Source: an uncultured Chloroflexia bacterium (lineage in GTDB: Bacteria > Chloroflexota > Limnocylindria > Limnocylindrales > CSP1-4). Taken from it: a DNA stretch of 64,000 nt. Where the stretch lies: contig CAVVNQ010000003.1 of the NCBI GenBank assembly GCA_963749705.1, forward strand, positions 448,001-512,000, written 5' to 3'. Each line of letters starts with the position of its first letter. Position 1 is the first letter of the stretch. The notes beneath the pieces are model-generated. The model saw only the letters and a list, made by a program, of their open reading frames with translations. It searched no databases and was not told the origin of the DNA. The position numbers were made by a program, and so were the translations under genes. Below, in pieces: positions 1 to 64,000 of this stretch.

Positions 1-330
1 GATGGGGAGCAGGCACGATCGATGCTTGAACAGTCGCTACGAGCGGCGGCGGAGCTCGGGATGGCGCCGCTCGCCCGACGGGCGGCGGATGCGCTCGCCC
101 AACTCAAGATGCGTCGAAGTCCCCTCACCGCTCGCGAGCTGGAGGTCGCCGCGCTCGTGGCCGCCGGGCTAACGAACAAGGAGGTGGCGGCCCGATTGCG
201 CCTCTCCGTGCGGACTGCCGAGAATCACCTGCTCAACGTGATGAACAAGCTGGGTCTGAACAACCGTGCCCAGGTGGCGGCCTGGTTCGCCCGAAGTCAA
301 TCGGGGCGGGAGCATCACTCCCAGTCCTGA
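1..330 (+). CDS. C-terminal part of a LuxR-family regulator (5' end outside window)
   Basis: LTARELEVAALVAAGLTNKEVAARLRLSVRTAENHLLNVMNKLG is a LuxR/GerE HTH preceded by TPR-like helices. Confidence 0.85.
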   Translation, partial: DGEQARSMLEQSLRAAAELGMAPLARRAADALAQLKMRRSPLTARELEVAALVAAGLTNKEVAARLRLSVRTAENHLLNVMNKLGLNNRAQVAAWFARSQSGREHHSQS

Positions 331-366
331 GCAATGTTCAGCTGGCGTCCGGGCACCCTCAGCGGG

Positions 367-615
367 TCAGTTCGGCTCCAAGCTCGGCACGAGGAGCCAA
401 CCGCCTGCCCGGCCCGCATAGATCAGCTGCTCCGTGGTCAGCCCTGACCGGGCGCGCAAGTCGGCCAGGTGCCGCTTCACGGTGCTCGGCCGGATGCCCA
501 AGAGCTCGGCGGCGTCGCGAACAGATCCCCCAGCAACGACGAACGCCCCAAGCGCCTCGATTTGACGCCGCGTCGCGTTGGGCGAGAGCGCGCCGCGCAG
601 GTACCCGTCCCTCAT
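367..615 (-). CDS. Small stand-alone LuxR/sigma4-like HTH protein
   Basis: ATRRQIEAL...SVRDAAELLGIRPSTVKRHLADLRARSG; start taken at ATG 615 (uncertain). Confidence 0.6.
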   Translation of the reverse strand: MRDGYLRGALSPNATRRQIEALGAFVVAGGSVRDAAELLGIRPSTVKRHLADLRARSGLTTEQLIYAGRAGGWLLVPSLEPN

Positions 616-896
616 TCCAACCGCCTGGCCGTCGTGAGCCGCCGAGCGGCCCACAGGCGACGGGCATCGGCCCACCGAGACACGGGAACGGCCCACGGTG
701 GGGGCTCGTGCACGTTCCGCCGGGCCAATTGGGCCGATTGGGCCGGATCTGGCGAAAATGGACGTCCGGCCAGCCGCGATCTGGTCGTGTAGCGAGTGCG
801 CCTATCCCCCCAGGGTGATCCTGCCCATCTGGTGGGCGCTTCATGCGACCGCATGAAGCGCCTCGGCGATGTAGTCGGGGACTACGATCCGAGTGG

Positions 897-932
897 TGGG
901 ACCGGGAGGTTCAACTCCTCTCGCCCCGACCA
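897..932 (+). other. 3' fragment of tRNA-Pro (probable att-site remnant)
   Basis: GGAGG-TTCAACT-CCTCT T-arm followed by CGCCCCG-A-CCA, typical of tRNA-Pro 3' ends; no 5' CGGGGCG acceptor strand or D-arm upstream. Confidence 0.7.
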
Positions 933-947
933 ACTCCGAGACACTTC

Positions 948-977
948 AAGCCGGACCATGGCAGTCCGGTTTCTTTT
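948..977 (+). terminator. Rho-independent terminator
   Basis: CCGGAC-catggca-GTCCGG hairpin followed by TTTCTTTT. Confidence 0.7.
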
Positions 978-1007
978 CGCCTCGCGCCGAACGCTGTCGA
1001 GGCCCGG

Positions 1008-1461
1008 TCAGCGCGGCAGCAGTCCGCGGACCAGCAGGTCGGCGATCTCGTCGAGCACTGCTGCGCGGTCCACGACGAGCGCCGGGTCGAGGCGCTCCAG
1101 CATCGGCCACGCCTGGGCGATGGCGGGGATCGCAGCGATCGAGAGCACCGACCAGACCGTGTCGGAGACCTTCCGTGTGACGCCGCGCTCGGCCAGCCCC
1201 GAGAGTGCGCGGAGGGCCGCTTGGCGCTCCGGCGCGATCGCGGCGAGGAGCAGCTCGCGGCGATGCCCGGCACCTGGCGAGGTATCCGACATGACGCCCA
1301 CGACGAGCCCGCCATGTGCGACGAGGGCGTCCATCCGCGAGCGCACGAGCGAGGTCACCTGCTCGACGGCGTCGCCAGAGGTATCGGCCATGGATGCCGC
1401 GAGGTTGCGAGCCTGCACCAGGCTCGGGACGATCACCTCGTCGATGACGGCGGCGAACAGT
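1008..1461 (-). pseudogene. TetR-family C-terminal (ligand-binding) domain lacking the N-terminal HTH
   Basis: Starts at LFAAVIDEV (the helix that follows the TetR HTH) and ends DEIADLLVRGL, a typical TetR C-terminus; no room for an HTH before the upstream gene's stop. Confidence 0.55.
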
Positions 1462-1464
1462 GGC

Positions 1465-2409
1465 TCACCGCCCGAGGAACTCCGCGACCGAGGCTGCACA
1501 GCGATCGAGCTCGTCCAGCCACGGTGCATGCCCGGCGCCTGGCAGCACCTCGAGTTCGGCGCCTGGGATCCGCGCGACGACGGCACGGGCGATCTCCGGC
1601 CCACCGAGCGGGTCGCGCCCACCCCAGATGAATCGTGTCGGTGTGCGAACCAATTCGAGAAGCGCGGCTGGCAGCAGCCGCGGGTCGAAGCCCCGCAGGG
1701 GTGACACCGAGGAACGTGCGAGGACCAGCTCGTTCCGCAGGGTGTCGGTATGACGCAGCAGGGCCAGGTAGGCATCGATGTCGGACTGCGCGATGCGTCC
1801 AGCGTCGAGACTCGGCCCGTGACCGACGGTCCGGAAGATCGAGCGCACGGTGCCCTCCGTGGCCGGCATCGCCGAGGCGAGCCGCGCCACGCCGGGGATC
1901 GCCATGAGCCGCATCGACTTCGGGACAGCTTTCGTTGGCGCTCCCACCGGCCAGCTGAACTGGACCATCCGAAGCAGCCGGTCGGGATGGGCTGCGGCAC
2001 TGCGCAGGCCCATGAAGCCGCCGAGTGAGGTCGCGACGACGTGGGCGCGCTCGATCTCGGCCGCATCGAGGATCTCGGCGACTATTTCGTCCCCGAGTGC
2101 CATGAGCTCCAGAGTCGTCGGCCTCGTCGGGAACGCCTCGCTCAGCCCGGTGCCCGGCCGGTCGAGGAGCAGGCACCGGAAGCCCGGCAGTCTGGCGGCA
2201 AGCGCTGCCCAGCTGGCGCCGCTCGTGTTGGCGCCGTGGATGAACAGGACGGGCGGGCCGGCGCCGACTTCCTGCACACGGACCCGTAAGCCAATCCGAG
2301 GCAGGTCGAGAAGCCGCTCCTGCACCGACACGCCAAGGGACGCCCACAGAGCCAGCTCAGCCGCCCGATAGCGCGCCTCGTCCACCAGGTCGATCCCAAA
2401 TGGCGGCAT
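1465..2409 (-). CDS. Alpha/beta fold hydrolase
   Basis: VLFIHG, DRPGTGLS, nucleophile elbow ATSLGG, WGGRD, GAGHAPW. Confidence 0.9.
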   Translation of the reverse strand: MPPFGIDLVDEARYRAAELALWASLGVSVQERLLDLPRIGLRVRVQEVGAGPPVLFIHGANTSGASWAALAARLPGFRCLLLDRPGTGLSEAFPTRPTTLELMALGDEIVAEILDAAEIERAHVVATSLGGFMGLRSAAAHPDRLLRMVQFSWPVGAPTKAVPKSMRLMAIPGVARLASAMPATEGTVRSIFRTVGHGPSLDAGRIAQSDIDAYLALLRHTDTLRNELVLARSSVSPLRGFDPRLLPAALLELVRTPTRFIWGGRDPLGGPEIARAVVARIPGAELEVLPGAGHAPWLDELDRCAASVAEFLGR

Positions 2410-2697
2410 CCGACGTCTCGACCATACGCGGAGTCGTCAATAGCGGCACGCCAGGATGGCAACTGCTCCTCTGCCTGGGCATCACGTTCCGGCTCTGGCC
2501 ACCGCGGGGCGAGGATCCACACGACCTGCCCGGTCGTCGCCGCCCCGACCTTGGACCGCGCGTTCGCCAGATGATGCTTCCGGCTCATCGCCGTGCGGTG
2601 TGGCGTGGTCGCCTGGCGATGCCCCTCGCCCCGACATCGACGGCAGGGGCTGGCAGGCGGACGGAGGCAATCCGTGACCAGTGCCTCTGGCGGGGGG

Positions 2698-2706
2698 TGG
2701 TATAAC
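2698..2706 (+). promoter_or_regulatory. Extended -10 promoter element
   Basis: TGgTATAAC in a GC-rich intergenic region. Confidence 0.4.
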
Positions 2707-3094
2707 GCAAGAGACTCCGCACCCTACGGGAGGCTCTGGCGCGGCCCGAACCCTGGCCGGTGGAGCCCCGCCGAGCCACGGGGAGGGACAAATGACGGGC
2801 TCCATGTCATCCGGGTCAGTCAAAGTCCAGCCATGACGGCAGGCACGCCCCCCACGTCGCGGGTCGCGGCGTTAGCCAGTAGATGGCGGTCGATCTGCCG
2901 GCGCGCCTGGGCCGCCGCGATCCGCGTCCTCTGGGACGACACGGGCGGCATCGACGACACCAGGCTTCCCTCGGGTTTCGCCGCGCCGCATCAGCGGGGA
3001 AGTCGCATGGTTCGCAACCTCTGGCACCTGCCTTTCTGACCCAGCGGAGCGCTGCCGAGATCGACCGCATCGTGGAGCATTGCTCCGATGATGC

Positions 3095-3271
3095 TCACCC
3101 GCGCTTGGGAGATGTCCCGGCCGGGCCGACGGACGGCCACCTTGCGCTGAGCATCCCCTCCGGGCTGGGCGCGGCCAGCGCTGCGCGGAAGCCGAAGAAT
3201 CCCCCGAACGACGTGGTCACGAGGTCAGCCGAGTCGAGGCCGGCGATGGCGAGCGGGCTGAGCAGCCTCAT
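3095..3271 (-). pseudogene. Alpha/beta hydrolase remnant
   Basis: GLDSADLVTTSFGGFFGFRAALAAP parallels IERAHVVATSLGGFMGLRSAAAHP of the 1465-2409 hydrolase. Confidence 0.45.
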
Positions 3272-3410
3272 GGCACGGCTCGTGAACTCGCCCTCGGTGC
3301 AGCTCGAAGGGCCCTGAGACGGCACCAAGAGCGGCCGCGCCGTGCGGCGGCGGCCACGACCGCGCGACGGCCGCCGAGTTCGATCGCGGGCGGAGCCGAG
3401 TGACCGGGTG

Positions 3411-6314
3411 CTACCGGTACCCCGCGCGCCTCGCAGTTCCCCGGTCGGCGCCCTGGCCCGGGGCGACCGAGGTCGCCCATGCCGCGATCTCCGCCCGACG
3501 CGAGACGCCGAGCTTGGCCAGGATGTGCTCGACGTGCGCGCCAGCCGTCCTCGGTGAGATCGACAGGTCGCCGGCGAGCTCCGCGTTCGTGAGACCATCG
3601 GCGATCTTGCGTGCGACCTCGAACTCGCGGGTGGTCAGTGGGTGCCATGGCTCCTGCTCGGCGCCGCGACCCTTGGCCGTGCGAGCGAACTGATCCGCGC
3701 GCGCGAGCAGCGGCGCCGCGCCGATCGGCTCGGCGGCAGCGCGGACCTCATTCGCGAGGTTCATCGCGTCCACGAAGCGCGACGATCGAAGGTGCGCTGC
3801 GGCCAGGTCGAGACGGGCCCACAGCGCCTCCCAGGTCCGACCTCGCACCTCCCAGCCCGCGATGGCTGCCTCGAGCGCGGCGCGTGCCGCCACCGTCGAC
3901 CCTTCCGAGAGGCGGACCAGCCCCGTTGCATGCTGGATCGCGGGTCGGACGACATCGGCGATGGGCTCGGTGAGGCGCACGAGCTGGTCGAGGTAGCGCA
4001 CCGCGGCGTCCGGCGCGCCGGCCGCCTGGTGGGCCCGCACGGCGGTCACCGCGAAGGGGGCGATCAGTGTCCGCTCGCCCCGCTCCTGCGCAGCCCGGAG
4101 CGCCTCGTCGCATCGCGCTGCCGCACCCGCCGGATCGCCGGCATGCAGCGCAGCCTCGGCAAGGCCCCACAGCGCCGGGAGCACCAGGTCGAGGCGCTCC
4201 GAGCGACGGCCGTACTCGAGGGCGGGCAACAGGTGCTCCTCGGCCTCGCGACGCCGACCTCGTCCGGCCTCGACGTACCCGAGCGCCCACCGCGCCATGT
4301 TCCTGGACGCGCCCGCGCCGGCATCGCTCAGCGCGTGGCCGCCCTGTCGAAGCGCTTCATCCCAGCTGCCTTCCGACCACAGCACGAGGGCGTCGCAGGA
4401 GCCGAGGCTGTGCCCGCAATACGTCTGTTCGACCGACTCCGCGTACCTGAGGCCCTCCGCGATCGCGACGCGCGCCTCCCGGTAGTCCATGGCGCGCATC
4501 GCGAACAGGGCGACTTCCTTGTACAGGCTGATGCTGCTGTCTTCATCACCGGCCGAGCGTGCCGCGTCCGCGGCCGCGCGAATGGTCGCGAGGCCCTCGG
4601 CCACGTTCCCGTCGATCACGTCGAGCCTCGCGCGCACGGTGGTGATCCACCTGGGCGGCTCTCGGGTCGGGCCCGTCGCCAGCTCGGCCGCTTCGGCCAG
4701 CACCGCCCGGGCATCCGTGATGCGACTGGCGTCCAATTCGACATAGGCGAGCTGATACAGCCCGTTGGGTCGGAATGTGTCCTGCACCTCGCCCGGCGGG
4801 GAAGCCTCGATCTCGTTGAGGAAGCTGCGCGCGCGGTCTCGGCGGGCTGTGACGCTCACGCCTTCGCGGCGGGCGTATTCGAGGAGGCTGAACGATGCTT
4901 CGAGGGCTACATGCGAGTTCCCGGCGCGCCGTGCAAGCTCGCCCGCGCGCATCGACAGGTCCGCAGCATTCGCATTCGAATCGATGTTGCCGTTCGCATC
5001 GCCCAGGAGCAGGAGGATCCGGGCACGCTCGGAGTCGGCCAGCGACGCGGGCATGTTGTCGACCGCGCGCCGGAGGAGGATGAATGCCTCCCTGTGCGAC
5101 GCGAGCCGCATCGCGTGCTCCCCGGCCGCGAGGGCCGTCTGGAACGCCTCTGCGGTCATCCCGGCCCGCTCGAAATGCATCGACGCATGGGTTGTCGTCG
5201 ACCCTTCGAGCTGGCCCCCGAACTCCGCCGCCCGGGCGTGGAACCGACGGCGATCACCCGCCGGCACGGTGCGATACAGCGCGTCGCGAAGCAGCTGGTG
5301 CCGGAAGTTGAGTTGGCTGCCGCTGTGGAGCTTGTCGAGGACGTCGTGGTCGAGAAGCTCCTGGATCGGGGCATCGAGCTCTTCGACGGGCCGGTTCATG
5401 ACGCCCGCCAGCACCGACGGGACGAACGACCGGCCGATGACGGCGCCCGCGCGGGCGACAGCCTGAGCATTGGGGGAGAGCTGCGCGATGTGAGCGAGCG
5501 TCGCGTCCTCGAGCGTCTCGGGAACCGCCGCTTCGTGGACGGCGACGCTGTCGGCGAGCCGATCGCGGCCAAGGGCGCTGCACAGCTCCTCGATGTGGAG
5601 CGGCACGCCGTCGGTGCGCGCGTAGACGACATCGACCACGTCTCGCGGCGCCGGCAGCCCGTTGCCGAGGATGTGCGTGACGACCTCGGCGGTCTCCTCT
5701 CGGGTGAGCCGGTCGAGGCGCACCTCCTCGGCAAGTCGCTGGGTAACCAGCCGGGAGCGCCACTCGCGAAGCACCGATCCCTGCAGGGCCTCGCTCGTCC
5801 GATAGGCGGCGATGATCAGCAGGGGCAGCTCTCGGGTCTGGCGGGCCAGCTCGGCGAGCGCTTCCAGGCTCAGGTCATCCGCCCACTGAAGGTCCTCGAA
5901 GACGAGTGCCGTCGGCCGTTCAGGGCTTCCGACGAGGTCGATGAGCTCCATCACGAAGTCGCGACGGCGCGGGGTTCGCTCGTTCAACCGCGAAGCGGCA
6001 ACCTCGAGCAGGTCCCGCCCGATCGTTCCGAACGCAGCGTCGCGACGCATCGCCCTGCCCAGGTCCAGGAACGAGGCGGCGAGGACATCACGGTCCTGGG
6101 GTGCAACCTCGGCCTTCGCGACGCGGAAGCCATCCTCGACCGTCATCCGGACGATCTCGGCGAGGAGCCGCGACTTGCCGATCCCGGCCTCGCCGGACAG
6201 GAGCAGCAGCTGGCCGTGGCCGCCGCGGACCTCAGCGATGCGTCGCCGCGCGAGCGCCAGGTGCTCATCGCGCGCCACGATGACCGGCGACAGGAGCGCT
6301 CCGACGTGCGGCAT
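3411..6314 (-). CDS. STAND (AAA_16) ATPase-TPR-LuxR HTH transcriptional regulator (MalT/LAL-like)
   Basis: Walker A GEAGIGKS, Walker B FEDLQWAD, TDGVPL, FRHQLLRD, C-terminal LTTREFEVARKIADGLTNAELA; start at ATG 6314 placed 6 nt after TACACT. Confidence 0.9.
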   Translation of the reverse strand: MPHVGALLSPVIVARDEHLALARRRIAEVRGGHGQLLLLSGEAGIGKSRLLAEIVRMTVEDGFRVAKAEVAPQDRDVLAASFLDLGRAMRRDAAFGTIGRDLLEVAASRLNERTPRRRDFVMELIDLVGSPERPTALVFEDLQWADDLSLEALAELARQTRELPLLIIAAYRTSEALQGSVLREWRSRLVTQRLAEEVRLDRLTREETAEVVTHILGNGLPAPRDVVDVVYARTDGVPLHIEELCSALGRDRLADSVAVHEAAVPETLEDATLAHIAQLSPNAQAVARAGAVIGRSFVPSVLAGVMNRPVEELDAPIQELLDHDVLDKLHSGSQLNFRHQLLRDALYRTVPAGDRRRFHARAAEFGGQLEGSTTTHASMHFERAGMTAEAFQTALAAGEHAMRLASHREAFILLRRAVDNMPASLADSERARILLLLGDANGNIDSNANAADLSMRAGELARRAGNSHVALEASFSLLEYARREGVSVTARRDRARSFLNEIEASPPGEVQDTFRPNGLYQLAYVELDASRITDARAVLAEAAELATGPTREPPRWITTVRARLDVIDGNVAEGLATIRAAADAARSAGDEDSSISLYKEVALFAMRAMDYREARVAIAEGLRYAESVEQTYCGHSLGSCDALVLWSEGSWDEALRQGGHALSDAGAGASRNMARWALGYVEAGRGRRREAEEHLLPALEYGRRSERLDLVLPALWGLAEAALHAGDPAGAAARCDEALRAAQERGERTLIAPFAVTAVRAHQAAGAPDAAVRYLDQLVRLTEPIADVVRPAIQHATGLVRLSEGSTVAARAALEAAIAGWEVRGRTWEALWARLDLAAAHLRSSRFVDAMNLANEVRAAAEPIGAAPLLARADQFARTAKGRGAEQEPWHPLTTREFEVARKIADGLTNAELAGDLSISPRTAGAHVEHILAKLGVSRRAEIAAWATSVAPGQGADRGTARRAGYR

Positions 6315-6413
6315 CGGTGGAGTGTAGGTATGGCCGATGCATTCCGCCATCCGTCGAATGACCGACGACCTCCCGGCGGTGACGTTCGTTCGGCGTCCGT
6401 ACCCAGGCTGGTG

Positions 6414-7232
6414 TCAGGATCGGCCCACGCCGATCACAACCTCGGTCGGGAACGATGCCACGCCATCGCGGGACCTCGTGGCGGCCAGCCGGACGAACGC
6501 CTCGCCCGCCGCGCGTCGCGTCCGCGCGTCGAGTCCTTCGAACATGTACGCGACGGGCGGTGCATCCATGGCCCAGCGCCGGAAGAAGTCCACCACGTCG
6601 CCGATCACCCAGTCGATCGTCGCGACCTCGACGCGCACGTCCTCGAACCCGGCCTGCGCGAGGGCGTCCGTCATCCCGGCGACCGTCGTGAACCGGGCGG
6701 CCGACGGGGGCTCCGGCGGCACGAAGCCCGGGAGCGCTTCGACCACCGCCCGGACGATCAGGGTCAGCAGCTCGGAGCGCGCGGGCTCGTGCATCGTCGT
6801 GACCACGGCCTGTGCGCCGGGTCGGAGCACCCGGCGCATCTCGCGCAGGCCGCGAGCCGAGTCGGGGAAGTGCACCACGCCGAAGCTGGAGGCAGCGGCG
6901 TCGAAGGTCCCGTCCGCGAAGTCGAGCGCCTGCCCATCCATCACGTGTGCCTCGACGCCCTCGATTCCCTCATCGGCCGCGGTCGCCAGCAGCCGGTCGA
7001 GCATCGGTGACGCGAGGTCTACCGCCGCCACCCGCGCCCCACGCCGAGCGGCGAGAAGGCTCACCGCGCCCGGTCCGGCGGCCACATCGAGCCACCGCTG
7101 ACCGGCGCGCGGCTCAACGGCGGTCAGAGCCGCCGCCGCGACGCGACGGCTGAACGGCGCGAACAGCGCCTCGTAGGCGTCGACGCGATCCGCCCAGACG
7201 TCAGGGTTCTTGTGAGGTGCCGGTGACGTCAT
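6414..7232 (-). CDS. Class I SAM-dependent methyltransferase
   Basis: WLDVAAGPG motif I, DGTFD, MRRVLRPG; RBS GAGGAGG before ATG 7232. Confidence 0.9.
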   Translation of the reverse strand: MTSPAPHKNPDVWADRVDAYEALFAPFSRRVAAAALTAVEPRAGQRWLDVAAGPGAVSLLAARRGARVAAVDLASPMLDRLLATAADEGIEGVEAHVMDGQALDFADGTFDAAASSFGVVHFPDSARGLREMRRVLRPGAQAVVTTMHEPARSELLTLIVRAVVEALPGFVPPEPPSAARFTTVAGMTDALAQAGFEDVRVEVATIDWVIGDVVDFFRRWAMDAPPVAYMFEGLDARTRRAAGEAFVRLAATRSRDGVASFPTEVVIGVGRS

Positions 7233-7385
7233 GGGGTGGCCTCCTCGGGGTGCCCGTCCGCAGGGGTTCACGACGCATCGTGGCCGATTCCGAGGGCGCG
7301 CGGCATCGCACGGTCCGGTGATCTTCGGGCGGGACGCATCACAGCTTGCTGGCATGGATCGGCCGGTGAACGCGAGCGCGGACGC

Positions 7386-8417
7386 CTAGCGCGAGGAGCG
7401 CTGCTCGTTCGCGAAGCGGATCGCCTGGACGCGATTCACCGCGCCCGTCTTCGTGTAGATGTGCGTCAGGTGCCGGGTGACCGTGTGCACGCTGATCGAC
7501 AGGCGCTGCGCGATCTCCGCGTTCGTCACGCCCGTCGCGACAAGTGCCAGCACCTCGCGCTCGCGCGCCGTGAGCGCGCCACCCGGTGGGGTCGCCGGCG
7601 CGACGGACGAGTCGCCCAGGAACGAACGAACGGCAGCGATCGCGTCGTGGCCCGGCATCCCCCCGTCGCCCCGCACGGCCGCGAGTCGTGCGTCGGGGAT
7701 GGCGGCTGCAATCTCCCGATTCCGCGCTTCGCTCACGAGTGCGTTCTGCTCATCAAAGAGCACGAGGGTCGGGACCCGGACCCGCGCGAGCAGCGGCGAG
7801 ATGTCCCACGACCGGCGTGCCTCGAGGTAGGCCAGGAAGGTCGACTGCGTGGTTGCGCCCCGCAGCACCACCGCCCATTGACGCGCCACCTCGCCACCCT
7901 CCCAACCGAGGGCCGCCTGGGAGATCGACTCCGTGAACAGCTCCCAGTCGGTCGCGGCCATCTTGAACAGCGAGCGCAGGCGCGGGGACTGGCCGTGCTC
8001 CGTGTCCCGCGCGAACGTGTTCCACAGGACGAGGTGCGTGACGCGTTCGGGATGCGCGGCGGCGTACGCGAGCGCCGGCAGTCCGCCGGTGATGCGCCCG
8101 CACAGCGCGAACCGCTCGAGGTTGAGCGCGTCCGCGACGATATCGATGTCCTGGGCGAGCGCTTCGATCGCGAAGTCGTGGCGCGTGTGCGAGCCTCCGG
8201 ACAGCCCGCTTCCGCGGTGGTCGTACCGGATCACTGTCCGGGTCCGCGCGATCCCGTCATACCAGCGACGCACGGCGTCGATGGGCCACTCCAGGCGGAG
8301 GTGACTCATCGCAACGTGCGGCACCTCCACGAACGCGGGCCCGGTGCCGCGCCGCCAGTACGCGATGTCGACGCCGTGGCCGGCGCGCGCATAGCGGATC
8401 GGCGGGGCGACGTTCAT
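7386..8417 (-). CDS. Alpha/beta hydrolase-like sensor fused to LuxR HTH
   Basis: YDHRGSGLS, AAAHPERVTHLVL; C-terminal LTAREREVLALVATGVTNAEIAQRLSISVHTVTRHLTHIY. Confidence 0.9.
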   Translation of the reverse strand: MNVAPPIRYARAGHGVDIAYWRRGTGPAFVEVPHVAMSHLRLEWPIDAVRRWYDGIARTRTVIRYDHRGSGLSGGSHTRHDFAIEALAQDIDIVADALNLERFALCGRITGGLPALAYAAAHPERVTHLVLWNTFARDTEHGQSPRLRSLFKMAATDWELFTESISQAALGWEGGEVARQWAVVLRGATTQSTFLAYLEARRSWDISPLLARVRVPTLVLFDEQNALVSEARNREIAAAIPDARLAAVRGDGGMPGHDAIAAVRSFLGDSSVAPATPPGGALTAREREVLALVATGVTNAEIAQRLSISVHTVTRHLTHIYTKTGAVNRVQAIRFANEQRSSR

Positions 8418-8785
8418 CTCGGCCCCCGGTGGTCCACTAGCGCAAGGGCTTGCGCGCCGACCCGGATGTCGACGTTGGCCGCGGAACGAACGGTCGCGCG
8501 AAATGTGACCTGGGCTGCAGGCAACATGACCCTGGCAGGATACCCGCGGCCATGACGTGCTCGCGGCGCCGGGCGCGCCCGAACTGGCCGCTCAGGCCCG
8601 AACCCACGAGAGCGGTCGTTGCCGTCCGGCGCCGTCTCCGCGAAGCCCACGGGCTGGCCCACGATCGGCGCTGCAGGATCCCCGCGCGACGTTCCGAATG
8701 CGAAGGGCATATGGGTTGATTGACCGATGTTGGTTGGATCCGCATCCATGACCCTTTGGCCACCGAGCAAGAACCGAAGGAGCCG

Positions 8786-9970
8786 ATGTTGATGCCCCGC
8801 CGACTCGCGACGCTGTTCAGTGTGCTGGTCCTCATCGCGGTGGGGGTCGCGGGGGTCGCAGCCGCAGACACACCGGCGACCTACACCGGTTGCCTCGTCA
8901 AGGGGACGCTGTACAACGTGCAGCTCGGATCTCAGCCGCTCGCTCCCTGCAAGGGGAAGGACCTGCAGGTCTCGTGGAATCAGACGGGGCCGCAAGGGGC
9001 GCCGGGCATTCCGGGCGAACCGGGCTTGCAAGGCGAGCCTGGGTCCCAAGGCGAACCGGGCCTGCAGGGCGAGCCGGGGCCCCAAGGCGAGCCGGGGCCC
9101 CAAGGCGAACCGGGACCAGCTGGACGACCTGGCACAGCGGACTTCGGCGACCTTGACGGCTCGCCGTGTGATGCGCCCGGTGGCGTCTCCGGCAGCGTCG
9201 ACGTGAAGATCCTCGACGACGGGACGATCTCCATGCACTGCTACACGCCCGAGGCCTGGTGCGCGACGTACGGGCCCACCAGCAACCCGGAACGCACCAT
9301 CGATTTCGTCTGCGACGGCGCGACCAGGACGATCAGCATCACCTGCCAGCCGGTGCCCGAATTCTGGTTCGATGTCGACGGCGATCCGTACAACGGGTGC
9401 GAGGCAGACTACGGCAAGGCCGCGGCCCTTCTGCTGTTCGGCGAAGCCCGGTCCCTCCAGGTCAGGCCTATCTGCGCGAGCACGGACGTGTCGATCGGGT
9501 GTGTGGGCGGTACCCCGGTCGACCCGCCGGCGACGATCACCATGACCCCGCAGCCTACGAGCAGGACCTCGGTCTATCGGAACAATTCGAGCTTCGGCCT
9601 GTCGGGAGCGGCGCACCTGTCGACTGCGGACCCGATCCCGGTCCGGCTGTCAGGCGTTGATTGCTTCCTGGCGGTCGACGCCGACGTGACGCTCTCCGTC
9701 ACGCTTGACATCGTGACGTACATCTCCGGCGTCCACCGCTTCTCATGGGGAGATCCCACGGTCACCGGCTGGACCGCCGAGGACTTCACCACCACCGGTA
9801 GTTATCTATGCTCCGTGATCGCCTGGCCGACCTACCTGCTGCCAGGCCTCGTCTTCGAATCCGTGAAGGACTCGTGGCTCCAGCCTCCATGCCAGATGCC
9901 ACCACCCGAGCTTCTGACCTTCGGAGCCTTCCATGTCGACCCACCGGACGGGAGGATCGTCTGCGACTGA
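8786..9970 (+). CDS. Secreted collagen-like, cysteine-rich protein
   Basis: Signal peptide, 17 Gly-X-Y triplets (8987-9139), Cys-rich C-terminal region; RBS AAGGAG. Confidence 0.8.
8987..9139 (+). repeat. Collagen (Gly-X-Y)17 coding repeat, imperfect 18-bp unit CAAGGCGAGCCGGGGCCC
   Basis: [51 protein letters not shown]. Confidence 0.9.
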
Positions 9971-10104
9971 TCCGCCGTCCGTCGCTGGATCAAACCGCAG
10001 GGTCGATACGAGGCTTCAACAGGGCTGCACGAGGCCGAGGCACGACGGCTGAGAGGCGGGTCGCCGCTGGCAGAACGGTGCACACGCTGCAAGGATGGGC
10101 ACCG

Positions 10105-10884
10105 ATGGACGACCGCGCGCAGCTCACCTCCATCTCGTCGCTGGTGCACGGGGTGCTGGGCACCGATGCGGTTGGCGCATACCTGCACGGGTCGACTGGC
10201 GCGGGGAGGCGCATGCCCACGAGCGACACCGACGTCCTCGTCGTGACGCGCCGGCCGATGGAGCTCGATCAGCGCCGTGCGCTCGTCGACGGCCTCCTCG
10301 CGATGTCCGGACGGGCCGCCAGGACCGGCGCCGCGCGTCCCGTCGAGCTGACGGTGGTCGTGCAGCGTGACGTGCAACCTTGGCGGCGGTCGCCCATCGA
10401 GGACTTCCTCTACGGCGAGTGGGAGCGGGCGGCGTACGAGCGAGGCTCCCTCCCGGCCCGGCGTCGCAACGACGATCTCGCGGTGCTCATCACGATGGCC
10501 CTCGATGCCGATTGCCCTCTGTTCGGGCCGCCACCCTCGGCGCTTCTCGACCGACCGCCCGTGCCCGATCTCATCGCGGCCTGCGTCGGGGGCATTCCCT
10601 CGCTGCTCGCGGACCTCGCGTCAGATACGCGGAACGTGCTGCTCACGCTGGCGCGGATCCTGGTCACGGTGGAGACGGGCCGACTCGTTCCGAAGGACAC
10701 GGCCGCGGATCTGGCGCTCCCCCGGCTTGATCCAACGTGTCGGGCGATCCTCCAGCGTGCACGGGATGCCTTCCTCGGGCCGGGATGGGGCACGTTCGAA
10801 GACGTCGCGCCCCACATTCGCCCGTGTGCCGATGCGCTGGTCAATGCGATCGAAGCGGCGGCGGGACCCGCCACGTCGAGCTGA
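10105..10884 (+). CDS. Aminoglycoside nucleotidyltransferase, ANT(9)/ANT(3'') (AadA) family
   Basis: LHGS...SDTDVLVV, RPVELTVV, FLYGEWER, DLAVLIT, DTRNVLLTLARI, PKDTAA. Confidence 0.85.
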   Translation: MDDRAQLTSISSLVHGVLGTDAVGAYLHGSTGAGRRMPTSDTDVLVVTRRPMELDQRRALVDGLLAMSGRAARTGAARPVELTVVVQRDVQPWRRSPIEDFLYGEWERAAYERGSLPARRRNDDLAVLITMALDADCPLFGPPPSALLDRPPVPDLIAACVGGIPSLLADLASDTRNVLLTLARILVTVETGRLVPKDTAADLALPRLDPTCRAILQRARDAFLGPGWGTFEDVAPHIRPCADALVNAIEAAAGPATSS

Positions 10885-11006
10885 AAAGAGTCGTCCCTGC
10901 TCGTCGATATTCGCGGAGCTCGCCATCCCGGGTAGGCGAGGGGACGAGGATCCACACGAGGTGCGCCTGGACGACGCAGCCCGCGGGACCCGGGCTCAGG
11001 CACACC

Positions 11007-11669
11007 TCAACTGTAGGTCAGGGACGACTTGCGGCCGGTCGACCAGGCCATGATGCCGGCACCGAGCGACGAGGTGAGCATGAGAATCCCGAACATCGGC
11101 ACGGCGGTAACCAGCGCTCGGGTAAGGTCCATGGGCAGAAGATTCCCGGTGAGCGGGACCGCGATCGAGAAGGCGGCGAGACCAGCCCCGCCAGCCAGGC
11201 CAAGCCAGGCCGTCACTCGGTTGCCGACGATCCCCGTTCGACCGAGAGACCACGCAACGGCTGCAAAGACCAGGCCCCACACCGCATCTGCTGACTCTGC
11301 GACGTCCTTTACCCAGAATGCCCAACCTTGATTCGAATTCGCGACGCTGTCACGCCCCAGTGGCAGCAGGAGATGGACAACCATCGCAACGACACAGAGG
11401 CTGGCGAGCGGCACGGCGATGTTGAGGACTCGCACAACCGGGTACGGCAATCCGTCGATGCGCGAAACGCCGAGCAGGAATATCGCGAAGGCGACGTAGC
11501 CTAGGAGCAGGAACACGTGCGCGGGCCACCATGCGGTCTGGCCGGTCTGGGTGTACGCCACCTCCGCCATGTTGGACGCATCTGGGGCATGGGGATGGAT
11601 GATCGCCCCGACCATGAGCAGCGGGCCAGTGGCCATCAACGCCAGTGCGGTGACCTTGGTGACGCGCAT
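11007..11669 (-). CDS. Integral membrane protein
   Basis: About six hydrophobic segments with intramembrane His (IIHP, AHVF, VVHL); divergent from TetR. Confidence 0.7.
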   Translation of the reverse strand: MRVTKVTALALMATGPLLMVGAIIHPHAPDASNMAEVAYTQTGQTAWWPAHVFLLLGYVAFAIFLLGVSRIDGLPYPVVRVLNIAVPLASLCVVAMVVHLLLPLGRDSVANSNQGWAFWVKDVAESADAVWGLVFAAVAWSLGRTGIVGNRVTAWLGLAGGAGLAAFSIAVPLTGNLLPMDLTRALVTAVPMFGILMLTSSLGAGIMAWSTGRKSSLTYS

Positions 11670-11745
11670 GCCGAACCTCCGCCGCGATGTCCTACTCTTA
11701 TTTGAGAAGCTGTGTAGACGGTTGATTAGCCACCGAGGTTAGCGA

Positions 11746-12393
11746 ATGGTCCGGAAGGTGTCAAGACGCGCATATCACTCGCCACGCCGGGAGGCGGCGG
11801 CGCAGGCGACGCGCACGGCGGTGCTGGAGGCGGCCGATTCGCTGTTCATCGGTCTCGGCTACGCGGGCACCACGCTGGCCGCGGTCGCTGAGCGAGCCAG
11901 CGTCTCGCTCGCCACGGTGAAGCTCGTGGCGCCGACCAAGTCCTCCCTCCTCCTCGAGGTGGCCAGGTCACGCGCCAGAGGTGACACCGATGCCCGCGCC
12001 GTGAGCGAGCGGTCCTGGTACCAGGACATGCTCTCCTTGAAGGATCCTGCTGAGCTGTTGCGCCGCTGGGTCTCCGGGAGTCGGGCGGCACATGAGCGAC
12101 AGGCGGAACTGTTCGAGGTCATCTGGCAGGCCGCCCCAGCCGAACCCGAGATCGCCGACCTGGAGCGCCGCGGCAGCGCCGATCGCCGTGCGACGTTCCG
12201 CAGCATCATCGAGGCCCTGGCCGCGCTGGGTGGGCTGCGCGCCGATCTCGATATCGATACCGCGGTCGACATCGCCTGGGTACTCAACTCACCCCTGGCC
12301 TTTCGCCTCTTTGCTCGATGCGGCTGGTCGCCTGATCAGTGGGAGCGCTGGCTCGCCGAAACATTGGCGGTCCAGCTGCTGACGCCGGCTTAG
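11746..12393 (+). CDS. TetR/AcrR-family regulator
   Basis: RRAYHSPRR...TRTAVLEAA...GYAGTTLAAVAERASVS; C-terminal GWSPDQWERWL. Confidence 0.9.
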   Translation: MVRKVSRRAYHSPRREAAAQATRTAVLEAADSLFIGLGYAGTTLAAVAERASVSLATVKLVAPTKSSLLLEVARSRARGDTDARAVSERSWYQDMLSLKDPAELLRRWVSGSRAAHERQAELFEVIWQAAPAEPEIADLERRGSADRRATFRSIIEALAALGGLRADLDIDTAVDIAWVLNSPLAFRLFARCGWSPDQWERWLAETLAVQLLTPA

Positions 12394-12488
12394 GCCGTCG
12401 GGGCCGCGGTCATTCGCGACTTGTCCTGTGGACGACGACGAGGCCCGACGCCGGGGCACGATGCCGGCGGGCCCTCGACGCGGATCCC

Positions 12489-12517
12489 TTGCCGACCGTC
12501 GACCCTCGCACTATGGT
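12489..12517 (+). promoter_or_regulatory. Sigma70-type promoter
   Basis: TTGCCG-N17-TATGGT upstream of the 12568 gene. Confidence 0.55.
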
Positions 12518-12567
12518 TGGACCTCGCCCGTGTCCCACACTCGGGGTCGACCCGGAGGAGTTGGCCG

Positions 12568-13728
12568 ATGGCCACCGAGCTGGCCTGTCTCGTGATCGCC
12601 GACATTTCCGGGTACACGGGCTACCTCGCCGGCGTCGAGCTCGATCACGCCGAAGAGATCCTCGCCGACCTGATGCGGACCATCGTCACCGCGCTGCGGC
12701 CCGGATTCCGGCTCGCCAAGCTCGAAGGCGACGCCGCGTTCATGTTCGCCATCACCGCGAAGATCGACGGCTCGCTGCTTCTCGACACGATCGAGCGGTG
12801 CTACTTCGGCTTCCGACGACGACGCCGCGATGTGCGTCAGGCGACCTCGTGCGAATGCAACGCCTGCGCGCACATCCCGGACCTCAACCTGAAGTTCGTC
12901 GTCCACCATGGAACGATCCTGCGCCAGCAGGTTGCCGGCGGGGAGGAGCTGGTGGGGACCGACGTCATCGTCGCTCACCGGCTGCTGAAGAACGAGGTGG
13001 TCGCATCCACCGGCATCGAGGCGTACGCGGTGTTCAGCCAGCAGTGCGTCGATGCGATGGACGTCGATGTGGCGGCGCTCGGCATGCGATCGAGCAGCGA
13101 GACGTATGAGCATATCGGCGTCGTGCCGATCTGGATCCACGACCTGGGTCGGCGCTGGGAGGAGGAGGAGTCGCGCACGCGCGTCATCGTCGATCCGGGC
13201 TCTGCGGCGTTCGATTGGCACATGTCGGTACCCGCTCCGCCGCAGGTCGCCTGGGAGTTCATGACCACGCCCGGCCGTCGAGTCGCCTGGACGCCCGGGG
13301 TCACCGGGGTGGAGGTCATCGCGACCGGCAACCGCCGGGGCGTCGGGGCCACCAATCACTGCGCGCACGGCAGGAACGCGAGCATCGAGGAGCTCCTCGA
13401 CTGGCGCCCCTACGACTACTTCACGTTCCGGAACACGGTGCCCACGCCAATGGGGCACATTCGCTTCCTGGCGACGACGGAGTTCGAGCCCACGCCAAGC
13501 GGGACGATCATCCACATGCGGATGGCGGCGCCCCAGACCCGGAGGGAGCGCGTCCTCGCCCGGCTGGCGAGGCCGATGCTGGAGCGAGGGTTGCGGGTGT
13601 CCAGGGACCGCCTGGTCGAGCAGCTCGGCGCGGAGCTCGAGGGGCGCGGTCGCGACGCGCTCGAGGAGCCGGACCTGCCGCCGGTCAGGACGGATGGCGT
13701 GCTTGCCCGGCTGGAGCCCGGCTCCTGA
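12568..13728 (+). CDS. DUF2652 (class III cyclase-like) domain fused to SRPBCC/START domain
   Basis: IADISGYT, KLEGDA, CECNAC, LKFVVHHG, GTDVIVAHRLLKN; then PAPPQVAWEFMT...LDWRPYDYFT; RBS GGAGGAG. Confidence 0.85.
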   Translation: MATELACLVIADISGYTGYLAGVELDHAEEILADLMRTIVTALRPGFRLAKLEGDAAFMFAITAKIDGSLLLDTIERCYFGFRRRRRDVRQATSCECNACAHIPDLNLKFVVHHGTILRQQVAGGEELVGTDVIVAHRLLKNEVVASTGIEAYAVFSQQCVDAMDVDVAALGMRSSSETYEHIGVVPIWIHDLGRRWEEEESRTRVIVDPGSAAFDWHMSVPAPPQVAWEFMTTPGRRVAWTPGVTGVEVIATGNRRGVGATNHCAHGRNASIEELLDWRPYDYFTFRNTVPTPMGHIRFLATTEFEPTPSGTIIHMRMAAPQTRRERVLARLARPMLERGLRVSRDRLVEQLGAELEGRGRDALEEPDLPPVRTDGVLARLEPGS

Positions 13729-13751
13729 TCACCCTCGAGTAGCCTGTGCCC

Positions 13752-14420
13752 GTGACAGACGAGCTCAAGGTCCTTGTCGAGATCGGCCCAAAGGGCAAGC
13801 GGATCGTGGCTGCCGCGATGGACTGGCCGGGCCTGGAACGATGGGGCAGGACCGAGGACGAGGCGATCCAGAACCTGCTCGCCTACCGGGCACGCTATGC
13901 CGGCATCGCCAAGCGCGCCGGGTGCGAGGCGGACTTCCCGCTAATTGGCATGCCGCGCGTCGTCGAGCGCACGCCGGGCAACACCTCCACCGACTGGTGG
14001 GGCATCGCGCACGTACCGTCCGACATCGAGGCACAGCCACTGTCCGTTGACGAGCTCGAGCAGCGGATCGCACTGATGCAGGCGGCCTGGGAGACCTTCA
14101 ACGACGCTTCGGAGCGCGTGGCGGCGCCAATCAGCAAGGGCCCGCGGGGCGGCGGGCGCAAGCGGGACCAGATCGTCGTTCATGTCTACGCGTCGGAACG
14201 GCACAACTGGTGGCGCAAGGTCGGCATTCGCGAGGACGACGAGGAATTGCTGACGCCGGAGCAGCTCGCCGCGCATCGGCAACGCTACGTCGCCGCGATC
14301 CGCGCGTACCACGCCGAGGGCCGGTCGGCGCGCAGCTGGCCCCTGCGCTTCCTCATCCGCCGCACGGCGCAGCATGCGATGGACCACGCCTGGGAGCTGG
14401 AGGACCGGAACCCCGGTTGA
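13752..14420 (+). CDS. Conserved hypothetical protein, HicB-like N-terminus and DinB-like C-terminus
   Basis: DWPGLERWGRTEDEA; GPRGGGRKRDQIVVHV; RRTAQHAMDHAWELED (His triad); GTG 13752 lies 6 nt after TAGCCT. Confidence 0.7.
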   Translation: MTDELKVLVEIGPKGKRIVAAAMDWPGLERWGRTEDEAIQNLLAYRARYAGIAKRAGCEADFPLIGMPRVVERTPGNTSTDWWGIAHVPSDIEAQPLSVDELEQRIALMQAAWETFNDASERVAAPISKGPRGGGRKRDQIVVHVYASERHNWWRKVGIREDDEELLTPEQLAAHRQRYVAAIRAYHAEGRSARSWPLRFLIRRTAQHAMDHAWELEDRNPG

Positions 14421-14776
14421 CCGAGACGGGCCGACCACGCGGAATTCCTACAACGTGAGGAAGACTCCGTGAGGCCTGGTTCAACCGCATCGGCCAGCCG
14501 CCTGGCGAGCGCCGGGTCATCGAGATCGAAGGCGCTGAACAGTCGAGTGATGGCGCTCGATCCGGCTCGCTTGTAGCGGGCGGCGGCTTCGCGCCCGTGC
14601 GGCGAGCTTGGGCTTGATTCGGCGATCTCGTGCCTGGATCCCGGCCATCGGCCTGGCGCCCGGAGGCATCCTGCCCCAACGCATCTCATCGCGACGGCGG
14701 CTCCTGCACCAATGCGGCGCCAGAGGGACAATCAGGTCGACCGGGATCCGCATTTGCGTCGAGGGACCTCGGGCGC

Positions 14777-15076
14777 ATGACGCGCAATCAAGAGGTGCTG
14801 GCGGTGGGTCGGCTCGCACGGGGCAAGGATCGCCGGGTCGTCGTCAAGACGTATGGCCGCGGCAGCCTGCTCGGGCTGCTCAGCATCCCATTCGCGTTCC
14901 TCATGGCGTACCGGGGCATGAACGGCTGGCAGGAGTCTGCGGTCCGCGACATGGAGGACGACGCCATCGCGATGTCCCGGCAGGGCTACCGGGTCGTGGC
15001 CACCGGCGAATACGGCATCCCCGTGCTCGGCATCACCTATTACAAGGTGACCTACCAGCTCGTGGACCAGGCATGA
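14777..15076 (+). CDS. Small hypothetical protein with one hydrophobic segment
   Basis: GC-biased codon usage; upstream of the ABC genes. Confidence 0.55.
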   Translation: MTRNQEVLAVGRLARGKDRRVVVKTYGRGSLLGLLSIPFAFLMAYRGMNGWQESAVRDMEDDAIAMSRQGYRVVATGEYGIPVLGITYYKVTYQLVDQA

Positions 15077-15122
15077 CCCCGGCGACCGGGGCACGTCGAG
15101 GGTGGCCGGCGACCGTGCCGCG

Positions 15123-16037
15123 ATGAAGGACGACACCAGAGTCCTCGAGATCGATGGCATCGCAAAGCGCTATGGTGACCTCGTCGCCGTCGAGAACCTG
15201 ACGTTCGACGTTCGCGCCGGCGAGCTGTTCGGCTTCGTCGGGCGCAACGGTGCCGGCAAGACCACGACGATGCGGATTGCGCTGGGCGTGCTGGCGCCTG
15301 ACGCCGGCGTGGTGCGCTGGCTGGGCGCACCGCTGACGTTCGAGGCCCGGCGCCGCATCGGCTACATGCCCGAGGAACGCGGCCTGTATCCGAAGATGCA
15401 CGTGGCGGAGCAGCTCGCCTACCTCGGCGAGCTCCATGGCATGGCGGATACCGCAGCCCGCGAGGCCGCGCTCGGCTGGCTGGACAGGTTCGGTCTTGCC
15501 GACCGGCGCGACGCCGAGCTCCAGGCGCTCAGCCTGGGCAACCAGCAACGGGTCCAGCTGGCGGCAGCCCTCGTCTTCGGACCGGAGGTGCTCGTGCTCG
15601 ACGAGCCGTTCTCCGGGCTCGACCCGGTTGCGGTCGACGTGATGGCGGGCGTGCTCCGCGAGCGGGCGAATGCAGGGGTCCCGGTCATCCTCTCCAGCCA
15701 CGAGCTGGACCTCGTCGAGCGGCTGTGCGATCGCGTGGGCATCGTCGACCGCGGGCGGATGGTTGCCTGCGGGACCGTGGCCGAGCTCCGCGCCGGGGGG
15801 CAGGAGCGCCGCTGGATCGATGTCCCCGGCGCCCCGGGCGATTGGCAGGCGGGCGTGCCGGGCGTCCGGCTGGTGCAAGCCGACGGCACCAGGCGGCTGT
15901 TCGAGCTCGACCCCGGCGTCGACGATCAATCGCTGCTCCAGGCGGCGCTGGCCACGGGACCCGTCCGCGAGTTCGAGCGCGTCGAGCCCACGCTCGGTGA
16001 GATCTTCCGAACGGTCCTCGAGGAGGCGGCGGCATGA
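15123..16037 (+). CDS. ABC transporter ATP-binding protein (YhaQ/NatA-like)
   Basis: GRNGAGKTT, GYMPEERGLYP, LSLGNQQR, LDEPFSGLDP, SSH. Confidence 0.92.
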   Translation: MKDDTRVLEIDGIAKRYGDLVAVENLTFDVRAGELFGFVGRNGAGKTTTMRIALGVLAPDAGVVRWLGAPLTFEARRRIGYMPEERGLYPKMHVAEQLAYLGELHGMADTAAREAALGWLDRFGLADRRDAELQALSLGNQQRVQLAAALVFGPEVLVLDEPFSGLDPVAVDVMAGVLRERANAGVPVILSSHELDLVERLCDRVGIVDRGRMVACGTVAELRAGGQERRWIDVPGAPGDWQAGVPGVRLVQADGTRRLFELDPGVDDQSLLQAALATGPVREFERVEPTLGEIFRTVLEEAAA

Positions 16038-17225
16038 ACGCCCGGCGTCCCGGTCCGGGAGGAACCCGCCGCCTGCCGACCACGGTCCTCGTCGCCCGCC
16101 GCGAGGTCCGGACGCGCCGGCGGTCGCGGGTGTTCGTCGGCGGCACCATCGTGATGACGGTCCTGGTCGTGGTCGGCATCGTGGCGGCATCGCTGCTCGC
16201 CGGCCGGACCAGCCCGGCGCAGGTGGGCTTCAGCGGGGGATCGCAGGCGCTCGAGCAGACGTTCACGGCATCGGCCGCGGCCCTGGGTGTGCAGGTGGTG
16301 GTCAGTGACATCGCCGATGAGACCGCCGGGAAGGCACAGGTCACCGCCGGCACGCTCGACGTGCTGGTGATTGGGTCGGCGACCGCGCCGACGGCCGTGG
16401 CGAAGGACGGCTGTCCCGCCGAACGTCGAGTCCGCCCTGTCCCTGGCCGCGGAGGCCGCCCGCCTCTCCGACGCCGGCCTGTCACCGGCGGCCGTCAAGT
16501 CGGCCATGGCGATGGTCCCGGTTCAGCTGCTGCAGGCGGCGAATCCCAAGGACACCCAGAACCTGTTCGCCGCCCTGGCCCTCGGCGTCGTGCTGTGGAT
16601 CGCGCTCGGCCAGTACGGGAACATGGTGGCGCAGAGCGTGGTCGAGGAGAAGGCGACCCGGATCATGGAGATCCTGCTCGCGACGATCCAGCCAAGCCGC
16701 CTGCTCGCGGGCAAGGTCATCGGGATCGGCCTGGTCGGTCTCCTGCAGCTCACGATCGTGGGCGCCGCCGCGCTCATCGCGGTCCGGGTGACCAACGTCG
16801 CCGCGATCCCGGCCCTCGGCGTGGCTTCGATCCTGGCCGACATCTGCTGGTTCGTGCTCGGCTTCCTGTTCTACGCCACGGCCTACTCCGCGGTCGCGTC
16901 CCTCGTCTCGCGCCAGGAAGAGGTCCAGAGCGCCGTCGGGCCGATCTCGATCCTCCAGATCGCGGGATACCTGCTGATGTACGTCTCGCTGCCAAATCCG
17001 ACAGGGCCCCTGGCCACGGTGGCTTCGGTGCTGCCGCCGTTCGCCCCGATCCTCATGGCGGTGCGCATGTCGGTCACCGCTGTGCCGCTGTGGCAGGTCG
17101 GGCTTGCGGCAGCGCTGCTCGTGGCATCGATCGTCGGCCTGACCTGGCTCGCCGGCCGCATGTACAACAACGCCGCGCTCCACCTCGGCGCGCGGGTGCG
17201 CTTCCTGGACGCGTTCCGTGGGTGA
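16034..17225 (+). CDS. ABC-2 permease (YhaP/NatB-like), +1 frameshift near 16409
   Basis: N-terminal VARREV + TM in one frame; VVEEKATRIMEILL, LLAGKVIG, LVSRQEE in the next; removing one G joins them. Confidence 0.85.
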
Positions 17226-17288
17226 CCACCGTGGGTAGCTTCAGCAAGCTCAGGTCCGTGTCAGGCCACAGCAATCGGAGGACATCAG

Positions 17289-17466
17289 ATGCCGCCTCGC
17301 GTGAGGGCACATCCATACCTGACCCTGATGGCGGTGGTGTCCGCAATCCTCATCCTGGTCGGGCGGATCAACAGGGAGCATGTGGTGGGGCGACTGGGCC
17401 TTCTTCGCCGGCATCGCGGTGCTCGTGGTTGCGGGCGCCCTCTTCCTCCTCTCGACCAGGAAGTGA
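17289..17466 (+). CDS. Small two-TM membrane protein (+1 frameshift near 17378)
   Basis: RBS GGAGG; MPPRVRAHPYLTLMAVVSAILILVG / MWWGDWAFFAGIAVLVVAGALFLLSTRK. Confidence 0.4.
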
Positions 17467-17489
17467 CCGAGAAGGCGAGACATCGGATC

Positions 17490-17650
17490 ACACGCAGGCA
17501 GCCTGGTCTTCCTCATCGTGATGATCGCGGTCGTCGTCCTCGTGGACTGGCGGTTCCTCAGGCGTAACGCCTGCGAGGCGGCTGGCCGTGAACGTCAGCA
17601 TCATCCTGGCGTTCGGGACGTTCTACCTGGTGTTCATGAATCGCTCGTGA
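17490..17650 (+). CDS. Small membrane protein (+1 frameshift near 17577; start unclear)
   Basis: LIVMIAVVVLVDWRFLRRNACE / RLAVNVSIILAFGTFYLVFMNRS. Confidence 0.45.
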
Positions 17651-17845
17651 ACCCCGCGGTGACCCAGCGCCGCTGGTCGCGCTCGCTGAGGCGTGTCCGC
17701 GGGGCCGGCGCGCGTCCGCGCAGCCGCCCGACATTGCGCCGAACATGGGCGAGCCCGGCGGCACGGTCCTCTCGCCGCGCGTGGCAGGCGCCCAGGCATC
17801 CGGTCGGCGACCGCCAGTCGATCCGGGTTGCAGCTGCGCGGCACC

Positions 17846-18820
17846 TCACACGGTGATGACGACCTTCCCTCGCGCGTGTCCTCCCTGCAGGTACCGGAGA
17901 GCTTCGGGAACGTCCGCCAACGGATACCTGCGGTCGATGAAGGGTCTGATCCTGCCAGCCCCAATGAGCTCGTTGAGGATGACGACGTCTTCCTTGTTGA
18001 AGACCTTCCACCACAGCATGAGGCCCATCTTGCTGGACCCGGCCAGCGAGATCAGCGGGCCGAGCAGCAGGGCGCCCAGAATTCTGCTTGTGGGACCGCC
18101 GACCATGACGTAGGCGCCCCCAGGCTTCAGCGCCCGCCGGCACTCGAGGATCGAACGGTTGCCCGCGACATCGACGATCCAGTCGTACCGCTGCCCGCCC
18201 TGGGTGTAGTCCTCGCGGGTGTAGTCGATGACCTCGTCCGCGCCGAGCCCCCGCACCATGTCCATCTTGGCCGTGCTGCAGACGCCGGTCACGTGGGCTC
18301 CGAAGGCCTTCGCGATCTGGACGGCGAACGGGCCCACGTTGCCCGACGCACCGTTGACGAGCACCCTGGATCCCGGCCTGATCTGCTCCCCTCGCTTGAG
18401 GCCCTGCAAGGCCAGGATGGCCGCCTGGGGGATGGTCGCCGCTTCCTCGAAGGTCAGGCCCGCCGGCATCCGCGCCCAGGCGTGCTCCGGAGCGCACGCG
18501 TACTCGGCGAAGGCACCGTAGCCGAACGCGGTCAGGTCCCCGAACACGTCGTCGCCCGGCTGGAACGCCGTCACGTCGGGGCCAACGGCCTCGACCTGCC
18601 CGGCCGCGTCCAGGCCCAGGCCGCGGTTCCCCGGCGTGCGGAGCCCGGTGCCCATGCGCGTGAGGAAGGGCTTGCCCAGCAGGTAATCGAGGTCAGCCTG
18701 GTTCAGGGATGACGCCCGGATACGGACCAGGACCTCGTCGTTCTTCGGGACGGGCTTCTCGACTTCGCTGAGCTCCAGGATGTCGGGCGGGCCGTACCTG
18801 TCTCGGCGGATCGCCTTCAT
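17846..18820 (-). CDS. NAD(P)-dependent MDR oxidoreductase (quinone oxidoreductase/RTN4IP1-like)
   Basis: MKAI..DRYGPPDIL, GAFAEY, NGASGNVG, GHARGKVVI. Confidence 0.92.
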   Translation of the reverse strand: MKAIRRDRYGPPDILELSEVEKPVPKNDEVLVRIRASSLNQADLDYLLGKPFLTRMGTGLRTPGNRGLGLDAAGQVEAVGPDVTAFQPGDDVFGDLTAFGYGAFAEYACAPEHAWARMPAGLTFEEAATIPQAAILALQGLKRGEQIRPGSRVLVNGASGNVGPFAVQIAKAFGAHVTGVCSTAKMDMVRGLGADEVIDYTREDYTQGGQRYDWIVDVAGNRSILECRRALKPGGAYVMVGGPTSRILGALLLGPLISLAGSSKMGLMLWWKVFNKEDVVILNELIGAGRIRPFIDRRYPLADVPEALRYLQGGHARGKVVITV

Positions 18821-18979
18821 CTAGTCCCCCGATCCCGGCAACTTGACTCCGATGGCAGCACCGATGGCGACTCCCACGGCGATGCCAACAGCGACGCTGC
18901 CGATGGCGATCCCGATCGCAGCGCCGATCCCGGCGCCGAGGGCGATGCACGCCCCCTGGTTCAATCGCTTGTCACGCAC
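18821..18979 (-). CDS. Small glycine-zipper membrane protein (not in the ORF track)
   Basis: GTG start after AGGGAGGG; RDKRLNQGACIALGAGIGAAIGIAIGSVAVGIAVGVAIGAAIGVKLPGSGD; its stop abuts the next ATG. Confidence 0.65.
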   Translation of the reverse strand: MRDKRLNQGACIALGAGIGAAIGIAIGSVAVGIAVGVAIGAAIGVKLPGSGD

Positions 18980-19045
18980 GGGTGAACCCTCCCTGAGTGC
19001 CTCGCCTGCGCCACGACCGGTCGAAGGGCCACGGCATCCACCTCG

Positions 19046-20059
19046 TCAGGCGGTCACACGATCAAGGCCGATCACGATCTTGCCCCGGGCATGTCCCTCG
19101 TGCAGATAGCGGATCGCGTCCGGAACCTCGTCCAGTGGGTAGGTCCGGTCGATGACCGGCGTGACCTGCCCCGACTCGATCAATGCCTTGAGGGAGTGCA
19201 GGTCCTCGTTCCTCTCCTTCGAGATGAAGGTGCCGAGCTTCTGGCCCACGAACGGTGACATGACGGTCGCCCGGAGCTGTCGGTCGATCCCGCCGATCCA
19301 TCGATCGCCGCCTTCAGCTCCCACGATCACGAGCGTCCCCTGGGGCGCCAGGGCGCGCCGCAGCTGGGAGAGGGAACGACCTCCGGCGGTGTCGAAGATG
19401 AGGTCGTAGCGCTGTCCGGCCTCCGCGAAGTCCTGCCGCGTGTAGTCGATGACCTCGTCGGCGCCGATCGAGCGGACCAGGTCCACCTTCGTCGTGCTGC
19501 ACACGCCGGTGACGTGGGCTCCGAGCGCCTTCGCGATCTGCACGGCGAACGATCCCACGCCTCCGGCCGCGCCGATGATCAGCGCCTTCTGCCCATGCTG
19601 CAGCTTCCCCACGTCTCGAAGACCCTGCAGTGCCGTCGACCCGGAGGTGGGGACCGTCGCGGCCGCATCGAAGCCGAGGTTGGCGGGCATGGGCGCGAGC
19701 TTGTCCTCTCGAGCGATCGTGAATTCGGCGAACGCGCCGGCGCCGATGCCGAAGACCCCATCACCGGGCCGGAACCGGGTCACGTCCTTGCCGACCGCCT
19801 CGACCGTCCCTGCGACGTCCGTGCCCCGGACAGCCTGCTTGGGCGCGCGCAGCCCGAACCCCATGCGAATGAGGTACGGCAGCCCAGCCATGAGGTGCCA
19901 GTCGCCGGCATGGACGCCGGCCGCCCGAACTCGGACGAGCACCTCGTCGTCGCCGATCCCGGGCTTCTCGATGTCGCGCAGCTCCAGGACATCGGCTGAG
20001 CCGTATCTGTCCTGGACGATTGCCTTCATCGTGATCTGGTTCGTTGTCGTGACGATCAT
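19046..20059 (-). CDS. NAD(P)-dependent MDR oxidoreductase (paralog of 17846-18820)
   Basis: MKAIVQDRYGSADVL, GAAGGVG, GHARGKIVI; RBS AAGGAGAGG. Confidence 0.92.
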   Translation of the reverse strand: MIVTTTNQITMKAIVQDRYGSADVLELRDIEKPGIGDDEVLVRVRAAGVHAGDWHLMAGLPYLIRMGFGLRAPKQAVRGTDVAGTVEAVGKDVTRFRPGDGVFGIGAGAFAEFTIAREDKLAPMPANLGFDAAATVPTSGSTALQGLRDVGKLQHGQKALIIGAAGGVGSFAVQIAKALGAHVTGVCSTTKVDLVRSIGADEVIDYTRQDFAEAGQRYDLIFDTAGGRSLSQLRRALAPQGTLVIVGAEGGDRWIGGIDRQLRATVMSPFVGQKLGTFISKERNEDLHSLKALIESGQVTPVIDRTYPLDEVPDAIRYLHEGHARGKIVIGLDRVTA

Positions 20060-20112
20060 CGGCCTCTCCTTGATTCCTGCTGGGCAGCCGGAGCCATTCA
20101 TGGGCTCCAAAC

Positions 20113-20156
20113 CTGTACGGTGTAAAGCTGGACGGGTCGAACTGTACGGTGTAAAG
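20113..20156. promoter_or_regulatory. Duplicated operator, probably for the adjacent TetR
   Basis: CTGTACGGTGTAAAG exact at 20113-20127 and 20142-20156 between divergent genes; quasi-palindromic. Confidence 0.75.
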
Positions 20157-20208
20157 TTGCGGGTGTCAAACCCGACGCTTTGACTGAACCAGGAAAAGGC
20201 GACCCCCG

Positions 20209-20880
20209 ATGACGACGCAGACCCTCACGCAAGCACAACACCGCGGCCACCTGAGCCGGGAGCGAGTGCTGGACGCCGCCATCAGGCTCGCGGATCAGGG
20301 TGGGCTCGAGTCGCTCAGCATGCGCAAGCTCGGTCACGAGCTCGGGGTCGAGGCGATGGCCATCTACTACCACTTCGCCAGCAAGGAACGGGTCCTCGAC
20401 GGCATGGTGGATCGGGTGTTCGGTGAGATCGAGCTGCCTGAGGCCGGCCCCGCTTGGAGGAACGCGATGCGCCGGCGGGCAATGTCGGTCCGCGACGCCA
20501 TGGCCCGCCACCCGTGGGCGATCGGCATGATGGAGTCGCGGCGCAATCCCGGTTCGGCGAACCTCCGGCATCACGATGCCGTGATCGGCAGCCTCCTGGC
20601 GGGGGGCTTCGACATCACGCTGGCCGGCCACGCCTACGCGCTCCTGGACGGCTATATCTACGGCTTCGCCCTGACCCACGTGAACCTGCCGTTCGGGACC
20701 GCGGACGAGGCGGCGGCCGTCGCGGAAACCATGGTGCAGCCGTTCGAGCCCGGCGCCTTTCCCAACCTGGAGGCGATGATCGAGCACGCCCTGCAACCAG
20801 GCTATGACTTTGGCAACGAGTTCGGGTATGGGCTTGACCTGATCCTCGACGGGCTCGAGCGAGTGCTGGCTCCGGGCTGA
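20209..20880 (+). CDS. TetR-family regulator (TetR_C type)
   Basis: [45 protein letters not shown]; [12 protein letters not shown]. Confidence 0.93.
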
Positions 20881-21044
20881 GACCCGGCCGCCTCGCGACG
20901 TTGCGGCGCGGCCCGCAGGGACGACCCGAACCACGGCGCAACGCTTGACCGTTCGCGCGACGAGCGCCAGAGTGGACGCAAGGATCCACCCGGCCCGCGC
21001 GGCGCGTCCCACCGGCCGGCAGCTCGACAGACGGAGCCGCTCCC

Positions 21045-22241
21045 ATGACCAAGATCGCCCACCAGCCCGCGACGGGGCGCTCGATCGGCACGCCCACCGC
21101 CAACCAGGCCGGATCGCGGATCAACCCCGACGCCTACGCCGAGGCAAAGGACTTCCTGCCCCTCGACGGCATCGATCACGTGGAGTTCTGGGTCGGCAAC
21201 GCTCGACAGGCCGCTGCGTACTTCCGTGCCCTGTGGGGCTTCACGCCGGTCGCCTTCGCGGGGCTCGAAACGGGCGTCCGCGACCGCGCCAGCTACGTGC
21301 TCCAGCAGCACGGCATCCGGATCGTGGTCACCGCACCGCTCACGCCCGAGGGTGAGCTGGCCGAGCACGTGCGACGGCATGGCGACGGCGTCCACGACAT
21401 CGCGTTCGCGGTGCCCGACGCCGCCTCCGCCTGGCGCGAGACGACCAGCCGCGGCGCCCGCTCGGCCGCCGTTCCGGCCGAGCTCGACGGCGGCGAGGAC
21501 GGGACCCTGCGGACGAGCTCGGTGTTCACGTACGGCGAGGTCCGACACTCGTTCGTCGACCGCCGGGACTACCACGGCGTGTTCGCTCCGGGCTACCGGC
21601 GGGTCAAGAAGCCGGCGCGCGCGGCGGGCGGCCTGAGCCTGCTCGAGATCGATCACTGCGTGGGCAACGTGGACCTGGGCGAGATGGACCGCTACGTCGA
21701 CTTCTATCGCGACGTGTTCGGCTTCGCCCAGCTGATCCACTACGACGACACGGTCATCCACACCGAGTACAGCGCCCTGATGTCCAAGGTCATGACCAAC
21801 GGCTCCGGGCGGATCAAGTTCCCGATCAACGAGCCCGCGAGCGGGCGCAAGAAGAGCCAGATCCAGGAGTTCCTCGACTGGTACCACGATGCCGGGACGC
21901 AGCACATCGCGCTGCGGACCGAGGACATCGTGGGCACCGTGCGGCGGCTGCGCGAGAACGGGGTCGAGTTCCTGGGCATGCCCCATGCCTACTACGAGAC
22001 CCTTGCCGACCGCGTGGGCGACGTGGGTGTCCCGATCGACGTGCTCGAGGAGCTCGGGATCGAGGCCGATCGCGACGAGGAGGGCTATCTCCTCCAGATC
22101 TTCACCCGGCCGATCCAGGACCGACCGACGTTCTTCTTCGAGATCATCGAGCGCCACGGCTCCCGCGGCTTCGGGGTGGGCAACTTCCGGGCGCTGTTCG
22201 AGGCGATCGAGATCGAGCAGGCGCGGCGCGGGAACCTCTGA
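21045..22241 (+). CDS. hppD: 4-hydroxyphenylpyruvate dioxygenase
   Basis: IDHCVGNV, KFPINEPA, KSQIQEFL, QHIAL, GYLLQIFT, FEIIER, FGVGNFRALFEAIEIEQARRGNL. Confidence 0.97.
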   Translation: MTKIAHQPATGRSIGTPTANQAGSRINPDAYAEAKDFLPLDGIDHVEFWVGNARQAAAYFRALWGFTPVAFAGLETGVRDRASYVLQQHGIRIVVTAPLTPEGELAEHVRRHGDGVHDIAFAVPDAASAWRETTSRGARSAAVPAELDGGEDGTLRTSSVFTYGEVRHSFVDRRDYHGVFAPGYRRVKKPARAAGGLSLLEIDHCVGNVDLGEMDRYVDFYRDVFGFAQLIHYDDTVIHTEYSALMSKVMTNGSGRIKFPINEPASGRKKSQIQEFLDWYHDAGTQHIALRTEDIVGTVRRLRENGVEFLGMPHAYYETLADRVGDVGVPIDVLEELGIEADRDEEGYLLQIFTRPIQDRPTFFFEIIERHGSRGFGVGNFRALFEAIEIEQARRGNL

Positions 22242-22249
22242 AGCCCGCG

Positions 22250-23299
22250 ATGCGACTCGCCCACGTCCGCGAACGACACGCGCCGGCCGGCGCTCCCTGG
22301 CGCCTGGCGGCCGCGCTGGATCCAGCCGCCGCTACCTGGCTCGATGTCGAGGTCGCCCGTCGCCGGGCCGTGGCCGCCAGGCCCAGCCTCGCCCACGACA
22401 GCCTGCTCCACCGCCAGCCGGTCACGACGCTCGACGACCATCTCGCGCGCAACCTCCGGGTCGAGGCGCTCGCGGACCTCGTCGAGGGCTTCTCGCCCCG
22501 GGGTGACGAGGATGACGCGCTCCTCGACGCGGACGATCTCGACTTCGGTCCCCCGATCCTGCGTCCGCCCTCGTTTCGCGACTTCTACGCGTTCGAGCAG
22601 CACGTCGGCACCATGTGGCAGCGGCGTGGCCAGGAGATCCCGGAGGCCTGGTTCCGGCTGCCCGTCTTCTACTTCTCGAACGTGTCGGAGCTGCGGGGAC
22701 CGAACGAGGCCGTGTGGGCACCGCGCGGCTCCCGGGAGCTCGACTACGAGCTCGAGGTGGGGATCCTCATCGACACCCCGGTGCGCGACCTTGCCCCGGA
22801 GCGAGCCGAGGAGGCGATCGGCGGCTACCTCATCCTCAACGACTGGTCGGCGCGCGACCTCCAGCGCGACGAGACCGCGGTCCGGCTGGGACCGGCGAAG
22901 GGCAAGGACTTCGCGACCTCGATCGGCCCGTGGCTGGTCACCCCCGACGAGCTCGCGGACCGGCGCGCCCCGGGCTCCACGATGCCGGACCTCGCCATGA
23001 CGGCCACCGTCCGGACCAGCGATGGGACGGTGATCGAGACGTCGCGCGGCACGCTCGCGTCCGCCCGCCACGGGTTCGGGGCGATGATCGTCCGCGCCTC
23101 GGCCGACGTGCGCCTGCGTCCGGGCGACGTCATCGGCAGCGGCACGGTCGGCCGTGGGTGCCTGCTCGAGATCCGCGAGGAGACGCTCGGCCGCTACCTG
23201 GAGCCGGGCGATGAGGTGACCCTCGAGGTGGAGCGGCTGGGCCGCCTGGTGACCCCCATCGTTGCCATTTCCGGGGACCGAACCGGATTGGGAACCTGA
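22250..23299 (+). CDS. Fumarylacetoacetate hydrolase family protein
   Basis: RDFYAFEQH, PVFYFSN, LDYELEVG, NDWSARDLQ, KGKDF, GSGTVG. Confidence 0.92.
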   Translation: MRLAHVRERHAPAGAPWRLAAALDPAAATWLDVEVARRRAVAARPSLAHDSLLHRQPVTTLDDHLARNLRVEALADLVEGFSPRGDEDDALLDADDLDFGPPILRPPSFRDFYAFEQHVGTMWQRRGQEIPEAWFRLPVFYFSNVSELRGPNEAVWAPRGSRELDYELEVGILIDTPVRDLAPERAEEAIGGYLILNDWSARDLQRDETAVRLGPAKGKDFATSIGPWLVTPDELADRRAPGSTMPDLAMTATVRTSDGTVIETSRGTLASARHGFGAMIVRASADVRLRPGDVIGSGTVGRGCLLEIREETLGRYLEPGDEVTLEVERLGRLVTPIVAISGDRTGLGT

Positions 23300-23320
23300 C
23301 GCGAGGAGGCCTGTCGTCCG

Positions 23321-24544
23321 ATGTTCTACGTCTCCCGCGGGAGCGTCCCGCCCACCCGGCACACCCAGCACCGGGCGCCCGACGGCAGCCTGTACGCCGA
23401 GGAGCTGTTCGGCGTCGAAGGGTTCACCGGCCGCAGCTCGCTCCTGTACCACCTCGTCCCGCCCACGCGCGTGACGCGGATCGAGCCGCTGGGCGCGGTG
23501 ACCGTCGAGACCGCCGACGATGGCTCGCACCACCACCAGCTCGTCGACACGGCCGGTCTCGAGCCGGCGGGCGATGCCGTGTCGGGGCGGGTGCCGCTGT
23601 TCCACAACGCCGACGTGGTGATGGGCGTCGTGCGCCCTGCCGGGCCGATGGCGCCCGACACGTTCTATCGCAACGGTGAAGGCGACGAGATGCTGTTCGT
23701 CCACGAGGGGACGGGCATGCTCCGCACCAACTTCGGCGACCTCGCCTACCACCCGGGCGACTACCTGGTGCTGCCGATCGGCACGACCTGGCGGCTCGAC
23801 CCCGACCCGGGCGTGGCCCAGCGGATGCTCTACCTCGAGTGCCCGTCGGAGATCGAGCCGCCAAAGCGCTATCGCAACGACTACGGCCAGCTGCTCGAGC
23901 ATTCGCCGTACTACCAGCGCGACATCCGCATCCCCGAGTTCCGGGAGCCGGACGCCGGCGCCGGGGAGTACCGGGTCATCGTCCGGGCGCGGGGCCGGCA
24001 CACCGCCTACCACTTCGCCACGCACCCGTTCGATGTGGTCGGCTGGGATGGCTACCTGTGGCCGTTCGCGTTCGACATCGCCGACTTCCAGCCGATCACC
24101 GGGCGCGTCCACCAGCCGCCGCCCGTCCACCAGACGTTCGCCGCCCGCAACTTCGTCGTGTGCTCCTTCGTGCCGCGCAAGTTCGACTACCACCCCCTCT
24201 CGATCCCGGCCCCGTACAACCACTCGAACATCAACAGCGACGAGGTCATCTACTACGTCGCCGGCAACTTCATGAGCCGGCGCGGCGTGGGGATCGCCTC
24301 GTTCACCCTCCACCCGGCGGGCATCCCGCACGGTCCGCACCCGGGAACCGCGGAGGCGTCGATCGGCAAGGAGGCGACCGAGGAGCTGGCGGTCATGGTC
24401 GACACGTTCCGTCCGCTGTGGCTCACGCCGCAGGCGGCGCGGCTCGAGAGCCCCGGCTACCCGTACACGTGGCTGCCATCGGATGACCACGCCAACGAAG
24501 CCTCCGAGCTCGCGCAACGCGGCCCGGAGGCGTTCCCCGACTGA
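23321..24544 (+). CDS. hmgA: Homogentisate 1,2-dioxygenase
   Basis: EELFGVEGF, HPFDVVGWDG, HQPPPVHQTF, PYNHSNINSDEVIYY, TLHPAGIPHGPHP, ELAVMVDT. Confidence 0.96.
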   Translation: MFYVSRGSVPPTRHTQHRAPDGSLYAEELFGVEGFTGRSSLLYHLVPPTRVTRIEPLGAVTVETADDGSHHHQLVDTAGLEPAGDAVSGRVPLFHNADVVMGVVRPAGPMAPDTFYRNGEGDEMLFVHEGTGMLRTNFGDLAYHPGDYLVLPIGTTWRLDPDPGVAQRMLYLECPSEIEPPKRYRNDYGQLLEHSPYYQRDIRIPEFREPDAGAGEYRVIVRARGRHTAYHFATHPFDVVGWDGYLWPFAFDIADFQPITGRVHQPPPVHQTFAARNFVVCSFVPRKFDYHPLSIPAPYNHSNINSDEVIYYVAGNFMSRRGVGIASFTLHPAGIPHGPHPGTAEASIGKEATEELAVMVDTFRPLWLTPQAARLESPGYPYTWLPSDDHANEASELAQRGPEAFPD

Positions 24545-24619
24545 GGTGCGTGCGATGTTCGTCGAGTGCTCCCCCGGCGCCGTGCCTTGTCAAGCTCCCG
24601 TCGGCAGGAGGGTCGCGGC

Positions 24620-25810
24620 ATGAGCTTTGACCACCACGACCCGCAGTTCGTCCAGGATCCGGAGCGCGTCATCGGGCCGATCCGCGAGCAGCAGCCGCTG
24701 GTGCACTCGGACCTGTACGGCGGCTTCTGGCTGCTGACGCGCTACGAGGACGTGACCGCCGCGGCGCTCGACCACGAAGCCTTCACCTCGGCCGTCGCCG
24801 GCACCACGCTCATCCCGCCCACGCAGCCGCGCACCGACCCGCTGCTCCCGATCGAGCTCGACCCGCCCGAGCACACCCGGTACCGGGCGCTCGTCAACTC
24901 GGTGTTCGCCAAGCCGCGGATCGACACCATGCGCCCGGACCTCGAGGCCGTTGCGACGAGGCTGCTCGACGCGTACGCGCAGCAGGGCGGGGGCGATGTC
25001 ATGGCCGACTTCGCCCACCCCATGTCGCTCGCCTCGCTGGCGCGGCTCATGGACCTCCCGCCGGAGGACGAGGGGCTGTGGTTCGACTGGGTCGAGCGGA
25101 TGTACTCGAACGCGCTGCGCGATCCGGAGGACCGGGTGGGCGCGGCGCGCGACGCCGAGGCGTACATCGGCGATCGCATCGCGGAGCGGAGGCGGGAGCC
25201 ACGCGACGACTTCCTGGGGATGCTGCTCGAGGCCGAGGTGGACGGCCGCCGCCTGTCCGAGCTCGAGCTGCGCCAGTTCGGGATGCTGATGCTCCTTGCG
25301 GGCTACGAGACGACCTCGGGCGCCATGGGCATGAGCCTGCTGCACCTGGCGCAGCATCCCGACCAGCGCGCGCAGCTGTTCGGCGATGTCGATGGACTCG
25401 CGCACACGGCGGTCAACGAGCTGCTGCGGGTCGTGTCCCCGGTCCAGGTCTTCGGCCGGAATGCGGCGCACGACATCGACCTGTACGGGCAGACGATCCC
25501 GGCCGGCGATGTCGTTCTCCTCGCGTACGGCGCCGCGAACCACGACCCGCGCGCCTTCGAGCATCCCGAGCGCTGCGTCCTCGACCGCCACCCGAACCCC
25601 CACGTGGCGTTCGGCCGCGGCCGCCACCTGTGCCTGGGTGCGAACCTCGCCCGCCTGGAGCTGACGATCATGATCGAGCGCTTCGCCAGGACGCTCCCCG
25701 ACTTCAGCCTCGATCCCGCACGTCCGCCGACCTGGAAGCGGCGTGGCGACGTGCGCGCCCTGGCTTCCCTCCACCTGGTCGTCCCGTCCGGATCGCCATC
25801 GGCCGGCTGA
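24620..25810 (+). CDS. Cytochrome P450
   Basis: DPPEHTRYR, I-helix AGYETT, ELLR (ExxR), AANHDP, heme motif FGRGRHLCLG. Confidence 0.95.
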   Translation: MSFDHHDPQFVQDPERVIGPIREQQPLVHSDLYGGFWLLTRYEDVTAAALDHEAFTSAVAGTTLIPPTQPRTDPLLPIELDPPEHTRYRALVNSVFAKPRIDTMRPDLEAVATRLLDAYAQQGGGDVMADFAHPMSLASLARLMDLPPEDEGLWFDWVERMYSNALRDPEDRVGAARDAEAYIGDRIAERRREPRDDFLGMLLEAEVDGRRLSELELRQFGMLMLLAGYETTSGAMGMSLLHLAQHPDQRAQLFGDVDGLAHTAVNELLRVVSPVQVFGRNAAHDIDLYGQTIPAGDVVLLAYGAANHDPRAFEHPERCVLDRHPNPHVAFGRGRHLCLGANLARLELTIMIERFARTLPDFSLDPARPPTWKRRGDVRALASLHLVVPSGSPSAG

Positions 25811-25849
25811 CGGCCGGGGCATCGGCGGTCTCGATGCTGTCCGCCCGGC

Positions 25850-26743
25850 TCAGGCGTGGCTCCGTTGCTCGAACCGCCGGCGGTCGGCGGTCTCGAGCTG
25901 GAAGGTCGAGTGCTCGATGTCGAAGTCGTCCGACAGGCACTCGCACAGGGCATCCAGGGTCACGGCCGGATCCGCCCCGTCGGCGAGGGTCACGTGCGCC
26001 GAGACGACGTTCATCCCCGAGGTGATCGTCCACGCGTGGAGGTCATGGCATCCGATGACCCCCGGCGCATCGAGGATGTGCCGGCGGACGTGGTCCATGT
26101 CGACGCCCTTGGGCGTTGCCTCGAGGAGGACGTCGGTCGCGTCGCGCAGGAGGGCGAATGTGCGGGGCAGGATCAGCAGCGCGATGACCACGGAGGCGGC
26201 GATGTCCGCCTGCAGCCAGCCGGTGGCGCCGATCACGACGGCGGCGATGATGACCGCGGCCGACCCCGCGAAGTCACCCATGACCTCGAGGTAGGCCCCG
26301 CGCATGTTGAGGCTCTGTGTCTGGGCGTGCCGGAGCAGGTACAGCGCGACGGCGTTGGCACCCAGGCCGAGGAGCGCGACCGCGAGCATCAACCCCGATG
26401 TGACCTCCGGTGGCGCCGACAGTCGCCGCCAGGCCTCGAACAGGATGAACGCGGCGACCCCGAGCAGGAGCACGGCGTTGGCCACCGCTGCGAGGATCTC
26501 CAGCCGGAGATAGCCGAAGGTGCGGCCGGTGGTGGGCGCGCGGCGCGCGAACCAGATTGCCAGCAGCGCGAGGGTCATCCCGGACACGTCCGCGAGCATG
26601 TGCCCGGCGTCGGCGATCAGGGCCAGGCTGCCCGACCTGAGCCCGCCGACGACTTCGACGACGAGCATCACGAGGCTCAGACCGAGGACGGCGGCAAGAC
26701 GGTTCCAGCTGGTCGCGGCCGCGGAGCCGTGCGAATGGGCCAT
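25850..26743 (-). CDS. Cation diffusion facilitator (CzcD/ZitB-like)
   Basis: SLALIADAGHMLAD, TFGYLRLEILAA, NMRGAYLEVMGD, HDLHAWTITSG, HSTFQLE. Confidence 0.93.
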   Translation of the reverse strand: MAHSHGSAAATSWNRLAAVLGLSLVMLVVEVVGGLRSGSLALIADAGHMLADVSGMTLALLAIWFARRAPTTGRTFGYLRLEILAAVANAVLLLGVAAFILFEAWRRLSAPPEVTSGLMLAVALLGLGANAVALYLLRHAQTQSLNMRGAYLEVMGDFAGSAAVIIAAVVIGATGWLQADIAASVVIALLILPRTFALLRDATDVLLEATPKGVDMDHVRRHILDAPGVIGCHDLHAWTITSGMNVVSAHVTLADGADPAVTLDALCECLSDDFDIEHSTFQLETADRRRFEQRSHA

Positions 26744-26914
26744 CAGGGCAGGTGGACGATCCGGGCATGGGATGGATCCGCGAGCAGCTGAGCCACGGCT
26801 CAAGGATAGCCCGGGGATCCGCGGCGAACGCCTGCGTGCCTTGCTTCGTCGCGCATACTGCGGTTCATCGTGGTGGCGCGGCGAGAGCCCGCCTGGCTTC
26901 CGGGAGGTGGACTC

Positions 26915-27325
26915 GTGGCAGAGCAACCGTCGGAGGACAAGATCGGTAGAAAGGAGCGGACCACGGCCGAGGCGCTGGAGGAGTGGCGGGCCGCCGAGCG
27001 GACCGCGGCCGTCGCTCGTCGCGGGCGGCTGGCAGCCGAGGCCGCCGCTGCCGCAGCGGACGAGGCGGCGCACGCCGCGGACGCCACCGCCGAGGCCGCG
27101 CGCACGGCCCTGGCCGCGGCGACGCTTGCTGAGGGCTCCGCCAAGAAGACGGCCGCAGCCGCCAGGCTCGCGGCGATGACGGCGACCGCGGACCTCTCGG
27201 ATGCGGATGCCGAGCTATCGCTGGCCGAGGTGGCCGAGCTCGAGGCGAAGGCTGGGTACCGCTCGGCCTCGGTGAGGGCCGAGCAACGGTCTCGCGAGCC
27301 CGCCGACGGGGACACCGGCGGCTGA
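26915..27325 (+). CDS. Alanine-rich helical hypothetical protein
   Basis: RBS GGGAGG, GTG start; Ala/Glu/Arg-rich amphipathic helix. Confidence 0.6.
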
Positions 27326-27403
27326 TCGAGCCGGCAGCGAGCAGGCCCCCCCTGACCTGGACCCAGCCGCCGCTCGCGCCGGTGGCGACCAGGTGGCGGG
27401 CCG

Positions 27404-28204
27404 CTAGCCCGTCTGGTCCGCTCGCTGCCACCAGAGGAGGGTGGCCACGAGCCCGACGGACGCGGTGACCGCGACCACCGCGATCCCGCCGGCGGACACG
27501 GCCTCGGCATCGGGGCCGGCCATGCCCGACACGAGCGCCGGGACGGACCACGGGAACCACGCGCCCCAGCCGAGTGCCGCGAGGACCTGGGCGAGGAAGA
27601 TCGCCAGGACCGCCCACGCGAGTCCGGGGATGTAGCCGCGCCCGACGCCCGCGAAGAAGGCCGTGAAGGTCTGCAGCCCGATCGTCAGGACCGCGGCGGC
27701 CGCCGCCCCCGCCAGGCCGTGCAGCACGACATCGCCCGACCATCCCGGTAGCCCGACCAGCGCGTCGATCCCGAGCCCGATCGCGAGCGCGAGCACCAGC
27801 GTCCAGCCGATGATCGCCATCGACCAGGCGGACCCGACCACGACCTTGGCGACGACGATCGACGAGCGCGAGGTGGGGCAGGCGACGAGGTCGCGCACGG
27901 TCCGGTCCGCGAACTCCCGGCCGAACAGCCAGGCAAAGAGGAACGCAAACAGGACCGCGCCGCCGATCGCGACGGCCTGCGAGATGAGCGCCACGAACGT
28001 CGGCCAGTCGGCGGTTCCGGCGGCGAGCTGCGCCTTTGCGCCCAGCAGGCCGAGCTGGCGCGCGCGGGCGGGGTCCTTGAGGATCAGCATGAACAGGCCG
28101 CCGACGAGCGGGAACATCGAGAAGCCGGCGGCGATCCCCCACGGAACCCTCGATCGACGTGCCTTGAGCAGCTCCACGGACACGGCCGCCGCGAGCCCGT
28201 TCAT
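27404..28204 (-). CDS. ABC transporter permease (BcrB/LanE-G-like)
   Basis: VELLKARRS, WLFGREFADRT, WFPWSVP, six TMs. Confidence 0.88.
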   Translation of the reverse strand: MNGLAAAVSVELLKARRSRVPWGIAAGFSMFPLVGGLFMLILKDPARARQLGLLGAKAQLAAGTADWPTFVALISQAVAIGGAVLFAFLFAWLFGREFADRTVRDLVACPTSRSSIVVAKVVVGSAWSMAIIGWTLVLALAIGLGIDALVGLPGWSGDVVLHGLAGAAAAAVLTIGLQTFTAFFAGVGRGYIPGLAWAVLAIFLAQVLAALGWGAWFPWSVPALVSGMAGPDAEAVSAGGIAVVAVTASVGLVATLLWWQRADQTG

Positions 28205-29175
28205 GCCGCAACCTCCGCCGATCCGGGCGACGCGGCCGGCCCGGCGGGGCCATCCGTCCCGGAGGTGAGGCGGATGAAGTGGTCCTCGAGGGTCTCGCGT
28301 GCGAGCGCCAGGTGTGTCGGCGGCGAACCCGCCTCGACGAGGATCCGCGCGATCTCGTCGGGCGCGGCGATCGCCTTCGGCTCGCGGAGCTCGAGGCGCC
28401 CGTCCCGGGCGTTCCGGCGACCGGGCTGGAAGCCCGCCCGTCGCAGCGCCGCTTCGGCGACCGTCGGGTCCCGGGCGTCGACCTCGAGCCGCACGTCGCG
28501 ATGCCGCTCCAGGGCCGCGCCGTCGAGCTCCTCGATGAGCCGGCCACGGTGGATGATCCCGATCCGCGTGGCCAGGCGATCGACCTCGGCGAGGATGTGG
28601 CTCGAGATCAGCACGGTCATGCCGCGACCCTGCGCGAGATCGCGGAGGAGCTCACGGACCTCGATGACCCCGGCCGGATCGAGCCCATTGGCGGGCTCGT
28701 CGAGGATCAGCAGCTCGGGTGCATGGAGCAGGGCTCGGGCAAGGGCGAGACGCTGGAGGTTGCCCAGCGAGAGCGTCCCGGCCCGGCGGTCGGCGTACTC
28801 GCCCAGGCTGAGCTGATCGATCAGCCGTCCGGTCGACGCCCGATCGTCGACGCCCTGGAGGCGGCGGGCGACCTCGAGGTTCTCGCGGACCGTCAGCTCG
28901 GGGTACGCGGTCGCACTCTCGACCAGGTGACCGACGCGCCGCCACACGGCCGGCGCCTCGGCCTGCACTCGCGTCCCGAACAGCTCGGCGTGGCCGGCCG
29001 TCGGCGCGATCATCCCCAGCAGCATCCGGATCGTCGTCGACTTTCCCGCGCCATTGGGGCCGAGGAACCCGTAGATCTCGCCTCGGGTGACCCGGAGGTC
29101 GACCCGGTCGACGGCGAGGACATCGCCGCGATAGCGCTTCGTGATCCCGAACGTCGCAACCGCGAGCTCAGTCAT
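28201..29175 (-). CDS. ABC transporter ATP-binding protein (BcrA/LanF-like)
   Basis: GPNGAGKST, GHLVE (E-loop), LSLGNLQR, DEPANGLDPAG, SSHIL. Confidence 0.92.
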   Translation of the reverse strand: MTELAVATFGITKRYRGDVLAVDRVDLRVTRGEIYGFLGPNGAGKSTTIRMLLGMIAPTAGHAELFGTRVQAEAPAVWRRVGHLVESATAYPELTVRENLEVARRLQGVDDRASTGRLIDQLSLGEYADRRAGTLSLGNLQRLALARALLHAPELLILDEPANGLDPAGVIEVRELLRDLAQGRGMTVLISSHILAEVDRLATRIGIIHRGRLIEELDGAALERHRDVRLEVDARDPTVAEAALRRAGFQPGRRNARDGRLELREPKAIAAPDEIARILVEAGSPPTHLALARETLEDHFIRLTSGTDGPAGPAASPGSAEVAA

Positions 29176-29205
29176 CGAGATCCATCTCCCTGTGCCGGCG
29201 ACGGC

Positions 29206-29868
29206 CTACATCCGCTCCTTGAGCCCCGCGGCGACCAGCCACCAGTTGACGGGGTAGGCGGTCAGGAACCCGAGAGCCATCCCGACCTGCATCATGAACC
29301 AGAAGGTCGCGCTGACGGGCTCCAGGTGCTCCGGGAAGGCGACCAGCTGGACGAAGATCATCCACCCGAACAGGCCCACCTCGAACGCGATGAGGGACAG
29401 GGCATCGGCCCGGATCGCCGCGACCAACCCGTCACGCAGGCCCAGACCCCGCATCGGCGCGATCGTGAGGTACTGGAACACGATCCCCAGCGAGAACGCC
29501 AGGACGAAGTCGATGACGAGCTCGGGCCACAGGGCAAGCCCGGCGATCGACAGCCCGAGCACGAACACGAGGAAGCTGCCCGCGATGTCGCCGAGCGTGC
29601 AGCCCGCTCCGCAGTGCGTGACGGCGAGGGTGGTCGCATCACGCATCGAGCGCTCGGGGCTGGGTGATCCTGCGAGCCGCCGCCAGCGCCGGAACCAGAG
29701 CACGGCCAGGGGGCCCAGGTACAGCGCGGTCACGGGCCACACGATCTCCATCACCGTCATCGAAAGCCGCTGCCCGCGGACGACGATGTCCCAGGCGATG
29801 AATGCGGCCGAGCCCACCCCGAGCAGGACAGCCAGCGACGCGACCAGCCCCAGCGGGTCGCTCAGCAT
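29206..29868 (-). CDS. DUF4396 membrane protein
   Basis: HCGAGCTLGD, FQYLTIAPM, FWFMMQVGM..GFLTAYPVNWWLV..GLKERM. Confidence 0.88.
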   Translation of the reverse strand: MLSDPLGLVASLAVLLGVGSAAFIAWDIVVRGQRLSMTVMEIVWPVTALYLGPLAVLWFRRWRRLAGSPSPERSMRDATTLAVTHCGAGCTLGDIAGSFLVFVLGLSIAGLALWPELVIDFVLAFSLGIVFQYLTIAPMRGLGLRDGLVAAIRADALSLIAFEVGLFGWMIFVQLVAFPEHLEPVSATFWFMMQVGMALGFLTAYPVNWWLVAAGLKERM

Positions 29869-29926
29869 CGGGTTCCGTCCCACCCCGGGGCATGACGGCA
29901 TCGCCTTCGCTCGGCCATGGCTCGCG

Positions 29927-30592
29927 TCAGGCGGGCCGGCGCAGCGGCTCGAGCCCGCCGCCTGGCTCCGTCATCGCTGTGATCGGGCTGTCCGGCAGCG
30001 CCTCGTAGTGCTCCGCGTGCCATTCCGCCAGCTGGTCGGCGTGACGCGTTCGAATCTCGGCGTGCTCGGCGCCAGTCGCCACCTGGACGTTGGCCCACGT
30101 CTCCCACAGCGATAGCGTGACGAACCCGTCCGGCGGGTCCACCGCGAGGTACAGCGCCTGCGGCCCGACCTGGAGCTCGCGGTCCGCGATCGTGCCCTGC
30201 CGGGCGCGCGCCACGTAGTCGTCGAGCGTGCCGCGGTTCGTGCGTCCGATGACGAGCCGGATGATCGTGACCTCCGCGTCGGGCTCCGGATCGAAGGCCA
30301 CCTCGATCGGCAGGGTCAGCAAGCTCCGGTCGGTCGTCGTGTCCAGCAGCTCCGGGTGGAACAGCGGCTTGTCGAGCTGTTCGCCGACCGCCTCGACCAT
30401 CGCCCGGCGGCTCTCCCACAGCGTCGCAACGAGGCGTGACCCGTGTTCGCCGGGTCCCCTGCGACCCGCGAAGACCGCGCGGTTCCCCGGAAGGCGGGCA
30501 GCGTCCGGGATCAGGATCGCGCGGAGCGACCGATCGAACCCGGGGCCGGTGGGCCGGAACCGGACGAGCCGGAGGATGGACGCGTTCAACAC
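29927..30592 (-). CDS. Hypothetical protein with two ABM-like (dimeric alpha-beta barrel) repeats
   Basis: Paired motifs LVATLWESRRAM and FVTLSLWETWANV; RBS AGGAG before GTG. Confidence 0.6.
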   Translation of the reverse strand: MLNASILRLVRFRPTGPGFDRSLRAILIPDAARLPGNRAVFAGRRGPGEHGSRLVATLWESRRAMVEAVGEQLDKPLFHPELLDTTTDRSLLTLPIEVAFDPEPDAEVTIIRLVIGRTNRGTLDDYVARARQGTIADRELQVGPQALYLAVDPPDGFVTLSLWETWANVQVATGAEHAEIRTRHADQLAEWHAEHYEALPDSPITAMTEPGGGLEPLRRPA

Positions 30593-30778
30593 ATGCTCCT
30601 GAGGGCACTGCTGAGGGCACTGCGGAGCGTACGCAGTCCGTGGCTTGCCTGCAACACCATCGCCTGCAATCCGCCTGTGACCGGCACGGCGTCGGGAGCG
30701 TCGCGGACGCGAGGAAGCGACGAGTATCCTCACCGCCACGCTGATGTGGGTCAGCTCGTGAACCCATGGGAGAATCCA

Positions 30779-31120
30779 GTGGACGAGCCCCTCCGAGATC
30801 ATCCGGTGCTTGGCCCCATCGCCCGGGACGAGGCCATCAGGGCCGCCGTCCAGGCCGGTTACGCGGACGTCCTGCTCACGGATCGTCGGCTCGTGATCGC
30901 CTCGGAGGCGCGGGTCATGCTGGACGTGGGGCTGGATGACGTGCGGCGGATCCAGTTCGACATCGAGCGGATCCGTCCCGCGACGCTGGTCGTCGTTCCC
31001 GAGCATGCGGCACACCCGCCACAGGTGATCGCCGTGCCGCCCGACCAGTACGGGCGTGTCGCGGAGCTCCTGGTCGTTCTCGGCCAACGCCTGGCGGCGA
31101 GCCTCGACGGGGAGTCATGA
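30779..31120 (+). CDS. Hypothetical protein, bacterial PH-like fold
   Basis: VLLTDRRLVIA...DDVRRIQFD pattern. Confidence 0.55.
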   Translation: MDEPLRDHPVLGPIARDEAIRAAVQAGYADVLLTDRRLVIASEARVMLDVGLDDVRRIQFDIERIRPATLVVVPEHAAHPPQVIAVPPDQYGRVAELLVVLGQRLAASLDGES

Positions 31121-31148
31121 TGGTTGCCCGCCGCCTGGAGGTGTCGTC

Positions 31149-31616
31149 CTGGAGACCGAGAAGCAACGCGTCGACCGCGAGCTGATCGAGCAGCTCAACG
31201 AGTTTCGCGTCGCCCTGCCCGGCGTGCAGGTGCTGTTCGCGTTCCTGCTCGTCCTGCCCTTCCAGACGGCGTTCGACAAGGTGACGCCGCTCCAGCTGGA
31301 CGTGTACTACCTCGCATTCATCGCGACGACGACCGCCTCGGTCCTGCTGATCGCGCCGACGACCTACCACCGCATCACCTTCCGGGAGCCGGACAAGGCG
31401 CGGATGCTCCGGACGTCAAACCGCCTGTTCCTGATCGGGATGGCGCTGCTCGGCCTGTCCATCGTGTCGGTGCTGTACCTCGTGACGAGCGTCGTCCTCG
31501 GGGACGGGATGGGCATCCTGGCGGCGGCCGTGGTGGCGGTCCTCGTGGTCTACCTGTGGTTCGGGCTGCCGCTCCTGCGCAAGGCTCGCGATGCGAGCCG
31601 GCGCGCCTCGGGCTGA
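31149..31616 (+). CDS. DUF6328 family membrane protein (start codon uncertain, CTG)
   Basis: ETEKQRVDRELIEQLNEFRVALPGVQVLFAFLL.LPFQ..F, LLIAP..YHR. Confidence 0.85.
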   Translation: METEKQRVDRELIEQLNEFRVALPGVQVLFAFLLVLPFQTAFDKVTPLQLDVYYLAFIATTTASVLLIAPTTYHRITFREPDKARMLRTSNRLFLIGMALLGLSIVSVLYLVTSVVLGDGMGILAAAVVAVLVVYLWFGLPLLRKARDASRRASG

Positions 31617-31676
31617 CGGCGCCGGCGGGGACGCGCGGTCTGACGCGATCGGCCGCCTGTTCCGCGCAGATCGCCG

Positions 31677-32021
31677 CTAACCCCCGGCGACCTCGCGGCA
31701 GAGGACCGTCGGCGCCAGCGTGCCGACCGAGCACCGCTGCTCGAGATAGGCGAGCGGGTCATAGTCGGCCGGGTGCGCGGCCGGTACCTGCTCCCAGGCC
31801 GCACGCCAGTCGGCAATGGACCGGCACGCGCGGACGGCATCGTCGAGCGGACTGACCTTCACCGGGGCCCCCGCGCGCGGCTCGGCGTTCCGGAATGCGG
31901 CGACGCACGCGGCGTAGTCAGTCGTCCCGTTCGTCGTCGAGCTGGTGGTGCAGGCGCCGGCGGCGATCGCGAGCACGACGGCAAGGACCGCAGCCGGGAT
32001 CGAGCGTTGCAGTCGCGGCAT
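31677..32021 (-). CDS. Putative lipoprotein
   Basis: Hydrophobic leader ending AGAC (lipobox), Ser/Thr linker, four further Cys. Confidence 0.6.
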   Translation of the reverse strand: MPRLQRSIPAAVLAVVLAIAAGACTTSSTTNGTTDYAACVAAFRNAEPRAGAPVKVSPLDDAVRACRSIADWRAAWEQVPAAHPADYDPLAYLEQRCSVGTLAPTVLCREVAGG

Positions 32022-32304
32022 GACCCAAGCCTGCCCGCGGATCCGTGTCCGGACGATCAGCGATGGACCCACGAGCCTAACGACGGCATTCCAGGCGCTC
32101 CGTCGACCGGTCGTCCCGCGCCGGGGCGTGCGCCGGCGTGGTGGCGTGCGCCGGCTTGCCGGCCGAGGGGTCGTGCAAGGAAACCGAAACGGCGGCACCG
32201 GGAACTGTGGTTGGGGGTGGTCCGGTGGTCCGCGTACGTTGGCCGGGTGGTGACGTCGGGCGACGACTCGGCGGGCCCTTGAGCACGGAGGCGCCGGTGG
32301 ACGA

Positions 32305-33537
32305 GTGGTCAGAGCGCTCGATGGGACGCCGGGAATGGTGTCCGGATGGAGGGGAGGGCTGACGCGCGCAGGACGCGCAGGCGGCGGCAACGGGTCGACG
32401 ACGGCCCCGCTGAACGATGCCCGGCCGGTCTCGCGAGACGCGCCCCGCATCGAAGCGGTGGACGTCAGCGTGTACACGATCCCCACCGATGCCCCCGAGT
32501 CGGACGGAACCCTCGCCTGGGATCGCACCACCATCATCGTCGTGGAGCCCCGCGCGGGCGGGGTCAGGGGCCTGGGCTACACGTACGCGGATGCGACGGC
32601 CGGCCGCCTGATCCGGGACACGCTGGCACCGGTCGTGATCGGCCGTGACGCGTGGGACGTGGCGGGCACGTGGTCGGCGCTGGTGGACCGGGTCCGCAAC
32701 CTCGGCCGTCCGGGCATCGCCGCCACCGCGATCTCGGCCGTCGACAACGCGCTCTGGGACCTGAAGGCGCAGCTGCTGGGGCTCTCGCTCGTCGATCTGG
32801 TGGGGCGGGCGCGACCCGCGATCCCGGCCTACGGCAGCGGCGGCTTCTGCTCGTACGACGACGCGCGCCTCCGTGACCAGCTCGGGGGCTGGGCCGCCGA
32901 CGGGTTCCGGTTCGTCAAGATGAAGGTCGGCCGCGACCAGGCCGACGACCCACGCCGGGTTGACGTGGCGCGGGCCGCGATCGGCGCGTCGGTCGAGCTG
33001 TTCGTCGACGGCAACGGCGCCTACCACCAGCATCGCGCGCGGGCCGCCGCCGCGGCGTTTGCCGAGCGTGGCGTGACCTGGTTCGAGGAGCCCGTCAGCT
33101 CCGACGACGTCGCCGGCCTGCGGCGCATTCGCGACGCGGCTCCGGCGGGCATGGCGATCGCCGCCGGCGAGTACGGGTGGGACGCCTTCAACCTCCGGCG
33201 CCTGCTGGACGCGGGTGCCGTGGACGTCCTCCAGGCGGATGCGACGCGCTGCCTCGGCACGACCGGATTTGGCGTCGCCGCCGCCCTGTGCGAGGCGCAT
33301 GCCACGCCGCTTTCGGCCCACTGCGCCCCCGCCCTGCACGCACACCTCGCCTGCGCCGCGCGCCCCGCCGTGCACGTCGAGTGGTTCCACGACCACGTCC
33401 GCATCGAGCGGCTGCTGTTCGACGGCGCCGTCCAGCCGCGCGACGGGCTGCTCGAGCCGGACCCGCAGCGGCCGGGTGTCGGCCTCGAGCTCAAGCGATC
33501 CGACGCACAACCGTACCTGGAGTGGACCACCGCATGA
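32305..33537 (+). CDS. Mandelate racemase/muconate lactonizing enzyme family (start uncertain)
   Basis: SAVDNALWDL, KMKVG, VDGNG, WFEEP, AGEY, SAHC. Confidence 0.92.
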   Translation: MVRALDGTPGMVSGWRGGLTRAGRAGGGNGSTTAPLNDARPVSRDAPRIEAVDVSVYTIPTDAPESDGTLAWDRTTIIVVEPRAGGVRGLGYTYADATAGRLIRDTLAPVVIGRDAWDVAGTWSALVDRVRNLGRPGIAATAISAVDNALWDLKAQLLGLSLVDLVGRARPAIPAYGSGGFCSYDDARLRDQLGGWAADGFRFVKMKVGRDQADDPRRVDVARAAIGASVELFVDGNGAYHQHRARAAAAAFAERGVTWFEEPVSSDDVAGLRRIRDAAPAGMAIAAGEYGWDAFNLRRLLDAGAVDVLQADATRCLGTTGFGVAAALCEAHATPLSAHCAPALHAHLACAARPAVHVEWFHDHVRIERLLFDGAVQPRDGLLEPDPQRPGVGLELKRSDAQPYLEWTTA

Positions 33538-36500
33538 CCCTCACCCGCCAGCGCCCCATCGCTCCGACCCGGCACCCCGCCGACGGCAACCGCGAGCTGC
33601 CATCCGACGCCGAGCACCTCGCGGTCGACCTGCTGAACGCCGTGCGTGGCGAGGTGCGCTTCGACGCCGGGAGCCGGGCGCTGTACGCGACGGACGCCTC
33701 GAACTACCGGCAGGTCCCGATCGGTGTCGTCATCCCGCGCGACACGGACGACGTGATCGCGGCGGTCGAGGTGTGCCGGGCGCACGACGCCCCGATCGTG
33801 TCGCGGGGCGGCGGCACCAGCCTGGCCGGCCAGGGCTGCAACGTCGCCGTGCTGATCGACCACAGCAAGTACCACAGCCAGCTGCTCGAGCTCGACCCGG
33901 CGGGACGCTCGGCGCGTGTCCGGCCCGGGATCGTGCTCGACGACCTGCGGGATGCCGCGGAGGCGCACCACCTCACGTTCGGTCCCGACCCCGCGACCCA
34001 CGACCACTGCACCCTGGGCGGCATGATCGGCAACAACTCCTGCGGCGTGCACTCCGTCATGGCGGGCAAGACGGTGGACAACGTGCTGGAGCTCGACGTG
34101 CTCGCGTACGACGGGACGCGCCTGCGGGTGGGTCCCACCGATGATGCGGCGTTCGAGCGGATCGTCGCCGCCGGCGGCCGGCCAGCCGAGATCTACCGGG
34201 GCATGCGCGACCTGCGGGACCGTCACGCGGACCAGGTGCGGGCACGCTACCCGGACATCCCGCGGCGGGTCTCGGGATACAACCTGCCGGAGCTGCTGCC
34301 GGAAGCCGGCTTCAACGTCGCGAAGGCGCTGGTCGGCTCCGAATCGACGCTCGTCACGGTGCTCGAGGCCAAGCTCCGCCTCGTGCCCAGCCCGCCCGGC
34401 CGGACGCTCGTCGCCGTCGGGTATCCGGATGCCTACACGGCCGGCGACGACGTCCCGCGGGTGATCGAGTCGGGCTGCATCGCGTGCGAGGGGATGGACC
34501 AGAACCTCGTTCGCGACGTTCGCTCCCGGGGGATCCACCCGGATGCCCTGGGGCTCCTGCCCGAGGGCCGGGCCTACCTCCTGGTCGAGTTCGGCGGAGC
34601 AGATCGCGAGGAGTCCGACGCCCGCGGGCGCGAGTTCGTGCGGGACCTCGAGCGGCGACGGGATGACGTCCACACGAGGCTCTACGACGATCCCGCCGAC
34701 GAGCAGAAGCTGTGGCGCGTTCGCGAGTCGGGGCTCGGGGTGACGGCGATGGTCCCGGGCAAGCCGACCACCGGTCCCGGCTGGGAGGATTCGGCGGTCC
34801 CGCCCGAGCGGCTGGGCGACTACCTTCGCAAGCTCCGGGCCCTGTGGGACCGCTACGGCTACAGCGCCGACATGTACGGCCACTTCGGCCAGGGCGTGCT
34901 CCACTGTCGCCTCGACTTCGACCTCGTCACCGCGGGCGGGCTGGAGACCTTCCGGCGCTACCTGAACGAGGCGGCCGAGCTCGTGGTGGGGATGGGCGGC
35001 TCGCTGTCGGGCGAGCACGGGGACGGCCAGGCGCGCGGCGAGCTGCTGCCGATCATGTTCGGCGACGAGCTCGTGGGTGCCTTCGAGGAGCTCAAGGACC
35101 TGTGGGATCCGCGGGGACGCATGAACCCCGGCAAGATCGTCCGCCCGAACCCGATCCTGTCCGACCTGCGCCTGGGCGTGGACTACGCCCCACCTCGTCC
35201 CCGGACGTGGTTCCGGTACCCGGAGGACGGCGGGTCCTTCGGCCACGCCGCGTTCCGATGCGTCGGCGTGGGCGAGTGCCGGCGCCACGACGGCGGCGTG
35301 ATGTGCCCCAGCTACATGGTCACCCGCGAGGAGCGGCATTCGACCCGGGGCCGGTCGCGGCTCCTGTTCGAGCTGCTCAACGGAACGGAGCTCGAGGGCG
35401 GCTGGCGCAACGACGACGTCGAGGAGGCGCTCGACCTGTGCCTCGCCTGCAAGGGCTGCAAGGGGGACTGCCCGGTCAACGTGGACATGGCCACGTACAA
35501 GGCCGAGTTCCGCGCCCACCACTACGCCGGCCGGCTCCGCCCGCGCGCGGCGTATTCGATGGGCCTCATCCACTGGTGGGCGGGCCTGGCCTCGCGCGCG
35601 CCGCGCCTGGTGAACGCTGCCGCGCATGCGCCGGGTCTCGGGCGACTTGCGAAGCTCGTTGGCGGGATCGCCCCCGAGCGCGAGATCCCCCGCTTCGCGG
35701 ACGAGACGTTCCGCGCGTGGTGGCGCCGGCGCGGTGGCGCCACGACTGGGCGGCGGGGCCGCGGGTCGGGCTCGGCGACGGAGACGAGCGGGGCACCGGC
35801 CGCCGGATCGGCGCGACGCGTGATCCTGTGGGCGGACACGTTCAACGATGCGTTCCATCCCCAGGTCCTCCGCGCGGCCGTCCGCGTCCTCGAGGATGCC
35901 GGTTGCGAGGTCGTCGTGCCGGAGAGGCGCCTGTGCTGCGGGCGGCCGCTCTACGACTGGGGCTTCCTGGGCCAGGCCAAGGGCCTGCTGACCACGGTCC
36001 TCACCGAGCTCCGGGACGAGATCCGCTCGGGCGTCCCGATCGTCGGTCTCGAGCCCTCGTGCGTGTCCGTGTTTCGTGACGAGGCGCCGAACCTGCTCCA
36101 CGGCCACATCGACGCCCGGCGCCTCGCGGACCAGACGCACACGATCACGGAGCTCCTTGCGTCGCTCGACGGCTATCGGCCGCCGCGGATCGAGGGCCGC
36201 GCCCTGGTCCACGGGCACTGTCACCACCGGTCCGTGCTGGACTTCGACGCCGAGCTGGCCGTGCTGCGCGAGGCGGGCCTCGAGCTCGAGGTGCCCGACA
36301 GCGGCTGCTGCGGCATGGCCGGTGCGTTCGGCTTCGAGCGCGGCGAGCACTTCGACGTGTCGATCGCGGCCGGCGAGCGCGTGCTCCTGCCGGCCGTTCG
36401 CAAGGCGGCCCCCGCCGCCCACGTCGTGACCGGGGGCTTCAGCTGTCGCGAGCAGGTCGAGCAGACCACCGACCGCCGGGTCGTTCACCCGGTCGAGCTC

Positions 36501-36671
36501 TTGGCCACCGCGCTCGAGCGACGTGCGGGGGACGCCTCGCGCGGCGCGGGCAGCCCGGGCTCCGGCTCGCCGGACGTGGCTGCAGGCTCGCCCGACGTGG
36601 CCGCGTGGCCGCGCGGCCGCGCGGCCGCGACACCCGTCGCCTTCACCAGCAACACGGAGGTGACCGACTGA
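33534..36671 (+). CDS. FAD-linked oxidase with 4Fe-4S and CCG domains (GlcD-GlpC/YdiJ-like)
   Basis: RGGGTSLAGQ, GGMIGNNSCG, SGEHGDG, CVGVGEC, CLACKGC..DCP, LCCG, HGHCH, GCCGMAG. Confidence 0.93.
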   Translation: MTLTRQRPIAPTRHPADGNRELPSDAEHLAVDLLNAVRGEVRFDAGSRALYATDASNYRQVPIGVVIPRDTDDVIAAVEVCRAHDAPIVSRGGGTSLAGQGCNVAVLIDHSKYHSQLLELDPAGRSARVRPGIVLDDLRDAAEAHHLTFGPDPATHDHCTLGGMIGNNSCGVHSVMAGKTVDNVLELDVLAYDGTRLRVGPTDDAAFERIVAAGGRPAEIYRGMRDLRDRHADQVRARYPDIPRRVSGYNLPELLPEAGFNVAKALVGSESTLVTVLEAKLRLVPSPPGRTLVAVGYPDAYTAGDDVPRVIESGCIACEGMDQNLVRDVRSRGIHPDALGLLPEGRAYLLVEFGGADREESDARGREFVRDLERRRDDVHTRLYDDPADEQKLWRVRESGLGVTAMVPGKPTTGPGWEDSAVPPERLGDYLRKLRALWDRYGYSADMYGHFGQGVLHCRLDFDLVTAGGLETFRRYLNEAAELVVGMGGSLSGEHGDGQARGELLPIMFGDELVGAFEELKDLWDPRGRMNPGKIVRPNPILSDLRLGVDYAPPRPRTWFRYPEDGGSFGHAAFRCVGVGECRRHDGGVMCPSYMVTREERHSTRGRSRLLFELLNGTELEGGWRNDDVEEALDLCLACKGCKGDCPVNVDMATYKAEFRAHHYAGRLRPRAAYSMGLIHWWAGLASRAPRLVNAAAHAPGLGRLAKLVGGIAPEREIPRFADETFRAWWRRRGGATTGRRGRGSGSATETSGAPAAGSARRVILWADTFNDAFHPQVLRAAVRVLEDAGCEVVVPERRLCCGRPLYDWGFLGQAKGLLTTVLTELRDEIRSGVPIVGLEPSCVSVFRDEAPNLLHGHIDARRLADQTHTITELLASLDGYRPPRIEGRALVHGHCHHRSVLDFDAELAVLREAGLELEVPDSGCCGMAGAFGFERGEHFDVSIAAGERVLLPAVRKAAPAAHVVTGGFSCREQVEQTTDRRVVHPVELLATALERRAGDASRGAGSPGSGSPDVAAGSPDVAAWPRGRAAATPVAFTSNTEVTD

Positions 36672-37225
36672 TGCGCACCCTGACCCTGTCCACCGGCCCG
36701 GACCGCTCGATCGCGGTCGTGTTCGACCCCGGCGACGAGCCGATCGAGGGCCTCACCGGTGTCGCCCGCGACGCCGGGCTCGACGCCGCGCATTTCACGG
36801 CGATCGGCGCGTTCCAGGACGCGACCGTCGGCTGGTTCGACCTCGAGGTGCGCGACTACCGGCGGATCGAGGTGGACGAGCAGGTGGAGGTCCTGGCGCT
36901 CGTCGGCGACATCACCAGGGCGGGACCCGATTCGGGCGATGAGCCCAAGGTCCACGCCCACGTCGTCCTCGGGCGCTCCGACGGCTCGCTGGTTGGTGGT
37001 CACCTGCTCGCCGGGCGAGTCCGCCCCACCCTCGAGGTGATGCTGACCGAGACGCCAGCCGAGCTTCGCCGCTCGCACGATCCGGCCACCGGGCTCGCGC
37101 TGATCGACCTCGCTCGATCCAGCGGGCCGGCGAGCCGCGGCGGTGACGCGCCCAACCCACCCGCAAGCGAGGCCGCCGAGCCCCCGACGAGGACCGCGGC
37201 GGCCGATGGAGGTTCCCATGCCTAG
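36671..37225 (+). CDS. PPC/DUF296 domain protein
   Basis: FTAIGA, EVLALVGDI, HAHVVLG...GGHL...PTLEV. Confidence 0.9.
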   Translation: MRTLTLSTGPDRSIAVVFDPGDEPIEGLTGVARDAGLDAAHFTAIGAFQDATVGWFDLEVRDYRRIEVDEQVEVLALVGDITRAGPDSGDEPKVHAHVVLGRSDGSLVGGHLLAGRVRPTLEVMLTETPAELRRSHDPATGLALIDLARSSGPASRGGDAPNPPASEAAEPPTRTAAADGGSHA

Positions 37226-38975
37226 GACTGCCGCCGACGTACTCATCGAGACGCTCCTTGACTGGAGCGTCGACACGATCTTCGGGCTCCCGGGTGATGG
37301 CATCAACGGGCTCATGGAGTCGCTGCGCACGCACCAGGAGGACATCCGGTTCGTGCAGGTCCGGCACGAGGAATCCGCGGCCCTCGCGGCATCCTCGTAT
37401 GCCAAGTTCACCGGGCGCCTGGGCGTCTGCCTTGCCACGTCCGGACCGGGTGGCATCCACCTGCTCAACGGGCTGTACGACGCGAAGCTCGATGGCGCCG
37501 CCGTGCTCGCGATCACCGGTCACCACTACAGCGACCTCATCGACACCGCCCAGCAGCAGGACGTCGACCTGTCGCGGGTGTTCGAGGACGTGACCGTCTA
37601 CAACACGCGCGTCATGAACTCGGCGCACGTGGCCGCCGTCACGCCGCTCGCGTGTCGCATGGCGCTGGCCCGACGCGGGGTGGCGCACATCTGCTTCCCG
37701 ACCGACCTGCAGAGCCTCCCCGCGGACGACGGCCCGCGCTCGAAGGACGATGTCCCGGGCCACGCCGGGGACGTGTTCGTGCTGGGCGCCTCGGTGCCGT
37801 CCGATTCGGAGCTGCGTCGCGCCGCCTCGTTGCTCAACGAGGGGTCCCGGGTGGCCATCCTCGCCGGACGCGGCGCGATCGACGCCGGCGACGTGCTGGA
37901 GCGCGTCGCGGACAGGCTCGCGGCGCCCGTCATCACGGCCCTGCTGGGCAAGGGCGTCATCCCCGACGACAGCCCGTTCGCCACCGGTCCGATCGGCCTG
38001 CTGGGCACCACGCCGTCCGAGGACGCGCTCCGCGAGTGCGACACCCTGCTGATCGTCGGCAGCTCGTTCCCGTACATCGAGTTCTACCCCGAGCCCGGGT
38101 CCGTGCAGGCCGTCCAGATCGACATCGACCCCGCGCGGATCGGGCTTCGCCATCCGGTGGATGTGGGACTCGTGGGCGACGCGCGGCGATCGCTCGAGGC
38201 GCTCCTGCCGCTGCTCCGGCAGACCACCGACGACCGCTCGTTCCTGGAGCACGCGCAGGCGGGCATGGCCGACTGGTGGGCGCTCATGGACGAGCGCGCC
38301 GCCCGCCTGGAGACGCCGCTCAAGCCGCAGCAGGTGGCGGCCGAGCTCGGCCGCCGGCTGGACGACGACGCGATCGTCGTCTCCGATTCGGGCACGATCA
38401 CGAGCTGGTTTGCCCGCCACATCCGCGCCCGGCGAGGCCAGCGCTTCTCGGTCTCGGGCAACCTCGCGACGATGGCCTGTGGCCTGCCGTACGCGATCGG
38501 GGCCCAGGTCGCCCATCCGGATCGGCAGGTGGTCGCCCTCGTCGGCGACGGCGGGTTCAGCATGCTCATGGCCGATTTCGTGACGGCCGTGAAGTACGAG
38601 CTCCCGATCAAGGTCGTCGTGTTCAAGAACGACTACCTGGGCCAGATCAAGTGGGAGCAGATCGCCTTCCTGGGCAACCCCGAGTTCGGCGTGGAGCTCC
38701 AGCCGATCGACTTCGCGATGGTGGCCCGAGCCTGCGGTGGAACGGGCGTGACGATCGACGATCCGCACGCCTGCGCCGGTCAGATCGAACAGGCGCTTGC
38801 GACACCGGGCCCCGTCGTCATCGAGGCCGTCGTGGACCCGTTGGAGATGCCGATGCCCGCGCGGATCAGCCGCAAGCAGGCGACCAACTTCGCGGAGGCG
38901 CTGTTGCGCGGCCAGCCGGACCGGGTCGAGATCGCCGCCGGCGCGCTCGGACAGAAGATCCGGGAGATGGTGTAG
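37218..38975 (+). CDS. ThDP-dependent pyruvate oxidase/dehydrogenase-like enzyme (PoxB family)
   Basis: FGLPGDGIN, VRHEE, TSGPGGIHLLNGLYDAKLD, GDGGFSM...KN. Confidence 0.93.
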   Translation: MPRTAADVLIETLLDWSVDTIFGLPGDGINGLMESLRTHQEDIRFVQVRHEESAALAASSYAKFTGRLGVCLATSGPGGIHLLNGLYDAKLDGAAVLAITGHHYSDLIDTAQQQDVDLSRVFEDVTVYNTRVMNSAHVAAVTPLACRMALARRGVAHICFPTDLQSLPADDGPRSKDDVPGHAGDVFVLGASVPSDSELRRAASLLNEGSRVAILAGRGAIDAGDVLERVADRLAAPVITALLGKGVIPDDSPFATGPIGLLGTTPSEDALRECDTLLIVGSSFPYIEFYPEPGSVQAVQIDIDPARIGLRHPVDVGLVGDARRSLEALLPLLRQTTDDRSFLEHAQAGMADWWALMDERAARLETPLKPQQVAAELGRRLDDDAIVVSDSGTITSWFARHIRARRGQRFSVSGNLATMACGLPYAIGAQVAHPDRQVVALVGDGGFSMLMADFVTAVKYELPIKVVVFKNDYLGQIKWEQIAFLGNPEFGVELQPIDFAMVARACGGTGVTIDDPHACAGQIEQALATPGPVVIEAVVDPLEMPMPARISRKQATNFAEALLRGQPDRVEIAAGALGQKIREMV

Positions 38976-38978
38976 CTC

Positions 38979-41276
38979 GTGGCGGGCCGGCGCAGCGGGC
39001 GGCCGAACGGGTCCCCGCGTGACACGCAGAAGGACGACGAGCGCAAGCTCAGGGCCCTGACCCAGGCGCACGCATCGAAGGTGCCCAGCATCGGGGACGC
39101 CGTGGTGACCAAGGACGGCGACCCGTTCTTCATCTGTCCCCGGAACGGCCAGATCCCGCTGAACGGGAACCACGGCTTCGGCCTCTACCACCACGACATG
39201 CGGTACCTGGCCGGGCTGACGTTGAAGGTCCTGGGGGCCGAGCTCGAGTCGCTGGGCACGACGGCCGCGGCGGGGACGACCGCGATCCTCGAGCTCACCA
39301 ACCCGGAGCTCCCCCTGCCGAACGGCCGCACGGTTGGCAAGAACGTCCTCACGGCCCGCTGGACGCGATCCCTCGACGGGGATCGGGCGCTGCTCCATGA
39401 CCGGTTCCAGATCGAGAACCACGGGTCGGACGACGCGACGCTGGAGATCCGCGTCGATATCGCCGCGGGCTTTCGCGACGTCTACGAGATCCGCGGTCTG
39501 GCAGAGCCACCCAACGGCCGGCGCCACCGGCCCACCTGGGACGAGAACCGCCTCGTCGCCGCCTACGACGGGGGCGACGGCGTCCACCGCACGCTCAGCG
39601 CGACCTTCGACCCCGCGCCGTCGTCACGTGACCGCAAGGGGGCCGTGGTGACGCTGGTCGCGCCCGGGCGCGGCGCCGCCACCCTCGAGCTCCGGTTCGA
39701 GATCGAGGAGGCGGTCAAACCCGGGGCGCCGCCCATGGAGCCGACATCGCCGGCCGCAACCCAGGGCAGGGACGCCTCGCCGACGGGTGGCGGCGCGCAC
39801 GAGCATGGGGCCAGCCGACGCCGGACCCGTACGAGCCCCTGGCCCACCTCGATGCGCAGCGACTCCCGGCTGCTCGACGGCGTCATCCACCGGTCCCTGG
39901 CCGACCTCGCCATCCTGCGCTCCGACCTCGACGGACACTGCTACTACGGCGCCGGGCTGCCCTGGTTCTCGACCCTGTTCGGTCGCGACGCGCTCATCGC
40001 CGCGTACCAGACCCTCGCCTGGGAGCCGTCCGTCGCGGCCTCCACGCTGCGCCTCCTTGCCGGCCGCCAGGGGACGGACGTCGACACCTGGCGCGATGAG
40101 CAGCCGGGCAAGATCCTGCACGAGCTCCGGGTGGGCGAGCTGGCGCGGCTGGGCCGGATCCCCCAGACACCCTACTACGGATCGGTCGACGCCACGTCGC
40201 TGTTCCTCATCCTCCTCGGCGAGCACGCGACGTGGACGGGCTCGCTCGACGTGTTCCGCGACCTGCGGGGCAACGTGGATCGGGCGCTCGACTGGCTGGA
40301 TGGCTTCGGCGATGGCGATGAGGACGGACTGATCGAGTACGCCAGCCACCGGGACGGCGGCCTCGCCAACCAGGGCTGGAAGGATTCGGGCGACGCGATC
40401 GTGGATGCCGCCGGCCACATCGCACGACCCCCAATCCGCCTGGCCGAGGTCCAGGGCTATGCCTTCGCGGCCAGGCACGCGATGGCGGACCTGTTCGAGC
40501 GCGACGGGCAGGCCGGCCGGGCGGCAGACCTCCGGGCGCGGGCCGACCAGGTCCGGTCGCGCTTCGAGCGTGCCTTCTGGTCCGAGGACCTGGGCTGCTA
40601 CGTGATGGCGCTCCAGGACCGGCATGCACCCTGTGCCGTCGTGAGCTCGAACGCCGGGCAGGTCCTGTTCTCGGGGATCGCCTCAAAGGCCCGCGCGGCG
40701 AGGGTGGAGCACCGCCTGATGGCCGACGACATGTGGAGCGGGTGGGGCATCCGGACGCTGTCGACGGAGGCCGTCGCCTACAACCCGGTGGCCTATCACC
40801 TGGGCACGGTCTGGCCGCACGACAACAGCCTCATCGCGGCCGGCTTTCGCCGCTACGGCTTCGACGACTCGGCCGAGCAGATCCTGGAGGCCCTGGTCGA
40901 GGCCGCCGGGGCGTTCGACCATCGCCGGCTACCCGAATGCTTCAGCGGGATCGCGCGAAGCCTGTTCGAGATCCCGGTCAAGTATCCGATCGCGTGCCAC
41001 CCGCAGGCGTGGGCCGCAGGGAGCGTCCCGTACCTCCTGGGCGTGACGCTGGGCCTCCGGCCCGATGGCTTCGCTCGCCGCCTGCGGATCGTTCGGCCCC
41101 GCCTGCCCAGCTTCGTCAACCGCCTCGAGCTGCGCGGCCTCCCGGTCGCCGGCGCCCGCGTGGACCTCGCCTTCCGGCGCGAAGGCGACGCCACCGACTT
41201 CACCGTCGAGGGCGTGGAGGGTGATCTCGAGGTCGTGGTCGGCGAGGGGCATCCCGATCCCGGTGATGGCGGTTGA
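38979..41276 (+). CDS. Amylo-alpha-1,6-glucosidase (GDE_N + GDE_C)
   Basis: AGLPWFSTLFGRD, EQPGKILHE, YYGSVDAT, NQGWKDS, YHLGTVWPHDN, RLPE, PQAWAA. Confidence 0.92.
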   Translation: MAGRRSGRPNGSPRDTQKDDERKLRALTQAHASKVPSIGDAVVTKDGDPFFICPRNGQIPLNGNHGFGLYHHDMRYLAGLTLKVLGAELESLGTTAAAGTTAILELTNPELPLPNGRTVGKNVLTARWTRSLDGDRALLHDRFQIENHGSDDATLEIRVDIAAGFRDVYEIRGLAEPPNGRRHRPTWDENRLVAAYDGGDGVHRTLSATFDPAPSSRDRKGAVVTLVAPGRGAATLELRFEIEEAVKPGAPPMEPTSPAATQGRDASPTGGGAHEHGASRRRTRTSPWPTSMRSDSRLLDGVIHRSLADLAILRSDLDGHCYYGAGLPWFSTLFGRDALIAAYQTLAWEPSVAASTLRLLAGRQGTDVDTWRDEQPGKILHELRVGELARLGRIPQTPYYGSVDATSLFLILLGEHATWTGSLDVFRDLRGNVDRALDWLDGFGDGDEDGLIEYASHRDGGLANQGWKDSGDAIVDAAGHIARPPIRLAEVQGYAFAARHAMADLFERDGQAGRAADLRARADQVRSRFERAFWSEDLGCYVMALQDRHAPCAVVSSNAGQVLFSGIASKARAARVEHRLMADDMWSGWGIRTLSTEAVAYNPVAYHLGTVWPHDNSLIAAGFRRYGFDDSAEQILEALVEAAGAFDHRRLPECFSGIARSLFEIPVKYPIACHPQAWAAGSVPYLLGVTLGLRPDGFARRLRIVRPRLPSFVNRLELRGLPVAGARVDLAFRREGDATDFTVEGVEGDLEVVVGEGHPDPGDGG

Positions 41277-41722
41277 GCGGGGGTCGAGCGCGGGGTGGAG
41301 CGCTCGTCATCCTCGCGCTGCTCGGGCTGGCCATCTCGTCGCACCTCGCCGCGTTCCAGCTGGGCGTCATCGACGGCCCCTGGGAGCCGCTGTTCGGGGA
41401 CGGGAGCCGACAGGTGCTGACCTCGAGCCTGTCGCGGGCGCTGCCGGTGCCCGATGCGCTGATGGGAGCGGGCCTCTACCTCGCGGACGCGGTCCTGGGC
41501 ACGTGGCTGTTCGTGCGCCCACGCGCGCGATGGAGGCTCGCGCTTGCGCTCGCCGTGATCACCGCGGCGGGCGCCGTGGTCGGTGCCTTCCTGGTCGCGT
41601 ACCAGGTCCTGGTCGTCGGGGCGTTGTGCACGCTGTGCCTCGCCTCGGCGCTCTGCTCCTGGCTCCTCGCGGCCGGTGCCATCGCCGAGGCCCGGGAGCG
41701 ACGCCGGCGGCTCGATGCGTGA
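41273..41722 (+). CDS. Vitamin K epoxide reductase (VKOR) family protein
   Basis: WEPLFGDGSRQVLTS, PDALMG, active-site CTLC. Confidence 0.85.
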   Translation: MSGGRARGGALVILALLGLAISSHLAAFQLGVIDGPWEPLFGDGSRQVLTSSLSRALPVPDALMGAGLYLADAVLGTWLFVRPRARWRLALALAVITAAGAVVGAFLVAYQVLVVGALCTLCLASALCSWLLAAGAIAEARERRRRLDA

Positions 41723-41825
41723 AGCCACGCCCGGCCGGTGACGCGGTGCCGCGTCGGCCGCGTCCGGCGCCCGCTCGGATCCACCCACCCACCGATCGAC
41801 CCACACGAATGGAGGTACCAGCAAC

Positions 41826-42827
41826 ATGATCGTCGTCATCACCGGAGCGTCCGCCGGGGTCGGACGCGCCACCGTCCGCGCGTTCGCCGCCGACGGCTGG
41901 GACGTTGCGCTCATCGCTCGAGGCCACGCGGGACTGGAGGCGGCAGCCGATGAGGTGCGGGCCCTTGGCCGGCGGGCGCTCGTGCTGCCACTCGACGTCG
42001 CCGACGCGGCGTCCGTGGACGAGGCCGCGGGACGGGTCGAGGACGAGCTCGGCCCGATCGACGCCTGGATCAACATCGCGATGGAATCGGTGTTCGCACC
42101 CGTGGCGGAGACATCCGCCGACGAATACCGCCGGGTGACCGAGGTGAACTACCTCGGGTACGTCCACGGCACGCTCGCCGCAATGCGCCGGATGACGGAG
42201 CGCGACTCGGGCGTCATCGTCCAGGTCGGGTCCGCGCTGGCGTACCGGTCGATCCCGCTCCAGTCCGCGTACTGCGCGACGAAGCACGCCGTCGTGGGCT
42301 TCACCGACTCGCTCCGGTGCGAGCTGATCCACGATCAGAGCAACGTGCGGGTGACGGCGGTCCACCTGCCCGCGGTCAACACGCCGCAGTTCGGCTGGGT
42401 GCGCAGCCGGCTGCCGCGTCGCGCCCAGCCGGTGCCGCCGATCTTCGCGCCCGAGGTCGCGGCGAAGGCCATCCTCGCGGCGGTGCACGATCCGCGGCGC
42501 GAGCTGTTCGTCGGCTGGCCGACGCTGCTCTCCGTCTGGGCCCAGAAGGTGGTGCCGGGCCTGCTGGACCGGTACCTCGGGAAGACGGGCTACGAATCGC
42601 AGCAGACGGAGCAGTCGCGGCCGGACCGCGCCGACAACCTGGATGCGCCGCTCGACGACGCGACCGATCGGGGCGCCCACGGACCGTTCGACGAGCTCGA
42701 GCGGGGCTGGTCGCCGGCGCTCGAGCTGTCGCTCCACCGTCGGCTCGTCGCCGGGCTGATCGCCGTCGTGGCGGCCGCTGCCATCCTCGGCTCGCGCCGG
42801 CGGGAGACGGGTCCGGCCAGGGTCTGA
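41826..42827 (+). CDS. SDR family oxidoreductase
   Basis: TGASAGVG, VGS, YCATK, PAVNTPQF. Confidence 0.93.
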   Translation: MIVVITGASAGVGRATVRAFAADGWDVALIARGHAGLEAAADEVRALGRRALVLPLDVADAASVDEAAGRVEDELGPIDAWINIAMESVFAPVAETSADEYRRVTEVNYLGYVHGTLAAMRRMTERDSGVIVQVGSALAYRSIPLQSAYCATKHAVVGFTDSLRCELIHDQSNVRVTAVHLPAVNTPQFGWVRSRLPRRAQPVPPIFAPEVAAKAILAAVHDPRRELFVGWPTLLSVWAQKVVPGLLDRYLGKTGYESQQTEQSRPDRADNLDAPLDDATDRGAHGPFDELERGWSPALELSLHRRLVAGLIAVVAAAAILGSRRRETGPARV

Positions 42828-42912
42828 TCGTCCAGGGTCACGCCGGCCGGTTCACCGGCGGCGCTCGAGCTTGCCCGCGGCCGACCAGGCCCCGGTCGCG
42901 CCTGCGGCCCGG

Positions 42913-45212
42913 TCATTGCGCCGCCGGTGTCGGCGACGGCGTCGGTGCGGGCGTGGCAGTCGGAGCCGGCGTGGGCGTCGCCGCCGCTGCCGGGGGCGCC
43001 GATGCGGGTGCTGACGGCGCGGGGGTGGGCGTGGCTGCGGCGGACGGTGCCGGCGATGGCGTGGCCGCGGCGGACGGTGCCGGGGTGGGTGTTGCCGCGG
43101 CCGAAGGCGCCGGGGTGGGCGGGGCGCCGGGCGTCGACGAGGCGCCAGGCGGCGGCGCACCGCTCGCCGGGCTGGACGGCCCCGGTGAGGCTGGCGCCGT
43201 CGAGGTGCCGGGCGTCGGCGTCGGGCTGGCGATTGCGGCCGGCAGGTTGTCGCCCACCGCCGGGAGCGGGACCGTCGCGGCCGTGCGATCCGCCTCGGAT
43301 GCGATCGCGGCCACGGTCAGGACCGCCAGCCCGGCCATGGCGAGCATCGCGCTCACCTGCAGCTGCGGCGCGCGCAGCGACCGGCCGACGCCGGCGCCGA
43401 GCTCGAGCCGTGGCCTTGGAGCGCATGGCCGCGGGTGGCCGCGTCGGGTCGCCGATCGCGAACAACGTGGCGGATCCGTAGATCAGGACGCTCCACGCCG
43501 CGAGCACCCCGATGGTGAGCGACAGCAGCGACAACCCCGCGACGACGATCGCCCACACGCCGAGCAGGATGGACATGCCGGCGAGGACGGTCTCCCAGAT
43601 GACGACCCGCAGCTCGTGCGCGATGGCCGAGCCGCGGAACTTCGGCGTCCGCAGGAAGACGCCGTGCTGCTCGATGAGGGCCCGCACGCAGGCGACGGTG
43701 ACCACGAACGACAGGCTCAGGTTGACCCGCATCGCGTCGAATGCCTCGCGCACCGCGACCCCCGTCGCCACGCGGATCCCCCACACGTACCGGGTCAGCC
43801 CGAGGACGATGTAGAACAGCGGCAGGATGATGCCCAGGCCCCACAGGCGCTGGACCACGAACGGGTGCCGGGTCGCGACGCCCAGCGCCGTCGCCATGAC
43901 GAACGCCGTGAACAGCAGCGTCAGGCCGTCGTTGAACCACCACAGCCCGCCCAGCAGGTAGTCGCGCCGCTGGCGCTGGGACAGCCTGGAGCGCGACCAG
44001 GGCGTGAGGCTGCGCCAGTGCTTCTTGAGGATCTGGACGCCCCCGAACGCCCAGCGGAAGCGCTGCTTGCGGAGCGCCTCGTAGGTGAGCGGCATGATCC
44101 CGCGGCCGTACGCCTGCGGCACGAAGATGCCCCGTCCACCGCCGCCCAGGATCCGCAGGCTGGCCTCCGCGTCCTCGGTGATGATCTCCTCGTCCCAGCC
44201 ACCGATCGCATCGAGGTCCAGGCGGCGGATGAGCCCCATCGTGCCCGCGAAGATGATCGAGTTGCGGTAGGCACGGCTCACCATGCCGACCCGGAAGAAG
44301 TACTCGAACCCCGTGTGGCAGGCACGGTAGAACGCGCTGCCGCCCCAGTCCCGGTAGTCCTGCGGCGTCTGGACGAAGGCAACGGTCGGGTCGGCGAAGT
44401 ACGGGCACCGTGGCCTTGAGATAGGCGGGGTCGACGACATAGTCGGCATCGACGACCCCCACGACCTCCACGTCGTCGGGCAGGTGCGTCCGGCCCCAGT
44501 TGAGGGCGCCCGACTTGAAGCCCGGCCAGTCCTCGAGATGGACGAACTCCACCCGGTAGCCCGCATCGCGGAGGCGGTCGCATTCGGCCGCCAGCGGTTG
44601 CCACAGCTCGGCATCGGTGGTGTTGTTGTCGAGGACCTGGACGACCAGCCGCTCACGCGGGTAGTCGATCCCGACCAGCGACCGGAGCGTCTCGATCACG
44701 AGGTCCGGCGGCTCCTGGTGGGCCGGCACCTGGAGGCACACGACCGGCCACACCGCGGGCGCTGGCGGGACCGCCTGGACCATCAGCGGCCGGCACAGCG
44801 AATCGACCACCTCGAACACGGCCGCCGTCATCAGCGCCAGCGCCGCGAACTCGATCGCGAGCAGCACGAGACCCAGCAGCAGCCCGACCGGCGAGTCGGT
44901 GAGCGCCACGGTGACGCCGACCAGGTACGCCGCGTACACGACCGTGCCGACCACCAGGCTGCCGAAGGCCGCCGCGCCCGCCGCCCACCACTCGCGTGGC
45001 GACGCAACGGCCACCACCAGGGATGCCGCCGTGATCAGCGCAGCCGGCGAGGTCGGCTCCAGCTGTCCTGTCAGCCATGCGGCGATGACACCGGGCACCA
45101 CCACGAGCGGCACCCGCCACACGCGCGCGGAGATCCGCGACCGGCCGGCGGTGAACAGGATGGCCGTGGTGAAGGCCATGAGCAGCGTCGACGGGGCGAG
45201 GCCCTCGATCAT
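42913..45212 (-). CDS. GT2 glycosyltransferase (NdvB/cellulose synthase-like) with TM and Pro/Thr-rich tail; two +1 frameshifts (near 44404 and 43412)
   Basis: HQEPP, DNNT, GFKSGALN, DADY, QTPQDY, ITEDAE, QRFRW; frames join when single bases are removed. Confidence 0.82.
42920..43130 (-). repeat. Imperfect 30-bp repeats encoding PTPAPSAAAT
   Basis: PPTPAPSAAATPTPAPSAAATPSPAPSAAATPTPAPSAP. Confidence 0.8.
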
Positions 45213-45664
45213 CGCGCTGCAGCTCCGAAACGACCGTGGCCGGCCGCCGCGGGAAGATCTCGCGGGTTCGTGTTCAAGGCGTTGCTCCCTGGCGGGTCGC
45301 TGGGGCGCCGGGTTCGGGCGCCCGAAGGTGCTGCTCATCGCTCGGCGACCGGCAGTCCCTCGACCCTAGCGGGCGCCCGGCTGCGGGCCCCTAAACCTCG
45401 GCGGGCAGGACGTGTGGGGAACCTTGCAGCCCCGGCTCCGGGCTGGCGCGGGGGTCCAGCGTGGCTGCAACCGGCCTGCAAGGCGGCGCGGGGCGCTGGG
45501 GGCGGGGCATGACCGTCCTCGCGAGAAGCCGCGGGGCCGCCGGGGCCGTGCTGCCCGGCGCGCCGGCGGCCGCGAGTGCGACGGCGCGGTGCCTCGCCGT
45601 GGAAGTCGCGACGCCGCCGACGCCCGCCGCCGGTCTCGCGACCGCCGGCCATTGAGGTACTCGC

Positions 45665-46072
45665 ATGACCACGAACGAAGACCGCACGATCATCGAGCGT
45701 CACTACGGCGAGCCACCGCCTGCCCCGGATGACGTGCCCATCGAGGCATCGCGCACCGTGGTCACGACCCAGCCGACCGCGGTCGAGATGCTGCGGCGGC
45801 TGGCCATCGTCGGCTTCGGCCTCGTCCAGCTCGTGATCGTCCTGCGGATCGTGCTGCTCCTCATCGACGCCCGCGAGGCCGCGCCGGTGGTGGCGTGGAT
45901 CATCGACATCAGCGGGACGCTGATCGCGCCGTTCGACGGCATCCTGCGCCATGACAGCCTGCGCGCCAGCGGGTCCGTCCTGGACCTGACCGCGGTCGCC
46001 GCGTTCGTCGGCTGGACGATCGCCGAGGCGGTCGTGCTGGCCATCCTTGGCGTGTTCGGCCGCGACGCGTAG
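45665..46072 (+). CDS. YggT-like membrane protein
   Basis: LRIVLLLIDA...LIAPFDGI...DLTAVAAFVGW; RBS GAGGT. Confidence 0.7.
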   Translation: MTTNEDRTIIERHYGEPPPAPDDVPIEASRTVVTTQPTAVEMLRRLAIVGFGLVQLVIVLRIVLLLIDAREAAPVVAWIIDISGTLIAPFDGILRHDSLRASGSVLDLTAVAAFVGWTIAEAVVLAILGVFGRDA

Positions 46073-46227
46073 GTTCAGGACGCGGCCCAGCCGGCATGCG
46101 GGCCGCACATCGGCCCCCCGGCATGCGGGCCGCTCCGCCTCGGGCGAGCACCGTTCGTCCACGATCGGCATCATTGGCGCCACGATGACCCACCCGCTGG
46201 TCGACGTGGCGTGACAGGTCTCCGAGC

Positions 46228-47733
46228 TTGACGACACCCGGCGCGCGGCTGTCGCGGTTCCCGGCAGCGTCCTGGGCCGTCCCGTGGCCGGTGCTGCTGA
46301 TCGCGGGCCTGATGGTTGCCCTCCTGCTGGCCGTTGCGGGTCAGTACGGGTTCCACGGCGACGAGATGTACTTCGTCGTCGCGGGCCGGCACCCGGCGTT
46401 GGGCTACGTCGACCAGCCGCCCCTGACGCCGCTGCTGTCCGCCGCATCGGTGGCCCTGCTGGGGGTCTCGCCGGCCGCGGTTCGCGTGCTGCCGGCGCTC
46501 GAGATGGGAGCCGTCGTCCTGCTGATCGCGCTGATCGCGCGGGACCTGGGCGGCTCGCCGCGGGCCCAGGTGATGGCGGCGATCACGGCGGCCCTGTCCG
46601 GGTATCTCGGTGCCGGGCATCTCGACACGACCACGGAGCCGGACCTGCTCGCGTGGGCGATCGTGCTGTGGCTCCTGGTCAGGCTCCTCGCCGGCGGTGA
46701 TCGCCGGCTGTGGCTTGCGGTCGGCGTGGTGACGGGCATCGGGCTCGAGAACAAGGACACGCTGCTGTTCCTCGGTGCCGGACTCGCAGCCGGGCTCGTC
46801 CTGACCCGACGCTGGGACGTCGTGCGTTCGCCGTGGGCATGGAGCGCGATCGGGATCGCGATCGTGATCTGGGCGCCGAACCTTGCCTGGCAGGCAGCCA
46901 ACGGCTGGCCGCAGCTCACCATGGCCTCGCAGATCTCCGGCTACGCGGAGGACAACCGGGCGCAGGTCGTGCCGCTGCTGTGGCTGTTCACGGGGCCGCT
47001 CCTGTTCCCGGTCAGCGCCGCCGGCCTAGGCTGGCTGCTGCTGGCGCGCGCCGCGGTGCCATGGCGCGCGATCGGGATCGCCGGGATCGTCGCGCTGGCC
47101 CTCGTGTTCGTCGCCGGTGGCAAGGCCTATTACGCGATCGGGACCGCGTCGGTGTGGATGGCCGCCGGCGGGATCGTGCTCGACCGCTGGCTCGACCGCG
47201 GCCACCCGCGCGTGAAGGCGGCCGCCTTCGCCGTCGCCGCCGTCCTGTCCACCTCGCTCATCGTGCTGCTGACGCTGCCGATCCTGCCCCTCGCCACGTA
47301 CGCCACCACGTCGCTCCCGGCGACCGTGCCCGACACCGCCAACCAGGTCGGCTGGCCGCAGTTCGTCGCGACGGTGGAGGGCGTGGTCGCGTCCCTTCCC
47401 GCCGACGAGCGCGCTCGGGCGGTGATCCTGACCAACGACTACAGCGAGGCGAGCCCGCTCATCCTGCTCGGCACCGGGCTGCCGCCCGTGTACTCGGGTC
47501 ACAACAGCTACTGGTCGTGGGGGCCACCGCCCGACGATCGCACGGTCGTGATCCACGTCGGCGGCTGGCGGCCGGCCGACTACGGCCGGTACTTCTCCGG
47601 TTGCCGGGACGTCGCCACCATCGACAACGGGCTCGGGATCCCGAACGGCGAGCAGGGTGAGTCCGTCACCGTGTGCACCGGGCTGCGCCAGCCGTGGTCC
47701 GAGATGTGGCCGGCGCTTCGGACGATCAGCTAG
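46228..47733 (+). CDS. GT39/ArnT-like (PMT family) glycosyltransferase
   Basis: YGFHGDEMYF, GYVDQPPL, GLENK, PNLAWQ..GWP, GKAYY, SGHNSYWSWGPP. Confidence 0.88.
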   Translation: MTTPGARLSRFPAASWAVPWPVLLIAGLMVALLLAVAGQYGFHGDEMYFVVAGRHPALGYVDQPPLTPLLSAASVALLGVSPAAVRVLPALEMGAVVLLIALIARDLGGSPRAQVMAAITAALSGYLGAGHLDTTTEPDLLAWAIVLWLLVRLLAGGDRRLWLAVGVVTGIGLENKDTLLFLGAGLAAGLVLTRRWDVVRSPWAWSAIGIAIVIWAPNLAWQAANGWPQLTMASQISGYAEDNRAQVVPLLWLFTGPLLFPVSAAGLGWLLLARAAVPWRAIGIAGIVALALVFVAGGKAYYAIGTASVWMAAGGIVLDRWLDRGHPRVKAAAFAVAAVLSTSLIVLLTLPILPLATYATTSLPATVPDTANQVGWPQFVATVEGVVASLPADERARAVILTNDYSEASPLILLGTGLPPVYSGHNSYWSWGPPPDDRTVVIHVGGWRPADYGRYFSGCRDVATIDNGLGIPNGEQGESVTVCTGLRQPWSEMWPALRTIS

Positions 47734-47830
47734 CCGCAACCCGGAGCGCGTGTCCTGACGCGCGAGGCGCCGCGGCAGCGCCGACCGGGGAGACCGTCCG
47801 AGCTAAAGCGGGGAGATGTGGGGCCGGCGC

Positions 47831-48334
47831 CTATCCTCCGGATGGCCGTCGCGCGATCAGCTCCGCGGTCCACTCCCGCAGCCGGCCGATGTGCTCGCCG
47901 AAGTGGTCTGCGGCGCATTTCCGGATCCACCAATCCGCCTCGTCACCCGGAAGGTCAAACGCGTGCCACGCCTCGACCATCAGCGAGCGGGCCGCGTTCG
48001 CCTGCAGCCACGCAACCTCCAACGGCTGGCCGTTCATGGCCTCGAGGAGCGCCGCATTGAGCGCGTCGACGTCGACGTCGTGCCCCTCGTAGGTGCCGGC
48101 GCTGATTCGCTCGAACTGGGCATGCGCCTCTGCGAGCCACGTCCCGAGGTGCGCCACGACGTCGCGGGCCGTCCAACCCTCGTCGAGGTAGTACCCGGGC
48201 TCGAGGCACTCGTCCGGCGTCAGCGATCGGACGAGCCCGGCGATCTCGTACCAGCCCATTCGTTCTGCCTCGATCTCGGCGCGGTACGGGTTGCCTGACG
48301 GGGTCGCATCTGGCGTCGGTCCGGGCGTGCTCAA
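47831..48334 (-). CDS. DinB/maleylpyruvate isomerase N-terminal-like protein
   Basis: GWTARDVVAHLGTW and DHFGEH His motifs; VDALNA. Confidence 0.75.
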   Translation of the reverse strand: MSTPGPTPDATPSGNPYRAEIEAERMGWYEIAGLVRSLTPDECLEPGYYLDEGWTARDVVAHLGTWLAEAHAQFERISAGTYEGHDVDVDALNAALLEAMNGQPLEVAWLQANAARSLMVEAWHAFDLPGDEADWWIRKCAADHFGEHIGRLREWTAELIARRPSGG

Positions 48335-48702
48335 GACTTGACGAACTCACCTTCGAGGGGCAGCCCTGCGTCTTCCCAGTCCAGGAGTCCGCCGGCGTAC
48401 CTGCGCACGTTGGAGTAGCCCCGGCGCACGAGATCCCGATACAGCGCGACGCTCGACAGGCAGTCGACATGAGAGCAGTACACGACCACCTCGTCGTTCG
48501 GGGCGATCGCCGCATACAGCTCGCCGGGTGTGTCGAAGTGGAGCGAGCCCGGAATGTGCTTGGCCTCGAAGGCCCAGCGGTTGAGGGCCATGATCAGCCT
48601 CAGGTCGTCGCCCCGGTCGAGCTTCGCCTTCAGCTCCTCGCGGCTGATCGTCCGGATCGGCTCGTCGCCCAATGCGGCGCTGGGTCGGGGCTGGTCCATC
48701 AT
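48331..48702 (-). CDS. Rhodanese-like domain protein
   Basis: HIPGS, VVVYCSHVDC, YAGGLLDWEDAGLPLE. Confidence 0.9.
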   Translation of the reverse strand: MMDQPRPSAALGDEPIRTISREELKAKLDRGDDLRLIMALNRWAFEAKHIPGSLHFDTPGELYAAIAPNDEVVVYCSHVDCLSSVALYRDLVRRGYSNVRRYAGGLLDWEDAGLPLEGEFVKS

Positions 48703-48791
48703 CGGTACCAGCATGAACATCCGGTCAACCCGGCCGTGGCTCCCGGGACCCGGGGCGAGTGACATCGAGGATCCGCCCGGCCGTCATCGGC

Positions 48792-50183
48792 TCACACGGC
48801 AACGTGCGGCGGCCGCCACCCTCCGGATGCGGCCTCGACGATCCGGGCACCCGCGAGGGCAAGGTCCTCGCGCCACGGCGGGGCGATGATCTGGACCCCG
48901 ATCGGCAGGCCCTGGTCGGACGACCCCCCGCGAACGACGACCGCCGGCCAGCCCGTCAGGTTGTGGACGTCGCTGTAGGTGTCGCCGAACCACGGCGCGG
49001 AGCTCTCGCCGTGCCGGATCGCCGGCTGGGGCATCACCGGGCAGACGATCAGGTCGACGTCCCCGACCCATCGCAGCAGCCGGGAGCGAACGGCGTCCGC
49101 GCGTTCGACGAGCTCGGTCAGCGCATCGCCCGGGAGCGGGTCGGCCGGCGTCAGCCAGTCGCGGCTGGCGTAGGAGCCCCAGCCCTCGGTCCCGGCAGAC
49201 CGGATCAGGCGCCGGAGCCAGGCAAAGCCGTCCGCCCGGATCAGGCCGTCCCAGGCCCGCCACGCCTCGTCGAGATCGGGCGGAACCTCGCGCCTGACCC
49301 GGGACCCCGCCGCGGCGAGCGCCTCGGCCGCGACCTCGACCGTGGCGATCGTCTCCCGGGTCGGTGTCCGGATGCCGTTGTCGGTGAATGCGACGACGCG
49401 CAGGCCGTCGGCGACGACGGCCGACGCATCCCCGAGGCTGACGGGCACGACATGCGGGTCGATGCCGTCCGGTCCCGCCAGGATCGGCAGCAGCAGCTCG
49501 AGATCCTCGACGCGCCGCGCGAGCGGGCCAAGCTGGGTGAACGACTGGAACAGCCCTTCGAACCCCGGCCAGTGCCCCGTCCGCGGTACCCGTCCGCTGG
49601 TCGGCTTGAGGCCGGCGATCCCGCACACGTGCGCCGGCTGGCGGATGCTGTCGCCGGTGTCGCTGCCGATGTCGAACGGGGAGCCACCCGCCGCGACGAT
49701 CGCGGCCGCGCCGCCGCTGCTGCCGCCGGGCGTCCGCTCGAGGTCGTACGGGTTGGAGGTCCGGCCGTAGACGTCGTTGTCGGTCTCGTCCGACCAGGTG
49801 AACTCGGGCGTGTTGGTCTTGCCGAGCAGGATCCCGCCGGCTGCCCTGAGCCGCGCGACGACCGTCGCGTCTCGGGTCGGGACCCGATCCCGCCACCCGA
49901 TGCTGCCCGCGGTGGTGACCACGCCGGCGGTGTCCAGGGAGTCCTTGAGCGTGAACGGGACCCCGTGGAGCGGCCCGAGCCGCGTGCCGCGCGCGAGCGC
50001 ATGGTCGGCCTCGCGGGCACGATCCCGCGCATCGCCAGCCAGGCGGACGACCGCGTTGATCGCGGGGTTGACGCGCTCGATCCGGGCCAGGCACGCGTCG
50101 ACGAGCTCCTCCGAGGAGACGGCGCGGGAGGCGATGGCCGAGGCCATCCACGTTGTCGAGGCAAGGCAAAGCTCGTCGGTCAC
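48792..50183 (-). CDS. Amidase signature family enzyme
   Basis: GVPFTLKD, GKTNTPE, GGSSGG, GSDTGDSIR, GLKPT, GLPIGVQ. Confidence 0.93.
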   Translation of the reverse strand: MTDELCLASTTWMASAIASRAVSSEELVDACLARIERVNPAINAVVRLAGDARDRAREADHALARGTRLGPLHGVPFTLKDSLDTAGVVTTAGSIGWRDRVPTRDATVVARLRAAGGILLGKTNTPEFTWSDETDNDVYGRTSNPYDLERTPGGSSGGAAAIVAAGGSPFDIGSDTGDSIRQPAHVCGIAGLKPTSGRVPRTGHWPGFEGLFQSFTQLGPLARRVEDLELLLPILAGPDGIDPHVVPVSLGDASAVVADGLRVVAFTDNGIRTPTRETIATVEVAAEALAAAGSRVRREVPPDLDEAWRAWDGLIRADGFAWLRRLIRSAGTEGWGSYASRDWLTPADPLPGDALTELVERADAVRSRLLRWVGDVDLIVCPVMPQPAIRHGESSAPWFGDTYSDVHNLTGWPAVVVRGGSSDQGLPIGVQIIAPPWREDLALAGARIVEAASGGWRPPHVAV

Positions 50184-50234
50184 GACGCAACGGTACGCGC
50201 CGGCGAGCGTTGACATCGGGCGCACGATGGCGAC

Positions 50235-52358
50235 ATGGCCGTGCAGACCTCCCGCGTGACCCGGCATCGGGTCCGCCGAACACGCCGGCTGCTCGCGCTC
50301 GCGATCGCTGCCGCGTTGCTCGCGACCGCGTCGCTCGTCAGGGCGCCGGCCGCGACCCTGGCCGCGAGCGACCCGATCATTGCGCTCGAGCCGGTGGTGA
50401 GCGGGCTCGACCACCCGGTGCTGGTCGCGAATGCCGGCGATGCTCGCCTGTTCGTCGTCGAGCAGACCGGTCGGATCCGGATCGTCAGCGGCGGAAGCCT
50501 GCTGGCCACCCCGTTCCTCGACCTGTCCAGCCAGATCTCCAGTGGCAGCGAACGCGGGCTGCTGGGGCTGGCCTTCCACCCCGGGTATGCGACCAACGGC
50601 CGCTTCTTCGTCTACTACACCCGGTCCGACGGCGACATCCAGGTGTCCGAGTTTGCGCGCTCCGCCGGCGATGCCAACCGCGCCGCCGCGGGCTCCGAGC
50701 GGCCGATCCTGCGCATCGAGCATTCCACCTACAGCAACCACAACGGCGGCATGCTCGCGTTCGGGCCGGATGGGTACCTGTATATCGGGACGGGTGATGG
50801 CGGCGGTGGCGGGGACCCGCTGGGCAGCGGCCAGAACATCAACAGCCGCCTGGGCAAGCTGCTCCGCATCGATGTCGACACCGCCAGCCCGTCCATCGCG
50901 TACGACATCCCCCCGACGAACCCGTTCGTGGGGACCGCGGGCGACGACCTGGTCTGGTCGTACGGGTTGCGCAATCCATGGCGGTTCTCGTTCGACCGGG
51001 CCACCGACGACCTGTGGATCGGGGACGTGGGCCAGGGCGCCTGGGAGGAGGTCGATGTCGCGCGAAGCGCGGCCGGCCGCGGCCGGGGGCTCAACTTCGG
51101 CTGGAACGTTCTCGAGGGCGACCACTGCTACAACGCGTCGACGTGCGTGCGGACGGGCAAGACGGCGCCGATTGCCGAGTATCCCCATGGAACCGGGGAT
51201 TGTGCGATCAGCGGCGGGTACGTCTACCGCGGGTCCGTGAGTCCGCTGCTGGTTGGTCGCTACCTGTTCGGCGACTACTGCAGCGGCCGGATCTGGAGCC
51301 TGGTGGCGTCCGGCCCATCGCCACAGGCCGAGGTGCTGCTGACGGACACCAGCCTCCAGATCAGCTCGTTCGGCGAGGACGCGGCGGGCGAGGTCTACGT
51401 CGTGGCGCTGGGCGGCACGATCTACCACGTCGTCGAGACGCACGTCGTCCGCCGCTCCGGCTCCGATCGCTACGGGACCGCGGCCGAGATCAGCGCGGCG
51501 GCGTTCGCCCCCGGGGTACCGGTGGCCTACGTGGCGACCGGCCAGAACTATCCCGACGCGATCGCCGGCGGTCCGGCCGCCGCCGCCGAGGGCGGCCCGG
51601 TCCTGCTCGTCCGATCGGACGCGATCCCGGCCGCCACCGCGGCCGAGCTCAACCGCCTCAAGCCCGGCCACATCGTCGTGCTGGGCGGGCCGTCGGCCGT
51701 CTCGGCCGGCGTGGCCAGTGCGCTCGCGGGCTACACCGCGGGGACCGTCGTCCGCCGCTCGGGACCCGATCGCTACGCGACGGCGGCCGAGATCAGCGCG
51801 GCGGCGTTCGCACCCGGGCGTGCCGGTGGCCTACGTGGCGACCGGCCAGAACTATCCCGACGCGATCGCCGGCGGTCCGGCCGCCGCCGCCGAGGGCGGC
51901 CCGGTCCTGCTCGTCCGATCGGACGCGATCCCGGCCGCCACCGCGGCCGAGCTCAACCGCCTCAAGCCCGGCCACATCGTCGTGCTGGGCGGGCCGTCGG
52001 CCGTCTCGGCCGGCGTGGCCAGTGCGCTCGCGGGCTACACCGCGGGGACCGTCGTCCGCCGCTCGGGACTCCGATCGCTACGCGACGGCGGCCGAGATCA
52101 GCGCGGCGGCGTTCGCCCCCGGGCGTGCCGGTGGCCTACGTGGCGACCGGCCAGAACTATCCCGACGCGATCGCCGGTGGTCCGGCCGCCGCCGCCGAGG
52201 GCGGCCCGGTCCTGCTCGTCCGATCGGACGCGATCCCGGCCGCCACCGCGGCCGAGCTCAACCGCCTCAAGCCCGGCCACATCGTCGTGCTGGGCGGGCC
52301 GTCGGCCGTCTCGGCCGGCGTGGCCAGTGCGCTCGCGGGCTACACCGCGGGGACCTAG
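50235..52358 (+). CDS. Secreted PQQ-dependent glucose/sorbosone dehydrogenase with three CW_binding_2 repeats (three +1 shifts within the repeats)
   Basis: Signal peptide; ERGLLGLAFHP, NHNGG, GDGG, GLRNPWRFSFD, GGYVYRG; repeats SGxDRYxTAA...ATGQNYPDA...GGPSAVS. Confidence 0.88.
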   Translation: MAVQTSRVTRHRVRRTRRLLALAIAAALLATASLVRAPAATLAASDPIIALEPVVSGLDHPVLVANAGDARLFVVEQTGRIRIVSGGSLLATPFLDLSSQISSGSERGLLGLAFHPGYATNGRFFVYYTRSDGDIQVSEFARSAGDANRAAAGSERPILRIEHSTYSNHNGGMLAFGPDGYLYIGTGDGGGGGDPLGSGQNINSRLGKLLRIDVDTASPSIAYDIPPTNPFVGTAGDDLVWSYGLRNPWRFSFDRATDDLWIGDVGQGAWEEVDVARSAAGRGRGLNFGWNVLEGDHCYNASTCVRTGKTAPIAEYPHGTGDCAISGGYVYRGSVSPLLVGRYLFGDYCSGRIWSLVASGPSPQAEVLLTDTSLQISSFGEDAAGEVYVVALGGTIYHVVETHVVRRSGSDRYGTAAEISAAAFAPGVPVAYVATGQNYPDAIAGGPAAAAEGGPVLLVRSDAIPAATAAELNRLKPGHIVVLGGPSAVSAGVASALAGYTAGTVVRRSGPDRYATAAEISAAAFAPGRAGGLRGDRPELSRRDRRRSGRRRRGRPGPARPIGRDPGRHRGRAQPPQARPHRRAGRAVGRLGRRGQCARGLHRGDRRPPLGTPIATRRRPRSARRRSPPGVPVAYVATGQNYPDAIAGGPAAAAEGGPVLLVRSDAIPAATAAELNRLKPGHIVVLGGPSAVSAGVASALAGYTAGT
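51444..52355 (+). repeat. Three tandem near-identical units of about 303 bp (CW_binding_2)
   Basis: Units start at 51444, 51747 and 52051 (303, 304 and 305 bp). Confidence 0.95.
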
Positions 52359-52589
52359 CGTTCCGGCGGCGGGCGGTTCGCGCGCCCGCTGCCCGCCGAC
52401 TCTGCCCGATCGTGCCGATCAGGATGCCCGGTCGGTGCGCTCGGAGGGCACAGACGGGACTTGTCCCCGCCCTGCCCCGGTCGGACAATCGGACGGCGGT
52501 CCGGGAGCCAGGCCGGCTGCCGCGAGCCGTCGAAGGCCGGTGAGGCGCGGTGCCGCCCCGGCGCCACTACGCCGCATGGTGAGCGCGTG

Positions 52590-53513
52590 ATGACGGAACG
52601 CAGCCAGCTCGAACAGCAGCGCCGGGAGATCCGCAGGCAGCACGGCACTCTGGCCGCCAACGAGCCGATCGCGCCGGCCGCGGCCGTGTTCGACGCTGCC
52701 GCGCGGGAGCAGACGCCGGGTCGCGGTGGTGGCCCAGCCGTCGGGCGCGCGATCGACGGTCTGCATACGAGCGCCGGCAACGCCGCGGTCGCCCGCCTGT
52801 TCGAGGGGGCCACGACGCATCGCCACCAGGAAGGCCAGGCGACGGCTCGGGCCGGCCACGCCGGCACCACGGACCGCCCCGGCCACGCCAGCAGCACGGA
52901 CCGGCCCGTGGTCCAGGCAAGCGCCGCCGGCGAGGCCGCGCCTGCGGACGAGATGTCCAACGTGTCGGACGCGACGCTGGTGGCGCTGGCCGCGGGTCCC
53001 CCGAAGCACGGCCCGAGCTGGACGCACGTCGGCCCGCCGTCCAACACCACCTATGCCGTGTCCGGGACGCTCCGCGATGCGGCCAACACGGTCGCGGCGC
53101 GCACCGAGGCGGGCTCGGTGACCACGACACCGTCGAGCGATGCGGACGTGTGGACGCCCGACGGCGGCAATCCGCAGGTGATCGGGGCACGGGTCACGGT
53201 CGACCAGGTGGAGGAGCTGCCGACCTGGGCGGACGAGTCGCAGGCGACGGCGAACCAGCAGGCGGAGTGGAATCGGTTTCATGGCGCGATCACCACCCAC
53301 GAGGCCGGCCACGTGTCGATCGACAAGACGTCGTACGCCAACGCGCACTCGAAGATGGTCGGCAAGTCCCCCGAGAGCGCGGACAAGGCCCTCGACACGG
53401 TCGAGGCGACCGCGACGACCGACAACGCGACGTACGACACGAAGACCGACCACGGCCTCAACCAGGGAACGCGCATCAACCCCAACATCGACGAGGTGAC
53501 CAAGGTCCCCTGA
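52590..53513 (+). CDS. DUF922-type Zn metallopeptidase with eCIS-effector-like N-terminal leader
   Basis: LPTW...WNRF..AITTHEAGH, YDTKTDHGLNQG; leader LHTSAGNAAVARL...VVQ. Confidence 0.7.
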   Translation: MTERSQLEQQRREIRRQHGTLAANEPIAPAAAVFDAAAREQTPGRGGGPAVGRAIDGLHTSAGNAAVARLFEGATTHRHQEGQATARAGHAGTTDRPGHASSTDRPVVQASAAGEAAPADEMSNVSDATLVALAAGPPKHGPSWTHVGPPSNTTYAVSGTLRDAANTVAARTEAGSVTTTPSSDADVWTPDGGNPQVIGARVTVDQVEELPTWADESQATANQQAEWNRFHGAITTHEAGHVSIDKTSYANAHSKMVGKSPESADKALDTVEATATTDNATYDTKTDHGLNQGTRINPNIDEVTKVP

Positions 53514-53535
53514 GGTCCGCTCGCGGCGGATGGCG

Positions 53536-54652
53536 TCAGTGGCTCGGGGCCTCGAGCCGCACCGGTCGCCCGATGTATCGCCCGTAGGCATCGGCGGCCG
53601 CCTCGAGGCCTGCGACGGCTGCGGTCGACAGCGGTGCGAAGGGGACCGCGTCGATGTGCACCGCCCGCGCCGTGACCCGCCGGCTCCAGGTCCCGACGAC
53701 CACGCCGTCGACCACGATCGTCGCCTTGAACATCCCGTTCGCGCCCGGGACGATGGCGTCCGCATGCCCGGGCAGGAGCACCGCCGACCGATCGCGATAG
53801 CCGAGGAGGTACTCGTCGAAGCCGGGCAGCAGCACGACGCCTGCCGTCGCGCCCGGGGCATCGAGGATCTCCGGGTCGAGGTGGTAGCGGGTTCCATCGA
53901 TCTCGACCGTGGCCAGGCTGCCGCCGGCGATGTCCGTCCCTCGCCGGACATCGCGCATCGTCAGTCCGGACCAGCGCGCGAGGTCGGCGGCCGTCGCCGG
54001 TCCATGGCTCCGGAAGTACCTCCGGGCGAGCTCGCCCAGCGCCTCGTCGCGGTCCGGCCGCCTCGGGTTGGGGACCCAGGCGTCCAGCCGGGCGAATGCC
54101 TGCTGACGGCCATCGGACGGCCCCAGGACCAGGGTGCCCGTCAGGGCCAGGTACCACAGGATGTGATAGCCGCGCTGCCCGGCCGTGCTCACGCCGCCGG
54201 CCTCGATCGCCGCGAGCAGGGCGGCTCGTCCCAGCGCCTGCCGGCCGGGCAGCGCGGCGACCGCGGCCAGCCGCGCTCGCTCGATGTCGGCTCTCGCCGA
54301 GCCCGAGGGTCGCCCGGCGTTGGGCCGCCGAGGCGCGGGACCGCTCCGCGGTGAGCCCGAGCAGCCACGGCAGGTCGTCGGCGGTGACCAGGTGCAGGGT
54401 GCCGCGGAGCGGCCAGGAGCGCACGATCTCGCCGGCATCGAACGCGGCTTCGACATCGGGTTCGCGGGCATCGCCGGCGCGGACGCCGACGGACCATTTC
54501 ACGCCCGGCAGGTCCTGGCCCTGCATCGCGAGCATCGAGCGCACGACATCGGCGGAAGCGGACGGGCGAACCTGGCCGGCGAGCCGGTGCGCGGTCAGCC
54601 GCAGCGCCGCCAGCCGGCGCTGTCCGGCGGTGAACGAGGATCCGGATGGCAC
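53536..54652 (-). CDS. AlkZ-like (HTH_42) DNA glycosylase; +1 frameshift near 54293
   Basis: AMQGQD (QxQ), RSWPLRGTLH, YFRSHGPATAADLARWSGL, LLPGFDEYLLGYRDR, VVGTW. Confidence 0.87.
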
Positions 54653-54762
54653 GCACGGAGTATCGGTGGTCGCGCGACGACCTGCGCCGTCGTGGTCGGG
54701 AGGCCGGACGTGGCACGACCTGCCCGGCTCGGCCCGGGGCCCGCGGCAGTAGCATCGTCGGC

Positions 54763-55560
54763 GTGAGTCATGACCCCGCCGCCGTCGTCTCGTTGCGCAC
54801 GATCCGGTTATGGCTGCCGCACCAGCACGGCGCGTGGGCGATGCTGGCATTGCCGGTCCTCGTGGGCATCGCTGCCAGCCGGTTCGTGCCGTCCCAGCTG
54901 CTGCTGACGGGCACGGCCGTTGCCGCCTACCTGGCATCGGCGACCATCCAGGCCTGGCTCCGGGCACGTCGCCGGCCGTCGTTCGTGCCATCGATCGTCG
55001 TGTATGCCGCCACGACCGCCGTGCTCGGCATCCCGCTGCTGGTGCTCGAGCCGCGCCTCCTGATCGTCGTCGTGGTGCTCGTCCCGGCCGGCGCGTTGAC
55101 GCTCGCCGCCGCGCGGCCCGGCACGCCACGCGAGCTGGCCCTGAGCCTCGCCCATGTCGTCCAGGCGTCGATGCTGACCCCTGCCGCGATGCTCCTCGCC
55201 GGCGAGGCCGGTGCAAGCCTGCTCGTGGCGGCAACCGCGATCGTCGCCGTCGAGATGACCGGATCCGCGCTGGCGGTGCGTTCGGTGATCCGGGAGCGGG
55301 ACAACGCGGGCTTCGCGGTCCGATCGGTGGGCTTCCATCTCGTCGTCACGCTCGTGGCGGCGGCAACCCTGCCACCGGCCTACGCGCTGCTCGGCGGGCT
55401 GCTCACCGTGCGGGCCGCGGCGCTGCCGGTCGCGCGCCGCCGGCTCGCCGCCACCCGCTGGAAGCTGCGCCCGATCCACGTCGGACTGATCGAGGCGGCG
55501 GCATCGATCGCCACCGTGGTCGTCGTGCTGGCGGTTCCGCTCGTGACGACGACGCGCTGA
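54763..55560 (+). CDS. YwiC-like membrane protein
   Basis: WLPHQHGAWAML.LP, VRSVIRER, IHVGLIE. Confidence 0.85.
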   Translation: MSHDPAAVVSLRTIRLWLPHQHGAWAMLALPVLVGIAASRFVPSQLLLTGTAVAAYLASATIQAWLRARRRPSFVPSIVVYAATTAVLGIPLLVLEPRLLIVVVVLVPAGALTLAAARPGTPRELALSLAHVVQASMLTPAAMLLAGEAGASLLVAATAIVAVEMTGSALAVRSVIRERDNAGFAVRSVGFHLVVTLVAAATLPPAYALLGGLLTVRAAALPVARRRLAATRWKLRPIHVGLIEAAASIATVVVVLAVPLVTTTR

Positions 55561-55673
55561 CCGGCGCCACGGAGCGAGCTGGATCGCGTCGGCGTCGGCC
55601 GCGACCCACGACGGGATCGGCGCCCATCGGGCGCCGCGATCCGGTTCCGGCGCCGCCGCGTCATAATCCGCCG

Positions 55674-58600
55674 ATGCAGGGTGAGCTGACCTCGGACCGA
55701 CAGGGCACGCGTCCGGGCGTGGTCGATGGCGGCGCGCTCGACCCCCTGGTGGGGCCGCAGTGCTCGCTGGCCGTCCAGCTCCGCCGCACCACGGGCGCCG
55801 TCATCGGCCGCAGCGCCGAGCTCGACGCGATCGCGCAGGTGCTCCACGAGGCGACCGGCCGCCTGGCGGCGCTGACGCTCGAGGGCGAGCCCGGGATCGG
55901 CAAGACGCGGTTGCTGCTGGAGGCCGCCGAGCTTGCCGCGACCGCCGGGTTCACGTGCGTCGCGATCACCGCGGACGAGGAGATCCGCGGGCCGTTCCTG
56001 CTCGCGCGCAGCCTGTTTGCCTCGAGCGCCATCCGCGACTGCATCGCGGGGACCCCTGCCGAGGCGGCGGTCAGCCGCGTGGTCGAGGCCATCTCGGGCC
56101 GCGACGAGCGCGGGTTCGAGGCGCTGTCACCAGATGCCAAGCTGCTCCGCGCCTTCGACCTCGGGGGCGTCGCGATCTCGTCGCTCGCCGGGATCCGGCC
56201 GCTGGCGCTGCTCATCGACGACGTCCAATGGGCCGACGACGACACCCTGCGGCTGCTCCGGTACGTCGTCCGCAGCGATGCAGACCGGCCGGTGTTCCTG
56301 TTCCTGACGATCCGGCCGGACGAGTTCGCGACGGTCACCGAGGCCGTCAACTTCGTTGCCGACATGGAGCGCATGGGTCTCGTCCGGCGCCTGCGGCCCG
56401 GACGGTTCGGGTCGGTCGAGACGGCGGAGCTCCTCAAGCGGATCCTCGGCGGTCGCGTCGAGGCGGCATCGGCGGCCGCGATGCACGCCCAGTCGGAGGG
56501 GGTGCCGTTCATCGTCGAGGAGCTGGCCCGGACGCACCGGGAGGCCGGCACCCTCCAGCAGATCGACGGCCAGTGGCGGCTCGGCCGGAACGCTGCGCGG
56601 CTGGTGCCATCGGCGGTGCGGACGCTGATCGATCGCCGGGCCGCGCGGCTGCCCGCCCGGACGCGCGCCGCGCTGGGGGACGCCGCGATCCTCGGTCGCA
56701 GCTTCAGCCTCCGGGACCTGCGCGCGATCCGCGCCCGGATCGGCGAGGGCGATGTCGGTGCACCGGGTGCCGCGGTGCCCGATCCCGGACCTGCCGGATC
56801 CGCCGATGGCGTCGATCCGCTCGCGGATGATCTCGCCCCCGCCGTTCGGGCCGGCCTGCTGCTGCCGCAGTCGCAGGGCGAGCCGGCGGACTACACGTTC
56901 ACCCACGAGCAGGTCCGGCAGTTCGCCGCCAACCAGCGCTCGGTGGCCCGTCGCCGCCAGGTCCACGCCGCGGTCGTCGACCTGCTGCTCGAGGGTGGCG
57001 AACCTGCCCCCGCCGGCCTGCCGATGCTCGCCCAGCACGCGCTTGCCGCCGGCGACACGGCGCGCGCGGCGCGGTTCTCGATCGACGCCGCGGCGTCGGC
57101 GCTTGCGTCGAACGCGCCGGAGGAGGCGCTCCGGCTCGTCGAGCAGGCGCTCCCGGTCGTCTCGACGCCCGCCGACCGCCGGGTCCTGCTCGCGACCCGT
57201 GACGACGCGTTTGCCGCGCTCCGGCGGACCAGCGAGCGGCTCGAGGGGCTGACCGAGCTGGCGGCGCTCGCGGAAGCGATGCGCGATCCCACCGTGGAGC
57301 TCGACGTCCAGCTCCGGCGCGCATCGGCGCTGCGCATGGATCATGACGAGGACGCCGCCGCGGACCTGGCTCGCCGCGTCCGTACCCGGGCGGCCGAGCG
57401 GGGCGACGCGGCGACCGAGCTGCGGGCAACCCTGGAGCTTGGCCAGGCGATCCAGCGGAGCCCGGTCGGTGAGTCGTTCGGCGGCGCCGCGGTCGAGATC
57501 GACCTCGAAGCGGCGGAGGAGGCCTACCGGCACGCGATCGCGCTCGCGGAGCAGCTCCACGACGACCGAAGCCTGGCTGCCGCCCTGCGCGAGATCGGCA
57601 CGATCGATTTCGCTCGTGGGCGCGCGTGGTTCTCGGGCGAGGTCCGGGCGGGCCGGGCGAATGAGCTGGTCGCGATGCTGTCGTCTGGCGTGAGCATCGA
57701 GGACATGGTCATGTCCACGCCGATCGGGCCGCTGCTCACGGAGGCCACCCAGGTCCTTGAGCGAGCGCTGGGCATCTTCGAGCGGCTGGGTGATCGAACC
57801 GGCGTGATGTCGACGGTCATCGCCATGGCCTACACCCAGTACGGCCCGGTCATGCATTTCTCGTCCTCGGCGCGCCACCTCGAGGAGATCCGGCGCGTGA
57901 CGAGCCGCATGTCCGAGCTCGTCACCGAGAGCGAACGCGCTCGCCTCGACCTCCAGATGCTGTATGGCGTCCACGTGTACTCGCGGGCCAAGGTCGTACC
58001 CGACCTCGCATTGACCCGAGGCGAGGACGCCCACCGGGAGGCCAAGCTCCAGGGCGACCGGTCGGTCGAGTTCCTCGCCGCGGGCGGCGTGGCGCTCAGC
58101 CTGCTCGACCTGGGCGATATCGACGGGGCGGAGCGGTGGCTCGGCCTGGCTGCATCGGCCGCGTCGATGGCGCCCTCCCGGACCCGGGCACGCCAGCTCG
58201 AGATGTGGCGCGGGATGGTCCGGGCCGGCGCCGGCGACGTCGACGGCATGCGCGGGCATCTCGAGCGCGCGGTGGCGATGGCGACCGAAAGCGGCAGGGC
58301 GTCCGCGCGCTGCGAGGCCCTGGCTCGCCTGGCCCTCGAGGCGGCGTCACTCGTTGCGCGGCAGGTACCCGGCGAGTCGGATGCCGCGGGGAATGACGGC
58401 CCGGATCCGGCGTTGCTCGAGCTCATCGAGCGGGCCGCCACCCAGGCCAACGAGCTGCTGCCGCTGCTGCCGGGGCACGCGGCATGGGGAGCCCAGGCCG
58501 ACGCGGCGCTGGCGACCGTGGCCCTCGCGCGCGGTGACGACCAAGCGGCCGTGATGGCCGGCGGCGCGGCCCTCGGAGCGCTCCAGGCCGGGCTCCACGA

Positions 58601-59057
58601 GGACGCCAACCTCGAGATCGTGATCCCGGCAGCCCGGGCGCTGTTCGCCGGCGCTCCCCCCGAGGTCCAGGGATCGGTCCGGCAGTTCCTCCGGTCCACG
58701 CTTTCGCGGATCGCGCAGGGCACGGCGGACGAGGCGATTCGCGTCCGATGGCTCACCGGACCGATCGGGCGCCCGCTCGCGGAGCTGGTTGGCCCGCTCG
58801 ATGAACCGGCGCCATCGACCCTGGCCCCGGAGCCGGCCGCGTCCGATGGCGCCCCCGTCCTCGATGATGCGGAGCGGCACGTGCTCCAGCTGCTGACGGA
58901 GGGCCGGACCAACGCCGAGATCGCGGCCGAGCTCGCGATCGCGGAGCCCGAGGTGGCGCAGCGGCTGGCGCGGCTGCAGGCCCGCCTGGGGACCACGAGC
59001 CGCGCCGAGGCCACCTCGCTGGCGTTCCGCGGGTTCGCCTCGGTGGGGTCGCACTGA
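55674..59057 (+). CDS. STAND (AAA_16) ATPase-TPR-LuxR-like HTH regulator
   Basis: GEPGIGKT, LIDDVQWAD, SEGVPFIVEEL, YTFTHEQVR; C-terminal ERHVLQLLTEGRTNAEIAAEL. Confidence 0.9.
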   Translation: MQGELTSDRQGTRPGVVDGGALDPLVGPQCSLAVQLRRTTGAVIGRSAELDAIAQVLHEATGRLAALTLEGEPGIGKTRLLLEAAELAATAGFTCVAITADEEIRGPFLLARSLFASSAIRDCIAGTPAEAAVSRVVEAISGRDERGFEALSPDAKLLRAFDLGGVAISSLAGIRPLALLIDDVQWADDDTLRLLRYVVRSDADRPVFLFLTIRPDEFATVTEAVNFVADMERMGLVRRLRPGRFGSVETAELLKRILGGRVEAASAAAMHAQSEGVPFIVEELARTHREAGTLQQIDGQWRLGRNAARLVPSAVRTLIDRRAARLPARTRAALGDAAILGRSFSLRDLRAIRARIGEGDVGAPGAAVPDPGPAGSADGVDPLADDLAPAVRAGLLLPQSQGEPADYTFTHEQVRQFAANQRSVARRRQVHAAVVDLLLEGGEPAPAGLPMLAQHALAAGDTARAARFSIDAAASALASNAPEEALRLVEQALPVVSTPADRRVLLATRDDAFAALRRTSERLEGLTELAALAEAMRDPTVELDVQLRRASALRMDHDEDAAADLARRVRTRAAERGDAATELRATLELGQAIQRSPVGESFGGAAVEIDLEAAEEAYRHAIALAEQLHDDRSLAAALREIGTIDFARGRAWFSGEVRAGRANELVAMLSSGVSIEDMVMSTPIGPLLTEATQVLERALGIFERLGDRTGVMSTVIAMAYTQYGPVMHFSSSARHLEEIRRVTSRMSELVTESERARLDLQMLYGVHVYSRAKVVPDLALTRGEDAHREAKLQGDRSVEFLAAGGVALSLLDLGDIDGAERWLGLAASAASMAPSRTRARQLEMWRGMVRAGAGDVDGMRGHLERAVAMATESGRASARCEALARLALEAASLVARQVPGESDAAGNDGPDPALLELIERAATQANELLPLLPGHAAWGAQADAALATVALARGDDQAAVMAGGAALGALQAGLHEDANLEIVIPAARALFAGAPPEVQGSVRQFLRSTLSRIAQGTADEAIRVRWLTGPIGRPLAELVGPLDEPAPSTLAPEPAASDGAPVLDDAERHVLQLLTEGRTNAEIAAELAIAEPEVAQRLARLQARLGTTSRAEATSLAFRGFASVGSH

Positions 59058-59791
59058 TGGCGATCCGGGCGCGGGTCGATCGCCACAAGTGCATCGGCGC
59101 CGGCAACTGCATCACGCTCGCCCCGACCGCGTTCGACTGGCTCGCGGGCGACTACGGCAAGACCGACGTCGTGGGCGCCGACAGCGTGGACGAGGAGGTG
59201 CTTCGCGCGGCGGCGTTCTCGTGCCCCACGGCCGCGATCATCCTCGAGGACATCTCGGAGCTGCTGCCCTGGCAGCTGCGGGGCAAGGCCGGACCCGCCC
59301 GGCGAGTCCTGAAGACCTTCATGTTCACGGACATCGTGGGTTCGACGAACCTGGTCGAGGCGCTGGGCGACGAGGCGTGGGAGACGATGCTCCGATGGCA
59401 CAACACCGCGCTCCGGGAGGTGTTCTCGGCGCACGAGGGTGAGGAGATCTCGACCACCGGCGACGGGTTCTTCGTCAGCTTCGACTCCCCGGACCTCGCC
59501 GTGGCGGCGGCGGTCGCGATCCAGCGGCGGCTCGCGGAGCAGCGTTCCACGCAGGGCTTTGCGCCGCAGGTCCGGATCGGTCTCCACGCCACCGACGCGA
59601 CGCAGGTCGGCGGCGACTTCCACGGCAAGGGCGTCCACGAGGCTGCGCGGATCGCGGCGCTCGGGGGCGGGGGCGACATCGTGGCCAGCGCCACGACCGT
59701 CGGCGATGCCCAACGAACGTCCAACTCACGGAGCGCGACGCTCAAGGGCCTGACCGAGGCGATCGAGGTCGTCAACGTCGACTGGCGCTAG
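59057..59791 (+). CDS. Ferredoxin-class III adenylate/guanylate cyclase fusion
   Basis: N-terminal CIGAGNC...SCPTAAI; C-terminal FTDIVGST, TGDGFF, RIGLH, DFHGKGVHEAARI, LKG. Confidence 0.88.
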   Translation: MAIRARVDRHKCIGAGNCITLAPTAFDWLAGDYGKTDVVGADSVDEEVLRAAAFSCPTAAIILEDISELLPWQLRGKAGPARRVLKTFMFTDIVGSTNLVEALGDEAWETMLRWHNTALREVFSAHEGEEISTTGDGFFVSFDSPDLAVAAAVAIQRRLAEQRSTQGFAPQVRIGLHATDATQVGGDFHGKGVHEAARIAALGGGGDIVASATTVGDAQRTSNSRSATLKGLTEAIEVVNVDWR

Positions 59792-60312
59792 CGGCGGTCT
59801 CCGACCTCGCGCGTGACCACGATGCCGTCCTCGTCCGCGTAGAGCTCGGCCCCGGGCACGAAGGTGGCGCCGCCGAAGGTGACCGGTACGTCGACGGCTC
59901 CCGCGCCGGCCTTGGCGCTCCGCCTGGGGTTCGAGCCGAGCGCCCTGATCCCGATCGGCAGCCGGGCCAGCTCGGCGGTGTCGCGGACGCAGCCGTTGAT
60001 GACCACGCCCGCCCACCCGTGATCGACCGCCGATCTCGCGATGTTGTCGCCCATCAGCGCCGTCCGGAACGACGCGCCGCCGTCGACGACCAGCACCTGG
60101 CCGGCTCCGGGCGTCGAGAGCATCGTGCGCAGCAGGACGTTGTCCTCGAGGCAGCGGACCGTGCGGACGCGGCCGTTGAACCGGGTCCTGCCACCGAAGC
60201 CGCGGAGCTGGACCTCGCAGGAGGCGAGCTCGTCGGCGCGCTCGTCCATCAGGTCGGCGGTCGACCAGCTCGTCTCGATCCCTCGGGCTGCCCCGGTGCC
60301 TGATTCAGGCAT
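59788..60312 (-). CDS. rraA: RraA family protein (HMG aldolase/RNase E regulator)
   Basis: TADLMD, FGGRTRF.G, EDN, VLVVDGG, ALMGD, GCVRD, ADEDGIVV. Confidence 0.92.
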   Translation of the reverse strand: MPESGTGAARGIETSWSTADLMDERADELASCEVQLRGFGGRTRFNGRVRTVRCLEDNVLLRTMLSTPGAGQVLVVDGGASFRTALMGDNIARSAVDHGWAGVVINGCVRDTAELARLPIGIRALGSNPRRSAKAGAGAVDVPVTFGGATFVPGAELYADEDGIVVTREVGDRR

Positions 60313-60509
60313 CGCTCAGCGCTGACCGGACGGCCGGGATGACGCGGCTCCCGTACGCCTCGAGCTGCGCTTCCTCGTCACCGCTCATGAGGTAGAGGCT
60401 GAACTGGCCGACGCCGGCCTGGTGCAGCTCCGTGAGCCGGCGGACGTGGCGTGAGCGCGACCATGCGCTCGACGCTGGTCGAAGGCTTGAGCGTGAACCC
60501 GAAGTCCAT
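60305..60509 (-). pseudogene. LLM-class (F420-dependent, TIGR03842-like) oxidoreductase with large internal deletion
   Basis: N-terminus MDFGFTLKP..SVERMVALT joined out of frame to C-terminus HVRRLTELHQAGVGQFSLYLMSGDEEAQLEAYGSRVIP. Confidence 0.75.
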
Positions 60510-60539
60510 GACCGGCAGCCTACACGCTGAACCCGCGGG

Positions 60540-61232
60540 CTACTGCGTGACGAGCCGCCCGATGAGCACGCCCGCGAGCGCCGCTGCGCCGGCGATCGCC
60601 ATCGTCTGGAGCGCCGTCCGCCAGACGGGCTCGTGACCGACGAGGCCGCGGGCGATGCCCAGCAGCGCCATCAACCCGCCGGTCACGACCAGTGACACCA
60701 GCCGCGCGGTCTCGATGTCGAACAGCGCGAACGGCACCACCGGCACGCTCGCGGCGACGAGGTCGGCGATGAACATCCAGACCGCGTGGGTCCAGGGCGA
60801 TGCGCCGACCCGCCGGGGCACGCCCAGCTCGAACGCGGCCACATAGTCGAGGAGCGCCTCGGGGTGGCGATTGAACGATGCCGCGGTCTCGCGGGCCTCG
60901 GCCTCGCTGAACCCCGTGGCACGGAGCTGCGCGGCGACGCGCTCGGCCGCCGGCGACGGGTTGGCGGCGATGCGGGTCCGCGCGCGGTCGACGAGGGCGG
61001 CGGCGCGACTGCGCTCGGAATGCACGTCGAGGTAGGTGCCGGCCATCATCGAGACCGCACCCGCGATCGCCCCTGTCGCGCCGGCGAGGAGGACGATCTG
61101 GCCGTCGTTCGTGCTCGCCGCGACGCCGAACACCAGGCCCGCGACGGAGACCGCGCCGTCCTCCATCCCGAACGCGACGTCACCGATCGAGGACAGCAGC
61201 GACGCGCGGACGCGTTGAAGGATGGAACGCAC
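60540..61232 (-). CDS. VIT1/CCC1 family transporter
   Basis: VAFGMEDGAVS, AGAVSMMAGTYL, VPVVPF. Confidence 0.88.
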   Translation of the reverse strand: MRSILQRVRASLLSSIGDVAFGMEDGAVSVAGLVFGVAASTNDGQIVLLAGATGAIAGAVSMMAGTYLDVHSERSRAAALVDRARTRIAANPSPAAERVAAQLRATGFSEAEARETAASFNRHPEALLDYVAAFELGVPRRVGASPWTHAVWMFIADLVAASVPVVPFALFDIETARLVSLVVTGGLMALLGIARGLVGHEPVWRTALQTMAIAGAAALAGVLIGRLVTQ

Positions 61233-61289
61233 GAGCGAGATGGCCTCCCTGTTGGCTGACGGCCCAGTCTAGCGGGCCCGCCTCGAGCC

Positions 61290-62177
61290 TCAGCCGACGT
61301 CCAGCTCGATCCCTGCCGCGCGGCAATCGTCCGCGAACGCGGCCTGCGCGTCGGCGGTCGGATCCCAGCGGGTGGGGAAGCACACGATCCGATCCAGGCC
61401 GGTGTCGCGGTATTCACCGAGCGCATCGACCCGAGCCTGCCCGCCGTCGCGCATCTCCTCGTCGCTCGCATAGAGCGAGAACCGGAGGGTCGCGGGATCG
61501 CGGCCCTGGGCCTCGCACGTTGCCCGCACCTCATCGATCCGGACCCGGATCTCGGGCGCGTCCAGGAACACGAAGTTGAGCTCGTCGGCGAACCTCACGG
61601 CCAGCCCCGCGGTCGTGCGCCGGCCGTTGCCGCCCACGATCAGCGGGATGTGGGGCTGGATCCCCTTGGGCACGTTGATCGCCCCGGCCACCTGCGCGTG
61701 CTCGCCTGCGAACGTGGCCCGCCCGGGTGCGAGCATGCGGGTGATGATCTCGAGGTGGTCGGACAGCTGCGCCAGGCGTTCGGCGATGGGCGGGAAGCCG
61801 TACCCGTAGGCCAGCCACTCCTCCTCCTTCCAGCCGGCTCCGATCCCGAGCTCGAAGCGGCCTCCCGAGATGACATCGATCGTCGAGGTGAGCTTCGCCG
61901 TCAAGCCCGGGTTGCGGAACCCGGTGCACACCACCATGTGGCCCAGCCGCACGCGCCTCGTTGCCATCGCCAGCGCGGCCAGCGTCGTGAACGACTCGAA
62001 CGTGATCTCGTCGGTCGGATCGGGCACCGTGTGGAAGTGGTCGAACACCCACAGCGACTCGAACCCCAGCCCTTCGGCGTGCACCGCGAGCTCGAGGGTG
62101 CGGGCCCAGGCGGCCCCGGCGTCCCAGCCGTCATATTCGCCCTTCCAGCCCTGGGGCGCCATCAGCCCGACCTTCAT
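61290..62177 (-). CDS. LLM-class F420-dependent oxidoreductase (TIGR03560-like)
   Basis: PQGW, FESLWVFDHFH, RNPGLTAK..TIDVISGGR..LGIGAGW, VGGNG. Confidence 0.9.
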   Translation of the reverse strand: MKVGLMAPQGWKGEYDGWDAGAAWARTLELAVHAEGLGFESLWVFDHFHTVPDPTDEITFESFTTLAALAMATRRVRLGHMVVCTGFRNPGLTAKLTSTIDVISGGRFELGIGAGWKEEEWLAYGYGFPPIAERLAQLSDHLEIITRMLAPGRATFAGEHAQVAGAINVPKGIQPHIPLIVGGNGRRTTAGLAVRFADELNFVFLDAPEIRVRIDEVRATCEAQGRDPATLRFSLYASDEEMRDGGQARVDALGEYRDTGLDRIVCFPTRWDPTADAQAAFADDCRAAGIELDVG

Positions 62178-62317
62178 CGCCTCTCCCGGTTCCTGCGCCT
62201 CGATGGATCACCCACGAAGGTACCCCCGACCTGCGATGTTGCGCCGCCGACCGGTTCTGCCGGTCCCTCCCGCGCGAGCACGCGCCATGGTCCGGAGCGC
62301 GGGGGTACAGTCGGACG

Positions 62318-63508
62318 GTGCCCCCGGTAGACGCGCGCCGCGCCCTCATCCTCATCTGCGCCTTCGCGGTCGCGGTGTCGACGAGCTACACCAACCACGG
62401 CCCCGTTCTGGGGCTGATCAGCGGCGAGTTCGCGCTCGACGCGGCGAGCGCGGGTGCGATCGCGACGTCCTTCTTCCTCGGTGCGGCGACGCTGATGCTG
62501 TTCGGGGGCGCCGTCGCGGATCGCTTTGGATCGCGTCCGGCGGTGACCGCCGGGTTCCTCGTCGCGTGCCTTGCCACGCTCGGCTGCGGGCTGCTGTCAC
62601 CCGGCTACGGCGACCTGCTGGTGTGGCGCTTCGTGGGCGGCCTCGGTGGCGGCTTTGCCTTTGCCGCCGGCGCCGCCTACACCCGGGGCGTGTTCGCCGG
62701 CCGGGGCCAGCACCTCGCCCAGGGCCTGTACGGCGCCTCGTTCCTCGCGGGATCGGCGAGCACGCTCATCTACATGCCCATCCTGGCCGGCGGGGACGGC
62801 GACTGGCGACGTGCCTACCTCGTCTCCGGGCTGGCCGTGCTCGGGTTGTGGATCGCCTGGTGGCGCCTCGCGCCCGCCGGACCGCGCCCGGTCGGGTCGC
62901 CGGGCGGTCTCGGCCTCGGCGCGGCCGTCCGGGCCCGAAACGCGTGGCTGCTCGCGATCTGCCACATGTGCGGGTTCGGCCTGGCCATGGTCCTCGGAAC
63001 CTGGGTGGTCACGTACGTGACGAGCGCGTTCGGCCTGTCCCTCGTCGTCGGCGGCGCGCTGGGCTCGCTGGTCCTCGTCACCGGGATCGCCGCGCGATCG
63101 GGTGGTGGCCTGATCCTCGAGCGCGGCCTGCCGCCGGTCCACCTGATCCGGATCGGGCTCGCGCTCGCCGCGGGCGGGCTGGCCACGATGGCCCTCGCCG
63201 GCGACCTTGCGCTCGCGATCGTGGGGCTGCTCGCGACCGGGATCGGTGTCGGCCTGCCCTATGCGGCCGTGTTCAACGGCGCCGCCGCGAGCGTGCCGTC
63301 GAGCCCGGCATCGGCCCAGGGGTTCGTTGGCTGGGGCGGCGTGATGACCGCGGTCGTCGGGCCGCCGCTGGTGGGCCGGCTGCTCGACCTCACCGGCGGG
63401 TTCTCGAGCGGGTTCCTGGTGATCGCGGCATTCGCCGCCCTCGTCCTGGTCTCGACGCTCGCGCTCCAGCCGTTCTCGTTCGCGGCCGACGCCACGGCGG
63501 CATCGTGA
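62318..63508 (+). CDS. MFS transporter
   Basis: Motif A GAVADRFGSR, WRFVGGLG, about 12 TMs. Confidence 0.9.
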   Translation: MPPVDARRALILICAFAVAVSTSYTNHGPVLGLISGEFALDAASAGAIATSFFLGAATLMLFGGAVADRFGSRPAVTAGFLVACLATLGCGLLSPGYGDLLVWRFVGGLGGGFAFAAGAAYTRGVFAGRGQHLAQGLYGASFLAGSASTLIYMPILAGGDGDWRRAYLVSGLAVLGLWIAWWRLAPAGPRPVGSPGGLGLGAAVRARNAWLLAICHMCGFGLAMVLGTWVVTYVTSAFGLSLVVGGALGSLVLVTGIAARSGGGLILERGLPPVHLIRIGLALAAGGLATMALAGDLALAIVGLLATGIGVGLPYAAVFNGAAASVPSSPASAQGFVGWGGVMTAVVGPPLVGRLLDLTGGFSSGFLVIAAFAALVLVSTLALQPFSFAADATAAS

Positions 63509-63705
63509 TGACCGCCCATCCCGGTTGGCCCGCCCGGCTCGCGACGGGACCCGTCGTGCTGCGCGCGCCGCGATCGGGCGACGGAGCGGCCTGGAGCGAG
63601 ATCCGGCTGCCGAACGAAACCTGGCTGCGGCGGTGGCAGCCGACGACCGACGAGCCGTGGACGAAGCAGAGCGCGCCGGACATGTGGCCCCCGTTGCGCG
63701 GCTCG
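63508..63705 (+). pseudogene. N-terminal fragment of a RimJ-like GNAT acetyltransferase
   Basis: MTAHPGWPARL..GPVVLRAPR..DGAAWSEIRL.NETWLRRWQPT; similarity stops after about 65 aa. Confidence 0.6.
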
Positions 63706-63783
63706 GCTGACGAGGCCGTCGATCGCCGGACGCCAGCCGGGCTGAACGCGCCGTCGCCATTCGCCGGGGCCTGCGGGCGCCCG

Positions 63784-64000
63784 TCAGGCTGGATCCGGCT
63801 GCCCGGACCCGCGCACCAGGCTGGCGACGATCCCGATCCCGCACACGCCGGCTGCAACCACGAACGCGTCGTGGATCGCCCCGCCGAGCGCCGCCCGCTG
63901 GAGGGCGCCCCCGGATGCGCTCCCCGCCATGTCCGCCAGGTGGACGGGCAGCCGCGTCGCGACGATCGCGGCGCTCAGCGCGATCCCAAGGGCCTGGCCC
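63784..64000 (-). CDS. C-terminal end of a DHA2-type MFS transporter (5' end outside window)
   Basis: GQALGIALSAAIV...AIHDAFVVAAGVCGIGIVASLVRG then stop. Confidence 0.75.
   Translation of the reverse strand, partial: GQALGIALSAAIVATRLPVHLADMAGSASGGALQRAALGGAIHDAFVVAAGVCGIGIVASLVRGSGQPDPA

Follow-up and report, generated by a model that had tools for sequence, protein, structure and literature searches.

A conserved STAND regulator and ferredoxin–nucleotidyl cyclase gene pair, a candidate link from redox or iron state to second-messenger signalling

The stretch of DNA analysed here (64,000 nt, referred to as the window) contains a real and conserved two-gene module, in which a STAND regulator is paired with a fusion of a ferredoxin and a nucleotidyl cyclase (Fd-cyclase); this suggests a possible way for redox or iron state to act on a second messenger and on gene control. 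The module is marked by its domain architecture, by conserved cluster and catalytic residues, by strict pairing and a coupled junction of the two genes, and by fused relatives of the cyclase. The first gene (55674–59057, + strand) encodes a LAL/MalT-type protein of 1127 aa, in which Pfam, alignment, AlphaFold and Foldseek delineate a P-loop NTPase, a winged helix, TPR-like helical repeats and a LuxR/GerE helix-turn-helix (HTH). Its start, the ATG at 55674, lies within a + strand frame running from 54810 to 59057 and is also kept in relatives. The second gene (59057–59791, + strand) encodes 244 aa comprising a Fer4_13 ferredoxin and a class III cyclase, as judged from Pfam, homologues, alignments, AlphaFold and Foldseek. 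Read directly, the TGA of the first gene (59055–59057) overlaps the ATG of the second (59057–59059) by one nucleotide, giving TGATG at 59055–59059 on the + strand. The initial annotation had described an AAA_16/helical-repeat/HTH protein of 1127 aa joined by this TGATG to a 244-aa fusion, and the open reading frame list, the sequence and Pfam bear it out. The span it gave, 54763–59791, ends correctly with the fusion but begins too early, 54763 being the start of a YwiC-family gene (Pfam E 1.8e-26) and not of the pair.

Database searches returned abundant homologues of the fusion with the same length. Of the 401 genomes of this class, 46 carry the fusion, which is also present in MAGs labelled Actinomycetota; this disposes of the earlier concern that it might be an artefactual join absent from relatives. 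In two sets of Fd-cyclase loci (26/26 and 80/80), each locus has the STAND gene as its immediate upstream neighbour in the same orientation, so the synteny that had been proposed as a check holds throughout. Pairing persists down to 46% identity between Fd-cyclases and 40% between STAND proteins, across two phylum labels. Among 94 unique junctions the two genes overlap in 55 and are separated by 0–34 nt in 34. Pairwise divergences of the two proteins are correlated (r = 0.94 over 528 pairs), as shared descent alone could make them, and the tree largely tracks phylum labels. No third conserved gene was found near the pair, other flanking ORF clusters being common to at most 7 of the 80 loci. 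At the level of gene order, strict synteny of this kind shows functional linkage, not binding. The YwiC-family neighbour had been offered as a link to anaerobiosis; it adjoins the pair in only 1/26 and 2/80 loci, and the argument fails because this neighbour is not conserved.

An artefact of assembly or gene calling, whether in the fusion or in the pairing, is refuted with near certainty by the occurrence of the same 244-aa ORF, with invariant motifs, in many assemblies from different sources. What could be cited in its favour is out-of-frame text in some database entries that join both genes. Most of these single-ORF joins look like frameshift artefacts and are therefore weak Rosetta-stone evidence; the only clean ones are the protein P0280 and the open frames of loci L027 and L054.

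Upstream of the STAND gene, a −10-like hexamer, CATAAT (55662–55667, + strand), lies 6 nt before the start codon. A CATAAT or CATACT block was found 5–8 nt before the STAND ATG in all 27 aligned non-identical upstream regions, and is the sole conserved upstream sequence although the upstream genes differ among these regions. A simple sigma-70 scan upstream of the STAND gene found no full promoter. Judged by its position and conservation, CATAAT probably marks the promoter of a leaderless transcript that would carry both genes.

The AAA_16 NTPase domain of the STAND protein spans residues 43–209 (55800–56300, + strand; Pfam E 2.3e-15, 57.9 bits against a cut-off of 32.6). Both Walker A and Walker B motifs are present, and residues G71-K77 of Walker A together with D182-D183 are invariant in 33 sequences. 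The helical-repeat region (residues about 424–1040; 56943–58793, + strand) was delimited from AlphaFold helix pairs, with pLDDT mostly 85–97, and from Foldseek. In the AlphaFold model (mean pLDDT 81.9) about 600 residues of paired helices form a solenoid, and its Foldseek matches include the STAND-TPR protein 6mfv, the TPR domains of LGN (TMt 0.75–0.80) and MalT. No TPR family, TPR_MalT included, was found by Pfam in the 1127-aa protein at E 0.01, and a PDB profile search gave matches confined to the HTH and none over the helical repeats. The term 'TPR' thus has its support here in the predicted structure only. The LuxR/GerE HTH follows at residues 1066–1117 (58869–59024, + strand; Pfam GerE E 1.6e-09), and its PDB profile matches are the DNA-binding domains of DevR, VraR, GerE and NarL. 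The protein differs from MalT and other LAL (large ATP-binding LuxR-family) regulators in lacking a TPR_MalT match and in having an obligate downstream enzyme gene.

The ferredoxin domain of the second protein occupies residues 7–61 (59075–59239, + strand). It scores 33.1 bits with Fer4_13 (cut-off 24.5) and 28.5 bits with Fer4_15 (cut-off 22.4), and the PDB ferredoxin 1rof matches this domain alone (E 4.9e-07). The cluster motif, C12-x2-A15-x2-C18 ... C56-P57, contains the only three cysteines of the 244-aa protein; on translation its codons lie on the + strand at 59090–59092 (C12), 59099–59101 (A15), 59108–59110 (C18) and 59222–59224 (C56). In the alignment, Ala occupies the second-Cys position of T. 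maritima ferredoxin and other single-cluster ferredoxins. C12, A15, C18, C56 and P57 are invariant in the two family alignments (40 and 33 sequences), and the CxxAxxC...CP motif is found in 95/96 unique locus sequences and in 118 of 120 database homologues among those listed. The available part of PMC6237146 gives CXXA/GXXC(X)nCP as the motif of [3Fe-4S] ferredoxins, with which the initial reading of a three-Cys ferredoxin with Ala for the second Cys, the 3Fe-4S pattern, agrees; we infer that the domain binds a cluster, of the [3Fe-4S] type. It shares the Fer4_13/Fer4_15 fold family, motif spacing and second-position Ala with these ferredoxins, which are partners of actinobacterial P450s in the same excerpt, and with those of T. 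maritima and P. furiosus. In contrast to such single-cluster ferredoxins, which are free-standing carriers of 60–100 aa, the domain here is fused to a signalling enzyme.

A conserved linker, delimited by conservation and pLDDT, follows at residues 66–85 (59252–59311, + strand) and includes ELLPWQLRG. Residues E68-R75 are at least 90% conserved, and the mean pairwise identity of the linker (0.78) is as high as that of both domains; W28 and K35, specific to the ferredoxin, are also conserved. AlphaFold gives pLDDT values of 54–67 for the ferredoxin domain and below 50 for linker residues 66–78. With these low values, the model of the fusion predicts no fixed contact between ferredoxin and cyclase.

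The class III nucleotidyl cyclase domain (residues 87–244; 59315–59788, + strand) is Rv1900c/Ma1120-like by Pfam, phmmer and Foldseek. Guanylate_cyc (PF00211) covers residues 87–215 with 38.3 bits (cut-off 21.9). Residues 79–232 are matched best, in both sequence and structure, by Rv1900c (LipJ, M. tuberculosis; 1ybt/1ybu) and Ma1120 (M. avium; 4wp3-4wpa), with phmmer E values of 8.6e-22 for 1ybt and 5.8e-21 for 4wp3; the best NCBIfam match is the LipJ model. The cyclase fold is predicted by AlphaFold with pLDDT about 90 over residues 82–244, and Foldseek superimposes it on 4wp8 (Ma1120; TMt 0.90, rmsd 1.3) and 1ybu (Rv1900c; TMt 0.89). Identity to these two enzymes is only about 31–35%. The aspartates of the FTD and GDG motifs are the metal ligands of class III cyclases. 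In Rv1900c and Ma1120 the counterparts of D92, D136 and R198 lie in the FTD, GDG and AAR motifs; these three residues and R173 show no variation across the family alignments of 40 and 33 sequences, which upholds the earlier assignment of both metal Asp residues and the catalytic Arg. The site of the transition-state Asn is His194, with His in 94/96 unique sequences and Asn in one. Both known enzymes share a non-Asn residue there, and are still active with His (Rv1900c; available part of PMC4886424) or Ala (Ma1120; available part of PMC4215837). Ser132 stands at the site of the adenine-selecting Lys, aligned to Lys in Ma1120 and Asn in Rv1900c; its aspartate partner, D187, is present here but varies in the family. 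No intact substrate-selecting pair, of the Lys/Asp (adenylyl) or Glu/Cys (guanylyl) type, was found in the domain. Because Ser132 replaces the selecting Lys and both positions vary, the product is uncertain and cannot be read from the sequence.

The nearest relatives of the cyclase are C-terminal domains of TPR, AAA_16/STAND and BTAD proteins, such as P0132, a clean AAA_16-GerE-cyclase protein of 1158 aa, and TPR-cyclase proteins of about 650 aa. They belong to the same cyclase subfamily (50–62% identity over residues about 75–244), end in the cyclase and share the regulator architecture of the STAND protein here, but lack a ferredoxin domain and are encoded by one unsplit gene; between P0132 and the STAND protein, identity over the NTPase domain reaches only 29%. 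One relative of the subfamily carries a protoglobin domain. To our knowledge, none of these AAA_16, TPR or BTAD proteins has been characterised. The initial annotation regarded the cyclase as split off from a STAND protein, and the AAA_16/TPR/GerE relatives, P0132 among them, fit that idea. Its premise of an N-terminal cyclase fusion does not hold for this subfamily, in whose nearest members the cyclase is C-terminal.

Many different sensor domains are known to accompany class III cyclases. Rv1900c has an N-terminal alpha/beta-hydrolase domain, unlike the protein here, and we know of no ferredoxin or STAND partner gene for either Rv1900c or Ma1120. The mycobacterial Mclx proteins Rv0386, Rv1358 and Rv2488c likewise bring a class III cyclase together with an AAA/NB-ARC NTPase and a LuxR HTH within a single functional unit, as set out in the available part of PMC4452763, which still describes the cooperation of cyclase domains with STAND/LuxR regulators as unclear. 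Their cyclase is N-terminal and covalently fused, whereas the cyclase of this pair forms a polypeptide of its own with a ferredoxin domain, its gene following the HTH-coding region; it is also closer to Rv1900c-type domains. A ferredoxin module directly before the cyclase is found in the ferredoxin-associated class IIIb adenylate cyclases (R. palustris Q132R4; Beltz et al. 2016). According to the available part of that paper (PMC4821796), these form a cluster of 30 sequences from alpha- and beta-proteobacteria and are membrane proteins with a cytochrome-b-like, haem-binding anchor of six transmembrane segments. The protein here differs in its solubility, its length of 244 aa, its cyclase subfamily and its pairing with a STAND regulator. 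Our literature search found no paper on a STAND plus Fd-cyclase module or on a soluble Fer4-type cyclase fusion.

We consider it highly probable that the two genes function as a unit, that the cyclase is competent and that the ferredoxin domain binds a cluster. In the mechanism that we propose, the pair would be a self-contained signalling cassette. Its first gene would supply a MalT/LAL-type STAND transcription factor with a long TPR-like sensor region, and its second a soluble enzyme made of the three-Cys ferredoxin, the conserved linker and the Rv1900c/Ma1120-type cyclase. The cyclase domain would dimerise to make cAMP, possibly with cGMP as a side activity, and the iron-sulfur domain would report redox, oxygen, nitric oxide or iron status, shifting cyclase activity through the linker. 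Fd-cyclase would work with the STAND protein at one-to-one amounts, filling the place of the covalent C-terminal cyclase of the related AAA_16-TPR(-GerE)-cyclase proteins. From one stimulus there would then arise a transcriptional output, by way of the HTH, and a second output in the form of a diffusible nucleotide. For the whole scheme of cassette, cluster sensing, STAND partnership and two outputs we see an even chance. A bolder version, which we hold to be doubtful, makes the Fd-cyclase a first-of-kind Fe-S-gated nucleotide cyclase and detachable effector subunit of the STAND factor; its docking onto the oligomerising regulator, and its activation there by induced proximity, would depend on the state of the [3Fe-4S] cluster, so that redox or iron and a helical-repeat ligand would together set transcription and cAMP. 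Because the two halves are small proteins, separate but co-translated, and are conserved in two phyla of soil bacteria that are abundant yet uncultured, standard biochemistry could address whether cAMP synthesis is controlled by an Fe-S cluster and whether a STAND scaffold activates a cyclase. If the cluster is a sensor, a redox or iron input would be added to bacterial cyclic-nucleotide signalling; if it serves for docking only, the module would still be a well-defined new architecture.

The ferredoxin might instead serve as a stable module for structure, docking or electron transfer, for instance the handle by which the STAND protein holds the cyclase, with a ligand of the helical repeats as the sole input, acting by pairing two cyclase copies. 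The nearest relatives hold the same cyclase subfamily on TPR/STAND proteins without a ferredoxin, so that in those proteins the cyclase needs no partner beyond the STAND scaffold. Moreover, [3Fe-4S] ferredoxins with the same motif are, in the available part of PMC6237146, ordinary carriers, stable, air-isolable and serving P450 electron transfer rather than sensing, and the conservation of W28, K35 and E68-R75 is as expected of an interface. On the other hand, retention of the three Cys and the Ala in 95/96 unique sequences argues that the cluster itself matters and not the fold only, and the protoglobin-bearing relative shows that gas- or redox-sensing partners occur in the subfamily. We regard a ferredoxin without sensory role as rather unlikely. 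There is a smaller chance that the cyclase-like domain makes no cAMP, its product being cGMP or another cyclic nucleotide, or its role that of a nucleotide-binding regulatory domain of the STAND protein. The absence of the adenine-selecting Lys (Ser132, variable), the change of Asn to His and the modest Pfam score of 38.3 bits all point that way, as does the suggestion, in the available part of PMC4452763, that some Mclx proteins without canonical residues are nucleotide-binding regulators. However, both metal aspartates and both arginines are invariant, and the two closest solved relatives deviate likewise yet are active adenylyl cyclases.

A role of the pair in anti-phage defence, as a STAND (Avs-like) or Pycsar-type module whose signal-generating effector would be the cyclase, is very improbable. 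PADLOC does match Pycsar cyclases weakly (best E 5.5e-05), but hits of this kind are to be expected from any class III cyclase. Avs3 is among the Foldseek matches of the STAND protein, but that protein ends in a LuxR HTH and not in a nuclease or other killing domain. The neighbourhoods of the cassette are variable, as a defence role might predict, but the conserved-neighbour analysis of the loci revealed no cNMP-activated effector gene accompanying the pair, and a tree that largely follows phylum labels is not like that of a freely mobile island. Returning to the signalling cassette that we favour, no cNMP receptor or phosphodiesterase linked to the pair was found in the 64,000-nt window, and the diffusible nucleotide would be read by the cNMP-binding proteins of the genome. 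The whole genome contains 12 cNMP_binding and 17 Guanylate_cyc matches.

A long open frame in the ORF list (54810-59057, +), read from the ATG at 55674, encodes the 1127-aa STAND regulator. The 244-aa ferredoxin-cyclase protein (Fd-cyclase) is encoded directly behind it, at 59057-59791 (+) in the same list. Bases 59055-59059 read TGATG, so that the regulator's stop codon and the Fd-cyclase start codon have one base in common. Fer4_13 (residues 7-61), Fer4_15 and Guanylate_cyc (87-215) were all found above the Pfam cut-offs on the 244-aa protein, and AAA_16 (43-209) and GerE (1066-1117) were found by Pfam on the regulator. The initial annotation, which described a STAND-LuxR regulator coupled to a ferredoxin-cyclase fusion, is confirmed for this locus. 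The start given for the interval, 54763, is that of the upstream YwiC-family gene.

The regulator had also been described as a TPR protein. No TPR family was detected on the 1127-aa sequence at E 0.01 (Pfam), and a PDB search with a profile of 33 STAND orthologues gave matches to LuxR-type DNA-binding domains only. In the AlphaFold model of the full-length regulator (mean pLDDT 81.9), a P-loop domain and a winged-helix region are accompanied by helix pairs that span about 600 residues. Foldseek matches of this model, the helix pairs included, were to 6mfv, a STAND-TPR protein, and to the TPR domains of LGN (TMt 0.75-0.80), and further matches were to MalT, Apaf-1 and Avs3. The name TPR thus applies to the repeat region by predicted structure only.

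The distribution of the fusion was investigated at several levels. A word-indexed protein search with Fd-cyclase found 2904 proteins with E <=0.001 out of 7190 candidates. The 120 listed homologues are 77-91% identical to the query and almost all 244 aa long, and PF00211 and PF13370 occur together in nearly all of them. Names such as 'class 3 adenylate cyclase', '4Fe-4S domain-containing protein' or 'ferredoxin' are attached to them at source, and Chloroflexota / Candidatus Limnocylindrales MAGs are among the sources. In a draw of 41 genomes, full-length matches were present in 7 of the 25 from the window's genus, and none was found in the 16 small genomes of a second family. Class-wide, 46 of 401 genomes, from three families and including G277, which is flagged as unpublished, had a match beginning at query residue 4 or earlier; it extended to residue 243 or beyond in 43 and was truncated in three. 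In the phylum sample (401 genomes), full-length matches were also obtained in two genomes of other classes, G545 and G679. When one genome per species was scanned with two patterns, one of which also matches cyclases without ferredoxin, at least 587 confirmed relatives were obtained; the best 80 loci were retained for locus analysis. A quick tree was built from 78 distinct sequences, with phylum labels as given by submitters; in it the Actinomycetota-labelled sequences (17, plus 2 labelled Chloroflexota) were split from the Chloroflexota ones with 98% SH-aLRT branch support. The ESM Atlas holds a single cluster with this architecture, of 89 members. The fusion is therefore no artefactual join: it recurs in the 46 class genomes and in nearly all of the 120 listed homologues, almost all of which have the same length, and is real and widespread.

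When loci were searched by tblastn with the window proteins, the STAND gene lay immediately upstream of the Fd-cyclase gene, on the same strand, in 26/26 loci from genomes and 80/80 from the species scan, the two sets partly overlapping. The lowest identities among these paired loci were 46% for Fd-cyclase and 40% for the STAND protein (locus L028). The pair is thus strictly syntenic, and its genes very probably form a single unit. Divergences of the STAND protein and of Fd-cyclase, taken pairwise, were correlated (r = 0.94, 528 pairs), which is compatible with co-inheritance and is no proof of co-evolution. Overlaps were seen at 55 of 94 unique junctions (48 by 1 base, six by 4 and one by an unresolved length) and gaps of 0-34 nt at 34; two junctions had larger gaps, of 43 and 214 nt, two were open in-frame joints (L027 and L054), and at one the start codon was unlocated.

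Clustering of neighbouring stop-to-stop frames of at least 100 aa at the 80 loci revealed no third conserved gene, as clusters besides the pair and its shadow frames occurred in at most 7 of the 80. The flank genes sampled were mutually unrelated, and included those for a BBE-type oxidase, a histidine kinase, an ABC ATPase and a cold-shock protein. The YwiC-family membrane protein gene (54763-55560, +; Pfam E 1.8e-26) had been taken to suggest a link to anaerobiosis. It adjoins the pair in the closest relatives only, at just 1/26 and 2/80 loci; it is therefore a neighbour by chance, and the link was not upheld. RraA, AlkZ and DUF922 resemble YwiC in their occurrence beside the pair in the 26 and 80 loci, and all four were rejected as members of the system, being present with the pair in nearest relatives only. 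The RraA-like gene of the window (59788-60312, -; Pfam) is convergent with the Fd-cyclase gene. The stop codons of the two genes overlap in CTAG (59788-59791), so that there is no space for a terminator between them. Further 3′ of the pair are genes for a VIT1-family iron transporter (60540-61232, -) and a luciferase-like monooxygenase (61290-62177, -), both absent from the clusters common to the 80 related loci.

Upstream of the STAND gene, a CATAAT/CATACT block was found 5-8 nt 5′ of the ATG in 27/27 non-identical upstream regions (CATAAT at 55662-55667, +, in the window). The block is a putative -10 box, and may mark a leaderless transcript. The rest of the upstream sequence does not align between loci because the neighbouring genes differ. 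Neither a conserved operator nor a -35 box was found at fixed spacing 5′ of the STAND gene; in one of the alignments used for this the anchor was picked by pattern, so that its own conservation there is built in. A simple promoter scan found nothing. A perfect 7-bp inverted repeat (GGCGCCC / GGGCGCC, 3-nt loop; 55619-55635, +) sits between the YwiC stop codon and the -10-like box, with no T run 3′ of it.

The ferredoxin domain was aligned with the single-cluster ferredoxins of T. maritima, D. africanus and P. furiosus. Residues C12-I-G-A15-G-N-C18 align with their C-x-x-C/D-x-x-C motif, and C56-P57 corresponds to the distal Cys-Pro. C12, C18 and C56 are the only cysteines of Fd-cyclase; neither they nor A15 and P57 vary in the two alignments (40 and 33 sequences). 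The replacement of the second cysteine by alanine, remarked on at the outset, is at A15 and is conserved in 95/96 unique locus sequences, the other having Ser. The Ala-type motif is also present in 118 of the 120 listed database homologues, and was unreadable in the other two. Child et al. (2018; PMC6237146) assign the motif CXXA/GXXC(X)nCP to [3Fe-4S] ferredoxins and describe ferredoxins carrying it as electron carriers.

The top PDB sequence matches of the cyclase domain were Rv1900c (1ybt, E 8.6e-22) and Ma1120 (4wp3, E 5.8e-21), both cyclases known in print, and the predicted domain superposes on them with TMt 0.89-0.90. The top NCBIfam match of Fd-cyclase was the LipJ model. The metal-binding aspartates and catalytic arginine reported initially are D92 (FTD), D136 (GDG) and R198, all invariant, as is R173, in the 40- and 33-sequence alignments. 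The canonical asparagine site is occupied by His194, with His in 94 of 96 sequences and Asn in one. The Rv1900c residues compared with this domain are N342 and H402. Rv1900c is active with His at the canonical asparagine site (PMC4886424), and Ma1120 has Ala there, its mutation to Asn reducing activity (PMC4215837). The cyclase domain therefore looks catalytically competent, since the metal Asp and Arg residues are invariant and both these enzymes are active with a residue other than Asn. The sequence does not reveal the product, because the canonical lysine site is Ser132 and the positions of Ser132 and D187 vary in the family.

An exhaustive search of cluster representatives gave 321 relatives of the cyclase domain at E <=1e-30. 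Among the 150 listed, nearly every protein longer than 400 aa carried the match at its extreme C-terminus; Pfam detected Guanylate_cyc in 130, TPR_12 in 54, TPR_MalT in 32, AAA_16 in 20, GerE in 11, BTAD in 9, Fer4_13 in at least 8 and Protoglobin in one. Judging from these positions and domains, the subfamily is typically the C-terminal module of STAND/TPR regulators. P0132 (1158 aa), with a clean AAA_16-GerE-cyclase architecture, has an NTPase domain only 29% identical to that of the window. The window cyclase holds the equivalent position, but as a polypeptide of its own and with an inserted ferredoxin. One relative of the same subfamily, among P0124-P0198, carries the Protoglobin domain (E 1.8e-26), possibly a haem-based gas sensor with the same output module.

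Fused single-ORF forms are rare and were mostly rejected as Rosetta-stone evidence, as most contain frameshift text; Arg-rich out-of-frame stretches were seen in P0126-P0128, P0135 and P0137. Fer4_13 was present in 10 of 120 listed 'longer' proteins, every one a one-member cluster. Eight of these have STAND sequence; in seven the stretch that leads from the HTH to the start of the ferredoxin is out of frame, and P0280 has the only clean joint. At L027 (G346:C1) and L054 the STAND frame continues stop-free into the Fd-cyclase frame (about 1400 aa), which is either natural fusion or a one-base indel or assembly error.

The best-supported reading is an autonomous two-gene cassette, in which a LAL/MalT-type regulator would work with a stoichiometric adenylyl-type cyclase that probably bears a [3Fe-4S] cluster. 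The cluster may be a sensor of redox state, O2, NO or iron, and the STAND protein and Fd-cyclase may bind each other. In the main rival explanation, the ferredoxin would serve for docking or structure, and the STAND repeat region alone would do the sensing. AlphaFold predicted no contact between the ferredoxin and cyclase domains, at low confidence for the ferredoxin (pLDDT 54-67; below 50 for residues 66-78), and the linker E68-R75 is at least 90% conserved, equal to both domains. A reading as anti-phage defence was rejected, the PycC matches being weak.

Mycobacterial cyclase-AAA-LuxR (Mclx) proteins have a fused N-terminal cyclase (PMC4452763), whereas that of the window is a separate polypeptide encoded behind the regulator. 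In a 30-member cluster of proteobacterial membrane class IIIb cyclases, the catalytic domain is preceded by a ferredoxin, which itself follows a cytochrome-b-like anchor (PMC4821796). A literature search with poor coverage of subscription journals, which leaves absence unproven, yielded no description of a soluble Fer4-type ferredoxin-cyclase or of its pairing with a STAND gene.

In the window's genome, Guanylate_cyc was matched 17 times and cNMP_binding 12 times, none of the latter (0/12) on the window's contig. On another contig (G000:C8:351166-351940, +) a cNMP_binding match lies directly 5′ of a Guanylate_cyc match in a 1029-aa open frame, with another cyclase match some 3 kb further 3′. 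Elsewhere in the window, at 50235-52590 (+), a glucose/sorbosone dehydrogenase domain is followed by CWB2 cell-wall-binding repeats. An identical repeat peptide recurs there in three overlapping frames of the ORF list, which points to a tandem repeat array containing either frame changes or slips of assembly.
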